A stretch of DNA of 64,000 nucleotides from the NCBI GenBank assembly GCA_963833985.1, contig CAWIAD010000002.1, forward strand, positions 2,528,001 to 2,592,000. Direction: 5' to 3'. The DNA is from an uncultured Planctomycetaceae bacterium (GTDB taxonomy: Bacteria; Planctomycetota; Planctomycetia; Isosphaerales; Isosphaeraceae). The translations under genes were made by a program, and so were the position numbers. The notes under the pieces are model-generated. The model was not told where the DNA came from. It did not search any database and saw only the letters and a list, made by a program, of their open reading frames with translations. Positions 1 through 64,000 of this stretch are shown here, piece after piece. Each line of letters starts with the position of its first letter. Within the stretch, counting starts at the first letter, position 1.

Positions 1-852
1 TACTGGACCGAGCAACTGCGAGCCGTGCCGGCGCTCAATCTTCCCACGGACCGGCCTCGTCCCTCGGTAGCCAGCGGCCGCGGTGGGGAACGGTCACGCG
101 ACATGCCCGCCGCGCTGGTCGGCTCACTGAAGGTGCTTGGCCGGCAGGAGCGGGTGACCTTGCACATGACGCTGATGGCGGCCTTCCAGGTGCTCTTGCA
201 CCGCTATTGCGGCCAGGACGACTTCGCGGTGGGGATGCCCATCGCGGGCCGCACGCGGGGTGAGATCGAGGGGCTGGTGGGGCTCTTCGTGAACACGCTG
301 GCCATTCGCGCCCAGCTCTCCGGCAACCCTGATTTTCGCACGGTCCTCCGCCGGGTGCGACACGCCTCGCTGGAGGCGTACGCGCACCAGGACCTTCCCT
401 TCGACCAGCTTGTCGCGCAGCTTCATCCGCACCGCGATCCCGCTCTCTCGCCCATTTTTCAGACGCTCTTCGCGTTTCAGAACGTGCCCTTGCCCGTCTT
501 CCAGTCCGGCGTGCTCGCCGCGACCCCGATGGACTTCCACAACGGCACGGCCAAGTTCGATCTGGCTCTCTTCGCCAGCGAGACCGAAAGCGGCTTGCAA
601 CTGAGCATGGAATTCAGCAGCGACCTCTTCGACGCCGAGACCGTGGATCGCATGCTGGAACACTACCAGGTGCTGCTGGAGGGCATCGCCGCGGATCCTG
701 ACGGATCCATCAGCGCTCTTCCCTTGCTCTCGGAAGCCGAGCGCCAGAGCGTGCTCGGGTCAGGGACCGACCCGATGCGGGATCTCGATCAACTCTCGGA
801 TGAGGAGGTCGAGGAACTCCTTCTCCGGATCGAGTCCAACCTTTATGCTTGA
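1..852 (+). CDS. NRPS subunit, 3' part (5'-truncated by the window): C-terminal half of an LCL-type condensation domain plus acidic docking tail
   Basis: Open from base 1 ([14 protein letters not shown]); C-domain motifs GLFVNTL, AYAHQDLPF, AKFDL; ends LDQLSDEEVEELL. Confidence 0.9.
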   Translation, partial: YWTEQLRAVPALNLPTDRPRPSVASGRGGERSRDMPAALVGSLKVLGRQERVTLHMTLMAAFQVLLHRYCGQDDFAVGMPIAGRTRGEIEGLVGLFVNTLAIRAQLSGNPDFRTVLRRVRHASLEAYAHQDLPFDQLVAQLHPHRDPALSPIFQTLFAFQNVPLPVFQSGVLAATPMDFHNGTAKFDLALFASETESGLQLSMEFSSDLFDAETVDRMLEHYQVLLEGIAADPDGSISALPLLSEAERQSVLGSGTDPMRDLDQLSDEEVEELLLRIESNLYA

Positions 853-3800
853 GCGTGAATGTGATGAAACGGCCCGGCATGGCCGCAAGCGTGCCGACGA
901 TCGCCTCCGGCTGGCGCATCTGCTCAGGCAGAGCGCCGCGGCCGATGCGGACGCGGGGAGTTGCTTGCATGACCGCTTCCAGAGGCAGGCGCGGCAATCG
1001 CCGGGCTCGCTTGCGGTCTCGTGTGAGGGCCGGCACCTCACGTATCATGAGCTTGATGACTGGTCGAGCCGGCTGGCCTCTCGCCTGATGAGCGCGGGGG
1101 TGGGGCCGGAGGTTCGCGTGGGGCTCTTTGCCGAGCGATCACTGGAGATGGTCGTCGGGTTGCTGGCCATTCTCAAGGCGGGGGGAGCTTATGTCCCGCT
1201 GGACCCGGCGTATCCCCGCGAGCGTATCGAGTTCCAGCTCAGCGACTCGTGTGCCGGGATCGTGCTGGTGCAGGAGCAGTTGCTGGATCGCCTCGGCAGC
1301 TTTCCGGGTCGCCGGCTCTTGCTGGAGCGGCCGGGCGACAATGGGAGGGCCCCGTCAAGCCCGCTCGCCCGCGGCGTACGCGTCACGCCGCAGAACCTGG
1401 CTTACATCATCTACACGTCCGGCTCGACGGGTACGCCCAAGGGGGTTCCCGTCACTCATGCCAACGTGTGCCGGCTCTTCACGGCGACCGATCGCTGGTT
1501 CCGTTTCACGCGCGACGACGTCTGGACACTGTTTCATTCCATCGCGTTCGACTTCTCGGTCTGGGAGCTGTGGGGCGCCTTGCTGTACGGCGGACGGCTG
1601 GTCGTCGTGCCCTACTGGGTGGCCCGTTCGCCGCAGGCGTTTCACGAGCTGCTGTGCAGCGAGCGGGTGACAGTGCTGAACCAGACGCCGTCGGCCTTCC
1701 GCCAGCTCGCCGCGGTGGATGCGGCCGGCGACCCGGCACTGCTCGGCTTGCGGCTGGTGATCTTCGGCGGCGAGGCCCTGGAGCTCCAGGGCTTGCGCAC
1801 CTGGCTGGACCGCCACGGAGACGCGAACCCGCGGCTTGTGAATATGTATGGCATCACGGAAACCACTGTGCACGTGACCTACCGGCCCATCGCCCGCGCC
1901 GATCTTGATCTGCCCCGTCAAGCCAGCCCGATCGGCCGGCCGATTCCAGACCTTCAGCTTTACGCCCTGGACGCGAACCTGGAGCCGGTCCCTCCCGGAG
2001 CCATCGGCGAGGCCTTCGTGGGCGGCGCGGGGCTGGCGCGAGGTTACCTGGGCCGGCCCGCGCTGACGGCCGAGCGGTTCGTCCCGGATCCGTGGAGCGG
2101 CCGGCCCGGCAGCCGGCTCTACCGCAGTGGAGACCTGGTCCGCGCCAGGCCTGGCGGAGAGCTCGAGTACGTCGGTCGGTCCGACCGCCAGGTGAAGATC
2201 CGGGGCTTCCGGATCGAGCTGGGGGAAATCGAGGCGGCGCTGGCGCGGCAGCCCGGAATTCGCGAGGTTGCCGTCGTGCCGCGTCCAGACAGCCGGGGCA
2301 TCTGCGCCTGGTGGCCTTCCTTGTGCCGCTGACGGCGACCCCGCCGGCTGCCGGCGAGCTGCGCCGCGGACTGAAGCAGCTCTTGCCCGACTACATGATC
2401 CCGTCCGCCTACATGATGCTGGACGCCTTCCCGCTCACGAACCACGGCAAGCTCGATCATGAAGCCCTGGCCGCGCTGGAGATCGCCGAGCCGCCAGCGG
2501 CCGCGGAGAACGTCGCGCCTCGAACCGCGGCCGAGCGCGCGGTCGCCAGCGTCTGGTCCGAAGTCCTGGAGATCGGCCCGCTGGGCGCCCTTGATGACTT
2601 CTTCGAGCGCGGGGGGCATTCGCTGCTCGCCGCCCAGGCAGTGGCCCATTTGCAGAGCCTGCTCGATGTGGACATCCCGCTCCGGCTCCTGTTCGAGTCG
2701 CCCACGGTGGAGGGCCTGGCCCGCCGGATCGATGAGCTCCGGGCCGAGGGAAGCCGGCAGCGCGAAACGCCCATCACCCCGGTTCCTCGTGAGGGGACAC
2801 TTCCGCTCTCCTGCTCGCAGCGCGCGCTCTGGTTCCTGGACCGCCTCACCCCCGGCTCGCCCCTCTACAACGTGCACGCGGCCGTGCGGATCACGGGCGT
2901 GCTCGACCGGCAGGCGCTGGAGCGCGGCTTCCAGGAGATCGTCAGGCGCCATGAAGCAGTCCGCACCTCGTTCCCGGCCCTCGATGGCCTCCCGGTGCAG
3001 AGGGTCTCCGGCGGGTCGGAGATCTGCCTCGAGCGGATTGACCTGGGTTCGGTTCCCGAACACGAACGCGAGGCCGAAGCGCGCAGGCTCGCACTGCTGG
3101 AACGCCAGACGCCGTTCGACCTGGCCGCCGGCCCGCTGGTGCGGGCAAAGCTGATCCGGCTTGGCGATCGCGATCACGCCGTGCTGTTGACCATGCACCA
3201 CATCGTCACCGATGGTTGGTCCATGCGCGTGGCCGCAGGCGAGCTTGCCGCGCTCTACGATGCCTACACCCGAGGCGACCCCTCGCCGCTGCCGGAGCCG
3301 ACCCTTCAATACGCAGACTACGCCGCCTGGCAGAACCAGCGGCTCCAGGGCGCGCGGCTGGAAGAACTGCTGAGCTTCTGGCGAAGCGATCTCGAGGGCC
3401 TCGAACCGCTCCGGCTGCCGACCGATCGGCCCCGGCCGGCGGTCCGGACCCCGCGCGGCGGTCTGCGCTTCTTTACGCTCGACAGGGAGCTTTCCGGTTC
3501 CCTGCGCGCGCTGGCACGCGCCTCTGGCGCCACGCTCTTCATGGCCCTGCTCGCGGCGTTTCAGTCGTTGCTGGCACGCTACAGCGGGCAGCGCGACATC
3601 GCCGTCGGAGTTCCCGTGGCGAACCGGAACCGTCCAGAGCTCGAGCCCATGGTCGGTTACTTCATGAACATGATCGTGCTCCGGACCACCCTTGCAGACA
3701 ACCCCACATTCCGCACCCTGCTGAGCAAGGTTCGCGCGCACGCCATTCGCGCGTTCGAGCACCAGGAATTGCCGTTCGACAGGCTCGTGGAACTGTTGCA

Positions 3801-6800
3801 GCCGCCACGCGACCCGAGCCGCTCACCATTCTTTGATGTCATGTTCGTGCTCCAGAACAACCGCATGCCGGACGTGACGCGCCAGGATCTCACGCTCGCC
3901 TTCCTGACCGATGAGTCCGGGTCCGGCACCGCGAAGTTCGACCTGACCCTGGCCGCTGTCGACGACGACGAGACCATCTCCGGTTCCCTGGAGTTCAATG
4001 CCGACCTGTTCGACGCTGCGACCATCGAGCGCATGCTCGGCCACTTCCAGGCTCTGATCCGAGGAGCAGTCGCCAACCCGGATCAGCCGATCCTGGAGGT
4101 TTCGCTTCTCGATGAGACCGAACAGGTGCTCGTGCTGTCCCGCTGGAACGAGACGGCCCGGGCACTCCCGGTCGATGGCTTCGCGCACCGGCTCTTCGAG
4201 GTGCAGGCCCGGTGCAGCCCAGATGCCGTGGCGCTCCGTCATGAAGAAGTTTCCTTGACGTATGAATCATTGAACGTGCGAGCGAACCAGATCGCGCATT
4301 ACCTCAGGTCAATCGGGGTGGGACCGGAAGTTCGCGTGGGCCTGCAACTGGAACGCTCGCCGGAAATGGCCGCGGGATTGCTGGGCATTCTCAAGGCGGG
4401 CGGGGCTTATGTCCCACTGGACCCCGCGGAGCCCGCGGCGCGGCGGGGCGTCATGCTCCATGAGGCAGGTGTGCGCCATGTCGTCACGACCCGCTCACTT
4501 GCAAGGGCGCTGGAGCGCCCGGCCGGGTGGTCTGCCTGGACGCCGACGGACCCGCGATCGCGCCAGCCGGTGCATGATCTGCAACTGCCGGGCACGCCCG
4601 AGCACGCGGCTTACATCCTCTTCACATCTGGTTCCACGGGGACGCCCCGCGGGGTTGTGGTCTCCCACCGGTCGGTGGTGAACCACAGCCTGGCGGCGGT
4701 CCGACTGTTTGCGCTGGAGCCCGGCGACCGGGTCCTCCAGTTCGCGCCGCTCCAGTTTGATATCTCCGTGGAAGAGATCTTCCCCACCTGGACCGCGGGG
4801 GCGTGCCTGGTCCTGCGGGACGGAGACGAACTGCTTGACCCGCACCGCTTCGCCCGCTGGACCGAACGCCAGGGGATCACGGTCCTTGACCTGCCCACCG
4901 CGTTCTGGCACGCCTGCGTCCAGCGCTGGTCGCAGACCGGGGAGGTGTCGCTGGGTGCCGTCCGGCTGATGGTGGTCGGCGGCGAGGAGGCACTGCCCGA
5001 GGCGTATCAGCAGTGGCGCAAGCTCACCGGGGGACGTGTGCGCTGGCTCAATACCTACGGCCCCACCGAGGCGACCGTCGCGGCGACGGCCTTCGAGCCC
5101 CCGGAATGCGGCGACGGCTCCTGCCTTGCCGTCTTGCCGATAGGCAGGCCGCTGGCCAACTGCCGCGCCTATGTCCTGGATGATCGGCTTCACGCGGTGC
5201 CGATCGGGTTGCCCGGCGAGCTTTATCTGGGCGGCGCAGGCGTGGGCCGGTGCTACGTCAACCAGCCCGCGGCCACCGCCAGCCGGTTCATTCCCGACCC
5301 GTTCAGCGGCGCGCCGGCGCACGGCTCTATCGCACGGGCGATCGCGTGCGCTGGCGGGCCGACGGCCAGCTTGTGTTCCTGGGGCGCCTCGATGCACAGG
5401 CCAAGGTGCGCGGCTTCCGGATCGAGCTCGGTGAGGTGGAAGCGGCCCTGCGGGAACATCCTCAGGTCAGTTCGGCCGCGGTCGTTGCCGCGGGCGATAC
5501 TTACCATGGAGGCCGCCTGGATGCGTTTCTGGTCCCCCGAGGCTCGGGCCCCATCGAGGACGAGGCGATTCAGCAGTTCCTGAGAGGCCGTTTGCCAGCC
5601 TACATGATTCCCTCCCGGCTGACGCAGCTTGCGGCCCTCCCCTTGACCCGATCCGGCAAGCTCGACCGCGCCGCGCTGGCCGCCCTGCGCAGGACGGCCC
5701 ATCAACTGAGCCCCCCGATCCGCCCCGGGACGACTTCGAGGCGCGCGTGGCGGCGATCTGGGAAGAGCTGCTCGACGTCCGGCCGGTGAGTATCCGGCGG
5801 AGCTTCTTCGATCTCGGCGGTCATTCGTTGCTTGCCATCCGCATGCTCGCGGGCCTGGAGAAGGAGTTCGGCCGGGCGCCCTCCATCGCCAGTCTGCTGG
5901 CAGGAGCTTCCATCTCCGAGATCGCCCGGGAGCTGAGGCAGCCGGGATCCGTAGTCTCGCAACGCCCACTCGTGCCCATGCGTTCCGAGGGCCGTGGGCG
6001 CCCGCTCTTCTGCGTCCATCCGGCTGGAGGAATCGCGTACTGCTTCCTGGAGCTGGCTCGAGCCGCCGGCACATTGCGTCCGCTTTATGTATTTCAGGCC
6101 CCGGGCCTTGAGCCGGGAGAGGAACCGGTTCGCTCGATTGTGGAGCAGGCCGCAATCTACGTCGAGGCGCTGCGGTGCGTGCAGCAGCAGGGGCCTTACC
6201 ACCTGGGCGGTTACTCGCTGGGAGCGACCGTGGCCCTGGAGATGGCCCAGCAGCTTGTCGCCACGGGAGCCGAGGTCTCCACGCTGGTCGTCTTCGACGC
6301 ACTGGCGCCAGTTGCCCCGGCCCATCCGCGCCCTGAGCATCTTCAGCTTGCCAGGCAGGCGGTGAAGCTGCCCCTCTTCGGTTCGAGCATCGGCCTGCGT
6401 GGCGACGACGATCCGTCCCTCGAGGAGCTGGCGTTCATTCTCCGGTCGCTCCAGCCCTCGGCTTCCGGTCTCCGCCGTCTGATCGATCGGCTGGCACGGC
6501 TCTCGCCGGAGCAGCAGGTGGCGACGGCCCTTGAGTTTTTTGGCCTCAGGGACGTGTATCACCGCGAGCGTGACCCCGGACCGATGCACCGGCTCTGGAG
6601 CGTGCTTTGCACGAACCTCGCGCGGCTGCCCGTTATGTCCCCGCTCCCTTCGGCGGGCGTGTCGTGCTCTTCCGCGCGGGGGCCTCGGTCGGACACGAGC
6701 CGACTATGGGCTGGAGCGGACTTGGAGCGTCGCTGACCGTGCACGTGATGCCCGGCGATCATGCGTCGATCCTGCGGCCTCCCGCGGTCGATCGGCTCGC

Positions 6801-6897
6801 CTCGATCCTGGAATCCGAGCTCGGCGAAACGCCCTCCGACGAGGACGATGCGGCCAACCGCACGGCGCAAGCCGGCCACGAATCGGCCCGGTCATGA
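845..6897 (+). CDS. NRPS A-T-C-A-T-TE, split by about 4 apparent frameshifts (~2295, ~5320, ~5720, ~6620)
   Basis: A1 [28 protein letters not shown] (~2615); C HHIVTDG (~3200); A2 [28 protein letters not shown] (~5820); TE GYSLG (~6210) and PGDH. Stitched from ORFs 800-2332, 2092-5583, 5250-5789, 5747-6736, 6607-6897. Confidence 0.88.
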
Positions 6898-7979
6898 TCT
6901 ACCTGCTGCGGCTGCTTCTGGCCCGGACGCTGGTTCACCAGTTCGAGGGGGTGACGCTTGATTCCTGGGTTCGCCTGCTGCGCCGGGAGAAGTTCCGCAT
7001 CGCGCCGGTCTTCTGGCCGCGGGCTCTCTGGATCACGGCACTGAGCCTGGCCAACTCGGCCGCGGCACGCGCCGCATCAAGGCGGTTCGCAGACCAGCTT
7101 GAACAGGTGCGCGTGCAGGCGCCGGTGTTCATCCTGGGGCACTACCGGAGCGGCACCACGTTTCTCCACGAGTTGCTGCGGAGCGACCCGCGGTACGCCT
7201 CGCCCACCAGGTTCCAGACGTTCAACCCCGGAACGTTCCTGCTCACCGAGCGCTGGCTGGCCCCCGTCGTTGAACCGTTCATGCTGCCTCGCCGCGTCCA
7301 GGAAGACGAGGTCGCCTACATGGTCCTCACGCAGTGCTCGCCTTACATGGACTGGTGCTTTCCGCGCAGCCGCGCCGGCGGGTATGGCCGATACCTGACC
7401 TTTCGCGATGCCGCGCCGGCAGAGGTGGCCGCGTGGTCCGAGGCGGTGGTCCGGTTCCTCAAGGCCGTGACCCTGAGGACGTCCCGCCCGCTGATCCTCA
7501 AATCGCCGCCCCACACCGCGCGCGTGCGGCTGCTGCTGGAGCTCTTTCCCGATGCGCGCTTCATTCACATCAGGCGCGATCCGTACGCGGTGTTCGTCTC
7601 CACCCTGGGGCTGCTCCGCGCCCTCTACCCGGTTTTCGGCCTCCAGAAGAGGCCCCGGGCCCTCGACACGGACGCCGTCCTGCACACTTATACCGAGATG
7701 TACAACGCCTACTTCACCGACCGCATGCTGATCCCCCACGGCCAGCATGTGGAAATTGCGTACGAGGATCTCGAGAGCGATCCCATCTCCGAGCTCGAGC
7801 GCATCTACGAAACGCTGTCGCTGGGTGATTTCGAGCCGGTGCGCGGCCCGGTCCAGGCCTACCTCGCGTCCGTGTCCGGCTATCGCAAGAACAGCCATCC
7901 CCGGCTCGACGACGCAACCCGCGAGAGGGTCGCCACCGCCTGGCGTCGCAATTTCGAGGCCTGGAACTATCCGCGCTGA
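6894..7979 (+). CDS. PAPS-dependent sulfotransferase
   Basis: 5'-PSB loop FILGHYRSGTTFLH, LKSPPHTAR, FIHIRRDPY, YEDL; ATGA overlap with the NRPS stop. Confidence 0.88.
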   Translation: MIYLLRLLLARTLVHQFEGVTLDSWVRLLRREKFRIAPVFWPRALWITALSLANSAAARAASRRFADQLEQVRVQAPVFILGHYRSGTTFLHELLRSDPRYASPTRFQTFNPGTFLLTERWLAPVVEPFMLPRRVQEDEVAYMVLTQCSPYMDWCFPRSRAGGYGRYLTFRDAAPAEVAAWSEAVVRFLKAVTLRTSRPLILKSPPHTARVRLLLELFPDARFIHIRRDPYAVFVSTLGLLRALYPVFGLQKRPRALDTDAVLHTYTEMYNAYFTDRMLIPHGQHVEIAYEDLESDPISELERIYETLSLGDFEPVRGPVQAYLASVSGYRKNSHPRLDDATRERVATAWRRNFEAWNYPR

Positions 7980-8028
7980 GAACGGCTCATCGGACCGCTG
8001 CTGAGAACGGCTCGGCGGATCGCTGCGC

Positions 8029-9453
8029 TCAATGGCGGGACGTGGTCGCAGAGAACTTCGTCCACGGCTGGCTCTTCATGTCTCGGAGCAGGTCGCGCAT
8101 CCAGCCGTACTCGGGATGCCTGGTGACGAACGGACCGGCCAGGAAGTCCGAGCCGTGGTGACCGGCCTGGGCCCAGAATTCCAGGCGCACGGCCAGGGTC
8201 GAATCCGTGACCTTGGACTGCACCGTGCCGCCGGGGTAAAACGGCGCCCAGCCCCATTCGGGCACGCCGCGCGGCGAGATCTCGACCCGGCCGCAGAGCG
8301 TGCGCTCGTTCGCTTCACGCTTGTGGGTGATGGCGTCCAGGTCGTCGTTCTCCAGCGCCTTGCCAAGCTCGACGTCGATGGCCCCCCTGTGCTGTCCCAT
8401 CAGCTCATCCCAGCGCTGCCGGCGCGCGTTGGGTGAGGAGTCTTTCTTCTTCGGGTCGAACTTCGTCTCCTCGCGGATGAGAGCGGGATCGACGGGAAAG
8501 TTCGCGCCGACGAAGCAGCCGTCCCTGGTGCGGGCGACGGAATGGTACTTCAGGCCAAGCTCGAAGCGAGCGATCTCGCCGCTCTTGCGGTCCCCGATCA
8601 GCCAGTCGTTGGCGTAGCCGCCATTGTTGCCGTCGAGCATGATCCGCACCACGTCGTCGATCGACCGGCTGTACTGGATGGCCTTGCGGGCGCGGGCGAA
8701 TTCCGGCTTGCCCGCCGGGTTCCAGCCCTCGAACTGAGTGATCGTGGTCTCGGTGATCATGATCCCGGCCGCGTTCACGCCGAAGTCGTCGTCGCTCACG
8801 ATCACGCCCGGCAGCCCGTCCATGAGCATCCGCGACCCTTCCTTCGGCACGATGTCGAAGACGATGTTCCAGCGCGTGCCCACCACGTAATTGGTCCAGG
8901 CGTTGTGGCCCATGACGATGCGGCCGTCCTTCGTGTACGAACCGGTCGCGATGAAGGCGCTGCAATTCCCCGGCGCATGGCTCGTCGGTGTCTTGCCCTG
9001 CTTCCTGTCGAGCCAGGGAACATAGTAGTACGGCAGCTCCTCGATGGCGTTCAGCGCGACGATATCCCAGCGGTCGGCCGCCTTGCCGCGCATTTTCAAA
9101 CCGGCCACGATGCCATCGATCTCGCGCTGATACTCCGGATCGATACCGGGCCAGAGCATCTCCTCGGAGGCCCGGCGATAGAAGTTCCAGTCGTGTTTGG
9201 TGGACTTTTCGAGGTAGGGCCTGGTCACCCGCAGCAGTTCGGCGATCTCGTCGGCCAGCAGGTATCCGTGCTGGTAGCCGATCTGTTCCGGTCCCCCTTC
9301 GAGGTGAACGAACACCCAGCCGTTCTTCTCCACGCGCAGGCTGCCGGCCATCCGGTTCACCTCGACCGGGTGTTTCTCCTCCGCGACAGAGCAGGGCTGT
9401 GGGATCATGAGGACCATGACCATGATGGATGCGAACGAAGCTCTGTGAATCAT
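8029..9453 (-). CDS. C45 / phospholipase-B-like Ntn hydrolase, probably exported
   Basis: GN|CSAFIATG autoprocessing site with Cys nucleophile, VMGHNAW, GYQHGYLL, NNGGYANDW; hydrophobic N-terminus. Confidence 0.8.
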   Translation of the reverse strand: MIHRASFASIMVMVLMIPQPCSVAEEKHPVEVNRMAGSLRVEKNGWVFVHLEGGPEQIGYQHGYLLADEIAELLRVTRPYLEKSTKHDWNFYRRASEEMLWPGIDPEYQREIDGIVAGLKMRGKAADRWDIVALNAIEELPYYYVPWLDRKQGKTPTSHAPGNCSAFIATGSYTKDGRIVMGHNAWTNYVVGTRWNIVFDIVPKEGSRMLMDGLPGVIVSDDDFGVNAAGIMITETTITQFEGWNPAGKPEFARARKAIQYSRSIDDVVRIMLDGNNGGYANDWLIGDRKSGEIARFELGLKYHSVARTRDGCFVGANFPVDPALIREETKFDPKKKDSSPNARRQRWDELMGQHRGAIDVELGKALENDDLDAITHKREANERTLCGRVEISPRGVPEWGWAPFYPGGTVQSKVTDSTLAVRLEFWAQAGHHGSDFLAGPFVTRHPEYGWMRDLLRDMKSQPWTKFSATTSRH

Positions 9454-9608
9454 CGGGTTCAGTATCCTGTGCGAGGTCCGGCATGATCCCTCACTCACGC
9501 CCACGCTGGGCATGACGTGCCGCGGCGACTTTAGATTTTGCCCTCACCCCGTTCGCGACGGCAAGGGGCCCTCCGTCAGACCGCTTTCCGTGGGAAGAAA
9601 AGAGGAGC

Positions 9609-9697
9609 GAAACCGGGACATCGTGGACGCTGGGTGTCGCGGCAACGCTGGTTCCATGCCACGAACTGCGCGATCGATCGGGGCGGAGTGGATCGGG
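9609..9697 (+). repeat. Dispersed repeat family A, copy 1 (partial)
   Basis: Core TTCCATGCCACGAACTGCG at 9652-9670 is identical to 12215-12233 and 16693-16711; flanks similar. Confidence 0.75.
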
Positions 9698-9950
9698 CGA
9701 ACGGACGGTTGCGAGACCTATTGGTCGAGTTAAATTGCTTTGAATGACACTAGATAAATGCCATAGTTGTAAATATGCGATTTAACGAGACGAGATCGCG
9801 AAGAACTGACCCGTTGCCACTCGAGATGAGCAACCGACATGGTCGAAAGCTTGCTTTGGGCTGCACCTGGGGATCGAATGGAGTGACCCCATAGACCTTC
9901 GAAAAGAAGGCCACTTTGAGGGAGAGATGACCGAGTGGGGAGGCGCCGGG

Positions 9951-10253
9951 ATGACTGAAAACGATCAAAAGGAAGCGATCAGCAGGGCTTACGTGAAAGC
10001 CGTCGCGGCGGCAGCCGGTTTTGCGAGTTACCAGCCGTGCGTCGATGATGACAGCATCGATCTGGGCATAGCCGCCAGCGGGACGAGCGGGTTTCCTGAA
10101 GGCCCGCGACTAAAGATGCAACTCAAATGTACCGCATCTGGTCGCCCGGAGGAGCCCACGCTCTCGTTCCGCGTAAAGCGAATGAATTACGACGACCTTC
10201 GACCAAGCGATGTTGCCATTCCGAGAAGTAAACGCTCGGCCGAACCATCCTGA
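9951..10253 (+). pseudogene. DUF4365-like (PD-(D/E)xK) protein, C-terminally truncated
   Basis: QKEAISRAYVKAVAA..DDDSID..QLKCT..NYDDLR pattern; stops after 100 aa. Confidence 0.6.
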
Positions 10254-10387
10254 GCGCGGATGGTAGCCTGCTGTATCCGTTCGGCCAAAATCCGTCGCGC
10301 CGTGCTCGATAAAACCCCAAGTGTTTGAATCGCTACGCGAGACCCCCTCCGGCAATCTCGGCCTTTGGCCCGAAAACCGATTCGACC

Positions 10388-10416
10388 TTGCAATGCCTCG
10401 AAGCTTGATGTATCGT
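10388..10416 (+). promoter_or_regulatory. Sigma70-type promoter for padR with overlapping imperfect palindrome
   Basis: TTGCAA-17-TATCGT ending 7 nt before ATG 10424; ATGCCTCGAAGCTTGATGTAT (10393-10413) matches its reverse complement at 14/21. Confidence 0.55.
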
Positions 10417-10423
10417 GCCGCTC

Positions 10424-10786
10424 ATGAGCACTCGACGCACGAATCCGCCCTTCTTGAATGGCGTGCCGGAGCTCTTGGTGCTGCAATTGTTGGCTCGCAA
10501 GCCGATGTACGGCTACGAGCTGGTGCAGGCGATCAAGACGACGACCGACCACGCGTTCGAGTTCGGTGAAGGTTGCATCTACCCCATACTCCATCGCCTG
10601 GAAGCCGATCGGATATTGTCGGCCCGACGAGAGACAGTGGCTGGCCGCTGCCGCGTCGTGTATCAGGTGACGGACAAGGGACGTAAACAGTTAGTGACGT
10701 CGGTCGCTTGCTGGGAGCAGGTTGTGAAGGCGGTAGACTGCGTCCTGCGAGGAGGAGCAGACGATGGTCAACCCGCCTTGGCTTGA
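10424..10786 (+). CDS. PadR-family transcriptional regulator
   Basis: ELLVLQLL..PMYGYELVQAI..EGCIYPILHRLE..YQVTDKG. Confidence 0.9.
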   Translation: MSTRRTNPPFLNGVPELLVLQLLARKPMYGYELVQAIKTTTDHAFEFGEGCIYPILHRLEADRILSARRETVAGRCRVVYQVTDKGRKQLVTSVACWEQVVKAVDCVLRGGADDGQPALA

Positions 10787-11459
10787 CGAATTACTGGATC
10801 AACTGAAACGGGAGGGACTCCCGCCGCCGTACGTGGAGCGGCTCCGGCGGGAACTCAGTGACCATCTCCACGACATTCAGGAGGAGAAGCAAGGCATGGA
10901 CGCCGGAATGGTCCGCACCCCCAACGTCCGGATGGGCGAACCGGATGATCTCGCTCAGTTTATCGGCAGCGAATTCCGCAAGCAGTCGTTCAGCCAGAAG
11001 CATCCCATCGTGACCTTCGTGGGGATGCCGGTCCTGCTGCTGCTGGGAATCTGGGCCGGGCTCGAGACCGGCCTGTTGCTTCTCGACTGCGTGCTCGTCG
11101 GCCTGCTGGGAGAGCCGACAGTATGGGAATGGGAAACGGTGGCAACCGGTCTCAGCCTGACGGATCGGCTCATCATCTACGGTGAGATCTGGATCCCGGT
11201 GGCCCTGACGACCGTGATCTTCTGCCGCGCGGCCCGGCGCAGGCGAGTGAGCTGGCGCTGGCCGCTGCTGACGGCGGCGACGCTCGGGGTGTTCCCAGGC
11301 ATGACGATGAGACTGGCGTCCAGCGGTGATCCCGCCGGGTGGGTGCTCCTCATTGGTGTCCCATCGGCGATCACCGCGACGTTGATCCTCCAAGCGCTGC
11401 TCCCGCTGACAATCGCCGGCTGGTACAGTTGGCGCATGTCTCGGCTGGAGCGCGCGTAG
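10764..11459 (+). CDS. PadR-associated membrane protein
   Basis: Overlaps padR; N-terminal RELSDHL..RMGEPDDLA segment, then about 4 hydrophobic helices. Confidence 0.7.
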   Translation: MVNPPWLDELLDQLKREGLPPPYVERLRRELSDHLHDIQEEKQGMDAGMVRTPNVRMGEPDDLAQFIGSEFRKQSFSQKHPIVTFVGMPVLLLLGIWAGLETGLLLLDCVLVGLLGEPTVWEWETVATGLSLTDRLIIYGEIWIPVALTTVIFCRAARRRRVSWRWPLLTAATLGVFPGMTMRLASSGDPAGWVLLIGVPSAITATLILQALLPLTIAGWYSWRMSRLERA

Positions 11460-11605
11460 ACTGGGCGATTGACCTGCGCGACTCGTAAGCCGCGATGATT
11501 GAAAGCGGCCCGCCTCCGTGCTGGCCGGGCCGCTGAGCGTTTGGAGTCAGGCTGATTCTCTGCCACGAACTTCGAGATGGAAGACACGATCCAGGGAGGG
11601 ATGCC

Positions 11606-12187
11606 GTGCGACGACCTCGAATCTCAGTCGCCTCGATCCTGGCAATCGTCGCGCTTTCCGCCTTGGATTGCTTCGCCTTCAAATGGGCCTACTCACGGAT
11701 CGCCGCCTCGTTGAACTCCGACGACAAAGCCATCGAGGCGTATTTCGAGGGGATGATATCCGTCGGCCTCATCCCGGTTGGCAACGCTGCCGCGGTGGCC
11801 CTCTCCTTGGCCGCCCACCGGCGTCGGGCGGCTCGGCCTGGCCGTTGCGAAGGGGCGAGCGCCCGGGCCGCCCTCACCTTTGCGCTATGCGCCGCGTTTG
11901 GGATGCTCCTGGTCGTGACGCTCTGGGCAACCGCCCCGAAGTGCCTTCTTGCCTACTTCGGCGTCGTTAGTCGCCCTACCGTATGGCTCGTCACATGGTC
12001 GGGCCTCGTCCGAGTCGCTACGGATGTGGAGAAGCCCCTCTTCCGTTTCGTCATCGATCCGTTGTTCATGGCCTTCACGCTGTCGGGGCCGCTGATTCTC
12101 CTCGCCTGGATCGCGGGTGTGATCGCGCGGGACAAAACGGGACACGGGACAAAACGATGGGACAAAACGGGCCATCATTGGTTTTGA
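11606..12187 (+). CDS. Hypothetical membrane protein; the C-terminal tail is repeat-derived
   Basis: GGAGG RBS; RRPRISVASILAIVAL N-terminus; several hydrophobic segments. Confidence 0.55.
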   Translation: MRRPRISVASILAIVALSALDCFAFKWAYSRIAASLNSDDKAIEAYFEGMISVGLIPVGNAAAVALSLAAHRRRAARPGRCEGASARAALTFALCAAFGMLLVVTLWATAPKCLLAYFGVVSRPTVWLVTWSGLVRVATDVEKPLFRFVIDPLFMAFTLSGPLILLAWIAGVIARDKTGHGTKRWDKTGHHWF

Positions 12188-12344
12188 AGCGGCTGGGTGT
12201 TTCGGCCAAGCTGATTCCATGCCACGAACTGCGCGATCGATCGAGGCGAGAATGGATCGAGCACGTTCTCAAACGAGAGAACCGGCGGGTGCGGAAGGGA
12301 TAAGGAAACGCAACTGACGTTTCTCGATCTGTCCCGTTTTCCTG
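12129..12344 (+). repeat. Dispersed repeat family A, copy 2 (MITE-like, stuttered left end)
   Basis: GGGACAAAACG x3 at 12129-12174; right end TGTCCCGTTTTCC is the inverted complement of AAAACGGGACA. Confidence 0.75.
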
Positions 12345-12571
12345 ACTGATCTCGCGCGGCCGTTGCAAACTCCCGGAAAGTCCGGCGAGAATGCCGTGGC
12401 AACCTGGATGATGCAGGAGGATGGGTATCAGACAACGGGTCCGTGCAGAGGCCGAATACGCCTCGGATGCGAGATCGCAGAGCAGGTCTGCCGGTTTGCT
12501 GTCAACGCGTATCCAGCAGTCGGCGGGTGTTCCCTGGTACCTCGTTCCTGAGCGACCTGGGAGGTAACTCG

Positions 12572-12874
12572 ATGGGCCCGCATGATGAACTCCTGGCCAG
12601 GACTCTCTTCTGGGCTGTCGTCTCTGGCCTGTTGGCGATTGTCGCTCCCTGGATCGCACTCCTGTTCAATCGGTGGGCTGCTGCGGCCGTCGCCGGAGTG
12701 CTGGCGCTCGCATCGACGATACTGTATTACATCTGCACGAGGCATATACCCAGTAGCGTCAACATCCGAGCTGACGTGGTCATCATGTGCCCACTTCTGC
12801 TCGTGGCCTGGTTGGAGTGCTTCGGCTTGACCGGCTTTGCGGCTTTCAAGAAGCCGAGCAAGACCGCCCAATAA
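12572..12874 (+). CDS. Small 3-TM membrane protein
   Basis: GGAGGT RBS, 100 aa, hydrophobic, PSSVNIRAD loop. Confidence 0.65.
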   Translation: MGPHDELLARTLFWAVVSGLLAIVAPWIALLFNRWAAAAVAGVLALASTILYYICTRHIPSSVNIRADVVIMCPLLLVAWLECFGLTGFAAFKKPSKTAQ

Positions 12875-14227
12875 GGCGAGCGGCAGGTCTTAGTTTCCCT
12901 GCTGCTCGGTGATTCTCGGTTTGATAGTGATGTCATACTTCGGCAGGGTCGCCGATCTTTCCAATCGAGCTTCGTACTGCTTCATCTCCTTGGCGGCGAC
13001 TCGAACGCCATCGGGATACTCGCCGTGGAGGCGTTTCACGATCGGGTGCCGGCGCTTCCAGGTCATTCGTAGGGCGCATTGCAGGACCACCTTCAGGCAG
13101 TTCAGTAACACGCCGTTCCATTTCTTCTCCAGGGCCGACCAGCAGCGTTCAATCGGGTTGTATTTGCTGTGGTAGGGGGGATAGTACACCAACCGAATCT
13201 CCAACCCCGACCAGTCGGCAAACTGGACCATCCGTTTCAGGAACTGGGTCCGCCGACCGGAGTTCTTGGGGCCGTTGTCCAGATAGATCACCAGGCGCTT
13301 GACATGCCCGAAGCCTGACCGGACCTGCAGCCACCACATGCGGAGCGCATCGGCCCAAGCGTCGCTGGTCTCGCGCGATCCGAACAGGAGCATCAATACC
13401 CCGGTCACCCGCATCACGATGCCGAAAGGGACCAGCTTCTCCTTGGCTGGCGGATCGTGATCCCATCCCTTGGCCACTTGACCGTCGGCGGCGGTCCTGG
13501 TTTTTCCCCCCACGAGCGTAATCGCCCAATCCCACCTTCGCCTTGGTGTCCATGGAGATCTCCAGCGCCTCAGGATCGTCCCGAGCCTGTTGCTGCACCT
13601 CCTTCACGTTGGCGAAGATCGCGTCGGTCTCCTTGGTCTTCTTCAGCGGCCTGCCCTTCTGAATCCGCTTGAGGCGGAAGTTCATGCGGTTGAGGATGTC
13701 CCGCATGGTGCGCTCGCTGGGCAACGCGTCTCGGGGATAGCCCTTGTCAATCAAGGCTCCTCGCACCTCCGCCGCCGACAGGTTCATGTACCGTCGCGAC
13801 GACTTCAGTTCCGGATCGGCGTAGGTATGGGGCTCGACGATCGCACGGATGTCCGCAGCCAGTTGCGGGTCCTTCTCTTCGCTGCGCAGCCGACCTCTCG
13901 CGACGAAATTCTCGAGACAGCGTATCCCTTGACGGGCCTCGTGCAGTCCTTTCAGGACCGTTTCTCGTCCCCAGCCGAAGCGTCGTTCAGCTTGGCGGGC
14001 GCTGCCTTCACAGAGTTCCGTGGCCACCTCGGCCATGAACAATCGGCGCTGGTATCCGGTCAGCCGTCTGGCTCCCGAACAGATCAAGGCGTCGAGGCAC
14101 TCAGTGGATCCTTCCATGACGGTTCCCCTCCCTGGTGTACAGACGGCAACAGGCCAGGCTCTAGCCTTGCATCATCTCACAGAACGGGGAAGCTCAATTC
14201 CGGGTAGATCTCGACGTGCCGGTCGCC
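12875..14227 (-). mobile_element. ISAzo13-family IS, complete (1353 bp)
   Basis: IRs GGCGAGCGGCAGGTC (12875-12889) / GACGTGCCGGTCGCC (14213-14227), 13/15 match; TAA duplicated at 12872-74 and 14228-30. Confidence 0.88.
12890..14117 (-). CDS. ISAzo13 transposase in two frames joined at a G6A5 run (~13501-13511)
   Basis: ISMDTKAKV, DHD, LDNGPKN, YYPPYHSKYNPIERCW. Confidence 0.85.
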
Positions 14228-14417
14228 TAACAGGATTCCCTACACGATGCGCCAGTCGACCTTATGAACCAAGGGGTGCATAAAGAAGGAGGTAAAGCAG
14301 TCAAGGCCACCCGAAAGCAGCCTTTCAGCAGAACCTCCGACTTTGAATGAGACCGTTCTTACACACTGGTCAAGGCAGAGAAAAGGGAGGGAAAACGCGA
14401 AGTTGTTGACCTTGAAG

Positions 14418-16661
14418 CCTACTTTCCGCACATCTCCCTTTGATTTCCCCGAATTCGACCTGAGGCCATCTTCTCAGACGCGGCCCCAGGGTCGGTAAAC
14501 ATCTACAAGTCGATCGGCACGGGGACCTTGTTCGGTTCAGATGGTTCGCCAACCGGACCGTTCCTGAACTCGAGCCATTCTTCGCCTTGTCTTATAACTT
14601 GGCAATGTCCAGCCGCGCGCCGCGATTCTCGCCGCGACGACTTGTGACACGGGCTATGAGCGTAAGTTGAGCGGCTCACAACTTACGTCAAGGCAAATTA
14701 TCATAAGTGAATCACAAGATTTTTTGTCCTTGACGTCCCGATCTCCTCCGCCATCATTGCGGCAAGCCCTGCGGCGGTCGGCCTGCTCCCCTCACGGCCC
14801 TGGAAGGCCCGGCGGCGGACACCGGCCAACTCGCTGCAAACCCTCCGGAGATGATCCGCATGAACGAACCTCAACGACCGCGCCAACCCGGCGAGACGGC
14901 CCGCTCGAAGGGACGCACGCGCACGCTCAACACGCGGCGGATTGCCGCCGTGCCCATCCTGGAACACTTCCTGAGTCGGCTCCGCCTTCGCGAGTTTCTC
15001 TGCGACCACCTGCCCCATGAGGACGGCCGCACTCGGGTCCCCACGGCCACGGCCTTGCTCGTCCTGCTGCGCAACCTGCTGATCTCGCGTGAGCCACTCT
15101 ATGGTGTCGGTGAGTGGGTGGCCCGCCATGAGCCGAAACTGTTCGGGTTGTCCGATGTCCAAGTCGCCGCAATGAACGACGATCGAGTTGGCCGGGCCCT
15201 CGACCGTCTCTTCGACGCCAATCTCTCGGGGTTGGCCCTGAAGGTCGCGGCCCATGCCGTACGCGAATTCGACGTCAGCCTCGACCAGTTACACAACGAC
15301 TCGACCACCATCACTTTCCACGGTGACTACGAGTCGGCGGAGGCGGAGCGAACCCTGCGGGGACAATTGCGGTTGGCGGTGACCTGGGGTCATAACAAAG
15401 ACCACCGCCCCGACCTCAAGCAGCTACTCTACATCCTCACCGTGACCGGCGACGGTGCCGTCCCGGTGCACTTTCGCGTCGAGAGCGGCAACGCCACCGA
15501 CGACCGCTCTCACCAGGAGACCTGGGAGTTGCTCTGTCAACTGACCGGACGCCGAGACTTTCTCTACATCGCCGACTGCAAGCTGGCCACCACCGAGAAC
15601 ATGGCCTATCTGCATCAGCGCGGCGGTCGGTTCCTCAGCGTGCTGCCGCGAACTCGCAGTGAGGACGGTGCCTTCCGCGGCGCCGTACTCCGGGGAGAGA
15701 TCCAGTGGCGATGGACCCACGACAAGTACGACGACAAGGGACAGTTGACCGACCGCTTCTCGATCTGCAAACCTGCGAGCCAGACCACCGAGGGTTACCG
15801 GCTGATCTGGTATCACAGCACACGCAAGGCCGAGTTGGATGCGGAGGTACGGCTGACCCGGCTGGAGAAGGCGTTGAAACGACTGGACGAACTGCGTGCC
15901 AAGCTCGCCTCGTCCCGAACCCGGTACCGCAGTCGAGCCAAGGTCGCCGAGGCGGTCGAGGAGCTGCTCCGAGACTGTGAGGTCACCGAGTGGATCTCGG
16001 TCGAGATCGAGGAGCAGGTCACCGAAAAGTTCCGCCAGGAGCGACGCGGCCGGCCTGGACAGGACACGCGGTACGTCCGAGAGGAGAAGCTCCGTTACTC
16101 GTTGAAGCATCGGATTGAGTTGGAGCGACTGGATGAGGAGGCCCGCTGTGATGGCATTTTCCCGCTGGTGAGCAACGAATCGAAGATGACGGAGCAGGAT
16201 CTGCTCTTGGCCTACAAACAGCAACCGGCCATCGAACGACGGTTCGAGCACCTGAAGACTGACTTCGTGGTAGCGCCTATGTACCTGAAGGAGGTGAGTC
16301 GGATTCAGGCCTTGCTCTGCGTGTACTTCTTCGTGTTGCTGGTCGAGGCGCTGTTGGAGCGAGAACTCCGCCGCGCGATGGAACGAGCGGGAATCGAGAG
16401 CCTGCCACTGTATTCCGAAGGTCGGGCCTGCCGACGCCCGACGGCTCGAAAAGTGATCGACCTGTACGAGGACGTTCAAGAGCATTCCCTGAAGGCTGGG
16501 AAACGCCCTCTTGAGGTGTTCAGCACAGAGTTAACTCGGCTCCAGAAGAGGATCCTGCGCCTGCTGGGGATACCCAAAGCCTACGAGATTTGAGCCTGAC
16601 AGGCCGAAAGACGGCACACGGAAATTAGGAGATAGTCAAGGCGAGATGTGCGGAAAGTAGG
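14418..16661 (+). mobile_element. IS1634-family IS, complete (2244 bp)
   Basis: Perfect 19-bp IR CCTACTTTCCGCACATCTC (14418-36 / 16643-61); 6-bp TSD TTGAAG (14412-17, 16662-67). Confidence 0.92.
14860..16593 (+). CDS. IS1634 transposase
   Basis: NDDRVGRALD, LHNDSTT, GHNKDHRPDLKQ, GNATD, IADCKL, YKQQPAIERRFEHLK. Confidence 0.92.
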   Translation: MNEPQRPRQPGETARSKGRTRTLNTRRIAAVPILEHFLSRLRLREFLCDHLPHEDGRTRVPTATALLVLLRNLLISREPLYGVGEWVARHEPKLFGLSDVQVAAMNDDRVGRALDRLFDANLSGLALKVAAHAVREFDVSLDQLHNDSTTITFHGDYESAEAERTLRGQLRLAVTWGHNKDHRPDLKQLLYILTVTGDGAVPVHFRVESGNATDDRSHQETWELLCQLTGRRDFLYIADCKLATTENMAYLHQRGGRFLSVLPRTRSEDGAFRGAVLRGEIQWRWTHDKYDDKGQLTDRFSICKPASQTTEGYRLIWYHSTRKAELDAEVRLTRLEKALKRLDELRAKLASSRTRYRSRAKVAEAVEELLRDCEVTEWISVEIEEQVTEKFRQERRGRPGQDTRYVREEKLRYSLKHRIELERLDEEARCDGIFPLVSNESKMTEQDLLLAYKQQPAIERRFEHLKTDFVVAPMYLKEVSRIQALLCVYFFVLLVEALLERELRRAMERAGIESLPLYSEGRACRRPTARKVIDLYEDVQEHSLKAGKRPLEVFSTELTRLQKRILRLLGIPKAYEI

Positions 16662-16824
16662 TTGAAGCGGCTGAGTGTCTCGGCCAAGCTGATTCCATGC
16701 CACGAACTGCGTGGTCGATCAGGGCGGGAATGGATCGATCACGTTTTCAATCGGGAGAACGGGCAGTTGCGGCAGGAATACGTGGACACAGCGAACAACT
16801 TGTCAATGACGCCCCGTTTTCCTG
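16662..16824 (+). repeat. Dispersed repeat family A, copy 3; its first ~29 bp lie at 14389-14417, split off by IS1634
   Basis: Collinear with 12185-12344, including the CCCGTTTTCCTG end. Confidence 0.8.
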
Positions 16825-17179
16825 TCCTTTGTTGATGGGTCGATGTGCCAGTTCCACGGGTGCGCAACACGGCTCTGGTACTTGCTCGGTTCAGCATAAG
16901 GCCCGGGTACATGAGCACAAGGCGTTGCCAGTGCAAGCGGACCAGAACCAGAGGTTGCTGGCCGACGCCAGTCCGGTGTTCCACGCTCTGCACCGAGTCC
17001 CTGGCTCATGAGGGCGCCAGGATGGCGATAGAAAGAGCCCCGGGGCGATCGCGGAGAAGGGCTTCGGTCGATCCGACCGACGCACGCAACGGGGATCCCG
17101 CATTTCGGGAGTGAGGAATGGACGAGACCTTGGGCCGCCTCGTCCATCCGCCGTCGGAACCCTCAGTACAGTGCGACGA

Positions 17180-17581
17180 CTACTTCTCGTTCTTCTGCCT
17201 TTTGGCCTCGATATCCCATTCCCGCTTCTCGCCTCCGAATTCCGCTGCGCCCTTCCCCTTGAGCTGATCACCGTCAATCTTCAGCTTGTACTCGATGGCG
17301 ATGCCGTCTTCCATCCCCCCCAGCTTCCGCTCGGCGGAGAACGTCAGCGTACCGTCCTTCAGCTTCAGGTCTTTGACCTTCTGCTCGTCCTGGTCCGGCC
17401 AGCTCATCGTCCCGGAGAGGTTGTCCCCGTCCTTCTTGATCTTCAAGGTGGCCGTCCGCTGCTGTCCGCCGATCTCATACTCGCACTTCCATGTCCCGAC
17501 CGGATCTGCCACCTTGTCGTCCGCTGCGCTCGCCAGGCCACATGCCCCGAAAACCAACGCCATTGAGAGAATCGTCTTCAT
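17180..17581 (-). CDS. Secreted beta-rich hypothetical protein
   Basis: GGAGGT RBS, signal peptide, DPVGTWK..LKIKKDGDNLSG. Confidence 0.8.
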   Translation of the reverse strand: MKTILSMALVFGACGLASAADDKVADPVGTWKCEYEIGGQQRTATLKIKKDGDNLSGTMSWPDQDEQKVKDLKLKDGTLTFSAERKLGGMEDGIAIEYKLKIDGDQLKGKGAAEFGGEKREWDIEAKRQKNEK

Positions 17582-18259
17582 GGTCACCTCCGAGATCGTG
17601 GCGCAGCGGAAGCAGTCCAACGTAGACCGCCACCCGCCGCAGGCGGCGATTATACCCATGCCGCGACCGGTGGTCAGGGCTATGAGCGCCGAGACGGGGC
17701 AACTCGCAGCAATCGCGCGTTGCGATGGGTCTTTCGCAGTCGCTGAACCTCGCGAGCGGAGTTTGAATGACTTGATCGGTGTTGCGCGCCTCGGTCGACC
17801 AGACGAATGGCACTCGCATGAGAACCATTCGGAGCGATCCTTCGTCTGTTCGGCCACGGCTCGCAGCTGGTGCAGGTAGGCCGCCGGCATCCGCCGGCGC
17901 TTTCTTGCCCTCGGTTCCTGGCGCCCCGGGCGGTCGCCGACGCGGTGGTAGGCGATTACCGTCCGCAGTGCATTTGGCCAGGCCGACGCCGCTCTCGCCG
18001 GCCAGATTGCCGGCGACCTCGACCGGACCTGCCGCCCGATCGGCCGATGCGATCCGATGACTGCCTCCCTTGCTATTCATCACGGGCTTGAACTCGTGAC
18101 CGGCAACACCTCGCACTATCAGCATCAGCGTGTTCAGCAACTCGGATACCCGCTCGTGCTGGTGCCTGGCGTACACTATCGGTGATAGCGTGCTGCTGTG
18201 ACATAGCGTTAGACTGGTAACCTTGTGAGAGAGGAGCGTGTCCGGTGAGGCTTGCGACG

Positions 18260-18451
18260 ATGGCCAAGAAACGGGAATTGAAACTCACTGCGGTTAAGGT
18301 CGATGCCACCTTGGCCCGCAAGGCAAAGACGATTGCCGAGGATCGCGGCATACCGCTTTCAACCGACATGTCCGGAGCGGTCGAGGCAGCCGTGACCAAG
18401 GATTGGCCGAAGGTCCTCAAGAAGCTTGTGGAGGAAGGGAGCGGGAAGTGA
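18260..18451 (+). CDS. Small ribbon-helix-helix-like protein
   Basis: 63 aa; TAVKVD strand then LARKAKTIAEDRGIPLS helix. Confidence 0.6.
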   Translation: MAKKRELKLTAVKVDATLARKAKTIAEDRGIPLSTDMSGAVEAAVTKDWPKVLKKLVEEGSGK

Positions 18452-19032
18452 GCACGGCCACCAAACCACAAATCACGAAACCATCCGGGCATCCCGTGAT
18501 CTCGGTCGACCAGTTCCGCCGGATGCAGGACGCCGGAATCTTCGAGGGCCAGCACGTCGAGTTGCTCGATGGGGAGCTGTACGAGGTGACGAAGAATCCC
18601 CCGCACGATTACACGGTCGACGCCCTTGCCGAGGCGCTGCGATCGCTACTGCCTCAGGACGCCTACCGGGTTCGTGAGGAGAAGTCGATCGAGCCATGGG
18701 GGCACTGGTGGCCCGAGCCCGACATCACGGTGGCGCGCGGACCCAAACGGCGTTACCAGGGCCGGCGCCCGGGGCCAGCCGACATCGTCATGGTTGCCGA
18801 GGTCTGTGAGAACTCACCGCAAGATCGGACCAGGAAGCTCGCCGGCTATGCCGAGGCCGGGTTTCAGGTCTACTGGCTCCTCGATCTCAACCTGCGCCGG
18901 CTCGAAGTCTACGCCAATCCGATCGGCGGAGAGTACTCAGCTCCCACGATCCTGGGAGAGACGGAGTCGGTTGATCTCGTCATCGACGGGCAGGTTGTCG
19001 GCCGGATCGCCGTGGCGGACTTGCTGCCATGA
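18448..19032 (+). CDS. Uma2-family endonuclease
   Basis: VELLDGEL, PEPDITV, VAEV, KLAGYAEAG..YWLLDL; GTGA overlap with the upstream stop. Confidence 0.9.
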   Translation: MSTATKPQITKPSGHPVISVDQFRRMQDAGIFEGQHVELLDGELYEVTKNPPHDYTVDALAEALRSLLPQDAYRVREEKSIEPWGHWWPEPDITVARGPKRRYQGRRPGPADIVMVAEVCENSPQDRTRKLAGYAEAGFQVYWLLDLNLRRLEVYANPIGGEYSAPTILGETESVDLVIDGQVVGRIAVADLLP

Positions 19033-19229
19033 TCTCGATCCTCCGCCAGCTTGTGGCCGCTCGCCCGTTCCGGCCGTTCCGCCTGGTGCTCACTGGCGGC
19101 CACGAGGTTCCGGTATCAAGCCCGGAGCGAATCCGGATCCAGGAGGAGAGGGAATCGGCCCGGGTGTGGACCGACGACGGGCATGAGCAAATCATCGACC
19201 TGAACCACTTGATCGAGGTGCGATCGTGA
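19029..19229 (+). CDS. Small hypothetical protein
   Basis: ATGA overlap; PFRPFRLVLTGG..V..PE motif. Confidence 0.65.
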   Translation: MISILRQLVAARPFRPFRLVLTGGHEVPVSSPERIRIQEERESARVWTDDGHEQIIDLNHLIEVRS

Positions 19230-19550
19230 CTCCGCCGGTACCGACCGAGTCGATCTCACCGAATCCGAACGGGGCAGAGGGCGACAGTGCCATCCACTCT
19301 GGTTCCCATTAGCCGCGACGCGTAGCTGGTACGGCATCGCTCAGGGATAATCGGTGTCAGCCGTCATGCCGCCATTCTGGCGGCACCCGAACCCATGAAA
19401 ATAGGGCGATCTCAGGCTAAAATGGCCTCGGCCCCTCGCACGGCCTTACGCCGGATTGGAACTGGTGCTTCGAGCCCGCGTGTCAGCCTGGCGGAGGCAT
19501 CGCGCGTACCCGAACCTGTCGCCCGAGGGCGCCGCGTCGTTCGCGGTGCC

Positions 19551-19781
19551 AGGTCCCAAGGTCCAAGGTCACCAAGGTCCAAGGTCAAAAAAAGGACAAG
19601 GTCAAAAAAAAGGACAAGGTCAAAAAAAGGACATGCAATGCAGTTTTCCCCTGGTCGGATGAGGGTCAAAAAGAGGTCAAAAAAAGGAAAGAGGTCAAAA
19701 AAAGGACATGCAATGCAGTTTTCCCCTAAAAAAAGAAAGAAAAAGAAAGGACATGCAATGCAGTTTTCCCCTGGTCGGATG
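19551..19781 (+). repeat. Stuttered A-rich repeats forming the left end of the HUH transposase element
   Basis: AGGTC and AGGTCAAAAAAAGGAC iterations; AAAGGACATGCAATGCAGTTTTCCCCT x3. Confidence 0.85.
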
Positions 19782-19821
19782 GATCTGGTAAGCTGTGCGG
19801 ATCTTGCCAGGAGAATCGAAC

Positions 19822-20858
19822 ATGACGATCGCGCAGTGCGCATCTGGTGGATCCGTCGGTTACCCGCTGGTATCACTGCATCACGCGGTGCGTGCGGCGG
19901 GCGTTCCTGCTGGGGGAGGGCGGTCTCGACCGCAAGGAATGGATCGAACGGCGAGTCCAGGAACTTGCGGAGATCTTCTCGATCGCCGTGGGCGGGTTCG
20001 CCGTCCTCGATAATCACTTACATCTGCTGGTGCGGCTCGACCCGGATGTGGCGGCGGGGTGGGCAGATGAGGAGGTTGTGCGGCGCTGGGGGAGGCTCTT
20101 CCCACCGCGCGACAAGGCACGAAAGGCACTGCCGGTCTCGGACTCGTGGGTCAAGGAACGGCTGAAGGACGTGAAGTGGGTTGCGATGGCACGCCAGCGG
20201 CTGCAAAGCCTGAGCTGGTTCATGAAGTGCCTGAAGGAGCCGCTGTCGCGACTGGCGAACCGCGAGGAGAACACCCGCGGGGCGTTCTTCGAGGGGCGGT
20301 TCCAGAGCGTCGCCATCCTGGACGAGGAATCATTGCTGGCGACCTGCGCTTACATCGATCTGAACCCGGTGGCGGCGGGGATCGCCCAGGTTCCGGAGGC
20401 CAGCCCGCACACGTCCATCAAGCAGCGGGTCGAGCATGTGCAGGAACAGGAGCGCCGCCGAGGATCTGAAGGCCGCGAAGCAAGGCAGCATGGCGGGGTC
20501 GAAGGCGGCGAGTGGGATGGAGGAGCAGCTCTGGCTCTGCCCGATCGAGGACCGCCGGCGGCTCGACTCGATGCGGGAAGGTATGCTCGAGGGGTTCAGC
20601 CTGGGGAACTACCTGCTCCTGGTGGACTACACCGGGCGGGTGTTTCGCGAAGGGAAGGCGATGATCTCGGCGGAGCTGGCCGGGATATTGGAGCGGCTGG
20701 GAAGCAACGCCGAGAACTGGCAGGCACGGCTGCTGAAGCTGGCGGGCGGGCGGCTGCTGGGGAGGTTCTTCGCCGCCAGCCGGGAACGTCTGCGGGATGT
20801 GGCCGGTCGGCTGGGCCGGCATCACCTGGCGAACCTGGGCGGCTGCCCGGCACGGTGA
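19822..20858 (+). CDS. RAYT-like Y1 HUH transposase (apparent frameshifts ~19833 and ~20455)
   Basis: AGGAGA RBS; WYHCITRCVRRAFL, HUH NHLHLL, FFEGRFQS, catalytic YIDLNPV; C-terminus in ORF 20436-20858 (YLLLVDYTGR). Confidence 0.85.
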
Positions 20859-20927
20859 GCCGGGCGAGATGCGCGGCGTGTTGGTCTCAGGTGCTGGTCG
20901 GCCTCACGGCCGAGGTTGGGGGCTGCA

Positions 20928-21077
20928 CCCGTCCGAACCACGTGCTCACGCACGTGGTCACGCGCATGAGCCTGGCGGGATCGCCCAGCCGAGCCACATG
21001 ATCACGTACATAGGTGCCGACCTGAGCGGAAGTGGAGGCCGCGCCCGTCCGAACGACGTGGTCACGCACGTGGTCAC
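20928..21077 (+). repeat. Two 34-bp direct repeats rich in CACGTG
   Basis: 20928-20961 vs 21044-21077, 32/34 identical. Confidence 0.8.
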
Positions 21078-21166
21078 TCACCCCGCGCCAGGCAGATGAC
21101 GAGATCGCGTGGCGAGCCTTTCGCCGACTGTCATTACAGGTTCGTGGATGACCGCGAGAACCATCT

Positions 21167-21530
21167 GGCCACGGTTCCACGAAAGGTGGGCCTCGCGGGG
21201 ACGCTCGACCCACCCTACCGGGCGGCCAATCCCCGGGCCAGTTCGACGCGCATCCGGCCACGGTTCCACGAAAGGTGGGCCTCGCGGGGACGCTCGACCC
21301 ACCCTACCGGGCGGCCAATCCCCGGGCCAGTTCGACGCGCATCCGGCCACGGTTCCACGAAAGGTGGGCCTCGCGGGGACGCTCGACCCACCCTACCGGG
21401 CGGCCAATCCCCGGGCCAGTTCGACGCGCTTCCGGCCACGGTTCCACGAAAGGTGGGCCTCGCGGGAACGCTCGACCCACCCTACCGGGCGGCCAATCCC
21501 CGGGCCAGTTCGACGCGCTTCCGGCCACGG
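21167..21530 (-). repeat. Tandem array of 4 x 89 bp, each unit carrying a GTAG-type REP
   Basis: Units start at 21167, 21256, 21345, 21434; minus strand reads GTAG-GGTGGGTC..GGCCCACC. Confidence 0.92.
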
Positions 21531-21909
21531 GGGCGAGCATGGGATTCGCTTGCTGAGCCGATCAACGGACGCCCTGGGAGCGGGTCAGGTCGTCACAGGC
21601 TTCAATCAGAGTGCTGCGCGGAATGGCTCGCCATGACGTTCACGCATCGGTCGCAGCGCGTCGGGATCTGCGGGTTCTGACCGACGCTGGGCCGATAGTT
21701 CCAGTGCAGGCTAAATTACCCGTCCTCTCTTTCCCCTTGTTCAGCAGCTCGGATATCCGCTCGTGCTGGTCAACTGGCGGATTTGATCGCCCCCCGCGAC
21801 TACCAAGAGAGCGGGCCGTTGTGGAAGGGATAACGCGACGCGACTGACATATCGTCAATGAAGCTTTGTTCTCCTGTTAAATCCAGCACTATGATCTCGC
21901 TTTTAACGT

Positions 21910-22551
21910 CTATTCCCTGTACCCCTTCCAGGTCTTCATCACCTCGAGACTTGACAGCGTTAGCATATATTCGCAGAGGTCCGCATAATCGTCTCCCGCC
22001 TCCGGCGACCAGCGATCGACAATGTGGTACGTACCGGCCATGACGCTCTCAAGAATGACTTGGTCGCCATCCAGACCATAGATTTCAGATTTTTCGGTGG
22101 GCAACTTCCAGGGTTTGGCCTTGTCCAGCCGCCTTTGGAATTCATCCCACTGCTGCTTGCTCAACCTGGTGTTCTTGCTATCAGCGATCTTTCCGGGTTC
22201 GTAGCCCCCGCGTCCGTCGAGCAAGACGGCTCGAAGAATCGCTCCTTCCGAGGACTTATCCAGTCGCACAGAGACGGGGTGGTGGAACGTGGGTAGCCAC
22301 AACAAGCGATACACAGTCGATGACCGGTTCTCCTGAGACAACTTCCACAACGATTGTTGCTTCATCGCCTTCAGGTGCTCGGAGTACCATGCGACGATGA
22401 AGTCATTGCCGGCCCTGTCGGCTTTGAAAGCAAGATCGGGGAAGAAGGGCTCGTCTTCTTTGGCCATGCCATCCGCGCGGATGAGACCGACTGCCACGAG
22501 CACCGCGGCAGCCATCATCTGTCTTCGAGTGCTGATACGAGGAATCTGCAT
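21910..22551 (-). CDS. Secreted hypothetical protein
   Basis: Signal-like N-terminus; YRLLWLPTFHHP, GLDG, VDRWSP; lower GC than core genes. Confidence 0.7.
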   Translation of the reverse strand: MQIPRISTRRQMMAAAVLVAVGLIRADGMAKEDEPFFPDLAFKADRAGNDFIVAWYSEHLKAMKQQSLWKLSQENRSSTVYRLLWLPTFHHPVSVRLDKSSEGAILRAVLLDGRGGYEPGKIADSKNTRLSKQQWDEFQRRLDKAKPWKLPTEKSEIYGLDGDQVILESVMAGTYHIVDRWSPEAGDDYADLCEYMLTLSSLEVMKTWKGYRE

Positions 22552-22641
22552 GGCCGCCTGTCGAGAAGCCTGATTTCCACTTCGCCGGTGAGTTGGCGCC
22601 GGGCCGTGGCTTGAGAAGAAGGTTCCAACTCCGTTGAGTTA

Positions 22642-22920
22642 TCACTTCCCTGGGTTTGTGTGTTTCACAAGTGCGCGTAATCGGTCCACGTCAATCTTGA
22701 GCGGTGGCATGCCTGCGTCATCACGCTTCAGGTTCGCGGGAGCGGCTTCGATCTTCGAGACCTTCGCGACGACGATCAGCTCGCTGTATGCCGCCATGTC
22801 TTTGACCTCGACATTTCCGACGTCCGCCCTTGAGCCAGCCGGGAGACAGAGCCAGGCAACGAGGGCTATCAGCCAGCGAGGTCTGGAATTGCTCGTCCAA
22901 ACCTGTCCGAACGACGTCAT
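22642..22920 (-). CDS. Short secreted hypothetical protein, probably truncated
   Basis: GGAGG RBS, signal peptide, SELIVVAKV. Confidence 0.4.
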   Translation of the reverse strand: MTSFGQVWTSNSRPRWLIALVAWLCLPAGSRADVGNVEVKDMAAYSELIVVAKVSKIEAAPANLKRDDAGMPPLKIDVDRLRALVKHTNPGK

Positions 22921-23705
22921 GTCTTACACCCTCCATCCTGTTTCAGCCGTCCATGGCGGAATTCCGGCCCCGATTTCGACACCATCCGTCCATGTTCCGC
23001 CGTCATGCTGCCCCGAGGTGTTTGTTACACCTATCGATCATCCGGGACGGAATTCCCATCGATTTACCACACAGAGGGCGACAGGGCCATCCAGGTTGGT
23101 TCCCAGTGGCCCGCGACGCGTAGCTGCTCCGGCGTCGCTCAGGCCATCCTTGTCGATGAGCAGGCGTCCGGGCGACCGAGTTCTCCTTCCCTTCCCTTCA
23201 GGACAGGCATCAGGGGGCGGACCGCCGCAAGGGCGAACGGCAACCCGGAATCGGCGCGGTTGCCGGCGTTTCCACCGTAGACTGAATATGACGGGGCAGT
23301 GCGGATGCTCTTTCATAATCCGGTGATGGAAAGGACCAGTGCGCTGCCGCGGCAGCCGGGCAGCGCACTGGATCGGCGGGGCTTTTCGCCGGGCAGCCGG
23401 GCTCGAGAAGGCAGTGAGCAGTCTCAAGAATGGCCGAACGAACCCATTCGAAAAAGGCGACTTAAGTTTATTGATGCGAAGGAGTAAGGTCCGGTGGCTT
23501 CGACCGTGTCATCCTGAGAACGAACCCAAAATCCTCGCGGTGGCCGGCCTGAGCCGGCTCCGGACCCTGGGCCCGGCCGCGGGCAGGGTCTTTCCCGGCA
23601 GCAGGTTGACCATGGGTGAGGCGGCCGCGGAGAATCAGGCTGGTCCGTGATGATCCGCGGCCGTGCCAGAGGCCGAACGTCCCAGAGGCTGGAGAGACCA
23701 CCTCC

Positions 23706-24773
23706 ATGAACCGCCCGCCGATCGATCTCAGGTCTGACACCGTGACACGGCCGACCCCCGCGATGCGCAGGGCCATGGCGGAGGCGGAGGTGGGCGACGA
23801 CGTGTTTGGCGACGACCCCACGGTGCACGCACTCGAGGGCCGCACGGCGGAACTGCTGGGCAAGGAGGCGGCGGTGTTTGTTCCCTCGGGAACAATGGCC
23901 AACCAGATCGCCGTCGGCGTGCACACCCGTCCCGGCGATGAGCTGATCTGCGCCGGGACGGCACACGTCTATGTCTGGGAAGCCGGGGGGATCGCGCGGC
24001 TCTCGGGCGTCACGGCACGCACGTTCGAGGGCGATTTCGGCCTTCTGAGCGCGGACGAGATCCGCGACGCCATCCGCCCGGACGACATCCATTATGTCCG
24101 GAGCCGCCTGGTCTGGCTCGAGAATACCCACAATCGCGGGGGCGGGCGAATTCATCCCATCGAGCAGATCGCGGCCATCCGGCACTGGGCGCGCGAGCAT
24201 CGGCTGGCGATGCACCTGGACGGCGCCCGGCTGATGAACGCGGTGGTGGCGACAAAGCGGCCGGCAAGGGAGTGGGCCCAGCACTTCGACACGGTTTCGA
24301 TCTGCTTCTCGAAGGGCCTGGGTGCGCCGGTCGGCTCGGCACTGGCGGGATCGGCCGAGGCCATCCAGCAGGCGCGCCGGCTGCGCAAGGTCTTCGGCGG
24401 CGGGATGCGGCAGGCGGGGATCATCGCCGCGGGCGCACTGCACGCCCTGGAGCACCATGTCGACCGCCTGGCCGAGGACCACGCCCACGCCCAGATGCTT
24501 GCCGAGGCGTTCGAGGGCACGGAGGGATTCGCGCTGGAGTCCGGTCCGGTGCAGACGAACCTGGTCTGGGTGCGGGTGGACCCGGCGCTGGGGACGGCGG
24601 CCGAGGTGGCCGCGTACCTCAAGTCGCGGGGGATCCTGGTCGCGGCGCTCGGGGCGCAGGTGATCCGGGCCTGCACGCATCTGGATGTCACTTCCGCGGA
24701 GATCGGCTACGCCGCCAGCGTGATCCGCCAGGTCGAGCCGGCCATGATCACGGCGGTGACGCTGGTCTACTGA
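23706..24773 (+). CDS. ltaE: Low-specificity L-threonine aldolase
   Basis: [38 protein letters not shown]. Confidence 0.92.
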
Positions 24774-24940
24774 TTGGTGGACCTTCGCATCCGCGACCCT
24801 CTTCGGATTGCCGTTGCCGGTTCTTGAGGATTTGACTAAAGTTCCGGCCGGGTGGAACCGCGGGTCGCCGCGGCGTCGGGCCGTACGTCCGGGGCGGGCG
24901 AACTTCACCGAGTGACTGTTCACGGAAGAGCAGTGTGGGG

Positions 24941-25367
24941 ATGAAGCGCCTGGCCGCGGTTTGCACTGTGATCGTCCTGACGACGCCCCTGGCGGGATGC
25001 GGGCTGGGCCCGCGCAATTTCCGCAAGATCACGCATCCGGCGCCGCTGGTTCGGGCGCGTGCCGTCAGCCTGGGCGACTCCAGGCCGGACGCTGTCGTGA
25101 TCCCGGCTCTGGTCGGCCGCATGAACGACCCGGACGTCGTGGTTCGGATGGCCGCGAATGAAGAGCTGAAGCGCCGGACCGGACAGGATTTCGGCTTTCA
25201 GGCGTGGGCCAGCTCTCCGGAGCGTGCCAACGCCGTGGCGCTGGCGGGCCTGGCTGGACGGCGGGCGGACTGCGCGTGGACCAACGCCCGCTCAACCGAG
25301 AAAAAGCTTGCCCCGGCCGTCGCCTCAAGGACGCACTGGCGGCCCGGCAGGAGGACCCTGGCCATGA
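24941..25367 (+). CDS. HEAT-repeat lipoprotein (apparent frameshift ~25240)
   Basis: Lipobox LAG|C; VRARAV..ALVGRMNDPDVVVRMAA; the shifted frame continues WRAWLDG to a TGA overlapping the next ATG. Confidence 0.7.
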
Positions 25368-26302
25368 CCACAAGCGCCACCGCAATCGCCTCCGCTCCGG
25401 CTTCCGCTTCCGGCGTGCCGTTCTGGCTGAGCCCGATTGCCTGGCTGGGCCGGAGCGTCATCGGCGTGCTGTCGTACCTGGGGGGAGTGACGGCCCTGTT
25501 CGTGTCGGCCTGGACCTCGCTCCTGCGCTTCCCCCGCAGCGCGGAGCGGCCGCTCTTCTGGCCCGTGCTGAAAGAGGAGCTCTGGTGGCTGCTCCTGTTC
25601 GGGATTCCGCTGGTCGGCCTGGTGCACGTGGCCATGGGCTCGTTCCTGTCGATGCAGGCCTACTTCGGCAGCACGTTCCTGGACGGGACCGGCGCGGTGG
25701 TCGGCGTCGGGCTGTTGCGTAACCTGGCCACGCTCATGACCGGGCTGACCATGTCCGGACTGCTCGCCTGCCGCTTCATCCCTCTGCGGCTGGGACTGGC
25801 GCCCGCACGGAGCCCGGACGACCCGGACGCGGCCGACGAGCCGGGACAGGACGTACCGCCCGCTCGGCTGGCGGCGCCCCGTATCATCGCCGCGGGGCTG
25901 GCCTCCATGCTGCTGGCGCTCTGGGGGTTCGTGGTCGGCACCGCGGTGGGCTGGCAGGCGGCCGGCACGCTGATGGGCTTGTCGTCCACCATGTATTTTC
26001 AGATGTTCTACCTGATGATCTGGTTCCGCGACGTGGTGGGTATGATCGTCAAGGGGCTGCTGTTCGGGATCTTCCCGGCGACGATCTGCTGTTTCGAATC
26101 GCTGCGGGCCGCCCGACGGATGGCGGCCGGGACCGGGAGTGAAGCAGACCACACGGCCGTGGCGGCGCTGACGGCACCCGTCGTGCGCGGGGCTTGCCTG
26201 TCGATGGTGTCGATCTTGCTGCTGAACATGACCTGGTTCTTGCTGGTCTACCATGCGGTACCGGTTTACGGGCCGTCGCTCTTGCAACCGCCAACGCCCT
26301 GA
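25364..26302 (+). CDS. MlaE-family permease (divergent)
   Basis: GGAGG RBS; QAYFG..GAVVGVGLLRNLA, PRIIAA, KGLLFG; directly upstream of an MCE gene. Confidence 0.8.
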   Translation: MTTSATAIASAPASASGVPFWLSPIAWLGRSVIGVLSYLGGVTALFVSAWTSLLRFPRSAERPLFWPVLKEELWWLLLFGIPLVGLVHVAMGSFLSMQAYFGSTFLDGTGAVVGVGLLRNLATLMTGLTMSGLLACRFIPLRLGLAPARSPDDPDAADEPGQDVPPARLAAPRIIAAGLASMLLALWGFVVGTAVGWQAAGTLMGLSSTMYFQMFYLMIWFRDVVGMIVKGLLFGIFPATICCFESLRAARRMAAGTGSEADHTAVAALTAPVVRGACLSMVSILLLNMTWFLLVYHAVPVYGPSLLQPPTP

Positions 26303-26354
26303 TCAAACGCCGGCTCGCCCCGGCGCGTGATCATCAAGGGGAGGGAACCCCACG

Positions 26355-27641
26355 ATGAGTGCTCGAACTGCGGTACGGGACGTCACGGTGGGCCTGGTCG
26401 TCATAGCGGCCCTGGCCGGGCTGCTGGCGCTCATGAGCGTGGCCAGCGACGGCCCCGGCTTCCTCGCCGCGCAGAAGACGATCGACGTCGTCTTCCGCGA
26501 CGGCCAGGGCATCCGGGTCGGCAGCCCGGTGCGGGTGGCCGGGCTGGACGCGGGCAACGTCGTGGACCTGGACCTGGTTGAGGTGGAGGGAAGCCTGCGG
26601 GCACGGGTGCGGATCTCGCTGCCGGTGACCCTGGTCAAGAAGCTGCGCCAGGACGTGAAGATCAGCATCACCCAGGGGCTGACGGGGATGAGCCACGTGA
26701 ACATCGTGGCCACGGGCAAGTCGGCCGTCAGCCTTGTGCCCGGCCAGTCGATCCCGGGGGTCGAGAGCTCGTTCTTCGACCCGATCATCGAGCAGGTGGG
26801 TCTGGGCCCGGTCGAGCGCAGTCATCTCAGCCATACCATTGCGGAGGTCCGCCAGACGGTCGACGCCATCGGTCCGCGGCTCCAGCAAATGCTCACCGCG
26901 TTCCAGGAAACCTCGGGGAACCTGAAGGACATGAGCGAGTCCATCCGGCCCGCGGTCGAGTCCACGGTGGGCCACGTGGAGGACCTGTCCCGGCGGATCA
27001 GCGCGAACGCCCCCAAGATTGAAGCCACGCTCGCCAGGCTGGAAGCCATCACCCGGCAGGCGGACGGGATCCTGGGTGAGAACCGTGACAACTTGCGTGC
27101 CAGCATGGCATCGGTGCGCGACCTGACCTACTCGGTGAACGACGTCGTGGCCAAGGACCGCGTCAAGGTGGAGAAGCTGCTCGAGGGCGTGGACATGACC
27201 CGGGCCCGGGCCGACCGCGTGCTCTACCAGGCGGACGTGATCGCCGGCCAGGGAGTGCAGATCATGTCTCGCAGCCGCACCGAGATCGAGCGTTCGGTCA
27301 CGAACGTCCGCGATGCGACCGACTGGGGAAACCGGCTGGTCCAGAAACTCTTCACCAATCCGTTCGTGCTGAGCCCATTCTACAAGCCGTCGAGCGACGA
27401 CCTCCGCGTCGAGTCGATCTACAACACGGCCCAGGTCTTCGCCAGAGGGGCGCAGGAGCTCAACGACGCGGTCAAGACGCTGCAAAGCGTGCGGGCGCAA
27501 CCGAGAACACCGGATCAGCAGCAGGAGGTGCTGCAATTGCAGCAAAAGGCGATGGCGCTCACGGAGCAGCTTGGCCAGACGTCGGCCCTGCTGGCCGAAG
27601 GGCTGAAGCGGCCGGCGGATGCAAACCGCCGCAGGCGTTGA
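26355..27641 (+). CDS. MlaD/MCE-family protein with long helical C-terminus
   Basis: N-terminal TM; F..GQGIRVGSPVRVAG..G.V; GLTG. Confidence 0.88.
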   Translation: MSARTAVRDVTVGLVVIAALAGLLALMSVASDGPGFLAAQKTIDVVFRDGQGIRVGSPVRVAGLDAGNVVDLDLVEVEGSLRARVRISLPVTLVKKLRQDVKISITQGLTGMSHVNIVATGKSAVSLVPGQSIPGVESSFFDPIIEQVGLGPVERSHLSHTIAEVRQTVDAIGPRLQQMLTAFQETSGNLKDMSESIRPAVESTVGHVEDLSRRISANAPKIEATLARLEAITRQADGILGENRDNLRASMASVRDLTYSVNDVVAKDRVKVEKLLEGVDMTRARADRVLYQADVIAGQGVQIMSRSRTEIERSVTNVRDATDWGNRLVQKLFTNPFVLSPFYKPSSDDLRVESIYNTAQVFARGAQELNDAVKTLQSVRAQPRTPDQQQEVLQLQQKAMALTEQLGQTSALLAEGLKRPADANRRRR

Positions 27642-27687
27642 GGCAGCGATCCCGGTTCGGGCGAACGGCGGATTTTCCCGATTTTGG

Positions 27688-27716
27688 TCAAGGTCCCCCA
27701 AGCTTCACGCCGATAA
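27688..27716 (+). promoter_or_regulatory. Sigma28 (FliA)-type promoter
   Basis: Perfect -10 GCCGATAA at 27709-16; TCAAG at 27688-92 with slightly long spacing; upstream of the flgM-like gene. Confidence 0.6.
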
Positions 27717-27895
27717 CTCAAACAAGCGACGTCCGGCAACGGGCGTGCAGGCGTGGACGGGAACCGGAGTCAGGAGATCCGACTGTCGTCAGCCGGCTCA
27801 CCAACTCGTGTCGGCTCCGAACAAGCACAACATGAGCAACACCCGGAACTGCCGAGGGTGGAGCCATCGGTCAGAGCACCAATTTGGGAGGCCCA

Positions 27896-28180
27896 ATGGA
27901 AATTTTCGGTGCAGGGGGAACACAAGGCCCTCAACCCATCTTCCCGCGACTGAGCGCCTTTGGCGTGGACGCCGGACAGACGATTCACGCAGGCGCCCCG
28001 CGTGACCACGTGGAGATCTCGCCGCTGGGACAGATGCTTGACGGCATCAGCCAGTTGCCCGAGATCCGCCATGAAAAGGTGGAAGAGATTCGCCGCCAGA
28101 TCGCCAGTGGGGCCTACGAGACCCCGGAAAAGCTGGAGCTCGCACTCGATCGCATGCTCGACGAGCTGATCGGCCGCTGA
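27896..28180 (+). CDS. flgM: FlgM-like anti-sigma28 factor
   Basis: DHVEIS..IRHEKVEEIRRQIASGAYE. Confidence 0.8.
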   Translation: MEIFGAGGTQGPQPIFPRLSAFGVDAGQTIHAGAPRDHVEISPLGQMLDGISQLPEIRHEKVEEIRRQIASGAYETPEKLELALDRMLDELIGR

Positions 28181-28403
28181 GCTCCGGCCGGTCACGGCAC
28201 CCGAACAAAATGATCCGACGTTCAAGCCGCCGCCAGGCCTGCCCTGGCAGCGGCTTGGTGGCGTTTGGTGCGGTTGAGAGGCGCGTGCCCGGGGAATTCC
28301 CAGGTCCCGGTCGGGACCTTCTTGGCAAGTCCACAGGTTTGCGGAAGAATACGATCTCTGTCCGGATCAGGACGTCGATGTTTCAGCCGAGGAGGCCACG
28401 GAC

Positions 28404-30023
28404 GTGGATCCGCTGCCCGGTAATTCAGCCGCACTGACCCCTGCCGCGAGCCCGAACTCGAATGCCTCGGTGATCGCGTCAGCCGCGCCGGATCGACCGG
28501 GAGACCCGGCTCCCGCAACCAGCGCAAAACCCCCCGCGCCGTTAACCGGTGACGAGCAGGTGCTGGTGGGAGTGTTGATCAAACGCGGACTGGTGACGTC
28601 CGACCAGGTGCGCTCGGCCCAGGAATACGGCGCCGCGCATCACCGCGACCTGCGGCAATCGATCCTCGAGCTGAACCTCATCTCGCCCGAGCTGCTCAAC
28701 GAGCTGGCCTTCGAGCGGCTCGCGGCCATGGCCCGCGACGTCCCCGAGAAGGTTGTTCCCCTCAAGCCGCAGGCGCCGGTGCCGATCTCGTCGGTTCCCC
28801 TCCTGCCCGATCGCACGCAGCATCACCGCGACGTGCGCAAGGAGCTCCAGGAGGCCACCCTGACCGCGCCCTTGCCCATCGTGGTGGGGCAGATCCTGGA
28901 ACGCGCCTTCGACTGCCGCGCCACCGACATCCACTTTGATTCGCAGGAGACCGGCCTGCGGGTGCGCTACCGGATTGACGGCCAGCTCCAGGACATCCTC
29001 TTCGTCGAGACGGCGATGGCCAATGCCATGATCAGCCGGCTCAAGGTGATGTCCAACCTGAACATCGTGGAGCGCCGGCATTCCCAGGACGGGCGCATCT
29101 CGATCATGCACCACAACCGGCCGCGCGACCTCCGCCTGGCCACGTTCCCCACGGTGCACGGCGAGAAGATCGTGATCCGGATTCATGAAGTCCTCACGGC
29201 CGTGGTCGGCTTCACGCACCTGGGGATGAGCCAGGAGCAGGCCGAAACCATGGACCGGCTGGTCGTTCAGCCCTACGGCGCCGTGCTGGTCGCGGGTCCG
29301 GTGGGGGCCGGCAAGACATCGACCCTGTACAACTGCCTCGAGCGGATCAATTCTCCGCTCCGCAACGTCATGACCATCGAGGACCCGATCGAGCACCGCA
29401 TCCCCGGCGTGAACCAGACTCAGATCAACAACCAGGGAGAGATGGGCTTCAGCGAGGGCTTGCGCGCCATGCTGCGGCAGGATCCGGACGTGATCATGAT
29501 TGGCGAGATCCGCGACGAGGAGACCGCGCGGATCGGCATCCGCGCGGCGCTCACCGGCGTGCTGGTCTTCAGCACCCTGCACGGGTCGGACTCGCCGAGC
29601 ACGATCAGCAACCTGTACAACTTCGGGATCCCCGGTTACCAGCTTTCCAGCAGTCTCCTGGCGATCGCTTCCCAGCGCCTGATCCGCAAGATTTGCCCGT
29701 ACTGCCGGGTCACCATCGCGGCCGACGAGAAGGTCCTCGTCGGGCTGGAGCTCGACCCGGACGAGCATCGCGATCTGCGGCTGCACCGCGGCCTGGGGTG
29801 CCCGGCCTGCTTTCAGACGGGTTACATGGGCCGTACGGGAATCTTCGAGATCATGCTGGTGGGAGAGGAGTTACGCGACTTGATCTTCCAGCAGATCCCC
29901 AAGGACGTGCTGCGCCGCGTGGCTGTTGACCTGGGAATGCGAACGTTGAAGCAGAGTGCGGTCGATAAGATTCTTGACGGCACGACGACGGTCGAGGAGG
30001 TGTACCGCGTCGTCTCGTTCTGA
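28404..30023 (+). CDS. GspE/PilB-type secretion or pilus-assembly ATPase
   Basis: ATDIH, Walker A GPVGAGKT, TIEDPIE, LRQDPDVIMIGEIRD, STLH, two CxxC. Confidence 0.92.
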   Translation: MDPLPGNSAALTPAASPNSNASVIASAAPDRPGDPAPATSAKPPAPLTGDEQVLVGVLIKRGLVTSDQVRSAQEYGAAHHRDLRQSILELNLISPELLNELAFERLAAMARDVPEKVVPLKPQAPVPISSVPLLPDRTQHHRDVRKELQEATLTAPLPIVVGQILERAFDCRATDIHFDSQETGLRVRYRIDGQLQDILFVETAMANAMISRLKVMSNLNIVERRHSQDGRISIMHHNRPRDLRLATFPTVHGEKIVIRIHEVLTAVVGFTHLGMSQEQAETMDRLVVQPYGAVLVAGPVGAGKTSTLYNCLERINSPLRNVMTIEDPIEHRIPGVNQTQINNQGEMGFSEGLRAMLRQDPDVIMIGEIRDEETARIGIRAALTGVLVFSTLHGSDSPSTISNLYNFGIPGYQLSSSLLAIASQRLIRKICPYCRVTIAADEKVLVGLELDPDEHRDLRLHRGLGCPACFQTGYMGRTGIFEIMLVGEELRDLIFQQIPKDVLRRVAVDLGMRTLKQSAVDKILDGTTTVEEVYRVVSF

Positions 30024-30112
30024 GGACCGGGACAAGCACAAGCTCGGAGGGGATTGACGGTCCTCCGGAACAGCCCGGGCCAGGTCGATGCAAACCGGCA
30101 AGGAGGTCGGCG

Positions 30113-31108
30113 ATGCGCGGCGGTTTCTGGAAGATGGGTGCCGCTCTGACGGCGTCGGGATGCCTGGCTCTTGGAGCGCTGGCGCCAGCGGCCCGGGCCG
30201 ATGACAATGGATTCTTCGGACGTCTGTTCCGGCTCGGCGGGAATTCGTCGCAGTCGTCCGGCGCGGCGGGCGGCTCCAGCAGCACCAGCCGGAACGGGTT
30301 TCCGGGCGGGCCAGCTCCCCGGTCGGCTGCCACGTCGGCTTCGGCCTACGGGGACATCGGCAGCGGAGGCTCGTTCATTCCCCCCGCCGGCAGCGTCTCC
30401 CGCGCTCCGAACCCGACGCCCGTGAGCGGGCCGATCTCCTCGGACGGGCCGTCCACCCCGGACATTTCCGGGACGCCGGATGCACATCCCAGGATCGCTC
30501 CGCGCCCGCGCACCAGCGCCGCGGTGACCTCGGCCGACCCGCTCCTGACCCGCATGGCCCTGGGCCGGTCGAACGACGGCAGCCAGTTCGCCATGCTGCT
30601 TCAGGTCTTCACGGACGGCACGGTGATCGACTCTGATGGCGTGCACCGGCTCTCGCCCGCCGACCTGCGGCCCCTGCTGGAGGCCACCCAGAACAGCGAA
30701 CTGGCGCGGGTGCGCGGCCATTGCGGCACGCCCTCGAGCGACTTCATCGAGTACGTCCACATCATCGTTTTCGAGCGCCGTATGGGCCGTCTTCAGGCCC
30801 ACGCGTTCTCGTACGCCGGTAATCCGCAAGGTTGTGACAGCGGCATCCGCTACCTGCACACCGCGATCGAGAACCTTCAGGCCAAGCTGAGCCGCCAGCC
30901 CGCATCGAGTGCCTCCGCGGCCGGAACCTCCTCATTGCTGGGCCCGGCTACCGGATCTCCGCGGCCCGCGGCCGCACCGTATGCGACGCCGGTTCCGCTC
31001 GGCGGATCAGCACTGGCCGCGCCGCCGCTCCCCGATCCGTCGGCAGTGCCCGGCGGAGGAGCCACGTCCGGCAGCGTCATCAGACTGACGCCTCTGCCAT
31101 TGCACTGA
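30113..31108 (+). CDS. Secreted hypothetical protein with low-complexity flanks
   Basis: AGGAGG RBS, signal peptide ending ARA|DD, central globular segment. Confidence 0.75.
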   Translation: MRGGFWKMGAALTASGCLALGALAPAARADDNGFFGRLFRLGGNSSQSSGAAGGSSSTSRNGFPGGPAPRSAATSASAYGDIGSGGSFIPPAGSVSRAPNPTPVSGPISSDGPSTPDISGTPDAHPRIAPRPRTSAAVTSADPLLTRMALGRSNDGSQFAMLLQVFTDGTVIDSDGVHRLSPADLRPLLEATQNSELARVRGHCGTPSSDFIEYVHIIVFERRMGRLQAHAFSYAGNPQGCDSGIRYLHTAIENLQAKLSRQPASSASAAGTSSLLGPATGSPRPAAAPYATPVPLGGSALAAPPLPDPSAVPGGGATSGSVIRLTPLPLH

Positions 31109-31535
31109 CCGGCGCATGCCACGGCACCAGCACAATCCTGGATCGGACGCCCAGCGTAGCAAATCGCCGTCGGAGACAGGCTCTCCGGCGCGGTCGGCCG
31201 TCGCTGGGCGCCCTGGTTTCGTGTATGCCTGGACAGCAAATTCCCGTTGCGGCGTTCGCCAGCGTGCGGCTGCCGGCGGCAGCGGAGGTCCGGCCACGGC
31301 CTTCGATTGGTCGCCCGGCGTTGCGTCTGCCCTCTCGCACGCTCTCCAGTCCCGGTCCGGGGTCCGACGGATGGTCAGTGCTCGAAATTTGCAGGGCACG
31401 CTGCTATGCTACGCGACAGAGACGCCTGCTCCCACTGTCTCCGGGACTCATCCGGCTCTGGCTGGAACCGCGACCTCGCTTCTTTGCTCGCTTTGAACAG
31501 GCACCGGTGCAAGGGTCGTAAAGGAAGCCGCCCCG

Positions 31536-32258
31536 ATGTGGTTGTACCGAGTGAACAAGATGGCCGGCCAGTTACTGAGGCCCTACTGGCGGCTGCACCT
31601 GGACTTCACGGCGGGGACAATTCCGCTGTCGGGCCCGCTCATCGTGGCGGCGAATCACCAGTCGTTTCTCGACCCCTGGTTCCTGGGATTCGTTTTTCCC
31701 AGGCCGGTCCGGTACCTGATGACGCATCACTGGTACTACCGCTCACCGCTCTGGACCCGCGCCTTCTCGGCCCTGGGAACATGCCCGGTGGCCAGCGGCT
31801 CCCCACGCGACACGGTGAGCGCGGTGCTCAGGCTGCTCGGCGAGGACCAGGTCGTGGGAATATTTCCCGAGGGGCGGATCGCGGCGGATGGCCGGCTGCA
31901 ACGCTTCCAGCCGGGACTCTCCTGGGTGGCCGCACTGAGCGGGGCGCCCGTACTGCCGGTGGGGATCCACGGCGCCTTCAACGCACTGCCGCGCCATCGC
32001 CGCGTTCCTCGGCCGGCAAGAGTGACCATCGCGGTGGGTGAAACGTGCGTCTTTCCCGGCTCACCACACGCCACGCGGCCTCCGCGTGGAATCGCCCAGC
32101 GGTTTATGGAGCAGGTTCAATCACAGGTTGCACACCTGTCCGGAGAGTCCGTGCCCGCACCACGCCGACGCCCGGGTGAGGATCTCCGTGATCGACTTCA
32201 TCACACCCGGCTGGCTGAAGCAGAGCCGTCAGCTCCCGCCCGACCTGCTGGACCCTGA
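31536..32258 (+). CDS. PlsC-family lysophospholipid acyltransferase
   Basis: NHQSFLD and IFPEGR motifs. Confidence 0.88.
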   Translation: MWLYRVNKMAGQLLRPYWRLHLDFTAGTIPLSGPLIVAANHQSFLDPWFLGFVFPRPVRYLMTHHWYYRSPLWTRAFSALGTCPVASGSPRDTVSAVLRLLGEDQVVGIFPEGRIAADGRLQRFQPGLSWVAALSGAPVLPVGIHGAFNALPRHRRVPRPARVTIAVGETCVFPGSPHATRPPRGIAQRFMEQVQSQVAHLSGESVPAPRRRPGEDLRDRLHHTRLAEAEPSAPARPAGP

Positions 32259-32436
32259 CAGCCTGGCATGAACCTGCGTGGGACCCGTGGAGCGCCTCCG
32301 TGGAGATGGGTCAATATGGGCGTTCGAGGCATGCTCGCGCTGTAGATTCAAGGGCTTCCTGGAACACATCCTGCGGAGCCGAGTTTTTCACCGGAAAATG
32401 GGATCCATGCGCGGTTCGATGAGGTGTCGAACGACT

Positions 32437-35251
32437 TCAGCGGCGCGTCGACTGGGCCAGGCTCGCGCCTCCATGTGCTTTCTCGAGCGCCCTGGAGAGG
32501 AAGTCCGCGAACACTTCGGGTGCGTTGTAGCCGCCCATCGCCGAGACCAGCTTGCCATCGGGCGAGAGCACCACGTAGAACGGGTTCGTCGCTTCCTGCG
32601 TGAGGTCGAGCTGGAGGTTCTGGTTCTTCGTGGCCAGTTCCCTGCGCTGGGCCGAGCTGAGCGTGCCGATCTCCACGAAGTCGGTGTAAAGCTGAATGGT
32701 GACGAACTGGGAAAGGAGCTTGACCACTTCGGGCCTGGGCAGCACGCGATACTCCATGAGCCGGCAATTGGAGCAGTTCACGCCGGTGAAGTCGATCAGG
32801 ATGGGCTTCTTCTGCTCGGCCGCCAGCTCCCTGGCCTGCTCGAAGCTGAGGCCCCAGACGACCCCGTGCACCTTCTTCTCTTCCCGCTCCGCGACTGCCG
32901 GATCGGTTGACGTGGCCTTGACCGCGACGGGACCGGCGGCCTGCGTGGCGCTGCCGCTCGAGCCCGCGACGACCGTCTGGGCCGGTGCGCTGAACTCCGC
33001 GGCGTCCGGCGGCAGGATGCCCACGATCACGCGGTCCCAGAGAAGGCCTTGCGGGGGCCTGCTGAACAGCGCAGGGGCCATGTAGAGCGCCAGTCCCAGG
33101 AAGAGCGTGCCGAAGACCATCCGGCCGGGTCCCACCTTCGCCACGTCATGATCGTGGTCCGTGCGGAAGAAGCCCAGCAGGTAGAACCCGCAGACCGCCG
33201 ACAGCACGACCCAGGCGGTCACGACGACCTGGGCGTCGCACCAGGCGTTCTCGGCGGTCACGAAGCCCAGCTCGGCGGTGTTGAGAAACTTCAGGGCCGC
33301 GCCGATCTCGACCAGCCCGCCCACGACCTTCACCGCGTTCATCCAGTCACCGCTGCGCGGCAGGCTTGCCAGCAGTCCCGGGCTCAGCGCCAGCAGCAAG
33401 AACGGCAAGGCCAGCACGGTGGAGAACGTGGCCAGGCCGAGGATCGGATAGAGGAAGTTGCCGTTCGCGGCCATGATCAGCAGTCCCCCCACCACGGGGA
33501 ACGTGCAGGTGAACGACGTGATGGTCAGGGTCAAAGCCATGAACACCACTCCAACAAGCCCGCCCCGGCTCTCACCGCGCGCCGAGGCATTGAGCAGGAA
33601 GTTCGGCAGGCGGATCTCGAAGAGCCCGAGCAGGCTCAGGCCGAAGGCGATGAAGAGCGCGGCGACGCCCAGGTTGAGCCACGGGTTGTTGGCCAGGTTT
33701 TGCAGGAATGAGGGCGAGAACGCGAAGGAGAAGAAGACGCCCACGGCGGTGAACACGGCGATGATCGCCAGGCAGTAGGTGATCGCCAGGCCGGTCGTGC
33801 TCGTCTTGCCCTTGCCGTCCTTGCCCCCCTGTCCCTGCTTGACGAAGAAGTTCACGGTGATGGGAACCATGGGCCAGACGCAGGGCATGAGCAGCGCGAA
33901 GAGCCCGCCCAGGGCCGATGCAAGGAGGAACGGCACGAGCCCCTCCTGCGCCTTCCGCGCGATCTCGCTCACCGGCGGTGCCGGCACGGGGGCAGGAGCG
34001 GGCGCGGGCACGGGTGCGGGCTCCGGCGCGGTCGCCGCGGTCGATGGGGTCCCAGCGCCGGGGCCGGTTGAGGAGCCGCCCGCGGGGGCTGCCGTGGCAG
34101 GCTGCCGCGCTGGAACGGGGGCCGCGGCCACCGGTGTTCGGGCGCTGGCCGGGGCCGGCGGTGCCGCGGAACCAGAAGCTGGCGGCAGGATGTTCAGGCT
34201 GACGTCGGCCAGTGTCCAGCGGCCCGGCGGGAAGCACGACTGGTTGGTGCAAACCTGGTACCCGGCCTGGCAGCGCAGCGTCCGCCGCCCAGGCGCTGCG
34301 TCCGGGGGTATGGTCAGCGTGGTGCTCCAGGCGACCTCGTTCTCGAAGTATTCGATGACCTGGTTGTCGAACGCCGGCTCGGGTTTCGCCTCGGGCGGAT
34401 GGTCGGGCTTCCATTCCCCCGAGACCTTGAGACCGGCGGGGTCGAAGAAGTCAAACGTCGTGGGAATCGGCCCCGGCTGGCTCTGGTTTTCCTTGCCCAC
34501 GGCGTAGATGTGCAGGCCGGGCTCGAGCCGTACGGCGATCTTGTACGTGACCGAATCGCCGGGCCGCGCCTCGGCCGGCTCGACCGACGGCGTCATGGTG
34601 ACGCCCTTCGACCGGATCCGCTCCGAGCTATCCTTCTGCGCGGGGGCCGGAGACTTGAGTGCGGTTTCCTGTGCCGGCTTCGGCGGCTCGGCCGCGGCAG
34701 CGGTGGAACCCAGGACGGTGAGCGTGGCTTCGGGCAGCGTCCACCGGCCAGGAAAGCTGCAACTCTGGGCATTGCAGATCTGGTAGCTGGCCTGGCAACG
34801 GATCACCTTCTTGCCCGGGGCGATGCCGGCGGGGACCTTGAGCGGAATACTCCAGGTGACCTGATCCTCGAAGTACTCGAAGACCTGGTTCTCGAAGGCT
34901 GGTTCGGCCCTGGATTCCGGCTTGCGGTCCGCCTTCCAGCCGCCCGCGACCTCCAGCCCGCCGGTGTCGAAGAGGTCGAAGACCGTCTTCCGTGGGCCGT
35001 CCCCTTCCTGGGTCTTCGCCTGTGTGTAGACGTGCCATCCGGGATGGAGCCTGGCCGTGATCTTGAGCGTGACCGTGTCGCCCGGACGTGCCTCGGCCGG
35101 CACGATCGAAGTCGTCAACTCCACGTCCTTGGGCCGGGCGCGCGTCGGGCTGTCCTTCTGGGCCGGCCGGGGAGGCTCGTCCCCCGCGCGGTGGCAGGAC
35201 CGCCCAACCAACCGCAGACCAGCACCAGGCAAGCCACCACGTGACCGACAT
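32437..35251 (-). CDS. DsbD-like disulfide reductase with two N-terminal domains (apparent frameshift near the signal peptide, ~35190)
   Basis: Two domains with QICNAQSC and QVCTNQSC; TM PCVWP and FTCTFP; thioredoxin FTGVNCSNC. Confidence 0.85.
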
Positions 35252-35518
35252 GGAAACGACTGCCGTGTGGACGGAGAGCCATGGCGAGGATCCTCAGAAA
35301 ACCGGGCGGCGACCCGCGACCGTGGGAGCGGCTTGACCTAGCTCATGTTAAGGCGTTCCTGCCGCGGGGACAAGGCAAGCAGCCGCGCGGCCATGCCTCG
35401 GTGTGCGCCATTCCATGAATCGTCGGCGACCTGAAGACGGCTCGTGGTACTGGATTCCAATCTTGTCGCTTCAATCATGATCGATGTACTTCTGTACTGC
35501 GCAGTGCACCGGTTCGCA

Positions 35519-35547
35519 TTGACCGGTGGCCGGAAGTTGCCTACCAT
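35519..35547 (+). promoter_or_regulatory. Sigma70-type promoter
   Basis: TTGACC-17-TACCAT upstream of 35666. Confidence 0.5.
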
Positions 35548-35665
35548 GCCCGCCCGCTCCGGCTGGTTCACACCCTGCGCCTCTCACACCTGTGCCTGCG
35601 ACCGCACGGAGCCCGACCATCTGCGTCAGAGCCGGTTGTTTTTCTCGTCCGCGAGACACGATCCG

Positions 35666-36322
35666 ATGCGCAAGCTGCCGTTGGCCCTGATGTTCCTGAC
35701 GAGCGCGGGAGTGGCGAGCTGGCTGGTCCTGCTGGATCGTCAGAACCGGCTGCACTGGGACCACTGGGATGTGGTCAAGCCGGGAGTCCTCTACCGCAGT
35801 GGCCAGCTCACGAGCGCCCAGCTCACCGAGGCCGTCAAGCGCTACGGTCTGCGTACCGTGGTGAACTTTCAATTGCCCGGTAAGGAGATGGAGACCGAGC
35901 GCGCCCTGGCCGCCAGCCTGGGCATCGGCTTCGTGAATCTGCCGATGCCTGGCGACGGACTCGGCGAGGAGACCCAGTTCCGCAAGGTGCTCGAGATCCT
36001 CGACGATCCCGAGCGGCAGCCGGTGCTGGTGCACTGCGCCCGGGGAACGTGCCGCACCGGCTCGGCCGTGGCTCTGTACCGCTACGAGCGCGACGGCTGG
36101 ACCATTCAGGACGTGGCGGCGGAGCTGCGGCGCCAGACCTATCGCGACGGTCACATCGCGGGATACATCTACGCGATGGCCAGGACCAAGCCGTCGCTGG
36201 CACTGCATCATCCGGTGACCATCGAGGACCGCAACGACGTGCGCCCGCGGACGGCGGCGGGACCGCCCCCCGAGGTACCCGCCGGCAACGGCAGGGGGAA
36301 GGAAGTGGCCGATGCACCATGA
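35666..36322 (+). CDS. Membrane-anchored tyrosine/dual-specificity phosphatase
   Basis: LYRSGQ, CX5R motif VHCARGTCRTG, N-terminal TM. Confidence 0.88.
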   Translation: MRKLPLALMFLTSAGVASWLVLLDRQNRLHWDHWDVVKPGVLYRSGQLTSAQLTEAVKRYGLRTVVNFQLPGKEMETERALAASLGIGFVNLPMPGDGLGEETQFRKVLEILDDPERQPVLVHCARGTCRTGSAVALYRYERDGWTIQDVAAELRRQTYRDGHIAGYIYAMARTKPSLALHHPVTIEDRNDVRPRTAAGPPPEVPAGNGRGKEVADAP

Positions 36323-37961
36323 TCTGGCAAGGGCAGGGCTCCTCCGGAGGCGGCGGGTCTTCCGCGTGGACGGGGGACGCATACGCATCGGGGCGTCGCG
36401 CATCGAGACGCTGGCGGCTCCGCTGCTGCTGGCGATGGCCGCTGGATTCGTGCTGCTTGGCGGGGCAAGTCTGGACCTGGGTCAGACGGATGCTCGGCTG
36501 GGAATCGCCGCGGGCGAGCCGCTGGGGCCGCTGGGCCAGGTGTTCGGCTCGTGGGCACCGGATCTCTGGCCGGCGCGGGTGCTTGCCGGCCAGGTCGCCA
36601 CGTTCCTGGAGGGAGGCAGGCATCCGGGGCCCGGCTCGGTGCTCTGGCCCGCCGCCCTGGCCGCGGCCGCCATCGGCTGGACGATCTCCCGCCGCCTCAT
36701 GGCGGTCTCCGGACCCCGGGCCGGCCTGGCCTTTGGCCTTTGCTGGTTTGGCTGCCTGGGCGCCATCGATCATTCCGGAAGCGCGGGCCTGGAGTTCGTC
36801 TCCGGCCTCGCAATCGTCGCGGCCGTCGATCGCTTGCTGGCACACGGTGCCGACTGGAAGACCGGGACCTGGACGGCCCTTGCGTTCTGCTGTGGAGGCT
36901 GGTCGCCCGTCGTCCTGATCCTGCTCATCGTGCTGGTGATCGGCCGGCGCGAGTCGAGCTTTTCGGCGCGATTGCTGGTTCCCCCGCTGGCCACGGCGGT
37001 CGTCTGGTCGATCTGGGCCTTCCGCTCGGCCTCGGCCGAAGCGTGGGCGGCCGCGCTTGTCTTCCCGCTCACCCAGCGCCCAGACTGGTGGCTGGGACTG
37101 AAGGTGCTGGGCCTGGGTCTGCCCTTCTCGCTGCTGGCCGCCATGTCCTTTTGCCGCGAGGTCCGCGATCATTCCGGCGCGGACGCACGGCGGATGACTG
37201 TCGGGTGGCTGCAAGCGGCACTCGCCTGCACGATTGCCGGCACGGTCGTCCCCGGTCTGTCCCAGGCGGCGCGCGTCCCGGCGCTGGCGGGCGTTCTGGT
37301 GCTTTCCTGTACGGTGCTGGAGGCCGCATGGGCGGGCGCTCAGACCAGGGCGGTCCGCCGCGGGTTCCTGGGCCTGTGCTTCGCCCTGGCCGCCCTCTGG
37401 CTCGTTCCCCTGCTCTATGGCAGCTACCTGTGGCTGGTGGTCTTCCCCTATTACCGTCCCGTCGGCATCGCGGTCGTGCTCGTGAGCCTGCCGGCGCTCG
37501 TTCTCTGCTGGAGTGCCATGGACACAGGCCGCACGCGCCGGGGTGCGGTCGTGCTTGTGCTTTTGACCGTCGCCCTCAAGCTGGCACACTGGGGCTACTA
37601 TGTTCCGGAACTGAACTACCGCTCCGGGCAGGGGCCCTGGGGCCGGGCCATCGGCCAGTGGCTGCTGCCTCAGTGGACGCTCTACACCTTCCATGACTGG
37701 CCGGAGGACCTGGCCTTCGCCACCGGACGGCGGATGCGCCAGCTTCGCAGCCCCCGGCATCTGGCTTTTGAGGAGCCAGGCCACGCCAAGCACGTCTTGC
37801 TGCTCGCCTCCGAGTACGAGCACTGGCCCGAGGATGCCCCCGCCGTGAGCGTGGTCGCCACGTTTCAGGACCAGGACGGCGCCCGGCGCGTGGTCGCTCG
37901 CACCGCAGGAGTGCTGGTGACACCCACCGGCGCGCTGCCCGAAATCGATGCCGATCGCTAG
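36312..37961 (+). CDS. Polytopic membrane protein, possibly GT-C (ArnT-like)
   Basis: About 12 hydrophobic segments plus a soluble C-terminal domain; overlaps the phosphatase. Confidence 0.6.
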   Translation: MHHDLARAGLLRRRRVFRVDGGRIRIGASRIETLAAPLLLAMAAGFVLLGGASLDLGQTDARLGIAAGEPLGPLGQVFGSWAPDLWPARVLAGQVATFLEGGRHPGPGSVLWPAALAAAAIGWTISRRLMAVSGPRAGLAFGLCWFGCLGAIDHSGSAGLEFVSGLAIVAAVDRLLAHGADWKTGTWTALAFCCGGWSPVVLILLIVLVIGRRESSFSARLLVPPLATAVVWSIWAFRSASAEAWAAALVFPLTQRPDWWLGLKVLGLGLPFSLLAAMSFCREVRDHSGADARRMTVGWLQAALACTIAGTVVPGLSQAARVPALAGVLVLSCTVLEAAWAGAQTRAVRRGFLGLCFALAALWLVPLLYGSYLWLVVFPYYRPVGIAVVLVSLPALVLCWSAMDTGRTRRGAVVLVLLTVALKLAHWGYYVPELNYRSGQGPWGRAIGQWLLPQWTLYTFHDWPEDLAFATGRRMRQLRSPRHLAFEEPGHAKHVLLLASEYEHWPEDAPAVSVVATFQDQDGARRVVARTAGVLVTPTGALPEIDADR

Positions 37962-38213
37962 ACTGCATGCGCCTGGCCGAGGCCGCGTCTGCGCCGGTTC
38001 TGTCAAACCTGGAGCGCATGCATGCCTGCGGAATATCGACCGAGGTGGTCACCAGGGCTCGCTTCCATCGTATGTTTCGTGGAGAATTTACGCAAGAACG
38101 ACGGTCAGGCCAACGAATCGTTCTGGGGCATCCAGACCAGAGACGGAACCGCCGGGGAAGCGAGGCTCGGCTAGAGCATACACGCAACTACTGCCTCGGG
38201 AGGTTTCCTGACG

Positions 38214-39116
38214 ATGCTAGCCAGGTTGAAGGAAATGTTCGCGGCCGGCCCCTCGGCGCCGGGAGACGCTCCGCGCAGCCGGGTGGACGTGCAGCGTCGT
38301 TTCACCATCCTCGCCGATGCATCCAGCCAAGGAAGCATGTCGCGCGTCTACAAGGCCTTCGACCGGGAAACCGGGCGCACGATCTGCCTCAAGGTGCAGC
38401 ACCGCGAGAAGAACGCCGCGGCAGCCGCGCGGGCCTCACGCGAGGAGAGCCGGCCCCCGGAAGGTGCCATTGCCATTGCGGTCGTACACCCCCATGTGGT
38501 TCGCACCCTCGAATACGGATCCACGAGCGGGGGCGAACAGTACCTGGTCATGGACTACATTGACGGCCACAGCTTCCAGTACCTGCGCGACCTCAAGCTC
38601 GGCCGGACCGCGCAGAAGGTCGAGTGGCTGGCGCAGGCGGCCGAGGGCCTGGCCGCGGTTCATGCCGCGGGGTTCATCCACCACGACGTGAATCCGCGCA
38701 ACTTCCTGCTGAACCGCGAGCACCAGGTCAAGCTCATCGATTTCGGACTTGCCGTCCCCAACACGGCGGCATTCCGGGGGCCCGGAAACCGCACCGGAAC
38801 CCTCCAGTACATGGCCCCCGAGCTGATTCGCCGCGAACCGATCGACGAGCGTATCGATATCTTCAGCTTCGGCGTTCTGGCCTTCGAGCTGCTCACCGAC
38901 CGGCTCCCCTACGTGGCCACCAACTCCACGGCCACGATGATCCAGCGCATCAACGCCGAACCGCTCGAGGCCGCCCAGGTGAAGCCCAAGCTTTCCGACG
39001 AGCTCAGCAACCTGCTCCGCAAGCTGACGGCGCGGAAGCTCGATGATCGCTGGCCTGCCATGGCCACCGTGGCCGAGGCGCTCCGCTCGGTTCCCCCGAA
39101 ACGGCCCAAAGCCTGA
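38214..39116 (+). CDS. Hanks-type Ser/Thr kinase, catalytic domain only
   Basis: ICLK, HPHVV, HHDVNPRN, DFG, YMAPE, DIFSFG; GGAGG RBS. Confidence 0.9.
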   Translation: MLARLKEMFAAGPSAPGDAPRSRVDVQRRFTILADASSQGSMSRVYKAFDRETGRTICLKVQHREKNAAAAARASREESRPPEGAIAIAVVHPHVVRTLEYGSTSGGEQYLVMDYIDGHSFQYLRDLKLGRTAQKVEWLAQAAEGLAAVHAAGFIHHDVNPRNFLLNREHQVKLIDFGLAVPNTAAFRGPGNRTGTLQYMAPELIRREPIDERIDIFSFGVLAFELLTDRLPYVATNSTATMIQRINAEPLEAAQVKPKLSDELSNLLRKLTARKLDDRWPAMATVAEALRSVPPKRPKA

Positions 39117-39165
39117 ACCGGCGGGCGCGGTGCAACGCCCGGCTTCGGCTCGTCTCGCGTCCTCT

Positions 39166-40057
39166 TCACAGGGCCCGCCGGACCGCGTGGATGACCCTCG
39201 GGTGCTTGTGCAGGTCGTGGATCGTCGGCGCGACGCGAAATCGCGCCCTGCGCCTCCAGCAGGGAGCGGACGGGCTGCTCCTGGGCCGTGCCGATCTCCA
39301 GGATCAGGTGCCCCTCGGGCCGCAGCGCCGAGGCGGACTGCTCGATGAGCCGGGCGACCACGCGCAGACCATCGCCCCCTCCGTCGAGCGCTCCGTGCGG
39401 TTCGTGCTCGCGCACGCCGGCCTCCAGCGTCGGGATCACCGTGGTCGGGATATAAGGCGGGTTGGAAACAATGATGTCGAACGCTGGCTCGCCGGCGGCC
39501 GGCTCCAGCAGGTCCCCCAGGCGGAAGTCGATGCGATCCGCCACGCCGTGCCGCACCGCGTTCTTGCGGGCCAGCGCCAGCGCGGACGGGGAACAATCCG
39601 TCGCCACGAAACGGGCCGAAGGATGCTGGTGTGTGCAGGCGATGGCCAGGCACCCCGAGCCTGTTCCCACGTCGGCGGCCCGCGGCTGTTCCATCGCCCG
39701 GGCCAGCTCGAGGAACTCGACGACCACGAACTCGGTCTCGGGACGCGGGATGAGGACGGCGGGCGAGACTTCCAGGGTCAGCGAATAGAATTCCTTGCGC
39801 CCCACGAGGTACGCCACGGGTGCTCCCCCGGCGCGGCAGCGCACCAGCTCGCGGTAGGCCCCGCGTGCCTGCTCGCCCGTTTCCTCGTCGTAATGCGTAT
39901 AGAGCTGTACCCGCTGCCACTCGAGCACGTGCGCCAGCAGAACCTCGGCGTCCAGCCGCGGGCTCTCCGACCCGCGCTTGCGCAGGTAGTCGGTGGTCCA
40001 GGCGAGAAGCCGTCCGATCGTCCAGGGTTCCGTTGCAATCTTCTCGTCGCCGGACAC
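39166..40057 (-). CDS. prmC: Release factor glutamine methyltransferase (apparent frameshift ~39240)
   Basis: LIPRPETE, DVGTGSG, SNPPY; follows prfA. Confidence 0.9.
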
Positions 40058-40083
40058 GGAATCCTCCCGATGTCCCACACAGG

Positions 40084-41151
40084 TCACGTGTCGCCAAGCT
40101 GCTCGCGGCGGTCGTGGTCGACGAGCGCCCTGGTCAATGACAGCAGATCGCCCTGGATCACCTGGTCCAGGTTGTAGAGCGTCAGGCCGATGCGATGGTC
40201 GGTGACCCGGTTCTGGGGAAAGTTGTACGTGCGAATGCGCTGGGAGCGATCTCCCGAGCCGATCAAGGTGCGCCGGGCGTGGTCGCGCTGGGACCGCGCT
40301 TTTTCCTGGATCTGGTCGTAGAGCCGGCTGCGGAGGATGCGCATGGCCTTGGTCTTGTTCTTGTGCTGGCTGCGCTCGTCGCGGCAATTGACCACCAGGC
40401 CGCTCGGCAGATGGGTGATGCGCACGCCGCTCTCGGTCTTGTTCTGGTGCTGGCCGCCCGGTCCTCCGGAACGCATCACGTCGATCTGCAAGTCCTCGGT
40501 ACGGATGTCGATCTCGACGTCCTCGGGTTCGGGCAATACGGCCACCGTGGCGGCCGAGGTGTGGATCCTCCCCTGGGTCTCGGTTTGCGGCACGCGCTGC
40601 ACGCGGTGTCCCCCGCTCTCGAACTGGAGATGCCGGAAGACGCTTTCACCGGCAAGGCTGAATGACACCTCGCGAAAGCCGCCCAGCTCGGTCGGCTCCA
40701 TGTCCATGACCTCGAACTTCCAGCCCATGGTGTCGGAGAAGCGGCGGTACATCTCGTAGAGATCTCGTGCGAAGAGCGCAGCCTCGTCGCCGCCGGTACC
40801 GGCACGGATCTCCATGATCAAGGCCGCGTGGTCCGCGCCCGCTTCGCGATCATAGATCAGGTCCCGCAGCGCCTCGCCTTCGGCCGCGTGCCGCTGCCGC
40901 AAGCTTTCCAGCTCGGCCTCCGCGTACGACCGCATTTCCGGGTCTGTCTCGGTTGCGGAAAGTCCCTCCGCCTCGCTGACTTGCCTTCCGAGCTCAAGGT
41001 AGCGCCCGTAGGCCACGGCGGCCTTGGCAAGCTTGCCTCGCTCCTTGGCCAGGGCCGTGACGCGCGCCACGTCGGCCGTGACCTCGGAATCAAGCAACAG
41101 GCGCTCGATCTCGAGGAACCTCTGGTAATCGGCCTGGAGCTTCTCGAACAC
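40084..41151 (-). CDS. prfA: Peptide chain release factor 1
   Basis: [13 protein letters not shown] (PxT), GGQ, RTYNFPQ. Confidence 0.95.
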
Positions 41152-41288
41152 GTGAACGCAAGTCCTGTGACGTCGATTCAGAACCGGCCAGCACACTGAC
41201 GGCGCACGGCAAAACCGAGACGGCCCGCCCAGCCGCGTCCTCTCGAACGCGGTGCCGGGCGGGCCGTCTCAGGCTCTGGCAAGCGGCT

Positions 41289-41531
41289 CTAGGCCTTTGT
41301 GGCCTCGGCCTTCTCTTTCTTGGCCTTGCCGTAGGTGCCCATGAACTTCTTGTTGAACTTGTCAACCCGTCCGGCGGCGTCCACGAACTTTACCGAACCG
41401 GTGAAGAACGGATGACACTTGGAGCAAACCTCGACCATGATCTTCGCCTTGGTGCTGCGCGTATTGAAGGTGTTCCCACAACCGCAGGTCACCACGCAAT
41501 CGACATATTTGGGATGGATGCCGTCTTTCAT
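41289..41531 (-). CDS. rpmE: 50S ribosomal protein L31 (Zn-binding type)
   Basis: [23 protein letters not shown]. Confidence 0.96.
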
Positions 41532-41659
41532 ATCAATCCGTCTGGGTTTGGAAGGATCGGACGCATCACCTGCCATGTTCACTACGATGGAGGCCGGAGG
41601 CAGGTTCAACTTCAGAACGATTCATACTATCAGGCAGGTACCTGCCTTCCCAAGAGCAA

Positions 41660-42232
41660 TTATTGTTTCGCACCGGGCGCCTTGGCCCCGTCAAACAACG
41701 CGATCAGCTCTTTTTCCACCTCGTCATAGGTGAACTGGTTATTCGGATCATCCATTGTGAACCGTTTCACTTCCTTGCCGTCAGCACCGAAGATGAAGAC
41801 GGCCGGGATGGTGTTGATGTTCAGCCGGTCAAAGCCGTCACCATAGGTCTCGTCGAGCAGAACGTTGGTGAAGACCGCCTTTTTCTGACGCAGGAATTTC
41901 TCGGCCTCGGCCACCGCCTTGGCGTCGGTAGGGTCGTCCAGGGTCAGCGAGATCACCGCAAGGCCCTTTGCCGCGTACTTCCGGTGCATCTCGATGAGGT
42001 GCGGGAAATTCTCCTTGCACGGCCCACACGTCGTGGCCCAGGCGTCGACCAGAGTGTATTTCGCCCGCCCGCCCGCGGCCAGCCGCTCCTTGAATTGAGC
42101 CCATTTCAGGGTCTCCAGCTTCACGTTTCCGCTCGAAGCCAGATCTTCGGCCGCGAGACGGCCAGCAAGACCGCCGAGCACAATCTGCGCGGTCAGCAAG
42201 CAGGGCGCGAGCAAGACGGCGATCAACCGCAT
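41660..42232 (-). CDS. TlpA-family disulfide reductase
   Basis: Signal peptide; WATTCGPC; cis-Pro TIP. Confidence 0.88.
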   Translation of the reverse strand: MRLIAVLLAPCLLTAQIVLGGLAGRLAAEDLASSGNVKLETLKWAQFKERLAAGGRAKYTLVDAWATTCGPCKENFPHLIEMHRKYAAKGLAVISLTLDDPTDAKAVAEAEKFLRQKKAVFTNVLLDETYGDGFDRLNINTIPAVFIFGADGKEVKRFTMDDPNNQFTYDEVEKELIALFDGAKAPGAKQ

Positions 42233-42389
42233 GGCAATTCTCCTGGCGGGATCCTCAGTGAGCAAGGTCGATGGAAGCGTTCCGCGGCGAAAGCAATGGG
42301 CGAGAAGAGCCGCCGGTGGCTTCCGGCGGCCCTTCCGAATTCACGTTGGCGGATCGAGTCGCGAAGCCGAGAGCTGCGCGAATTCGATC

Positions 42390-43007
42390 TCAGTTGCTCT
42401 TCTTGTATTGAATACCGCAACCGATGGCCTTGGTCTCGTCGACCGCGGGGGCCTTGCCGGCGAGGAGTGCATCCACCGCGTCGCGCAGATAATGCTTGGT
42501 GGCCTTCGCCTCGTCCATGACGTTGTTGTCCATCGCCCCCATGTAGCGGATCTTCCGCTCCTTGTCGAGGACGAAGAAGTTCGGCGTGGCCGTCGCACCG
42601 TAGGCGCGGCCAATCGCCTGGGTCTCATCGTATCCGTAAGTGTAATTGAGCTTCTTCTCCTTCGTCATCCGCTCCTTGATGCCCGGCAGACGGTCCTCGT
42701 CATGGCCCAGGTCGACGCAGACGCCCACGAGTTTGACCGGCTTGTCCTTGTAGTCGATCGCGAAATCGATGATCCGGTCATCGGCAGCCTGCACGGCAGG
42801 GCAGTGATTGGCCAGGAAGACCAGGACGACCACGTCTTCCTTCAGGTCGGAGAGCGAGAGACTGGTTTGCTCTCCATTGGGAGCGTAGGCGGGAATGCCC
42901 GAGAAAGTAGGGGCCTGGTCGCCGACCTTGACGGCCTTGTTGTAATGATCGGCGAAGGCGGGAACGCCCAGGGCAACAACCGCCAGGCTGAGAAGAATCT
43001 TCCGCAT
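42390..43007 (-). CDS. Exported redoxin/thioredoxin-fold protein
   Basis: VGDQAP, NHCP, YGATATP, Y.GAMD, IGCGI. Confidence 0.88.
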   Translation of the reverse strand: MRKILLSLAVVALGVPAFADHYNKAVKVGDQAPTFSGIPAYAPNGEQTSLSLSDLKEDVVVLVFLANHCPAVQAADDRIIDFAIDYKDKPVKLVGVCVDLGHDEDRLPGIKERMTKEKKLNYTYGYDETQAIGRAYGATATPNFFVLDKERKIRYMGAMDNNVMDEAKATKHYLRDAVDALLAGKAPAVDETKAIGCGIQYKKSN

Positions 43008-43251
43008 CGATGCTCACTCCATTCACAGGGGATGGGAACCACGTGAGCCGGTGACGGACCGACCCATACACCTCAACAGGACGAAACGCGAACGATTGCG
43101 TGCACCCCCGCAGGGACTGGCGCAGCCGCCACGGGAGAGTGGGCGGTCTCCGAAAGAAGCGATAAACCTGTCATTTTCGGACGCCAGAACTTGCTTCGTC
43201 GCGAAATTGAGGGAACTCCTCTTGATCGGATTCGAGTCCAGCTCAGGGTGG

Positions 43252-43279
43252 ATTATAAGCCGCACTCGGCGGGGGTCAA
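43252..43279 (-). promoter_or_regulatory. Sigma70-type promoter
   Basis: Minus strand TTGACC-16-TATAAT. Confidence 0.6.
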
Positions 43280-43592
43280 CAGCCGGGACAGCCGCCGAGC
43301 CCCGCTCAGGGTGCCGGGCCGCGTAATGCACGCAGGCTGGCGTGGATTGCGGCGGTAGCGTGATCGGCAGGTTCGCAATTGTTCTTTGACAGGCATTCAG
43401 CAGGTTGATGCGATCCTGGATGGCCGGGAGGCCGCTTGTCGTGGGACACGATTCCGCTCGTGTCACTTCATCGATCTGCTGGACCAGGAATGGCACGATG
43501 GGAATCGTACCCCATGAGGAGAGCGGTCAGGCAGGGCTCTCAGCCCCTGGCAAGCGAGCTGCAATCCTGTCCAAAGACTTCTCCGGATCTGC

Positions 43593-44378
43593 TCAGGAAC
43601 GGTGGGCCGCCCAGAGGACGGAGTTCGCGATGGCACGGCGGATCGACGGGTGAAAGAGGATCGGGTAGGACTCTGGTCCGGTGCGGAGATACACCACACG
43701 CCCCTTGCCCACGCTCCAGGTGAGACCGCTCCGGAGGGTCTCGCCCTTCTCCCAGGTGGAGACGAAGACAACGGTTTCCGGCTCGGGGACGGCGAATGGT
43801 TCGGAAAACATGTCGGTCCTGGAGATGGTGAACGGGCCAATCCCGGCGGCGATCGGGTGCTGGGGCGAACGGACGCTCACATATTCGGGGCGGCCGTCCT
43901 CGCGCCAGGGACCGGGCTCGCAGGTCGTGCTCATCATCAGCTTGAACGGCCTGCTGCAACACGAGGCGTACAGGGCGACGAAGCCGAGACGGCCCTCGCG
44001 CACGCGCTTCACAACGGCCGCAGCGCGGTCGGGCGGGACGTCGTCGTGTCTCAGGTGTCCCCACCACACCAGCACGTCCGTGGCATCAAGGGCCTCGTCG
44101 GACAGTCCGGACGATGGGTCTCCCAGTCGTGCCCTGGCGGCGATGATCCCCGGCACGCGACCGAGTTGATCGGCCAGTGCGCCGTCAACGTCTTCGCGGT
44201 ACACCGAGGGCGGAGCCGTCCCTTCGGACCAGACGCGCGCTCTCAAGGGCCGGTCTTGCCCCGGCGTTTCGAAGGCCGGGGCCCGTACGGGGAGCAGAAA
44301 ACCCAGTGCCGGAAGGACTGCGTGCGCACAGCTCAGCGCGGCAGTTCGGCGCACGAACGATCGGCGATCGACGTGCAT
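43593..44378 (-). CDS. ThuA-domain protein with Tat signal
   Basis: DRRSFV; DVLVWWGH..H; EPFAVPEP; RSGLTW. Confidence 0.85.
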   Translation of the reverse strand: MHVDRRSFVRRTAALSCAHAVLPALGFLLPVRAPAFETPGQDRPLRARVWSEGTAPPSVYREDVDGALADQLGRVPGIIAARARLGDPSSGLSDEALDATDVLVWWGHLRHDDVPPDRAAAVVKRVREGRLGFVALYASCCSRPFKLMMSTTCEPGPWREDGRPEYVSVRSPQHPIAAGIGPFTISRTDMFSEPFAVPEPETVVFVSTWEKGETLRSGLTWSVGKGRVVYLRTGPESYPILFHPSIRRAIANSVLWAAHRS

Positions 44379-44551
44379 GGAAGCACCTCTCTTGAACTAG
44401 CTCTGCGTCGCGTTCAGCGCTCGCTTCGGCTCGCGGTAGGCCAGGGGTTCGGAGGGTCGATCAACGGCAGTGGTAAGGCGGGTTCAAGGCATCCTCAATC
44501 CTACTTCAGATATCACACAATCGCAAGCCGGTGAGGCCTGAGCTGTTCCGC

Positions 44552-44580
44552 TTGACCGTCCCACTCTTTCGCGCTAAGAT
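44552..44580 (+). promoter_or_regulatory. Sigma70-type promoter
   Basis: TTGACC-17-TAAGAT. Confidence 0.55.
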
Positions 44581-44672
44581 CCGGCCCGCGAATGGGAACT
44601 GCCGGTCCCGGGAGCCGCATTCCGGCCGCAGGCCTTCATCCCCATCGTACGGCTCACGGAGGAGCACCAGCC

Positions 44673-45377
44673 ATGCGCGACCACAACAAGGCTTTCTGCC
44701 GCCTTGTGGCCGATTCGTTCAATTGTCCCGCCCCGGTCTACGAGTTCGGCTCGTACCAGGTGGAGGGCCAGGAGGGCTACGCGAACCTCCGCGCGCTCTT
44801 CCCCGGCAAGACCTATATCGGCTGCGACATGCGGCCCGGGCCAGGTGTGGACCGGGTGGAAGACGTCTCGGCCGTCAAGCTGCCCGACAGCTCGGCGGGC
44901 ACCGTCTTGTGCATCGAGACCTTCGAGCACGTGTTCGAGGTGAGACGCGCTTTCGACGAGGTCTTCCGAATCCTGCGGCCGGGCGGCGTCTGCGTCATCA
45001 CCACACCGCTCAACTTCCGGATCCACGGCTATCCGGACGACTACTGGCGGCTCACACCGAGCTGCTTGAGGCGCCTGATGTCCATCTACCCGGCACGGGT
45101 CGTGGGCGCCCAGGGGCACTCGCCGTTTCCCCACTCGGTCATGGCGATGGGCATCAAATGGCCGGCCCCGGCGGATTTTACGGCCCGCGCCGCGGCAATG
45201 GTCGCCGGCTATCATGACTGGCTGCAACAGGCGCGGGCTGGCCTGCCCGTCGGCGTCAAGCTGCGCCGAGCCCTGGGGCAACTGTACCGGTCCAAGGGCG
45301 AGCGGTCGCAGATTGCCCAGTACTACTCGGCCAATCTTTCCATCGACATCGACGACCGGCTGGCCCACGCGGGCTGA
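44673..45377 (+). CDS. Class I SAM-dependent methyltransferase
   Basis: VYEFGS, YIGCDMRPGPGVD, ETFEH, HGYPDDYWR. Confidence 0.85.
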   Translation: MRDHNKAFCRLVADSFNCPAPVYEFGSYQVEGQEGYANLRALFPGKTYIGCDMRPGPGVDRVEDVSAVKLPDSSAGTVLCIETFEHVFEVRRAFDEVFRILRPGGVCVITTPLNFRIHGYPDDYWRLTPSCLRRLMSIYPARVVGAQGHSPFPHSVMAMGIKWPAPADFTARAAAMVAGYHDWLQQARAGLPVGVKLRRALGQLYRSKGERSQIAQYYSANLSIDIDDRLAHAG

Positions 45378-45458
45378 TTCCAATCACAGCGGGATGATGA
45401 GACGGCACTGCCTCTCGCGCGGACATGGCCGAGATGCCCGGTGCCTGAGGGCGTATGC

Positions 45459-47130
45459 ATGCGTAAATCAATCGATCGTCTCCTTGTTCTCGGGCTGGAT
45501 GGTGCCACCTGGACCGTCCTGGACCCGATGCGTCAGCGCGGGCTCATGCCGAACCTGGACGCGCTTCTGGCACGCGCGGCGCACGGCACGCTGAGGTCGA
45601 TCGTACCTCCGGTCACCACCGCGGCATGGACCACCATGATGACCGGGTGCCATCCTCCCAGGCACGGAGTCTTCGACCACCGCTACTATGATGCGGCCGC
45701 CGGCAGGATGAAGGTCAATCACTCCGGGCGGATCCGCGTACCGACGCTCTGGCAGCAGCTTTCCGACGCGGGCCGCAGCATCGCCTGCCTGAACTTGCCC
45801 GGGCTCTTCCCGCCTCCCGCCATCAACGGCGTCGTGGTCTCGGGCATGGACGCCCCGCACCTGGAAGGTGCCCTCCAGGCCTGTCCCGCGTTCGGCGCTG
45901 CACTCCGCGCCGAGGTCCCGGATTACACGCTCCGCTATTTCTGGAAGCACGCGCCCGCGTCGCTCGATGAGTCGCAGCGCCAACGCCCGGCTCACGGTGG
46001 ATAGTTTTCGCGGCCGCGCCCAGGGAGGGCTCCTTGCCGACCGCCACGTTCCGGACTGGTCCGTGCTGATGGTCCAGTTCCAGAACCTGGACCCATTCCA
46101 GCACCGGGTCTGGCGGTACCTGAACGTCGACGAAACGGGAATCGATGAGCCCGCATGGAATCACGCTGCTGCCGAGGTGATCCGCGGACTCGACGATGCC
46201 ATCGGCATGCTCTGCGAGCTGGCCGATCGCCGGGGCGCGGCGGTGATGGCGGTGAGCGACCATGGCTTCGGGCCCTGCCTGGGTCGAGTCGACGTGAACC
46301 GGATCCTGCTGGACGCGGGCATCGTGCGCCTGCCGAACTGGGCCGGCCACCTCCGCCGGCGTCTGAAGCAAGGGCGCGACCGGCTGCGGGTCTGGAAGGC
46401 GAAGCGGGGCGACCCGACCGCCCGGTCGGCATCATTCGACCAATCGATCTCGTCCCAGTTCCCATTCGACTGGAAGCGCACCCTGGCTTTTGCCCCGCAC
46501 CAGGACACGGCGGCCATGGTCTATGTCAACTCCGTGGCGCGCCAGGGGCCGTCGCGGCATGCCGCCCCCCTGTTCACGCCCCGCCAGATTGACGACGCCT
46601 GCCAGGCGGCCGCCCAGGCACTGCAAGAGGCGCGACATCCCGAGACCGGGGAGCACCTCTTCCCGCAGATCATCCCCATGGCGCAAACCTACCAGCTCGA
46701 CCCGGCACGCGAGGGGTATCCCGACCTGATCGCCATGCCCGCCGCTCCGTACTGGGTGCGCACGCGGCTCTCCGGCGACGGCTCCTGGGTCACGCTCGAC
46801 CCGAACCTGCCCGGTACCCACCGTCCCGAAGGCATCGTCGTGCTGGCCGGTGCGGGCTTGCCGTCGGGCCGGACGCTCCAGGCACAACTGATCGACGCCA
46901 CGCCCACCATCCTCGACCTTCTCGGACTGCCGATCCCGGCCCACGTCGAGGGTCAGCCAATCGCCGCGCACGCGACCGCCCCGACAGACTCCCGCAGCGC
47001 GTTCACTCCCTTCCGTCAGGACGCCGCGGAAAATCCTCTGGATGGTCCGCATCGGCGGCCGTTCGAGTACACTGCCGAGGAGCAGGCGATCCTCGAACAA
47101 CGGCTGGCCGATCTGGGCTACCTGGAATGA
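45459..47130 (+). CDS. Alkaline-phosphatase-superfamily phosphodiesterase (apparent frameshift ~45965)
   Basis: LGLDGA, PPVT..AW..MTG..P..HG, SDHGF, GTHRPEG, C-terminal RLADLGYL. Confidence 0.85.
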
Positions 47131-47804
47131 CCCAAGGCGCAACTCGCCGCACCATCGCCATCGGCGATATCCACGGCTGCCTGGCCGCACTTGACGCGAT
47201 CCTCCGCGCGGTGGGCCCTCGGCCTGAAGACCAGATCGTCACCCTTGGCGATTACATCGATCGCGGCCCGGACAGCCGGGGCGTGCTCCAGCGGCTCATC
47301 GAACTCTCCCGGCAATGCCGCCTGGCCCCGATCCTGGGCAACCACGATGACATGTTCCTGAGGGCACGCCACACCCCTTCGTCCACGGCCTTCTATAGCA
47401 TGGGCGGTAAGGCCACCCTGGCATCGTACAAGGCGGCATCCCCGCCCGACTTCTCGAGGGTCCCGGGGGAGCACTTCAGCTTCCTCGAGTCATGTCTCGA
47501 CTACTTCGAGACCGAAACACACATCTTCTTGCATGCCTCTTACGTGTCGCACCTGCCGATGACCGACCAACCCTACCTGGCCCTGCGCTGGGAATCGCTC
47601 CGCGACGGTGTTCCCGAACCGCACCAGTCCGGCAAGATCGTGATCGTCGGACATACCTCGCAAAAGAGCGGAGACGTCCTCGACCTTGGCTACATCAAGT
47701 GCATCGACACGTACTGCTACGGCGGCGGATGGCTGACGGCGCTCGACGTGGATTCCGGCCGGGTCTGGCAGGCCAACCGTGACGGGAAGATGCGGCGGAC
47801 CTAG
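47127..47804 (+). CDS. PPP-type metallophosphoesterase
   Basis: GDIHG, GDYIDRG, GNHD, GHT. Confidence 0.92.
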   Translation: MTQGATRRTIAIGDIHGCLAALDAILRAVGPRPEDQIVTLGDYIDRGPDSRGVLQRLIELSRQCRLAPILGNHDDMFLRARHTPSSTAFYSMGGKATLASYKAASPPDFSRVPGEHFSFLESCLDYFETETHIFLHASYVSHLPMTDQPYLALRWESLRDGVPEPHQSGKIVIVGHTSQKSGDVLDLGYIKCIDTYCYGGGWLTALDVDSGRVWQANRDGKMRRT

Positions 47805-47849
47805 AGCGGTTTTTGACGGGTTGCAGGCCGTTTCTGACTTCTGGAGAGG

Positions 47850-47911
47850 GGGGGCAGACATTCCTGTCTGCCAGGGCAAGCCTGCTCCGGCAGGCAGGAA
47901 TGGCTGCCTCC
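47850..47911. repeat. REP doublet (REPIN-like)
   Basis: GGCAGACATTCCTGTCTGCC followed by the degenerate inverted copy GGCAGGCAGGAATGGCTGCC. Confidence 0.7.
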
Positions 47912-48177
47912 CGGCCTCTGTCTGCGATCCGAGTGAAAACCGCCCTGGCTCCGCCGACCGCGGAACAAAGTCGCGCACTGGCCCGACTCAGGTGACGACG
48001 GCTCCCTCCGGGCAATCCTTGCCGCAGGAAGCACGCTCGATCGCTCGTGCCGGTTACCCGCGACCGGATCGGCTGGTACAATCCGTTGCCGCAAGCCAGT
48101 GCGTGAGCGGGCTGAGCCGGAAGCTGCGACATCGTTGTCGTCCATGACAGGTTGTGTCATCGGTCAGGGGTCAGGTG

Positions 48178-48582
48178 ATGCGGGAGGAAGAGAAGTTACA
48201 AGAAGAGCCCACGTCGGGCTGGACGTTCCTGAGCAATCACGGGCACGTACTGCTCTGTATCGACCGCGAGCCGGAGATCCGGCTGCGGGACGTGGCGCAG
48301 AGGGTCGGCATCACCGAGCGGGCGGTGCAGCGGATCGTGGCCGATCTCGAAGCAGGGCGCTACCTGAAGCGGGTGCGCAACGGCAGGCGCAATGTGTACG
48401 AGGTGCATCGCGACGTGCCCATGAGGCACCCTGTGGAGGCGCACCGCGATGTCGGAGCGCTGCTCGCCCTGGCGCTGCGGCCCGGCGAGGCCCCGGAGCC
48501 CATCAGCAACACGGCCAGACCGCCTGCCTCCGCCCCGATGAGGCGCGCGAAGGCGCCCAGGAAACCCGCAGTGACCGGTTAG
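48178..48582 (+). CDS. Winged-helix DNA-binding protein
   Basis: WTFLSNHGHVL..LRDVAQRVGITERAVQRIV..GRRNVY. Confidence 0.85.
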   Translation: MREEEKLQEEPTSGWTFLSNHGHVLLCIDREPEIRLRDVAQRVGITERAVQRIVADLEAGRYLKRVRNGRRNVYEVHRDVPMRHPVEAHRDVGALLALALRPGEAPEPISNTARPPASAPMRRAKAPRKPAVTG

Positions 48583-48660
48583 GGTCAATACTGCTGAAAT
48601 ACTGAAATAGTGTTAACGAGAAGGGGGCAAGAGATATGCGAGACACTGGTTCCCACGCTC

Positions 48661-50154
48661 GTACGTGTTTAGCGGCATAGCCTTTGCTGGCCTGAACTGA
48701 CCAGGTGAGATGGTCAGTCCAGCAGGGTGGGCCATGAGATCCTCCGATCGGGCCGAGCTCGAACGCTTGCGTGAAGAAAACCGGACTCTGCGCGCTCGAG
48801 TCGCCGTCTTGGAGCAGACGGTCCAGGAACTCACGGACCAGAATCGACAGCTCCAGGAGAAGCTCGACGAGCAGACGCAGGCCGCGGCTCGACAGGCCGC
48901 CCCGTTCCGGCGGCGCGAGTCCAGGAAGGTCCCCGACGGTTCCAAGAAGCGGCCCGGTCGACCGCGCGGCCACACCGGGATCCACCGGAAGGTCCCCGAG
49001 CATGTCGATGAACATGCCCACGTACCCTTGACCGGCTGCCCACACTGCGGCGGGCCGGTGACCGCAGTGGAGCCGATCGAGCAGTTCATCGAAGAAATCC
49101 CACCGGTCCGGCCCCACGTTCTCCACTTGATCACGTACCGGGGCTGCTGCGCCCACTGCGGCGAGGTGCACAGCTCTCATCCCATGCAGACCTCGACAGC
49201 TACCGGCGCCGCCAAGGTTCAGCTTGGCCCCCGGGCCCATGCCTTGGCGGCCGCATTAAACAAGCAGTTCGGCTTGACCATGCGTAAGACCTGCCGCGTG
49301 CTACAGCTTGTCGCGGGTTTGGTGCTCAGCCCTGGTGGGCTGGCCCAAGCCGTGCAGCGCACCGCCGCGAAGGTCCAGCCGGCCTTTGACAGTTTGGTTA
49401 CCGAAGTCCGTGGCGCGGCCGCAGTGTTCGTCGATGAGACGAGCTGGTATGTCGGGACCCCGGGGTACTGGCTCTGGACGTTCACGACTGCCGACACCAC
49501 GGTCTACCACGTGGACAAAAGCCGCGGCCGACAGGTGGTGCTGGACACTCTGGGCGAGCACTTCGCCGGCATCCTGGTCAGCGACTGCCTGGCCAGCTAC
49601 GAGAACGTGCCGTACCGGACGCACAAGTGCATCGGCCACCACCTGAAGAAGATCGCCGAAGCGCGCGACCGACCGGACACAAAAGATCCAAGCTACCTCA
49701 ACCAGTGGAAGCTACTCTTCACGATGGTCAACGCACTCTGGAAACACCGTGCGGATCTGGGCGAGGAAGAGTTTGCCCGGCAACGTGGCCACCTGGAGGG
49801 GTGGCTGGATCGGTTGCTCAAGGAGCCGCGGACCCAGCCAGGGGACAAGGCAATCCAGCAACGCATCGGCAAGCGTCGCGGGGTGGTCCTGGGGTGCCTG
49901 GACGACCCCGCTGCGGAGCCGACGAACAACCGTGCGGAGCGGTCGCTGCGCGACCCTGGCGTGATTGCGCGGAAGGTGTCGTGCGGGAACAAGACTGAGG
50001 CAGGCAAGGTCGCGTGGGAGCGGCTGACCAGCTTGGCGATGACTTGCCAGCAACGCTCCCAGGATTTCGTCTCCTGGCTGGCCTCGTGCTTGCCCCTCGA
50101 CGCCCTGGTAACCACTGTCCCCACCACTCCTAACCAAGCCCGCTAAACACGTAC
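48661..50154 (+). mobile_element. IS66-family IS, single-ORF type, complete (1494 bp)
   Basis: Perfect 15-bp IR GTACGTGTTTAGCGG; 8-bp TSD CCACGCTC (48653-60, 50155-62). Confidence 0.93.
48734..50146 (+). CDS. IS66 transposase
   Basis: Coiled coil, CPHC/CAHC zinc finger, VDET, VSD, PTNNRAERSLR. Confidence 0.92.
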   Translation: MRSSDRAELERLREENRTLRARVAVLEQTVQELTDQNRQLQEKLDEQTQAAARQAAPFRRRESRKVPDGSKKRPGRPRGHTGIHRKVPEHVDEHAHVPLTGCPHCGGPVTAVEPIEQFIEEIPPVRPHVLHLITYRGCCAHCGEVHSSHPMQTSTATGAAKVQLGPRAHALAAALNKQFGLTMRKTCRVLQLVAGLVLSPGGLAQAVQRTAAKVQPAFDSLVTEVRGAAAVFVDETSWYVGTPGYWLWTFTTADTTVYHVDKSRGRQVVLDTLGEHFAGILVSDCLASYENVPYRTHKCIGHHLKKIAEARDRPDTKDPSYLNQWKLLFTMVNALWKHRADLGEEEFARQRGHLEGWLDRLLKEPRTQPGDKAIQQRIGKRRGVVLGCLDDPAAEPTNNRAERSLRDPGVIARKVSCGNKTEAGKVAWERLTSLAMTCQQRSQDFVSWLASCLPLDALVTTVPTTPNQAR

Positions 50155-50278
50155 CCACGCTCTGCGTGGGAACACTGGTCAGGACGCTCTGCGTCCCACG
50201 AATCTCCCAGCCTCGGCACGGGCCCGATCGACGCAGAGCGTCGAGGACGGCATTCCCACGCGGAGCGTGGGAACGAGA
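50155..50278. repeat. REPIN/MITE-like palindromic element; left end at 48647-48660, split by IS66
   Basis: GTTCCCACGCTCTGCGTGGGAAC..GACGCTCTGCGTC..GACGCAGAGCGTC..TTCCCACGCGGAGCGTGGGAACGAG. Confidence 0.85.
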
Positions 50279-50436
50279 GACAAACCTCTGCACACACTCA
50301 ACTTACGGCTATTCCTATGGTATTGCAGTTAGGGCGGACTTCCGGACGCGAACGATTCCTCACCGCGCGCGGCAGGTCATCCCGGCTGCGCCGGCGGTCC
50401 GGTCATGCTTGAAAGCGAGGCATTCCGCGAGCGCGG

Positions 50437-50940
50437 TCAGATCAGGTCGAGCCTGCGTCTCGGGCTATGGCTGCGGCTGCATGCCGAGCAGACGCCAGTG
50501 ATGAGGAACCTGTGGCCGGACGGTCGAAAACCGTGTGCCCGGCTCACGGCGTCGCGGATGGTGCGGATCTCGTCATTGCGAAACTCGACCACGCGGTTGC
50601 AGACGGTGCAGTGCATGTGGTCGTGGGCGGGGTAACCGTAATCATGCTCGTAGGCCGTCCGGTTGGTCAGCCGCAGCTCGCGCAGCAGACCGGCCTCGAC
50701 CAGCAGCCGGAGCGTGCGGTAGACCGTGGCCCGGCTGATGGCGTGGCCCGCGTCGTGCACGTCGCGCACCAGCTCGTCGGCGTCGAAGTGCTTGTGGCTG
50801 TCAAAGATCTGCCGCACCAGGACGCGCCTTGGCTCGGTCAGCTTCTCGCCGCGGATCTCCAGAAACTCGCGAAACTTGGACTCGGGCGTTTCCGAGACGG
50901 AGAGCGGTACCAGTTGGTCGGCGGCGGCGATGTCGGGCAC
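50437..50940 (-). CDS. Fur-family regulator (start uncertain)
   Basis: KLTEPR, HFDADEL, SRATVYRTL, HDHMHCTVC, CSAC. Confidence 0.9.
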   Translation of the reverse strand: MPDIAAADQLVPLSVSETPESKFREFLEIRGEKLTEPRRVLVRQIFDSHKHFDADELVRDVHDAGHAISRATVYRTLRLLVEAGLLRELRLTNRTAYEHDYGYPAHDHMHCTVCNRVVEFRNDEIRTIRDAVSRAHGFRPSGHRFLITGVCSACSRSHSPRRRLDLI

Positions 50941-51124
50941 GATGCGTTCCCTGAAGCCTTCGTTCCTGGGCCGTCCGCGGACGACCCGCATCACAGATCA
51001 CAGATCACGAATAACGATTCTTCATTCTAGCCAGTCGCACTCCACCCTTCCAGTCGGCGAAGCGTGATGGCAGCACCAGCGAGAGATTGATCGATTGCGC
51101 AACACGCAACACGTACCAGAGCGC

Positions 51125-52145
51125 CTAGCGGTTGCCGCAGTAGAGCCGTTCCAGGCCCAGGCTTTGCCGCATGTGCTCCACCTGGAATGGATCGTTCACC
51201 GGGTACTGGGGGGGAATGCCCTGGAGCACGGAAGCCACGTCCTGGGCCACCATCGTGGCCATGTTCCGCAGGCCCTCCTCGGTCTGGGCGGCACTGTGGG
51301 GGGTGAGCATCACATCCGGGCGGCCGATGAGGGGATGACCAGGAGGCGGGGGTTCCTCGGCGAAGACGTCGGCGCCGAAGCCCCAGAGCTTGCCCGCGTC
51401 GAGGGCCTCGGCCACCGCACGCTCGTCTACGACCGGGCCGCGGCTGGTGTTGATGAGGATCGTGTTCGGCCCCATGCGCGCGAGCGCGGCCTGGTCGATC
51501 ATCTTCCGGGTGCTGGCGTCGAGCGGCACATGAAGGGTGACGTAGTCGGCTGACTCGAGCAGCAGCCGCATGCTCACGCGCCGTGCTCCCGCGCAGCTCC
51601 ACATCGTCCGGGGCGGCGACGATGTCGTGGTACAGCACCTTCATTGCAAAGCCCCGGTGGGCGATCTCGCCGACCCTGCGGCCGATCCGGCCAAAGCCGA
51701 TGATGCCAATCGTCTTGCCTGCGATCTCGCGTCCGGTCCAGCTCGTCCGGGCCGCGTAGTTTCCCCGGGTCAGCTCCGACATCATCCGCGGGAAATGCCT
51801 GGAGAGCCCGATCATCAGCGCGAAGACATGCTCGCTGACGCTTTGCGTGTTGGCGCCGGGGGTGTAGACCACCTGGATGCCCCGCGCGGTGGCAGCGTCG
51901 ATGTCGATCTGGTCGTATCCCACGCCATGCCGGCCAATCACCTTCAGGTCCGTGCCCCGGTCCATGAGCGGGCCGTCGATCACGCCGCCCGTGCGGATCA
52001 CCAGCGCCGAGGCGCCTGCGACCTCACGCTGGAGCGTCTCCGGGTCCGAGCCGGTGGCCATGCGCAGCTCTCCGGCCTGGCGCAGCAGGGCGATACCCGA
52101 TTCATCCATGTTGTGAACCAGCAAGATCAGCGGGGTTTTCGGCAT
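51125..52145 (-). CDS. D-2-hydroxyacid dehydrogenase, SerA-like (apparent frameshift ~51590)
   Basis: GVGYDQID, GIIGFGRIG, INTSRG, DVF..EP, TPHSA. Confidence 0.88.
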
Positions 52146-52295
52146 GGTCCGGCTCAATTTCCCTGGGCAAGGCCCGGTTCCTGGGCAGGCAACGGTGAGA
52201 GTTTCTATTATAGGAGAGAGCCGGCGGCTTCGCGCTTGGTTCGCCGGGACGGACTTTCAAACTGGGAAACCTACCGCCAGACCGGCCCGACTTCC

Positions 52296-53529
52296 ATGCG
52301 TTTCGGATCCCGACCCTATCCGAGTGCGAAGCTGGCCGTTGCGGCCGCCCTGTTCGCGTCAATCCTGGTTCGCGGAGCGCTCTGCGCCACGGCCAGCGGT
52401 TCGTCAGGCGACCCGGATAACTACCTGCCACTGGCGCACTCCCTGGCGGCCGGCCACGGACTGGCCTGGAAGGGGCGGCCGACGGCGTACCGGCCGCCAC
52501 TCTATCCGCTTGTCCTGGCACCGATTGTGGCGGCCCTGGGGGCGCGGGCCGGCGCAGGGGTTGCCGTGCTACACGGCGTCCTCGGAGGCGCCACGGTTGC
52601 CGCGATTGTCCTGGCAGCCCGGCGCTGGGGGCTCTCCGGGGGGCGGGTCGCCGTCGCGGCGTGGATTGTGGCCCTTGACCCGGCGCTTGCCTGGCAGAGC
52701 CGTTTCGTGATGACCGAGACCCTCGCGGCCTTCCTCACGGCCGCGGCCATCGCCGTCCTGAGCGGGCCCGGCTGGCGAGGCTGGCTCCCTGGCGGCATCG
52801 TCCTCGGACTGGCTGGCCTCGCGCGCCGAGCATGCTGGCCGGGGCCGCCCTGGTGATGGCGGCCAGCCTGTTCGCCCCTGATCGCGGATTCCGCGCGCGG
52901 CTGGTGCGCACTGCGGGCCTGGTGCTCGGCCTGGTCGCGGTGCTGCTGCCCTGGGTCATACGCAACGCCTGGGTCCTTGGCGAGCCCGTTTGGACCACAA
53001 CTCATGGCGGATACACGCTGAGCCTGGCCAACAATGAGGTGTACTACCGCGACGTCGTGAATGGTCCCCCGGGACGCGTCTGGACGGGCCACGACCAGTG
53101 GCTGTGGTGGGACTCGGTGAACCGCGACACCGCCGGCATGCCCGAGCCGAGTGCCGATCGGTTCTTGCGGAACCGCGCCCTCGCATTGATCGTCGCGCAG
53201 CCGCGCACCTTCCTGCGCGCAGCCTCGAGCGGCTGGGCCGCTTCTGGAGCCTGGCGCCGGCCGGGGCCGTGTACGCGCCCGCCGTGCGCTGGGCGAGCGT
53301 GGTCTGGACGCTGCCACTCTGGGCCTTGCTGGTGCTCGGCCTGGTCCGGCCGAGGCTCTGGCGCTGGCCCCAGGTGGCTGCGCCGCTGATGATTGCCGGT
53401 CTCAGCCTGGTGCACACCGTTTACTGGACCGACCTGCGGATGCGCGCTTCCATCGTACCGGCAATTGCCCTGGTCGCCGCGTCGGCGCAGTTGCCAACGC
53501 GGAGACCGCCTGTCCGCAGCCAGGACTGA
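52296..53529 (+). CDS. ArnT/PMT-like GT-C glycosyltransferase (apparent frameshifts ~52825, ~53235)
   Basis: DPDNY, AYRPPLYP, MTETL, PWVIRN; multi-TM. Confidence 0.75.
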
Positions 53530-53539
53530 AGCACGAGCA

Positions 53540-55297
53540 TCATTCCACGATGTGGCCGTGGGGCAGGATGTAGCCCAGCGACAGCAGCTTGTTGACGATC
53601 CGATCAACGCAGTCGGCCACCGAAAGCGTGCTGGTGTCGAGGGTCACCTCGGGGTTGAGGGGAGGTTCGTAGGGGTCGTCCACGCCGGTGAAGCCCATGG
53701 GCTTACCCTCGGCGAGCGCGGCCCTTGCCTTCGAGTACATCCCCTTCACGTCGCGCTGCTCGCAGACCTCGATGGGCGTCTCGCAGTAGACCTCCACGAA
53801 GTTATTCCGCGACAGCTTCCGCGCCTCATCGCGGATGGCGCGGTAGGGGCTGATCACCGAGCAGAGCGTGGTGCCGCCGTGCAGCGCCACCATGCCGGCG
53901 ACGTAACCGACGCGGCGAATGTTCGTGTCCCGGTCTTCCTTGCTGAAGCCGAGGCCCTTGGAGAGGTGGGTGCGGATCTCGTCGCCGTCGAGCAGCGAGC
54001 AGTTCCGGCCGAACTCGGCCAGCCGTTCAATGAGCGCGTGAGCGATGGTGCTCTTGCCCGAGCCGGAAAGGCCCGTGAACCAGATTGTCAGGCCCTGCCG
54101 GAACCGTGGCGGGTTGGTCTCGTTGAGGATCTCGGCCACGGCCGGCCTGCTGAACCAATCGGGGAGCTGGAGCCCGCGAGCGAGGTACTTGTCTCGGACC
54201 TCGGTGCCGGAGATGTCAGCGGTTCTGACACCGGCGGGTACCTCGTCGACCGGGCTGTAGCGGTTTTCGTCGGGAAGGAAGACCATCTGCTTGAAGTCGA
54301 CCATCTCCATGCCGAGCTCGTCGGCGAACTTGGCCATCGATTCCTGCGCGGCGTAGGGAGGGTAGAACGGCTTGCCGGTGGAATCGGCTCCGGGACCGGC
54401 GTGGTCGCGGCCGACGATGAAGTGCGTGCAGCCATAATTGCGGCGGATGATGGCGTGCAGCAGGACCTCGCGGGGGCCGGCCATGCGCATCGCCAGCGGC
54501 AAGAGGCTGAGCACCACCGATCCGGGCTCATAGTAGTTGTCGACCAGGGCCCGGTAGCAGCGCACGCGGGTGTAGTGGTCGACGTCGCCGGGCTTGGTGA
54601 CGCCGACGACCGGATGGATCAGCAGGCCGCCGCCAATCTGCTCGGCCGCCCGCTTGGTCAGCTCTTCATGGGCGCGGTGCAGGGGGTTACGGGTCTGGAA
54701 CGCCACGATTCGCGACCAGCCAAGGGACTGGAAATGCGCCCGCAGCTCCGCCGGAGTGCGGCGCAGCTCGACGAAGTCGTAGTGGGGTGGGACGCGGATG
54801 ACCTCGAGCCGGCCGGCGGCCTGGTGCCCGGGATGGCGGTCAAGGTATGCCACCGCGGGATGCTTCTTATCGAGCGTGCCATAGGCATGTTCGGCTTCCC
54901 GGTTCTTATCGATGGCGTAGATTTCCTCGACGTGCAGGAACGCCAGCAGGTTGCCGAAGACGTCGCGGAGGGCCAGGGGTTTGCCCTCCTCGACACCCTT
55001 GCCGGGCGTGACGGGCAGGGTGACGGGCAGGGGCCAGAGGGTACCGTCCGCCAGCCGCATCTCGGCGACGACCCCCTCGTAATCCGCCTTGCCCATGAAA
55101 CCGTGTAGCGGCGAGAAACCGCCCACGGCGAGCAGCTCCAGGTCGCACAGTCCGCGTTCGTCAAGAGTAAGGCTGGCGTGGTCCTTGGACGTCGCCTTCA
55201 TTTCCGCGGCCCGCTCCGGGCTGACCAGTAGGTTGACCAGAGATCCACCAAACGGGGCGTTCAGCTCGGACTTTGTCTTCGCATGGGAACCGTTCAA
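53540..55297 (-). CDS. sat: Bifunctional sulfate adenylyltransferase / APS kinase
   Basis: FQTRNPLHRAH, GRDHAG; C-terminal GLSGSGKST and LDGD. Confidence 0.93.
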   Translation of the reverse strand: MNGSHAKTKSELNAPFGGSLVNLLVSPERAAEMKATSKDHASLTLDERGLCDLELLAVGGFSPLHGFMGKADYEGVVAEMRLADGTLWPLPVTLPVTPGKGVEEGKPLALRDVFGNLLAFLHVEEIYAIDKNREAEHAYGTLDKKHPAVAYLDRHPGHQAAGRLEVIRVPPHYDFVELRRTPAELRAHFQSLGWSRIVAFQTRNPLHRAHEELTKRAAEQIGGGLLIHPVVGVTKPGDVDHYTRVRCYRALVDNYYEPGSVVLSLLPLAMRMAGPREVLLHAIIRRNYGCTHFIVGRDHAGPGADSTGKPFYPPYAAQESMAKFADELGMEMVDFKQMVFLPDENRYSPVDEVPAGVRTADISGTEVRDKYLARGLQLPDWFSRPAVAEILNETNPPRFRQGLTIWFTGLSGSGKSTIAHALIERLAEFGRNCSLLDGDEIRTHLSKGLGFSKEDRDTNIRRVGYVAGMVALHGGTTLCSVISPYRAIRDEARKLSRNNFVEVYCETPIEVCEQRDVKGMYSKARAALAEGKPMGFTGVDDPYEPPLNPEVTLDTSTLSVADCVDRIVNKLLSLGYILPHGHIVE

Positions 55298-55522
55298 TCG
55301 TCTTCCTCCAGAGATCCTGCAACACTTGCCATTGATTCCAGCCGCTTCGATCCCGGCTGGCGAAGCGGGAAAGCCCTATTCTCATGACAACCAGCGGTCA
55401 TCGCCACCCGAACACCGGAACTTTTCTGATCAATGTTTTCCCGCGGCATCATGAATCGGTCCGGGGCGGGTAAGAGCAGTCGACGATGCAAGGATGCAGA
55501 GAGACGGGGGGCATCGTCCTCG

Positions 55523-55942
55523 TCAGATCGTCCATTCGTGGGGCTGGTTCTGCTCGACCAGCTCGGCAATGGTGGTGGCGTCGAGCACGCTCCGCTCCGC
55601 GGCGCGGACGCGCTGCCAGACAACCGAAAGCACCCGCGCGGCGGGCCGGGTCTCCGGCACGGCTCCCTCCGCGGATGGATCGGGACCGTCGATCACGTCC
55701 AGGATATCGCCGAGCGTGATCCGCGCCGCGGGGCGCGACAGCCGGTACCCTCCCGACGCGCCTCGGGTGCTCACCACCAGGCCGGCGGCCTTCAATTGCA
55801 GGAGGATCTGAACAAGGTAGCGCTCGGGGATGGACTGGGCCCGGGAGATCTCGCGGATCCGCAAGGGGGGCGCGTCGCGGCTACGCTCCGCCAGCTCCAG
55901 TAACGCCAGACAGGCGTATTCCGCCTTCGCCGAGATCTTCAT
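55523..55942 (-). CDS. Rrf2-family regulator without Fe-S Cys triad (CymR-like)
   Basis: MKISAKAEYA, YLVQIL..LK, STRGASGGY. Confidence 0.9.
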   Translation of the reverse strand: MKISAKAEYACLALLELAERSRDAPPLRIREISRAQSIPERYLVQILLQLKAAGLVVSTRGASGGYRLSRPAARITLGDILDVIDGPDPSAEGAVPETRPAARVLSVVWQRVRAAERSVLDATTIAELVEQNQPHEWTI

Positions 55943-55984
55943 CAGGTACTGGCTCTTCCGCCCTCAACTCCGGCAGGCGTCCGC

Positions 55985-56713
55985 TCAGAGCTGGCTGCTG
56001 TCCAGCGAATGGAGCCCGCATTCCGTCTTCGCCTGGCCCGCCCAGCGCCCGGCCCGCTCATCCTGGCCCTCGGCCACCGGCCGGGTGCACGGCCAGCAGC
56101 CGATCGAGGGATATCCCTGGTCGTGCAACGGGTTGTAGGGAACGCGGTTGGCCACGATGTAGGCCCACACGTCGCGACGCGTCCAGCTCAGGAGCGGGTT
56201 CACCTTCATGAGCCGGAACTTGGGGTCCCAGCCCACCACTTTCGCCTGCGCCCGATCGGTCGATTGTTCGGCCCGGATCGCCGTGATCCATGCATCATAT
56301 CCGACCAGGGCGCGGCGGAGCGGAACGATCTTGCGCTCGTAGCAGCACTGCTCGGAATTCGACACGTACAGCGGACCGCCGTGGATCCGCTCGTAATCCG
56401 CGACCGAGGTCTCCGGCCGCACCATTTCCACCTCGATGCCGTAGCGGTCGACGATCTGGTCCCGCAGCGCCAGGGTCTCGGCGAACTGATAGCCGGTATC
56501 CAGGTTGAAGACCCGGACGCGGGGCTCAACCTCCGCCAGAAGGTGAATCAGGATACAGCCTTCGGGCCCAAACGCCGTTGCCATCGTCAACCGCGGGAAG
56601 TAACGGTCGACGGCCCACTGGAGGATTTCGCTGGGCGTTGCGGAAGCCAGTTGTTCGTTGGCGTCCAGCAGCTCCTCCTCGGCCGGCATCACTTGAACCT
56701 CGGATTGGACCAT
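55985..56713 (-). CDS. cysH: APS/PAPS reductase
   Basis: LDTGY, CC..RK, SIGCWPCT, ECGLH; the CC/CxxC pattern indicates the Fe-S APS-reductase type. Confidence 0.92.
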   Translation of the reverse strand: MVQSEVQVMPAEEELLDANEQLASATPSEILQWAVDRYFPRLTMATAFGPEGCILIHLLAEVEPRVRVFNLDTGYQFAETLALRDQIVDRYGIEVEMVRPETSVADYERIHGGPLYVSNSEQCCYERKIVPLRRALVGYDAWITAIRAEQSTDRAQAKVVGWDPKFRLMKVNPLLSWTRRDVWAYIVANRVPYNPLHDQGYPSIGCWPCTRPVAEGQDERAGRWAGQAKTECGLHSLDSSQL

Positions 56714-56744
56714 GTTCGCTCCTCCAGAACGGTTCAGTCGGGGG

Positions 56745-56780
56745 CAATGTTACGTTTGTTCGTAAGCAAAGTCAACATTG
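56745..56780 (-). promoter_or_regulatory. cysH promoter embedded in a 36-bp imperfect palindrome
   Basis: Minus strand TTGACT-17-TAACAT; arms CAATGTT / AACATTG. Confidence 0.7.
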
Positions 56781-56829
56781 CGCCATTGACCGCCAGGCCG
56801 TTTGGTTTTCGGGCAGGGAACACAGAGCA

Positions 56830-57990
56830 CCGAACTCGAAGGGGCAACTCGAAGCAACTCGAAGAACTGGCAACTCGAAGGCAACTCGAAGGGGCCGCCC
56901 ACAGTTCACAACTCGAAAGCAACACGAAGGCAACACGAAGGCGGCAACACGAAGGAACACGAAGGGGCCACCCACAGTACATCAAACGGCGAGCAGGGGC
57001 GCGAAGGGGCCACCCACGGAGGCGAGGAAGCACGAAGGGGCCACCCACCAAGCACGAAGGGGCCACGAAGGGGCCACCCACAGTTCAAGGCTCGAAGCAG
57101 GGAAGGCACTAAGAGGGAGTTCGGAAACTTGGGTGGTCTGGACAGATTTTCTGAATTGAGCAGAATCTTCTCAGGGGAAGGGTAGTCATCGAACAAGGGC
57201 GGAGCCCGATCATGGAGCACGAAGGGGCCACCCACAGTCCATCCAACAGTGTGGGTGGCCCGACTGCACGGGTTTGTGGGTGGCCCGACTGCACGGGTTT
57301 GTGGGTGGCCCCAAGCATGGCCCGGGTTTCAGGGGCTCTTGAACGAGCAGATTGCGGATGAAGTCGGGCTCAACCGCCAGCAGGTCGGCGTGTGGCGGAA
57401 GCGGTGGCGAGATGCCGGAGTCACGAAAGTCACGGGGGAACACGAAGGGAACACAAAGGGGCCACCCACAATTCAAGAGGCACGAAGGGGCCACCCACAG
57501 TGAAGGCGGCGTGGGGCCGTCCGTCGGAGTTCGGTGGCGGAGGTGGCGCCTGGAGGCACGAAGGAGGCACGAAGGGGCCACCCACAATTCAGAGGAGGCA
57601 CGAAGGGGCCACCCACAATTCAGAGGCACGAAGCACGAAGGGGAAGCACGAAGGGGCCGAAGCACGAAGGGGCCACCCACAATTCAAGAGGCACGAAGGG
57701 AGAGGCACGAAGGGGCCACCCACAGTGAGGGCGGCGTGGGGCCGTCCGTCGGAGTTCGGTGGCGGAGGTGGCGCCTGGCTTGTCGTCGTCGAGCCGCTCG
57801 GTGCTGAGCGCAGGTCGGGGAAAAAGGCAGGCCGCACGGTGCCTCACCGGATCAGAGGTTCACCAGACCGGCATCAGGTAGGCTCAGACGAGGATCCGAC
57901 GGAGCCATACTTCCACCAGCATGCCTGGCCGTAGATGCCCGGGTCCGTGGGTGGCCCCAATCATCGGTGGGTGGCCCCAATCATCGGGCT
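56830..57990. repeat. Family B stuttered repeat field, including a ~250-bp MITE-like element at 57706-57960
   Basis: About 10 copies of GAAGGGGCCACCCAC plus many shorter prefixes; inverted GTGGGTGGCCC(C) ends at 57251-57312 and 57947-57978. Confidence 0.85.
57322..57418 (+). pseudogene. HTH fragment of an IS630-like transposase
   Basis: GLLNEQIADEVGLNRQQVGVWRKRW. Confidence 0.55.
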
Positions 57991-58048
57991 CCAAGGATCG
58001 TTTGTCGGGCTGACGCCCGAGGTTGGCAGTCACGAAGGGGCCACACAC

Positions 58049-59528
58049 GAATGCCGCGAAGTTAATTTTAACTAATTGTGCCATTTGATCTTGCGCCATG
58101 GGTGAGGCTCCGGGCATCCTGTGGGAAGTACCAGGACCCACAGTTGCTGGAGGGAGCCCCACCCATGCCGCCTCGCATCATCCCTATTCTCGATCGACTG
58201 CGCCAAGATATCGCCGCGGGATTGTCCCGGGAGACGATCGAAGAAGCCTGCCGCCAGGCGAAACACCGCTGGCGGAATCGCGTTCTCGACCCCGCGACGA
58301 CCATTTATCTGTTCCTTCTCCAGGTCCTTCATGGCAACACGGCCTGTCGCCACGTGGTGCACTTCGGCGCTTGGACCTTCACCGACAGCGCCTACTGCAT
58401 GGCGCGAAAGCGGCTTCCGCTGGCCGTCTTCGACTGGCTCGTGGAGCGGACCGCTGCCGCCGTGCGGACTGCTTCGGATGGCGCGCGGTGGCTCGGGCAC
58501 CGAATCTGGGTCGTCGACAGCTCCAGCTTCTCCATGCCGGACCAACCAGAACTGCAACGTCACTTCGGCCAACCCAGCGGTCAACGCAAGGGCTGTGGCT
58601 TCCCGGTGGCGAAATGGCTGGCCCTCTTCGACGTCACCACCGGCATGCTTCTGCGTTCGAGGACGGCCCCTTTGCGGACCCACGAGATGTCCCAGGTTGG
58701 CCCGATCTCCGACGGCCTGGAGCCGGGAGACATCGTGCTCGGTGACCGCGGATTTTGCTCGTATGCTCATCTGGCGATATTACTGCAACGCGGTCTGCAT
58801 GCGGTTTTCCGCGTGCACCAGCAGCAGATCGTCGATTTCACGCCGGGTCGTCCGATGGCCAGGAGGAAGGGTCCGTACCCCAGGCCGCAGGGTCTGCCGA
58901 GTTCGCGGTGGGTGTTGGCGCAGGGAACCGCAGATCAGATTGTCACATGGTTTAAATCGAAATCCCATCCGAAGTGGATGTCGACGGATGAGTTCGAGGT
59001 GCTGCCCTCCGAGATCACCGTGCGCGAGCTGAGGTACCGGGTCGAGACACCCGGGTATCGGGTGCGCGAAATCACGCTGGTCACGACTCTGTTAGACGCA
59101 TCGACCTACCCGGCGACAGAGCTGGCCGAACTCTACTACAAGAGGTGGAGAGTCGAACTCAATTTTCGTCATATAAAGATTAGCATGAAGATGGATGTTC
59201 TGCGTTGCGAGACAGTCGAAGGGGTTCTCAAAGAGCTGGCGATTTTCAGCCTGGCGTATAACCTGGTAAGATCGGTCATGCTGGAGTCGGCACGCATGCG
59301 CGGCGTTGATCCGGATCGGATCGGCTTGATCGACGCGGTGCGCTGGCTGATCGGGTCCGAAGGGGGTTCTGAGCCCGCGCGGATCGTCATCAACCCATTG
59401 CGCCGTGGACGCGTCGAGCCCCGAGTCGTAAAGCGACGACCAAAACAATACATGCGGATGACTAGGCCCAGATCCGAACTCCGCAAACAGTTGCCAATGA
59501 AGCACTTCTGACTAACTTTGTGGCATTC
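58049..59528 (+). mobile_element. IS4-family IS, complete (1480 bp)
   Basis: IRs GAATGCCGCGAAGTTA / TAACTTTGTGGCATTC (14/16); 11-bp TSD GGGCCACACAC (58038-48, 59529-39). Confidence 0.92.
58165..59511 (+). CDS. IS4 transposase
   Basis: VDSS, LGDRGF, YREK motif YYKRWRVELNFRHIK, EPRVVKRRPK. Confidence 0.92.
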   Translation: MPPRIIPILDRLRQDIAAGLSRETIEEACRQAKHRWRNRVLDPATTIYLFLLQVLHGNTACRHVVHFGAWTFTDSAYCMARKRLPLAVFDWLVERTAAAVRTASDGARWLGHRIWVVDSSSFSMPDQPELQRHFGQPSGQRKGCGFPVAKWLALFDVTTGMLLRSRTAPLRTHEMSQVGPISDGLEPGDIVLGDRGFCSYAHLAILLQRGLHAVFRVHQQQIVDFTPGRPMARRKGPYPRPQGLPSSRWVLAQGTADQIVTWFKSKSHPKWMSTDEFEVLPSEITVRELRYRVETPGYRVREITLVTTLLDASTYPATELAELYYKRWRVELNFRHIKISMKMDVLRCETVEGVLKELAIFSLAYNLVRSVMLESARMRGVDPDRIGLIDAVRWLIGSEGGSEPARIVINPLRRGRVEPRVVKRRPKQYMRMTRPRSELRKQLPMKHF

Positions 59529-59798
59529 GGGCCACACACAGTTCAGGGCGGCGTGAGAGCCGTCCGGTGGCGGACGTGAGCTGGGCTCGTTGTCGTCGAG
59601 CCGCTCGGTGCTGAGCGCAGGTCGGGGAGAAGAAGGCTGGCCCCACGGTGCCCCACCGGATCAGCGGAGACCAGACCGGGATCAGACAGGGGTCAGACGA
59701 GGATTGGACGAGGATCAGCTGGGACCATACTTCCACCAGCGTGGCTGGCGGTAGATGCCTGGGTCCGTGGGTGGGCCCGATTATCCCTCGATTATCCC
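59529..59798 (+). repeat. Second copy of the family B MITE-like element; left end at 58031-58048
   Basis: Collinear with 57706-57960 (GTCGTCGAGCCGCTCGGTGCTGAGCGCAGGTCGGGGA, CCATACTTCCACCAGC, GGGTCCGTGGGTGG). Confidence 0.85.
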
Positions 59799-59910
59799 AG
59801 GTAGAAGAGCATGGACGGATCGTCGAGCCGCTCGGCCAGGCTCGGACATGAAACGATCCTCGACGAGACCCCTTGCAAGCCGGGTCTGGATATGCCAGAA
59901 TTAGCCTAGA

Positions 59911-60315
59911 ATGGGCACCGGCGAATCCGAGGAATCAAAGCCGCTCTTCTGGATGGGCTCGAGCCGGAGTGACTTGCGAGAGTTCCCGGAGGAGGTCAGG
60001 CATTCGATGGGCTTTGCCCTCTGGCAGGCCCAGCTTGGCCGCAAGCACCGGGACGCGAAGGTCTTGAAGGGCTATCGCGGGGCGGGGGTCATCGAAGTGG
60101 TCGAGGACCACGATGGGAACACGTATCGAGCCGTCTACACGGTGAAGTTCGCCGCTGCGGTCTACGTGCTGCACGCCTTCCAGAAGAAGTCGAAGAAGGG
60201 CATCAAGACGCCCGTGGCCGAGATGAAGCTCATCCGCCAGCGGTTCAAGGCAGCAGAGGAACACCATGAGGAAAGAAGAGCGGAAGCAGAAAAGCGTGGA
60301 GCCGGTCCCCATTGA
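59911..60315 (+). CDS. RelE/ParE-superfamily toxin (Gp49-like)
   Basis: KPLFWMGSS..DL.EFP, TYRAVYTVKF, YVLHAFQKKSKKGIKTP. Confidence 0.88.
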   Translation: MGTGESEESKPLFWMGSSRSDLREFPEEVRHSMGFALWQAQLGRKHRDAKVLKGYRGAGVIEVVEDHDGNTYRAVYTVKFAAAVYVLHAFQKKSKKGIKTPVAEMKLIRQRFKAAEEHHEERRAEAEKRGAGPH

Positions 60316-60613
60316 GCCGTCGAGCGGGAACGTGTTCGCCGACCTCGGGCTCGACAATCCGCAAGAGCTGCTCGCCAAGGCCGAGCTGGTGCAGCGCATC
60401 GCCGAAATCATCGCCGAGCGGAAACTCACGCAAGTTCGAGCCGCGAAGCTCCTGGGAGTCGACCAACCGAAGGTGTCGGCGCTCCTGCGGGGCAAGCTCG
60501 ATGGGTTCTCCACCGACCGTCTGTTCCGGTTCTTGAACGCCCTGGGCCGTGATGTCGAGATCGTGATCCGGCCGGCGAAACCCTCACAGGAAGCGGAAAC
60601 CCGCGTGGTCTGA
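60266..60613 (+). CDS. XRE-HTH antitoxin
   Basis: SSGNVFADLGL, LTQ..AAKLLGVDQPKVS, FSTDRL. Confidence 0.9.
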   Translation: MRKEERKQKSVEPVPIEPSSGNVFADLGLDNPQELLAKAELVQRIAEIIAERKLTQVRAAKLLGVDQPKVSALLRGKLDGFSTDRLFRFLNALGRDVEIVIRPAKPSQEAETRVV

Positions 60614-60803
60614 CCCTGGAGCCTGGCCCGAAGCAAGCCGTTTGAGGACGGGTCGCATCCCACGATCCCATCTGCCGGCATGCCTCACGACCTCCCCACA
60701 GGCAGCCCGAAGGGGCCACCCACAGTTGAGGGCGCGTGCGGCAATCCATGCCGGTGGCGACGATACAGATTCCAGAGGGTCAGGGCCTGCGGCGGGCGCG
60801 GAC

Positions 60804-61463
60804 TCACGGGGCGAGCCAGGCCGGCGTGCGCTGCTCGTGGTTGGTGATGGCAGCATCGAGCAGCAGGGTTTCGGCGATGGCATCCAGGCCGTTGATGAGG
60901 CGGTGGCGCTGGGCCTCGGGAACGTCGATGGGGTAGACGGCGTCGGCCTGGCCGGGCCGGTGCAGCGTGAGCGTCTGGGAAGGCAGATCGATGGTGGCCT
61001 CGGCGCCGCCGGGTTCCATGCCGGCCGCGGCGATCGCGCGCCATTGCGTCTCGGGAAGCTCCAGCGGGAGCAGGCCGTTGTTGTAGGCGTTGCCCTCGAA
61101 GATATCGGCGAATCCCTCGCCCTTGCCGGGTGCGATCACGGCGCGGAAGCCGGCCTGGGCGATGGCCCAGACGGCGTGCTCGCGGCTAGATCCGCAGCCG
61201 AAGTTACGGCCCGCCACAAGGATGCTCGCGTCGGCGAAGCCGTTTCGGTTCAAGGGGAAATCGGCCTCCAGGGGGCCGTGTGCATCGGGATCGTCGACGG
61301 GTGGGGAAGTTCCCGGAGCGTAGCGGCGGTCGGCGAAGAGCAGGGGGCCGTATCCGGTGCGTTCAATCCGCTTGAGATACCGGGCCGGGATGATCAGGTC
61401 GGTATTCACGTCGGTCCATTCGAGGACGGCAATCCGGCCGCGGTGCGTGACAAACGGATCCAC
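60804..61463 (-). CDS. leuD: 3-isopropylmalate dehydratase small subunit
   Basis: NTDLIIPARYL, NFGCGSSREHA, FADIF. Confidence 0.93.
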   Translation of the reverse strand: MDPFVTHRGRIAVLEWTDVNTDLIIPARYLKRIERTGYGPLLFADRRYAPGTSPPVDDPDAHGPLEADFPLNRNGFADASILVAGRNFGCGSSREHAVWAIAQAGFRAVIAPGKGEGFADIFEGNAYNNGLLPLELPETQWRAIAAAGMEPGGAEATIDLPSQTLTLHRPGQADAVYPIDVPEAQRHRLINGLDAIAETLLLDAAITNHEQRTPAWLAP

Positions 61464-61477
61464 GAGTGCTTCTCCTC

Positions 61478-62883
61478 CTACCTGGAAAGCATGGTTCGTA
61501 CGTCGGTGAACCGCCCGGTGACGGCCGCGGCCGCGGCCATGGCGGGGCTGACCAGGTGCGTGCGTCCTCCCGGCCCCTGGCGTCCCTCGAAGTTGCGGTT
61601 GCTGGTGCTGGCGGCGCGCTGGCCGGGCTGGAGCCGGTCGGGATTCATCGCCAGGCACATGCTGCATCCGGCCTCGCGCCACTCGGCACCCGAGTCCACG
61701 AAGATGCGGTCCAGCCCCTCCTGCTCGGCCTGGCGCCGGACCTGCTCGCTGCCGGGGACGACCAGCACCCGCACGCCCGCGGCGACCTTGCGGCCCTCGA
61801 ACACGCGGGCCGCCGAGCGCAGGTCCTCGATGCGTCCGTTGGTGCACGAGCCGATGAACACGACATCCACGGGGATCTCTCCGACCGGCGTGCCGGGTTT
61901 CAGGCCCATGTATTCCAGAGCCCGCAGCGCCTCGTTGCGCGCCGGTGGAGCGATCTCCGAGAGATCGGGAATGCGCCCGGTCACATCGACGGTCATCCCG
62001 GGGTTGGTGCCCCAGGTGACCTGTGGAACGAGCGCCGAGGCGTCAATCTGCACGCGCTGGTTGAAGGCCGAGAGATCGTCCGTCTTGAGGGTCTTCCAGT
62101 CCGCGATGGCGTCATCGAGGGCACGGCCCCTGGGTGCGAACGGCCGATCCGTGCGGCTGATGTAATCCAAGGTGGTGTCGTCCGGCGCGATCAGGCCCGC
62201 GCGGCGCCTGCCTCGATGGACATGTTGCAGACGGTCATCCGCCCTTCCATCGACAGTGCCTTGATGGCGGAGCCGTGATACTCGATCACGTGCCCGGTGC
62301 CGCCGCCGGTGCCGATGGTGCGGATGATTGCCAGGATGATGTCCTTTGGCTCCAGGCCTGCGGGGAGCCTGCCGGTCACCTCGATGCCGAGCGACGGCGG
62401 CCGCGGGCCCTGCCAGAGAGTCTGGGTGGCCAGCACGTGCTCGACCTCGCTGGTGCCGATGCCAAATGCGAGCGCGCCGAAGGCGCCATGGGTGCTGGTG
62501 TGGCTGTCGCCGCAGACGATGGTCATGCCGGGCAGCGTCATTCCGAGCTCGGGCCCAATCACATGGACGATTCCCTGGCGGCCGCTCTTGATGTCGTGGA
62601 GCGGAATGTCGAACTCGCGGCAGTTGTCGCGGAGCCGGTCGATCTGCCTGCGCGAGAGCGGGTCGCGAATGTCGATCTGGTTGTCCGTCGGCACGTTATG
62701 GTCAATCGTGGCGACCGTCAGTCCAGGCCGGCGTACCCGCCGGCCGGCGAGGCGCAGGCCGTCAAAGGCCTGGGGACTGGTCACCTCGTGAACCAGGTGG
62801 CGATCGATGTAAAGCAGGGTCGCCTCGGCCGACGACCACACCACGTGGCGATTCCACACCTTCTCGAAGAGCGTCTCTGGCAT
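61478..62883 (-). CDS. leuC: 3-isopropylmalate dehydratase large subunit (apparent frameshift ~62200)
   Basis: [39 protein letters not shown]. Confidence 0.93.
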
Positions 62884-62896
62884 GCCGGAGGGACCT

Positions 62897-63874
62897 CTAA
62901 CTTTCTGCGGGGTGTGCCGGTGAAAGCGGCGCTGCGGGCAGCGCGGCCATCTCGTCGGCATGGTAGCTGGAGCGGACGAAGGGGCCGCTGGCCACCCGGG
63001 AGAACCCCAGGCCGCGGGCGATCCCCGCCAGGATGTCAAACTCGGCGGGTGGAAGATCGCGCTCGACCGGGAGATGACGCGGCGAGGGCTGAAGATACTG
63101 TCCCAGCGTCAGGAAGTCGCAGCCGGCGGCCCGCAGGTCGGCCAGGGTCTCCACGATCTCCTCGGTGGTCTCGCCGAGTCCGAGCATCAGGCCGCTCTTG
63201 GTCCAGGTGGCCGGGCTGACGTCCTTGACGTGCCGAAGTACCTGAAGGCTGACATTGTACTGGCTCTTGCGGCGCACCTGCTGCTGCAAGCGGGCGACCG
63301 TCTCGAGGTTGTGATTGAAGACCTCGGGGCGGGCGTCCAGCACGCGCTCGATGCAGTCGGCCCGGCCGTCGAAATCGGGCGTGAGCACTTCCACCGTGGC
63401 GCCGGTGCGGCGCCTCACGGCCAGCACGCAGTTGCGGAAATGCGCGGCGCCGCCGTCCTCCAGGTCGTCGCGGGTGACGGAGGTGATGACCACGTGCCGC
63501 AGCCCGAGCCGGAGCGCCGCTTCGGCCAGCCGGTCCGGCTCGTCGGCCGCGACCGCTTCCGGCCTTCCCCGCTTCACCGCGCAGAAACCACAGGGCCGGG
63601 TGCAGGTCTCGCCGAGGATCATGAACGTGGCGGTTCGCCGCGTCCAGCACTCGGAGCGATTCGGGCACCGCGCGCTCTCGCAGATGGTCTCGAGCCCCAG
63701 CTCCGCGACCAGGCTTTTTGTGAAATAAGTGCCGCCGGAGCTGGGAATGGGCCGTTTCAGCCATGCCGGCAGCCGGCGGGTGAGCGGTGCCGGCTCGCCA
63801 TCGGCGAGCACTGCTTCGGCGGCGGGGAGCAAGGGCCACGGGCCGGAATCATCCAGGACTGGGAGCGTAGGCAT
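62897..63874 (-). CDS. lipA: Lipoyl synthase
   Basis: CX4CX5C ([12 protein letters not shown]), [12 protein letters not shown]. Confidence 0.95.
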
Positions 63875-64000
63875 GCGACAGGACCTTGCGGCGAATCAGG
63901 GGATGCCCGGTATAAACGTGGTGCCGCTCGAGCCCGAAAGCACGTTCCAGGTGGCGGATCAGCGCCTCGCGCACCTTGGGCATGGGCGTCAACCTCTGGC
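63849..64000 (-). CDS. 3' end of an upstream gene, possibly lipoate-protein ligase LipB
   Basis: Open frame ..PMPKVREALIRHL..HHVYTGHP.. overlapping the lipA start; identity rests on position only. Confidence 0.45.
   Translation of the reverse strand, partial: QRLTPMPKVREALIRHLERAFGLERHHVYTGHPLIRRKVLSHAYAPSPG

Follow-up and report, generated by a model that had tools for sequence, protein, structure and literature searches.

Nested restart stacks at the ends of a TIRYT-type Y1 transposon, a likely record of repeated cutting, extension and rejoining

How does a transposon come to carry, in front of its gene, a series of unfinished copies of its own left end? The question is raised by a locus in a 64,000-nucleotide stretch of DNA, here called the window (G000:C2:2528001-2592000), from a genome of 10.16 Mb in two contigs (G000). 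An earlier note on this DNA quoted restarts of differing length before an HUH transposase gene, and they are present in the sequence as quoted. GGAC anchors stand at 19594 and 19612, and full cores (GGACATGCA) at 19629, 19704 and 19749. The units end after a few bases, after 33 nt (from 19629) or after 24 nt (from 19704), and the last one enters the gene (Table 1). The locus comprises the gene and left end of a Y1 (HUH) transposon of the TIRYT type, which is present in multiple copies, and we infer that the transposon's stack was probably built by repeated cycles of nicking, extension and rejoining by its own Y1 enzyme.

Table 1. Positions of the features discussed, counted from the first letter of the window.
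Feature	Position	Strand	Remarks
Non-autonomous short element derived from another Y1 element; carries a restart stack of its own (12129-12174)	12129..12345	+	78% over 144 nt to gene G000:C2:6400696
Upstream-flank repeat of about 200 nt, present in related genomes, starting with a GATAATCGGTGTCAG end	19341..19543	+	End resembles that of a second Y1 family; element lies at the repeat's edge
Nested-restart stack, element's left end; locus-specific leader AGGTC plus A-run	19551..19748	+	First 126 nt confirmed by run X1 contig
Innermost end core GGACATGCA	19749..19757	+	97-98 nt before query anchor 19847 in sister copies; without hairpin
Y1/HUH transposase gene, TnpA-Y1 subclass 2.3 type	19822..20858	+	NHLH, YIDLNP, TS; two frameshifts in assembly, near 19835 and 20455
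REP-like hairpin repeats behind gene	20890..21077	+	114 matches of at least 60 nt in genome
TGGATGACC as right end (rejected)	21145..21153	-	Chance: 190 matches of 7/9 in window vs 201 expected
89-nt unit, 4.1 regular tandem copies	21162..21530	+	Fewer copies behind a sister element
Restart stacks on core GGGCCACCCAC	56830..57990	both	End core of paralogous Y1 family

Part of the stack is confirmed by a separate contig. This Logan contig of run X1, 215 nt long, aligns to 19463-19676 without gaps and with one letter different, and so covers the flank junction as well as the first units. The confirmation reaches to 19676, and 19677-19772 lies outside the contig. Runs X2 and X3 gave scattered pieces only, and X1 gave nothing over a second stack. 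A sequencing or assembly artefact at the ends of a multi-copy repeat is another conceivable reading, and the assembly does contain indel errors: the earlier note did not mention the two breaks in the gene frame, and the one near 19835 may be an assembly error because its extra base is absent in X1. Moreover, X1 is possibly the source sample itself, with a library type that is not on record. Against an artefact stand the X1 match and the distribution of stacks among assemblies and elements, and we consider this reading extremely improbable.

We counted an end as stacked when at least 16 nt of its outer flank were covered by 8-mers of the end. This score was passed by 9 of the 15 left ends of the family in G000, by none of the 72 ends of 36 other TIR-bounded IS copies in the same genome and by 127 of 2000 random places. 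Equal stuttering at the ends of other IS, an outcome of the kind that the earlier note had said would refute its idea, was not seen. The note had also proposed scoring the flanks of related transposases; among 72 related left ends, 27 pass and 45 fall under 16. Of the loci on long contigs, 16 of 39 have stacks, and so do 6 of the 14 with contig names suggesting short-read assemblers. Stacks are also present in a named isolate genome, Singulisphaera sp. GP187 (the isolate record behind L050), which has long runs at two loci, L102 and L109. Assembly error, the other refutation that had been foreseen, is contradicted by this spread over short-read, long-read and isolate assemblies together with the X1 contig. 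The artefact reading is thus already largely refuted: the pattern is no product of assembly; it is real, widespread and, in this genome, specific to Y1.

Outside the scoring, very large stacks are present in G004, and among gammaproteobacterial records, 8 of 13 of which were inspected by eye, six have short restarts and two have none. The single-contig genome G132 holds 13 copies in two near-identical sets whose end stutters differ and whose cores are directly oriented. In these copies (L125-L137), the direct-orientation cores flank the gene on its antisense strand, which suggests one-ended or rolling-circle copies. A low-powered pattern scan across genomes matched 4 of 151; two of these (G000 and G043) encode the protein, and the other two (G051 and G061) give no match to it at E 1e-40 and look like chance, with one match in the reversed-pattern control.

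The gene behind the stack is an HUH transposase gene, as the earlier note had said, and of the one-tyrosine (Y1) kind: its PF01797 match (E 1.3e-5) lies above the cut-off. An intact sister copy at G000:C2:194231-195262 encodes 344 aa and has 14 matches in G000 (89-100% identity) and 13 in G132, in keeping with the several copies per genome of TnpA-Y1 subclass 2.3. It retrieves 2651 proteins at E 1e-20 among 8000 scored. H67 and Y177 are invariant across 72 sequences, in an alignment that is shallow in diversity. The best structural match of the intact-copy model (pLDDT 87) is E. coli TnpAREP (4er8; E 6.3e-5, Z 12.4, rmsd 2.9, 158 aligned), followed by IS608-type enzymes. The transposase thus has a modelled Y1 core fold with the HuH motif and a catalytic tyrosine, and is predicted to cleave single-stranded DNA by 5'-phosphotyrosine chemistry. 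By its motifs, the transposase fits subclass 2.3: the length of the intact copy (344 aa), NHLH, YIDLNP and TS agree with Table 1 in PMC6006769, and FE stands in place of WE. Five planctomycete names gave no matches in two supplements of that paper. The C-terminal 145 aa matched no named family in Atlas and no PDB sequence; Rfam gave no match, and no promoter or terminator consensus was found.

The end of the element is defined by a short core. Across the family its consensus is GGACA[TGC]GCA. Of 95 loci, 88 yielded a core, which is nearly invariant among them, with core columns conserved in 85-88 of 88. The left end folds no better than shuffles (z 0.39 and 0.72). Behind the gene, an inverted core is present in 42 of 63 related loci with enough DNA, 33 of them at 1220-1340 nt from the match start, at a chance rate of 0.08 per kb and with many of the 63 loci coming from the same few genomes. 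The family is therefore bounded by terminal inverted repeats, like the TIRtrons described in the available portion of PMC3733652. The window copy has no inverted core of its type within 5 kb, and 1 of 16 genome copies has one. The right end that the earlier note had placed at 21145-53 was not borne out, as such matches are no more frequent than expected (Table 1) and homology to sister copies continues beyond it, to about 21580-21617.

The REP-like repeats behind the gene are of another origin than the element ends. A hairpin repeat of about 70 nt (window 20890-20965) also flanks a class-3-like Y1 gene at G000:C2:1859932, with which it may form an enzyme-repeat pair. On the upstream side, an empty site for the 19551 locus was sought in 30 relatives, and only a diverged flank repeat was found. 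Elsewhere in the window, a solitary GGACAGGCA core at 23180-23215 follows a pyrimidine-rich stutter, the opposite of the usual purine leader; the adjoining 23096-23150 resembles 19300-19345.

Stacks are not confined to this locus or family, and ends of three other Y1 families in the genome carry them too. The earlier note had seen the same pattern at 12129-12174 and 56830-57730. These stacks are real, but their cores differ and belong to two other Y1 families: the source element of 12129-12345 is of a fourth Y1 family, and the GGGCCACCCAC family includes the genes at G000:C2:551499 and G000:C2:2519187, with about 39% identity to the query. A de novo cluster scan (an 8-mer occurring 4 times within 150 nt at irregular spacing) picked out 100 clusters from the 10.16 Mb genome, whereas a 2 Mb shuffle gave none. 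Many of the 100 end in one of three cores, two of which bound other Y1 genes with stacks at both their ends.

Further stacks and repeats were noted in the genome. A Y1 gene of shorter length (243-251 aa; G000:C2:2426966-2428420 and 3098442-3100090) has very large stacks at both inverted ends, in which some inserts are not plain prefixes. At G000:C2:550978-551321, 2518791-2519009 and 2520762-2521185, two sister copies have a common inner stack and different outer stacks; one right end carries two stacks with different leaders, like layered successive events. Miniature elements of 46-100 nt, whose GGACA cores are inverted and which carry a stack on either side, lie at G000:C2:510432-510484, 3035175-3035227, 3032794-3032893 and 5023786-5023831, and two such elements are inside transposase gene copies. 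Irregular purine-rich clusters in which we identified no Y1 core lie at G000:C1:2579636-2579992, C2:740380-741150 and C1:1127628-1127808, and regularly spaced, CRISPR-array-like repeats at G000:C1:682054-689387 and C1:1212558-1217312. Near Y1 ends in the window (13149-16593 and 58078-59511), DDE transposases (ISAzo13-type, DUF4277 plus DDE, IS4) mark an insertion hot spot.

How units begin and end can be read from neighboring cores. We collected 218 adjacent core pairs (right match at least 9 nt, left match at least 3), of which 52 are simple duplications, 152 have extra short units between and 14 are higher-order. After exclusion of left matches under 6, gaps of at least 70 nt and higher-order pairs, the common leader measured 8-13 nt in 61/67, 62/71 and 20/24 pairs of three families; in these counts the filter trims the low tail, a family pattern can catch the ends of a related repeat, L095 and L101 overlap, and pairs of one locus or genome are not independent. 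The first common base is a purine in 59/64, 56/70 and 23/23, which is partly circular because leader positions -8 and -9 are purines in 76-77 of 88 loci. Unit lengths range from 9 to 115 nt across the three families, with one unit of 557 nt. Unit ends show no clear base preference, and no CT preference was found at unit starts or ends.

Purine starts could also mean that synthesis is primed de novo, by a host primase or by tyrosine priming, from a purine about 10 nt outside the core, with the abortive blocks then joined. In their starts and lengths, primers resemble the purine starts and the 8-13 nt offset seen here. The earlier note had offered abortive synthesis as an alternative, and the purine starts fit it. 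The model is also weakly like Thg1 palm domains (Z 5.4), a value inside the background range of the tool (near 5), and neither a polymerase nor a primase domain came up in Pfam, PDB sequence and fold searches. Plain nicking accounts for these data as well, and we judge primed synthesis very unlikely.

Joins between units in the query family show no excess of microhomology, which is zero in 10 of 18 simple duplications (mean 0.61 versus 0.75 by chance), and in simple pairs the overlap at the joins of units 45-557 nt long is 0-2 nt. Both observations argue against replication slippage, or template switching, where bound transposase blocks the end, with the enzyme as roadblock or nicker rather than joiner. 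Slippage of this kind would explain the confinement to Y1 ends. It also gains from the other two families (B and C), where microhomology is above chance (mean 1.94 versus 1.20; 33 pairs, one outlier dropped), an excess that comes mainly from G-run stacks in the overlapping loci L095/L101. The long near-perfect tandem runs at L102 and L109 look like secondary slippage. Replication-strand bias is absent (20/33 on the G-rich strand, at weak skew), which again speaks against it, and overall we find slippage fairly unlikely. The near-perfect runs into which the stacks at L102 and L109 have turned have tandem units of 8-13 nt and stretch over 350 nt; they show one way in which an end stack can become a minisatellite.

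Outer junctions tell where the element joins foreign DNA. An end-free homologue, and with it a filled/empty pair, was available for 28 of the 279 outer ends. Twelve of these junctions are stack-free, and in 11 of the 12 the join to foreign or earlier DNA falls 9-14 nt before the core; four of these are ends of earlier long units. No common target motif was found among the 28 junctions. Target duplication was not detected in 31 two-ended loci, where the longest flank matches are near the null. An automatic search of 51 two-ended elements gave no clean empty sites, and inspection of 19 elements gave one empty site, with a short element replacing 512 bp of target.

The stack contains no repeat of the target at most filled/empty junctions, and near-identical copies bear different outer stacks. 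Both fit a single burst at insertion, in which 5'-linked fragments of the donor end would be added serially to the target 3'-OH. We also asked whether stacks can be collapsed as nested local duplications. Real order exceeded shuffled order in 19/24 stacks (with unequal trials) and in 18/24, and the window stack collapsed partly, leaving 37 of 198 nt. Simulated serial addition passed in 16/24 and simulated local duplication in 20/24, about like the real stacks, and the test does not discriminate the two. At L037, L047 and L068, repeats span the end of the previous unit and its leader. A fixed donor template cannot give such repeats, and local DNA was therefore copied. A serial burst would also need an extra nuclease for the random 3' ends, and we regard it as unlikely.

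A narrow start window, free unit ends and homology-free joins are together the pattern expected from HUH chemistry. In the nick, extend and rejoin cycle that we favor, the enzyme would bind the GGACA-type core and, on the same strand, make a nick 8-13 nt farther out, in most cases ahead of a purine, holding the 5' end as a phosphotyrosine. The freed 3'-OH would be extended by a host polymerase with strand displacement. After one to several hundred nucleotides, the new 3'-OH would attack the phosphotyrosine, fixing a tandem prefix copy. With every cycle the stack would gain one unit and a few bases of the leader would be renewed, giving each locus a stack of its own. If the held 5' end were instead passed to a distant 3'-OH, new insertions, one-ended junctions and adjacent deletions could result. 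The iterative nicking and strand transfer suggested in the earlier note is thus upheld in the link of stacks to Y1 ends, their recurrence in relatives and their geometry; the enzyme's own step is deduced from these. More tentatively, TIRYT enzymes may form a hairpin-free HUH class that nicks at a measured distance from a short core and gives the 5' end to almost any 3'-OH. Such a class might move by 5'-end transfer and strand-displacement copying, without target motif or duplication, and each failed launch would leave one more stack unit.

This matters beyond one locus, as TIRYT and subclass 2.3 enzymes are widespread. The stacks are a natural record of a nick window (8-13 nt, mostly before a purine) and of a joining rule (any 3' base, no homology), and rules read from them make the question testable with a few oligonucleotides. 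As a likely record of repeated cutting, extension and rejoining, they would show how the TIRYT-type class moves. If our reading is true, the cycle of nicking, extension and rejoining that was proposed for BIME growth has left its footprint here in vivo, and it is one origin of irregular repeats and local deletions in the genomes of bacteria. The enzyme would then be of the HUH type and loose in its choice of acceptor, and could serve for joining single-stranded DNA.

The earlier note spoke of an undescribed system. This overstates the case because both the element type (PMC3733652; PMC6006769) and the nick-extend-rejoin model (PMC3333891) are in print, as the available portions of these papers attest. 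We found no published description of nested end stacks in a search of the literature outside subscription journals, whose figures and supplements could still show such flanks; the term TIRYT occurred in two works. Nor did the available portions of PMC3733652, PMC3333891, PMC5581495, PMC8266576 and PMC6006769 give an account of TIRYT or subclass 2.3 ends or mechanism. Neither the stacks nor the rules that they yield appear to have been described before, whereas the element kind and its chemistry are known.

Several known systems share features with this element. Like IS200/IS605 elements (IS608, ISDra2), it uses HUH chemistry and shows no target duplication, but it lacks a subterminal hairpin, a fixed target tetranucleotide and tnpB, has Y---NP rather than Y---Q, and has unlike target ends at its 28 junctions. 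IS91 has variable far ends and one-ended junctions, both of which recur here, and a Y2 enzyme, unlike the Y1 enzyme of this element.

A precedent for the mechanism is TnpAREP. The accessible text of Ton-Hoang et al. (2012, PMC3333891) and Corneloup et al. (2021, PMC8266576) describes a REP hairpin with GTAG, a CT cut, a second cut and a 3' C, units that are whole BIMEs, and REPtrons that are immobile as a unit. Nick-extend-rejoin was proposed there for BIME growth, with the second cut giving the 3'-OH (Fig. 7B legend of PMC3333891). The enzyme studied here has the fold of E. coli TnpAREP (4er8), but its element has neither hairpin nor fixed dinucleotide; its units end at random, and the gene is present in many near-identical copies. 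Its left end has no hairpin or CT preference of the REPtron kind, and NF047646 scores 41 bits against a cut-off of 80 (an N-terminal fragment). In the available part of PMC8266576, characterized Y1 enzymes need a hairpin and a fixed dinucleotide, and TnpAEc also a 3' C on the attacking strand. Without a hairpin or a base preference at unit ends, the enzyme here would therefore have to be much laxer than these, which counts against the cycle that we favor.

By protein, the nearest relative is subclass 2.3, described in the accessible part of Quentin et al. (2018, PMC6006769) with a median of 325 aa, NHYH, WE, YVDLNP and TS motifs, a core insert and a long C-tail; there, no REP-like flanks were found and no ends named. 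Our enzyme likewise has an insert between its HuH and Tyr halves, a long C-tail and many copies per genome, and is 35% identical over 353 columns to a Pseudoalteromonas (gammaproteobacterial) homologue. It differs in an F for the W of the WE motif, in its host, which is planctomycete-like to judge by its relatives, and in ends and stacks, which are defined here.

By ends, the match is to TIRYT/TIRtron elements, Y1 genes framed by terminal inverted repeats rather than REPs (Di Nocera et al. 2013, PMC3733652). In the portion of that paper available to us, the repeats also occur alone, as dimers or in clusters, unrelated TIRs are allowed, and GGGGWSAS is found in some only. Behind the gene, 42 of 63 related loci have an inverted core. 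The core here, GGACA[TGC]GCA, differs from GGGGWSAS, and the window copy is without a right end. Unlike the dimers and clusters reported there, the ends here carry nested prefixes with a fixed restart offset.
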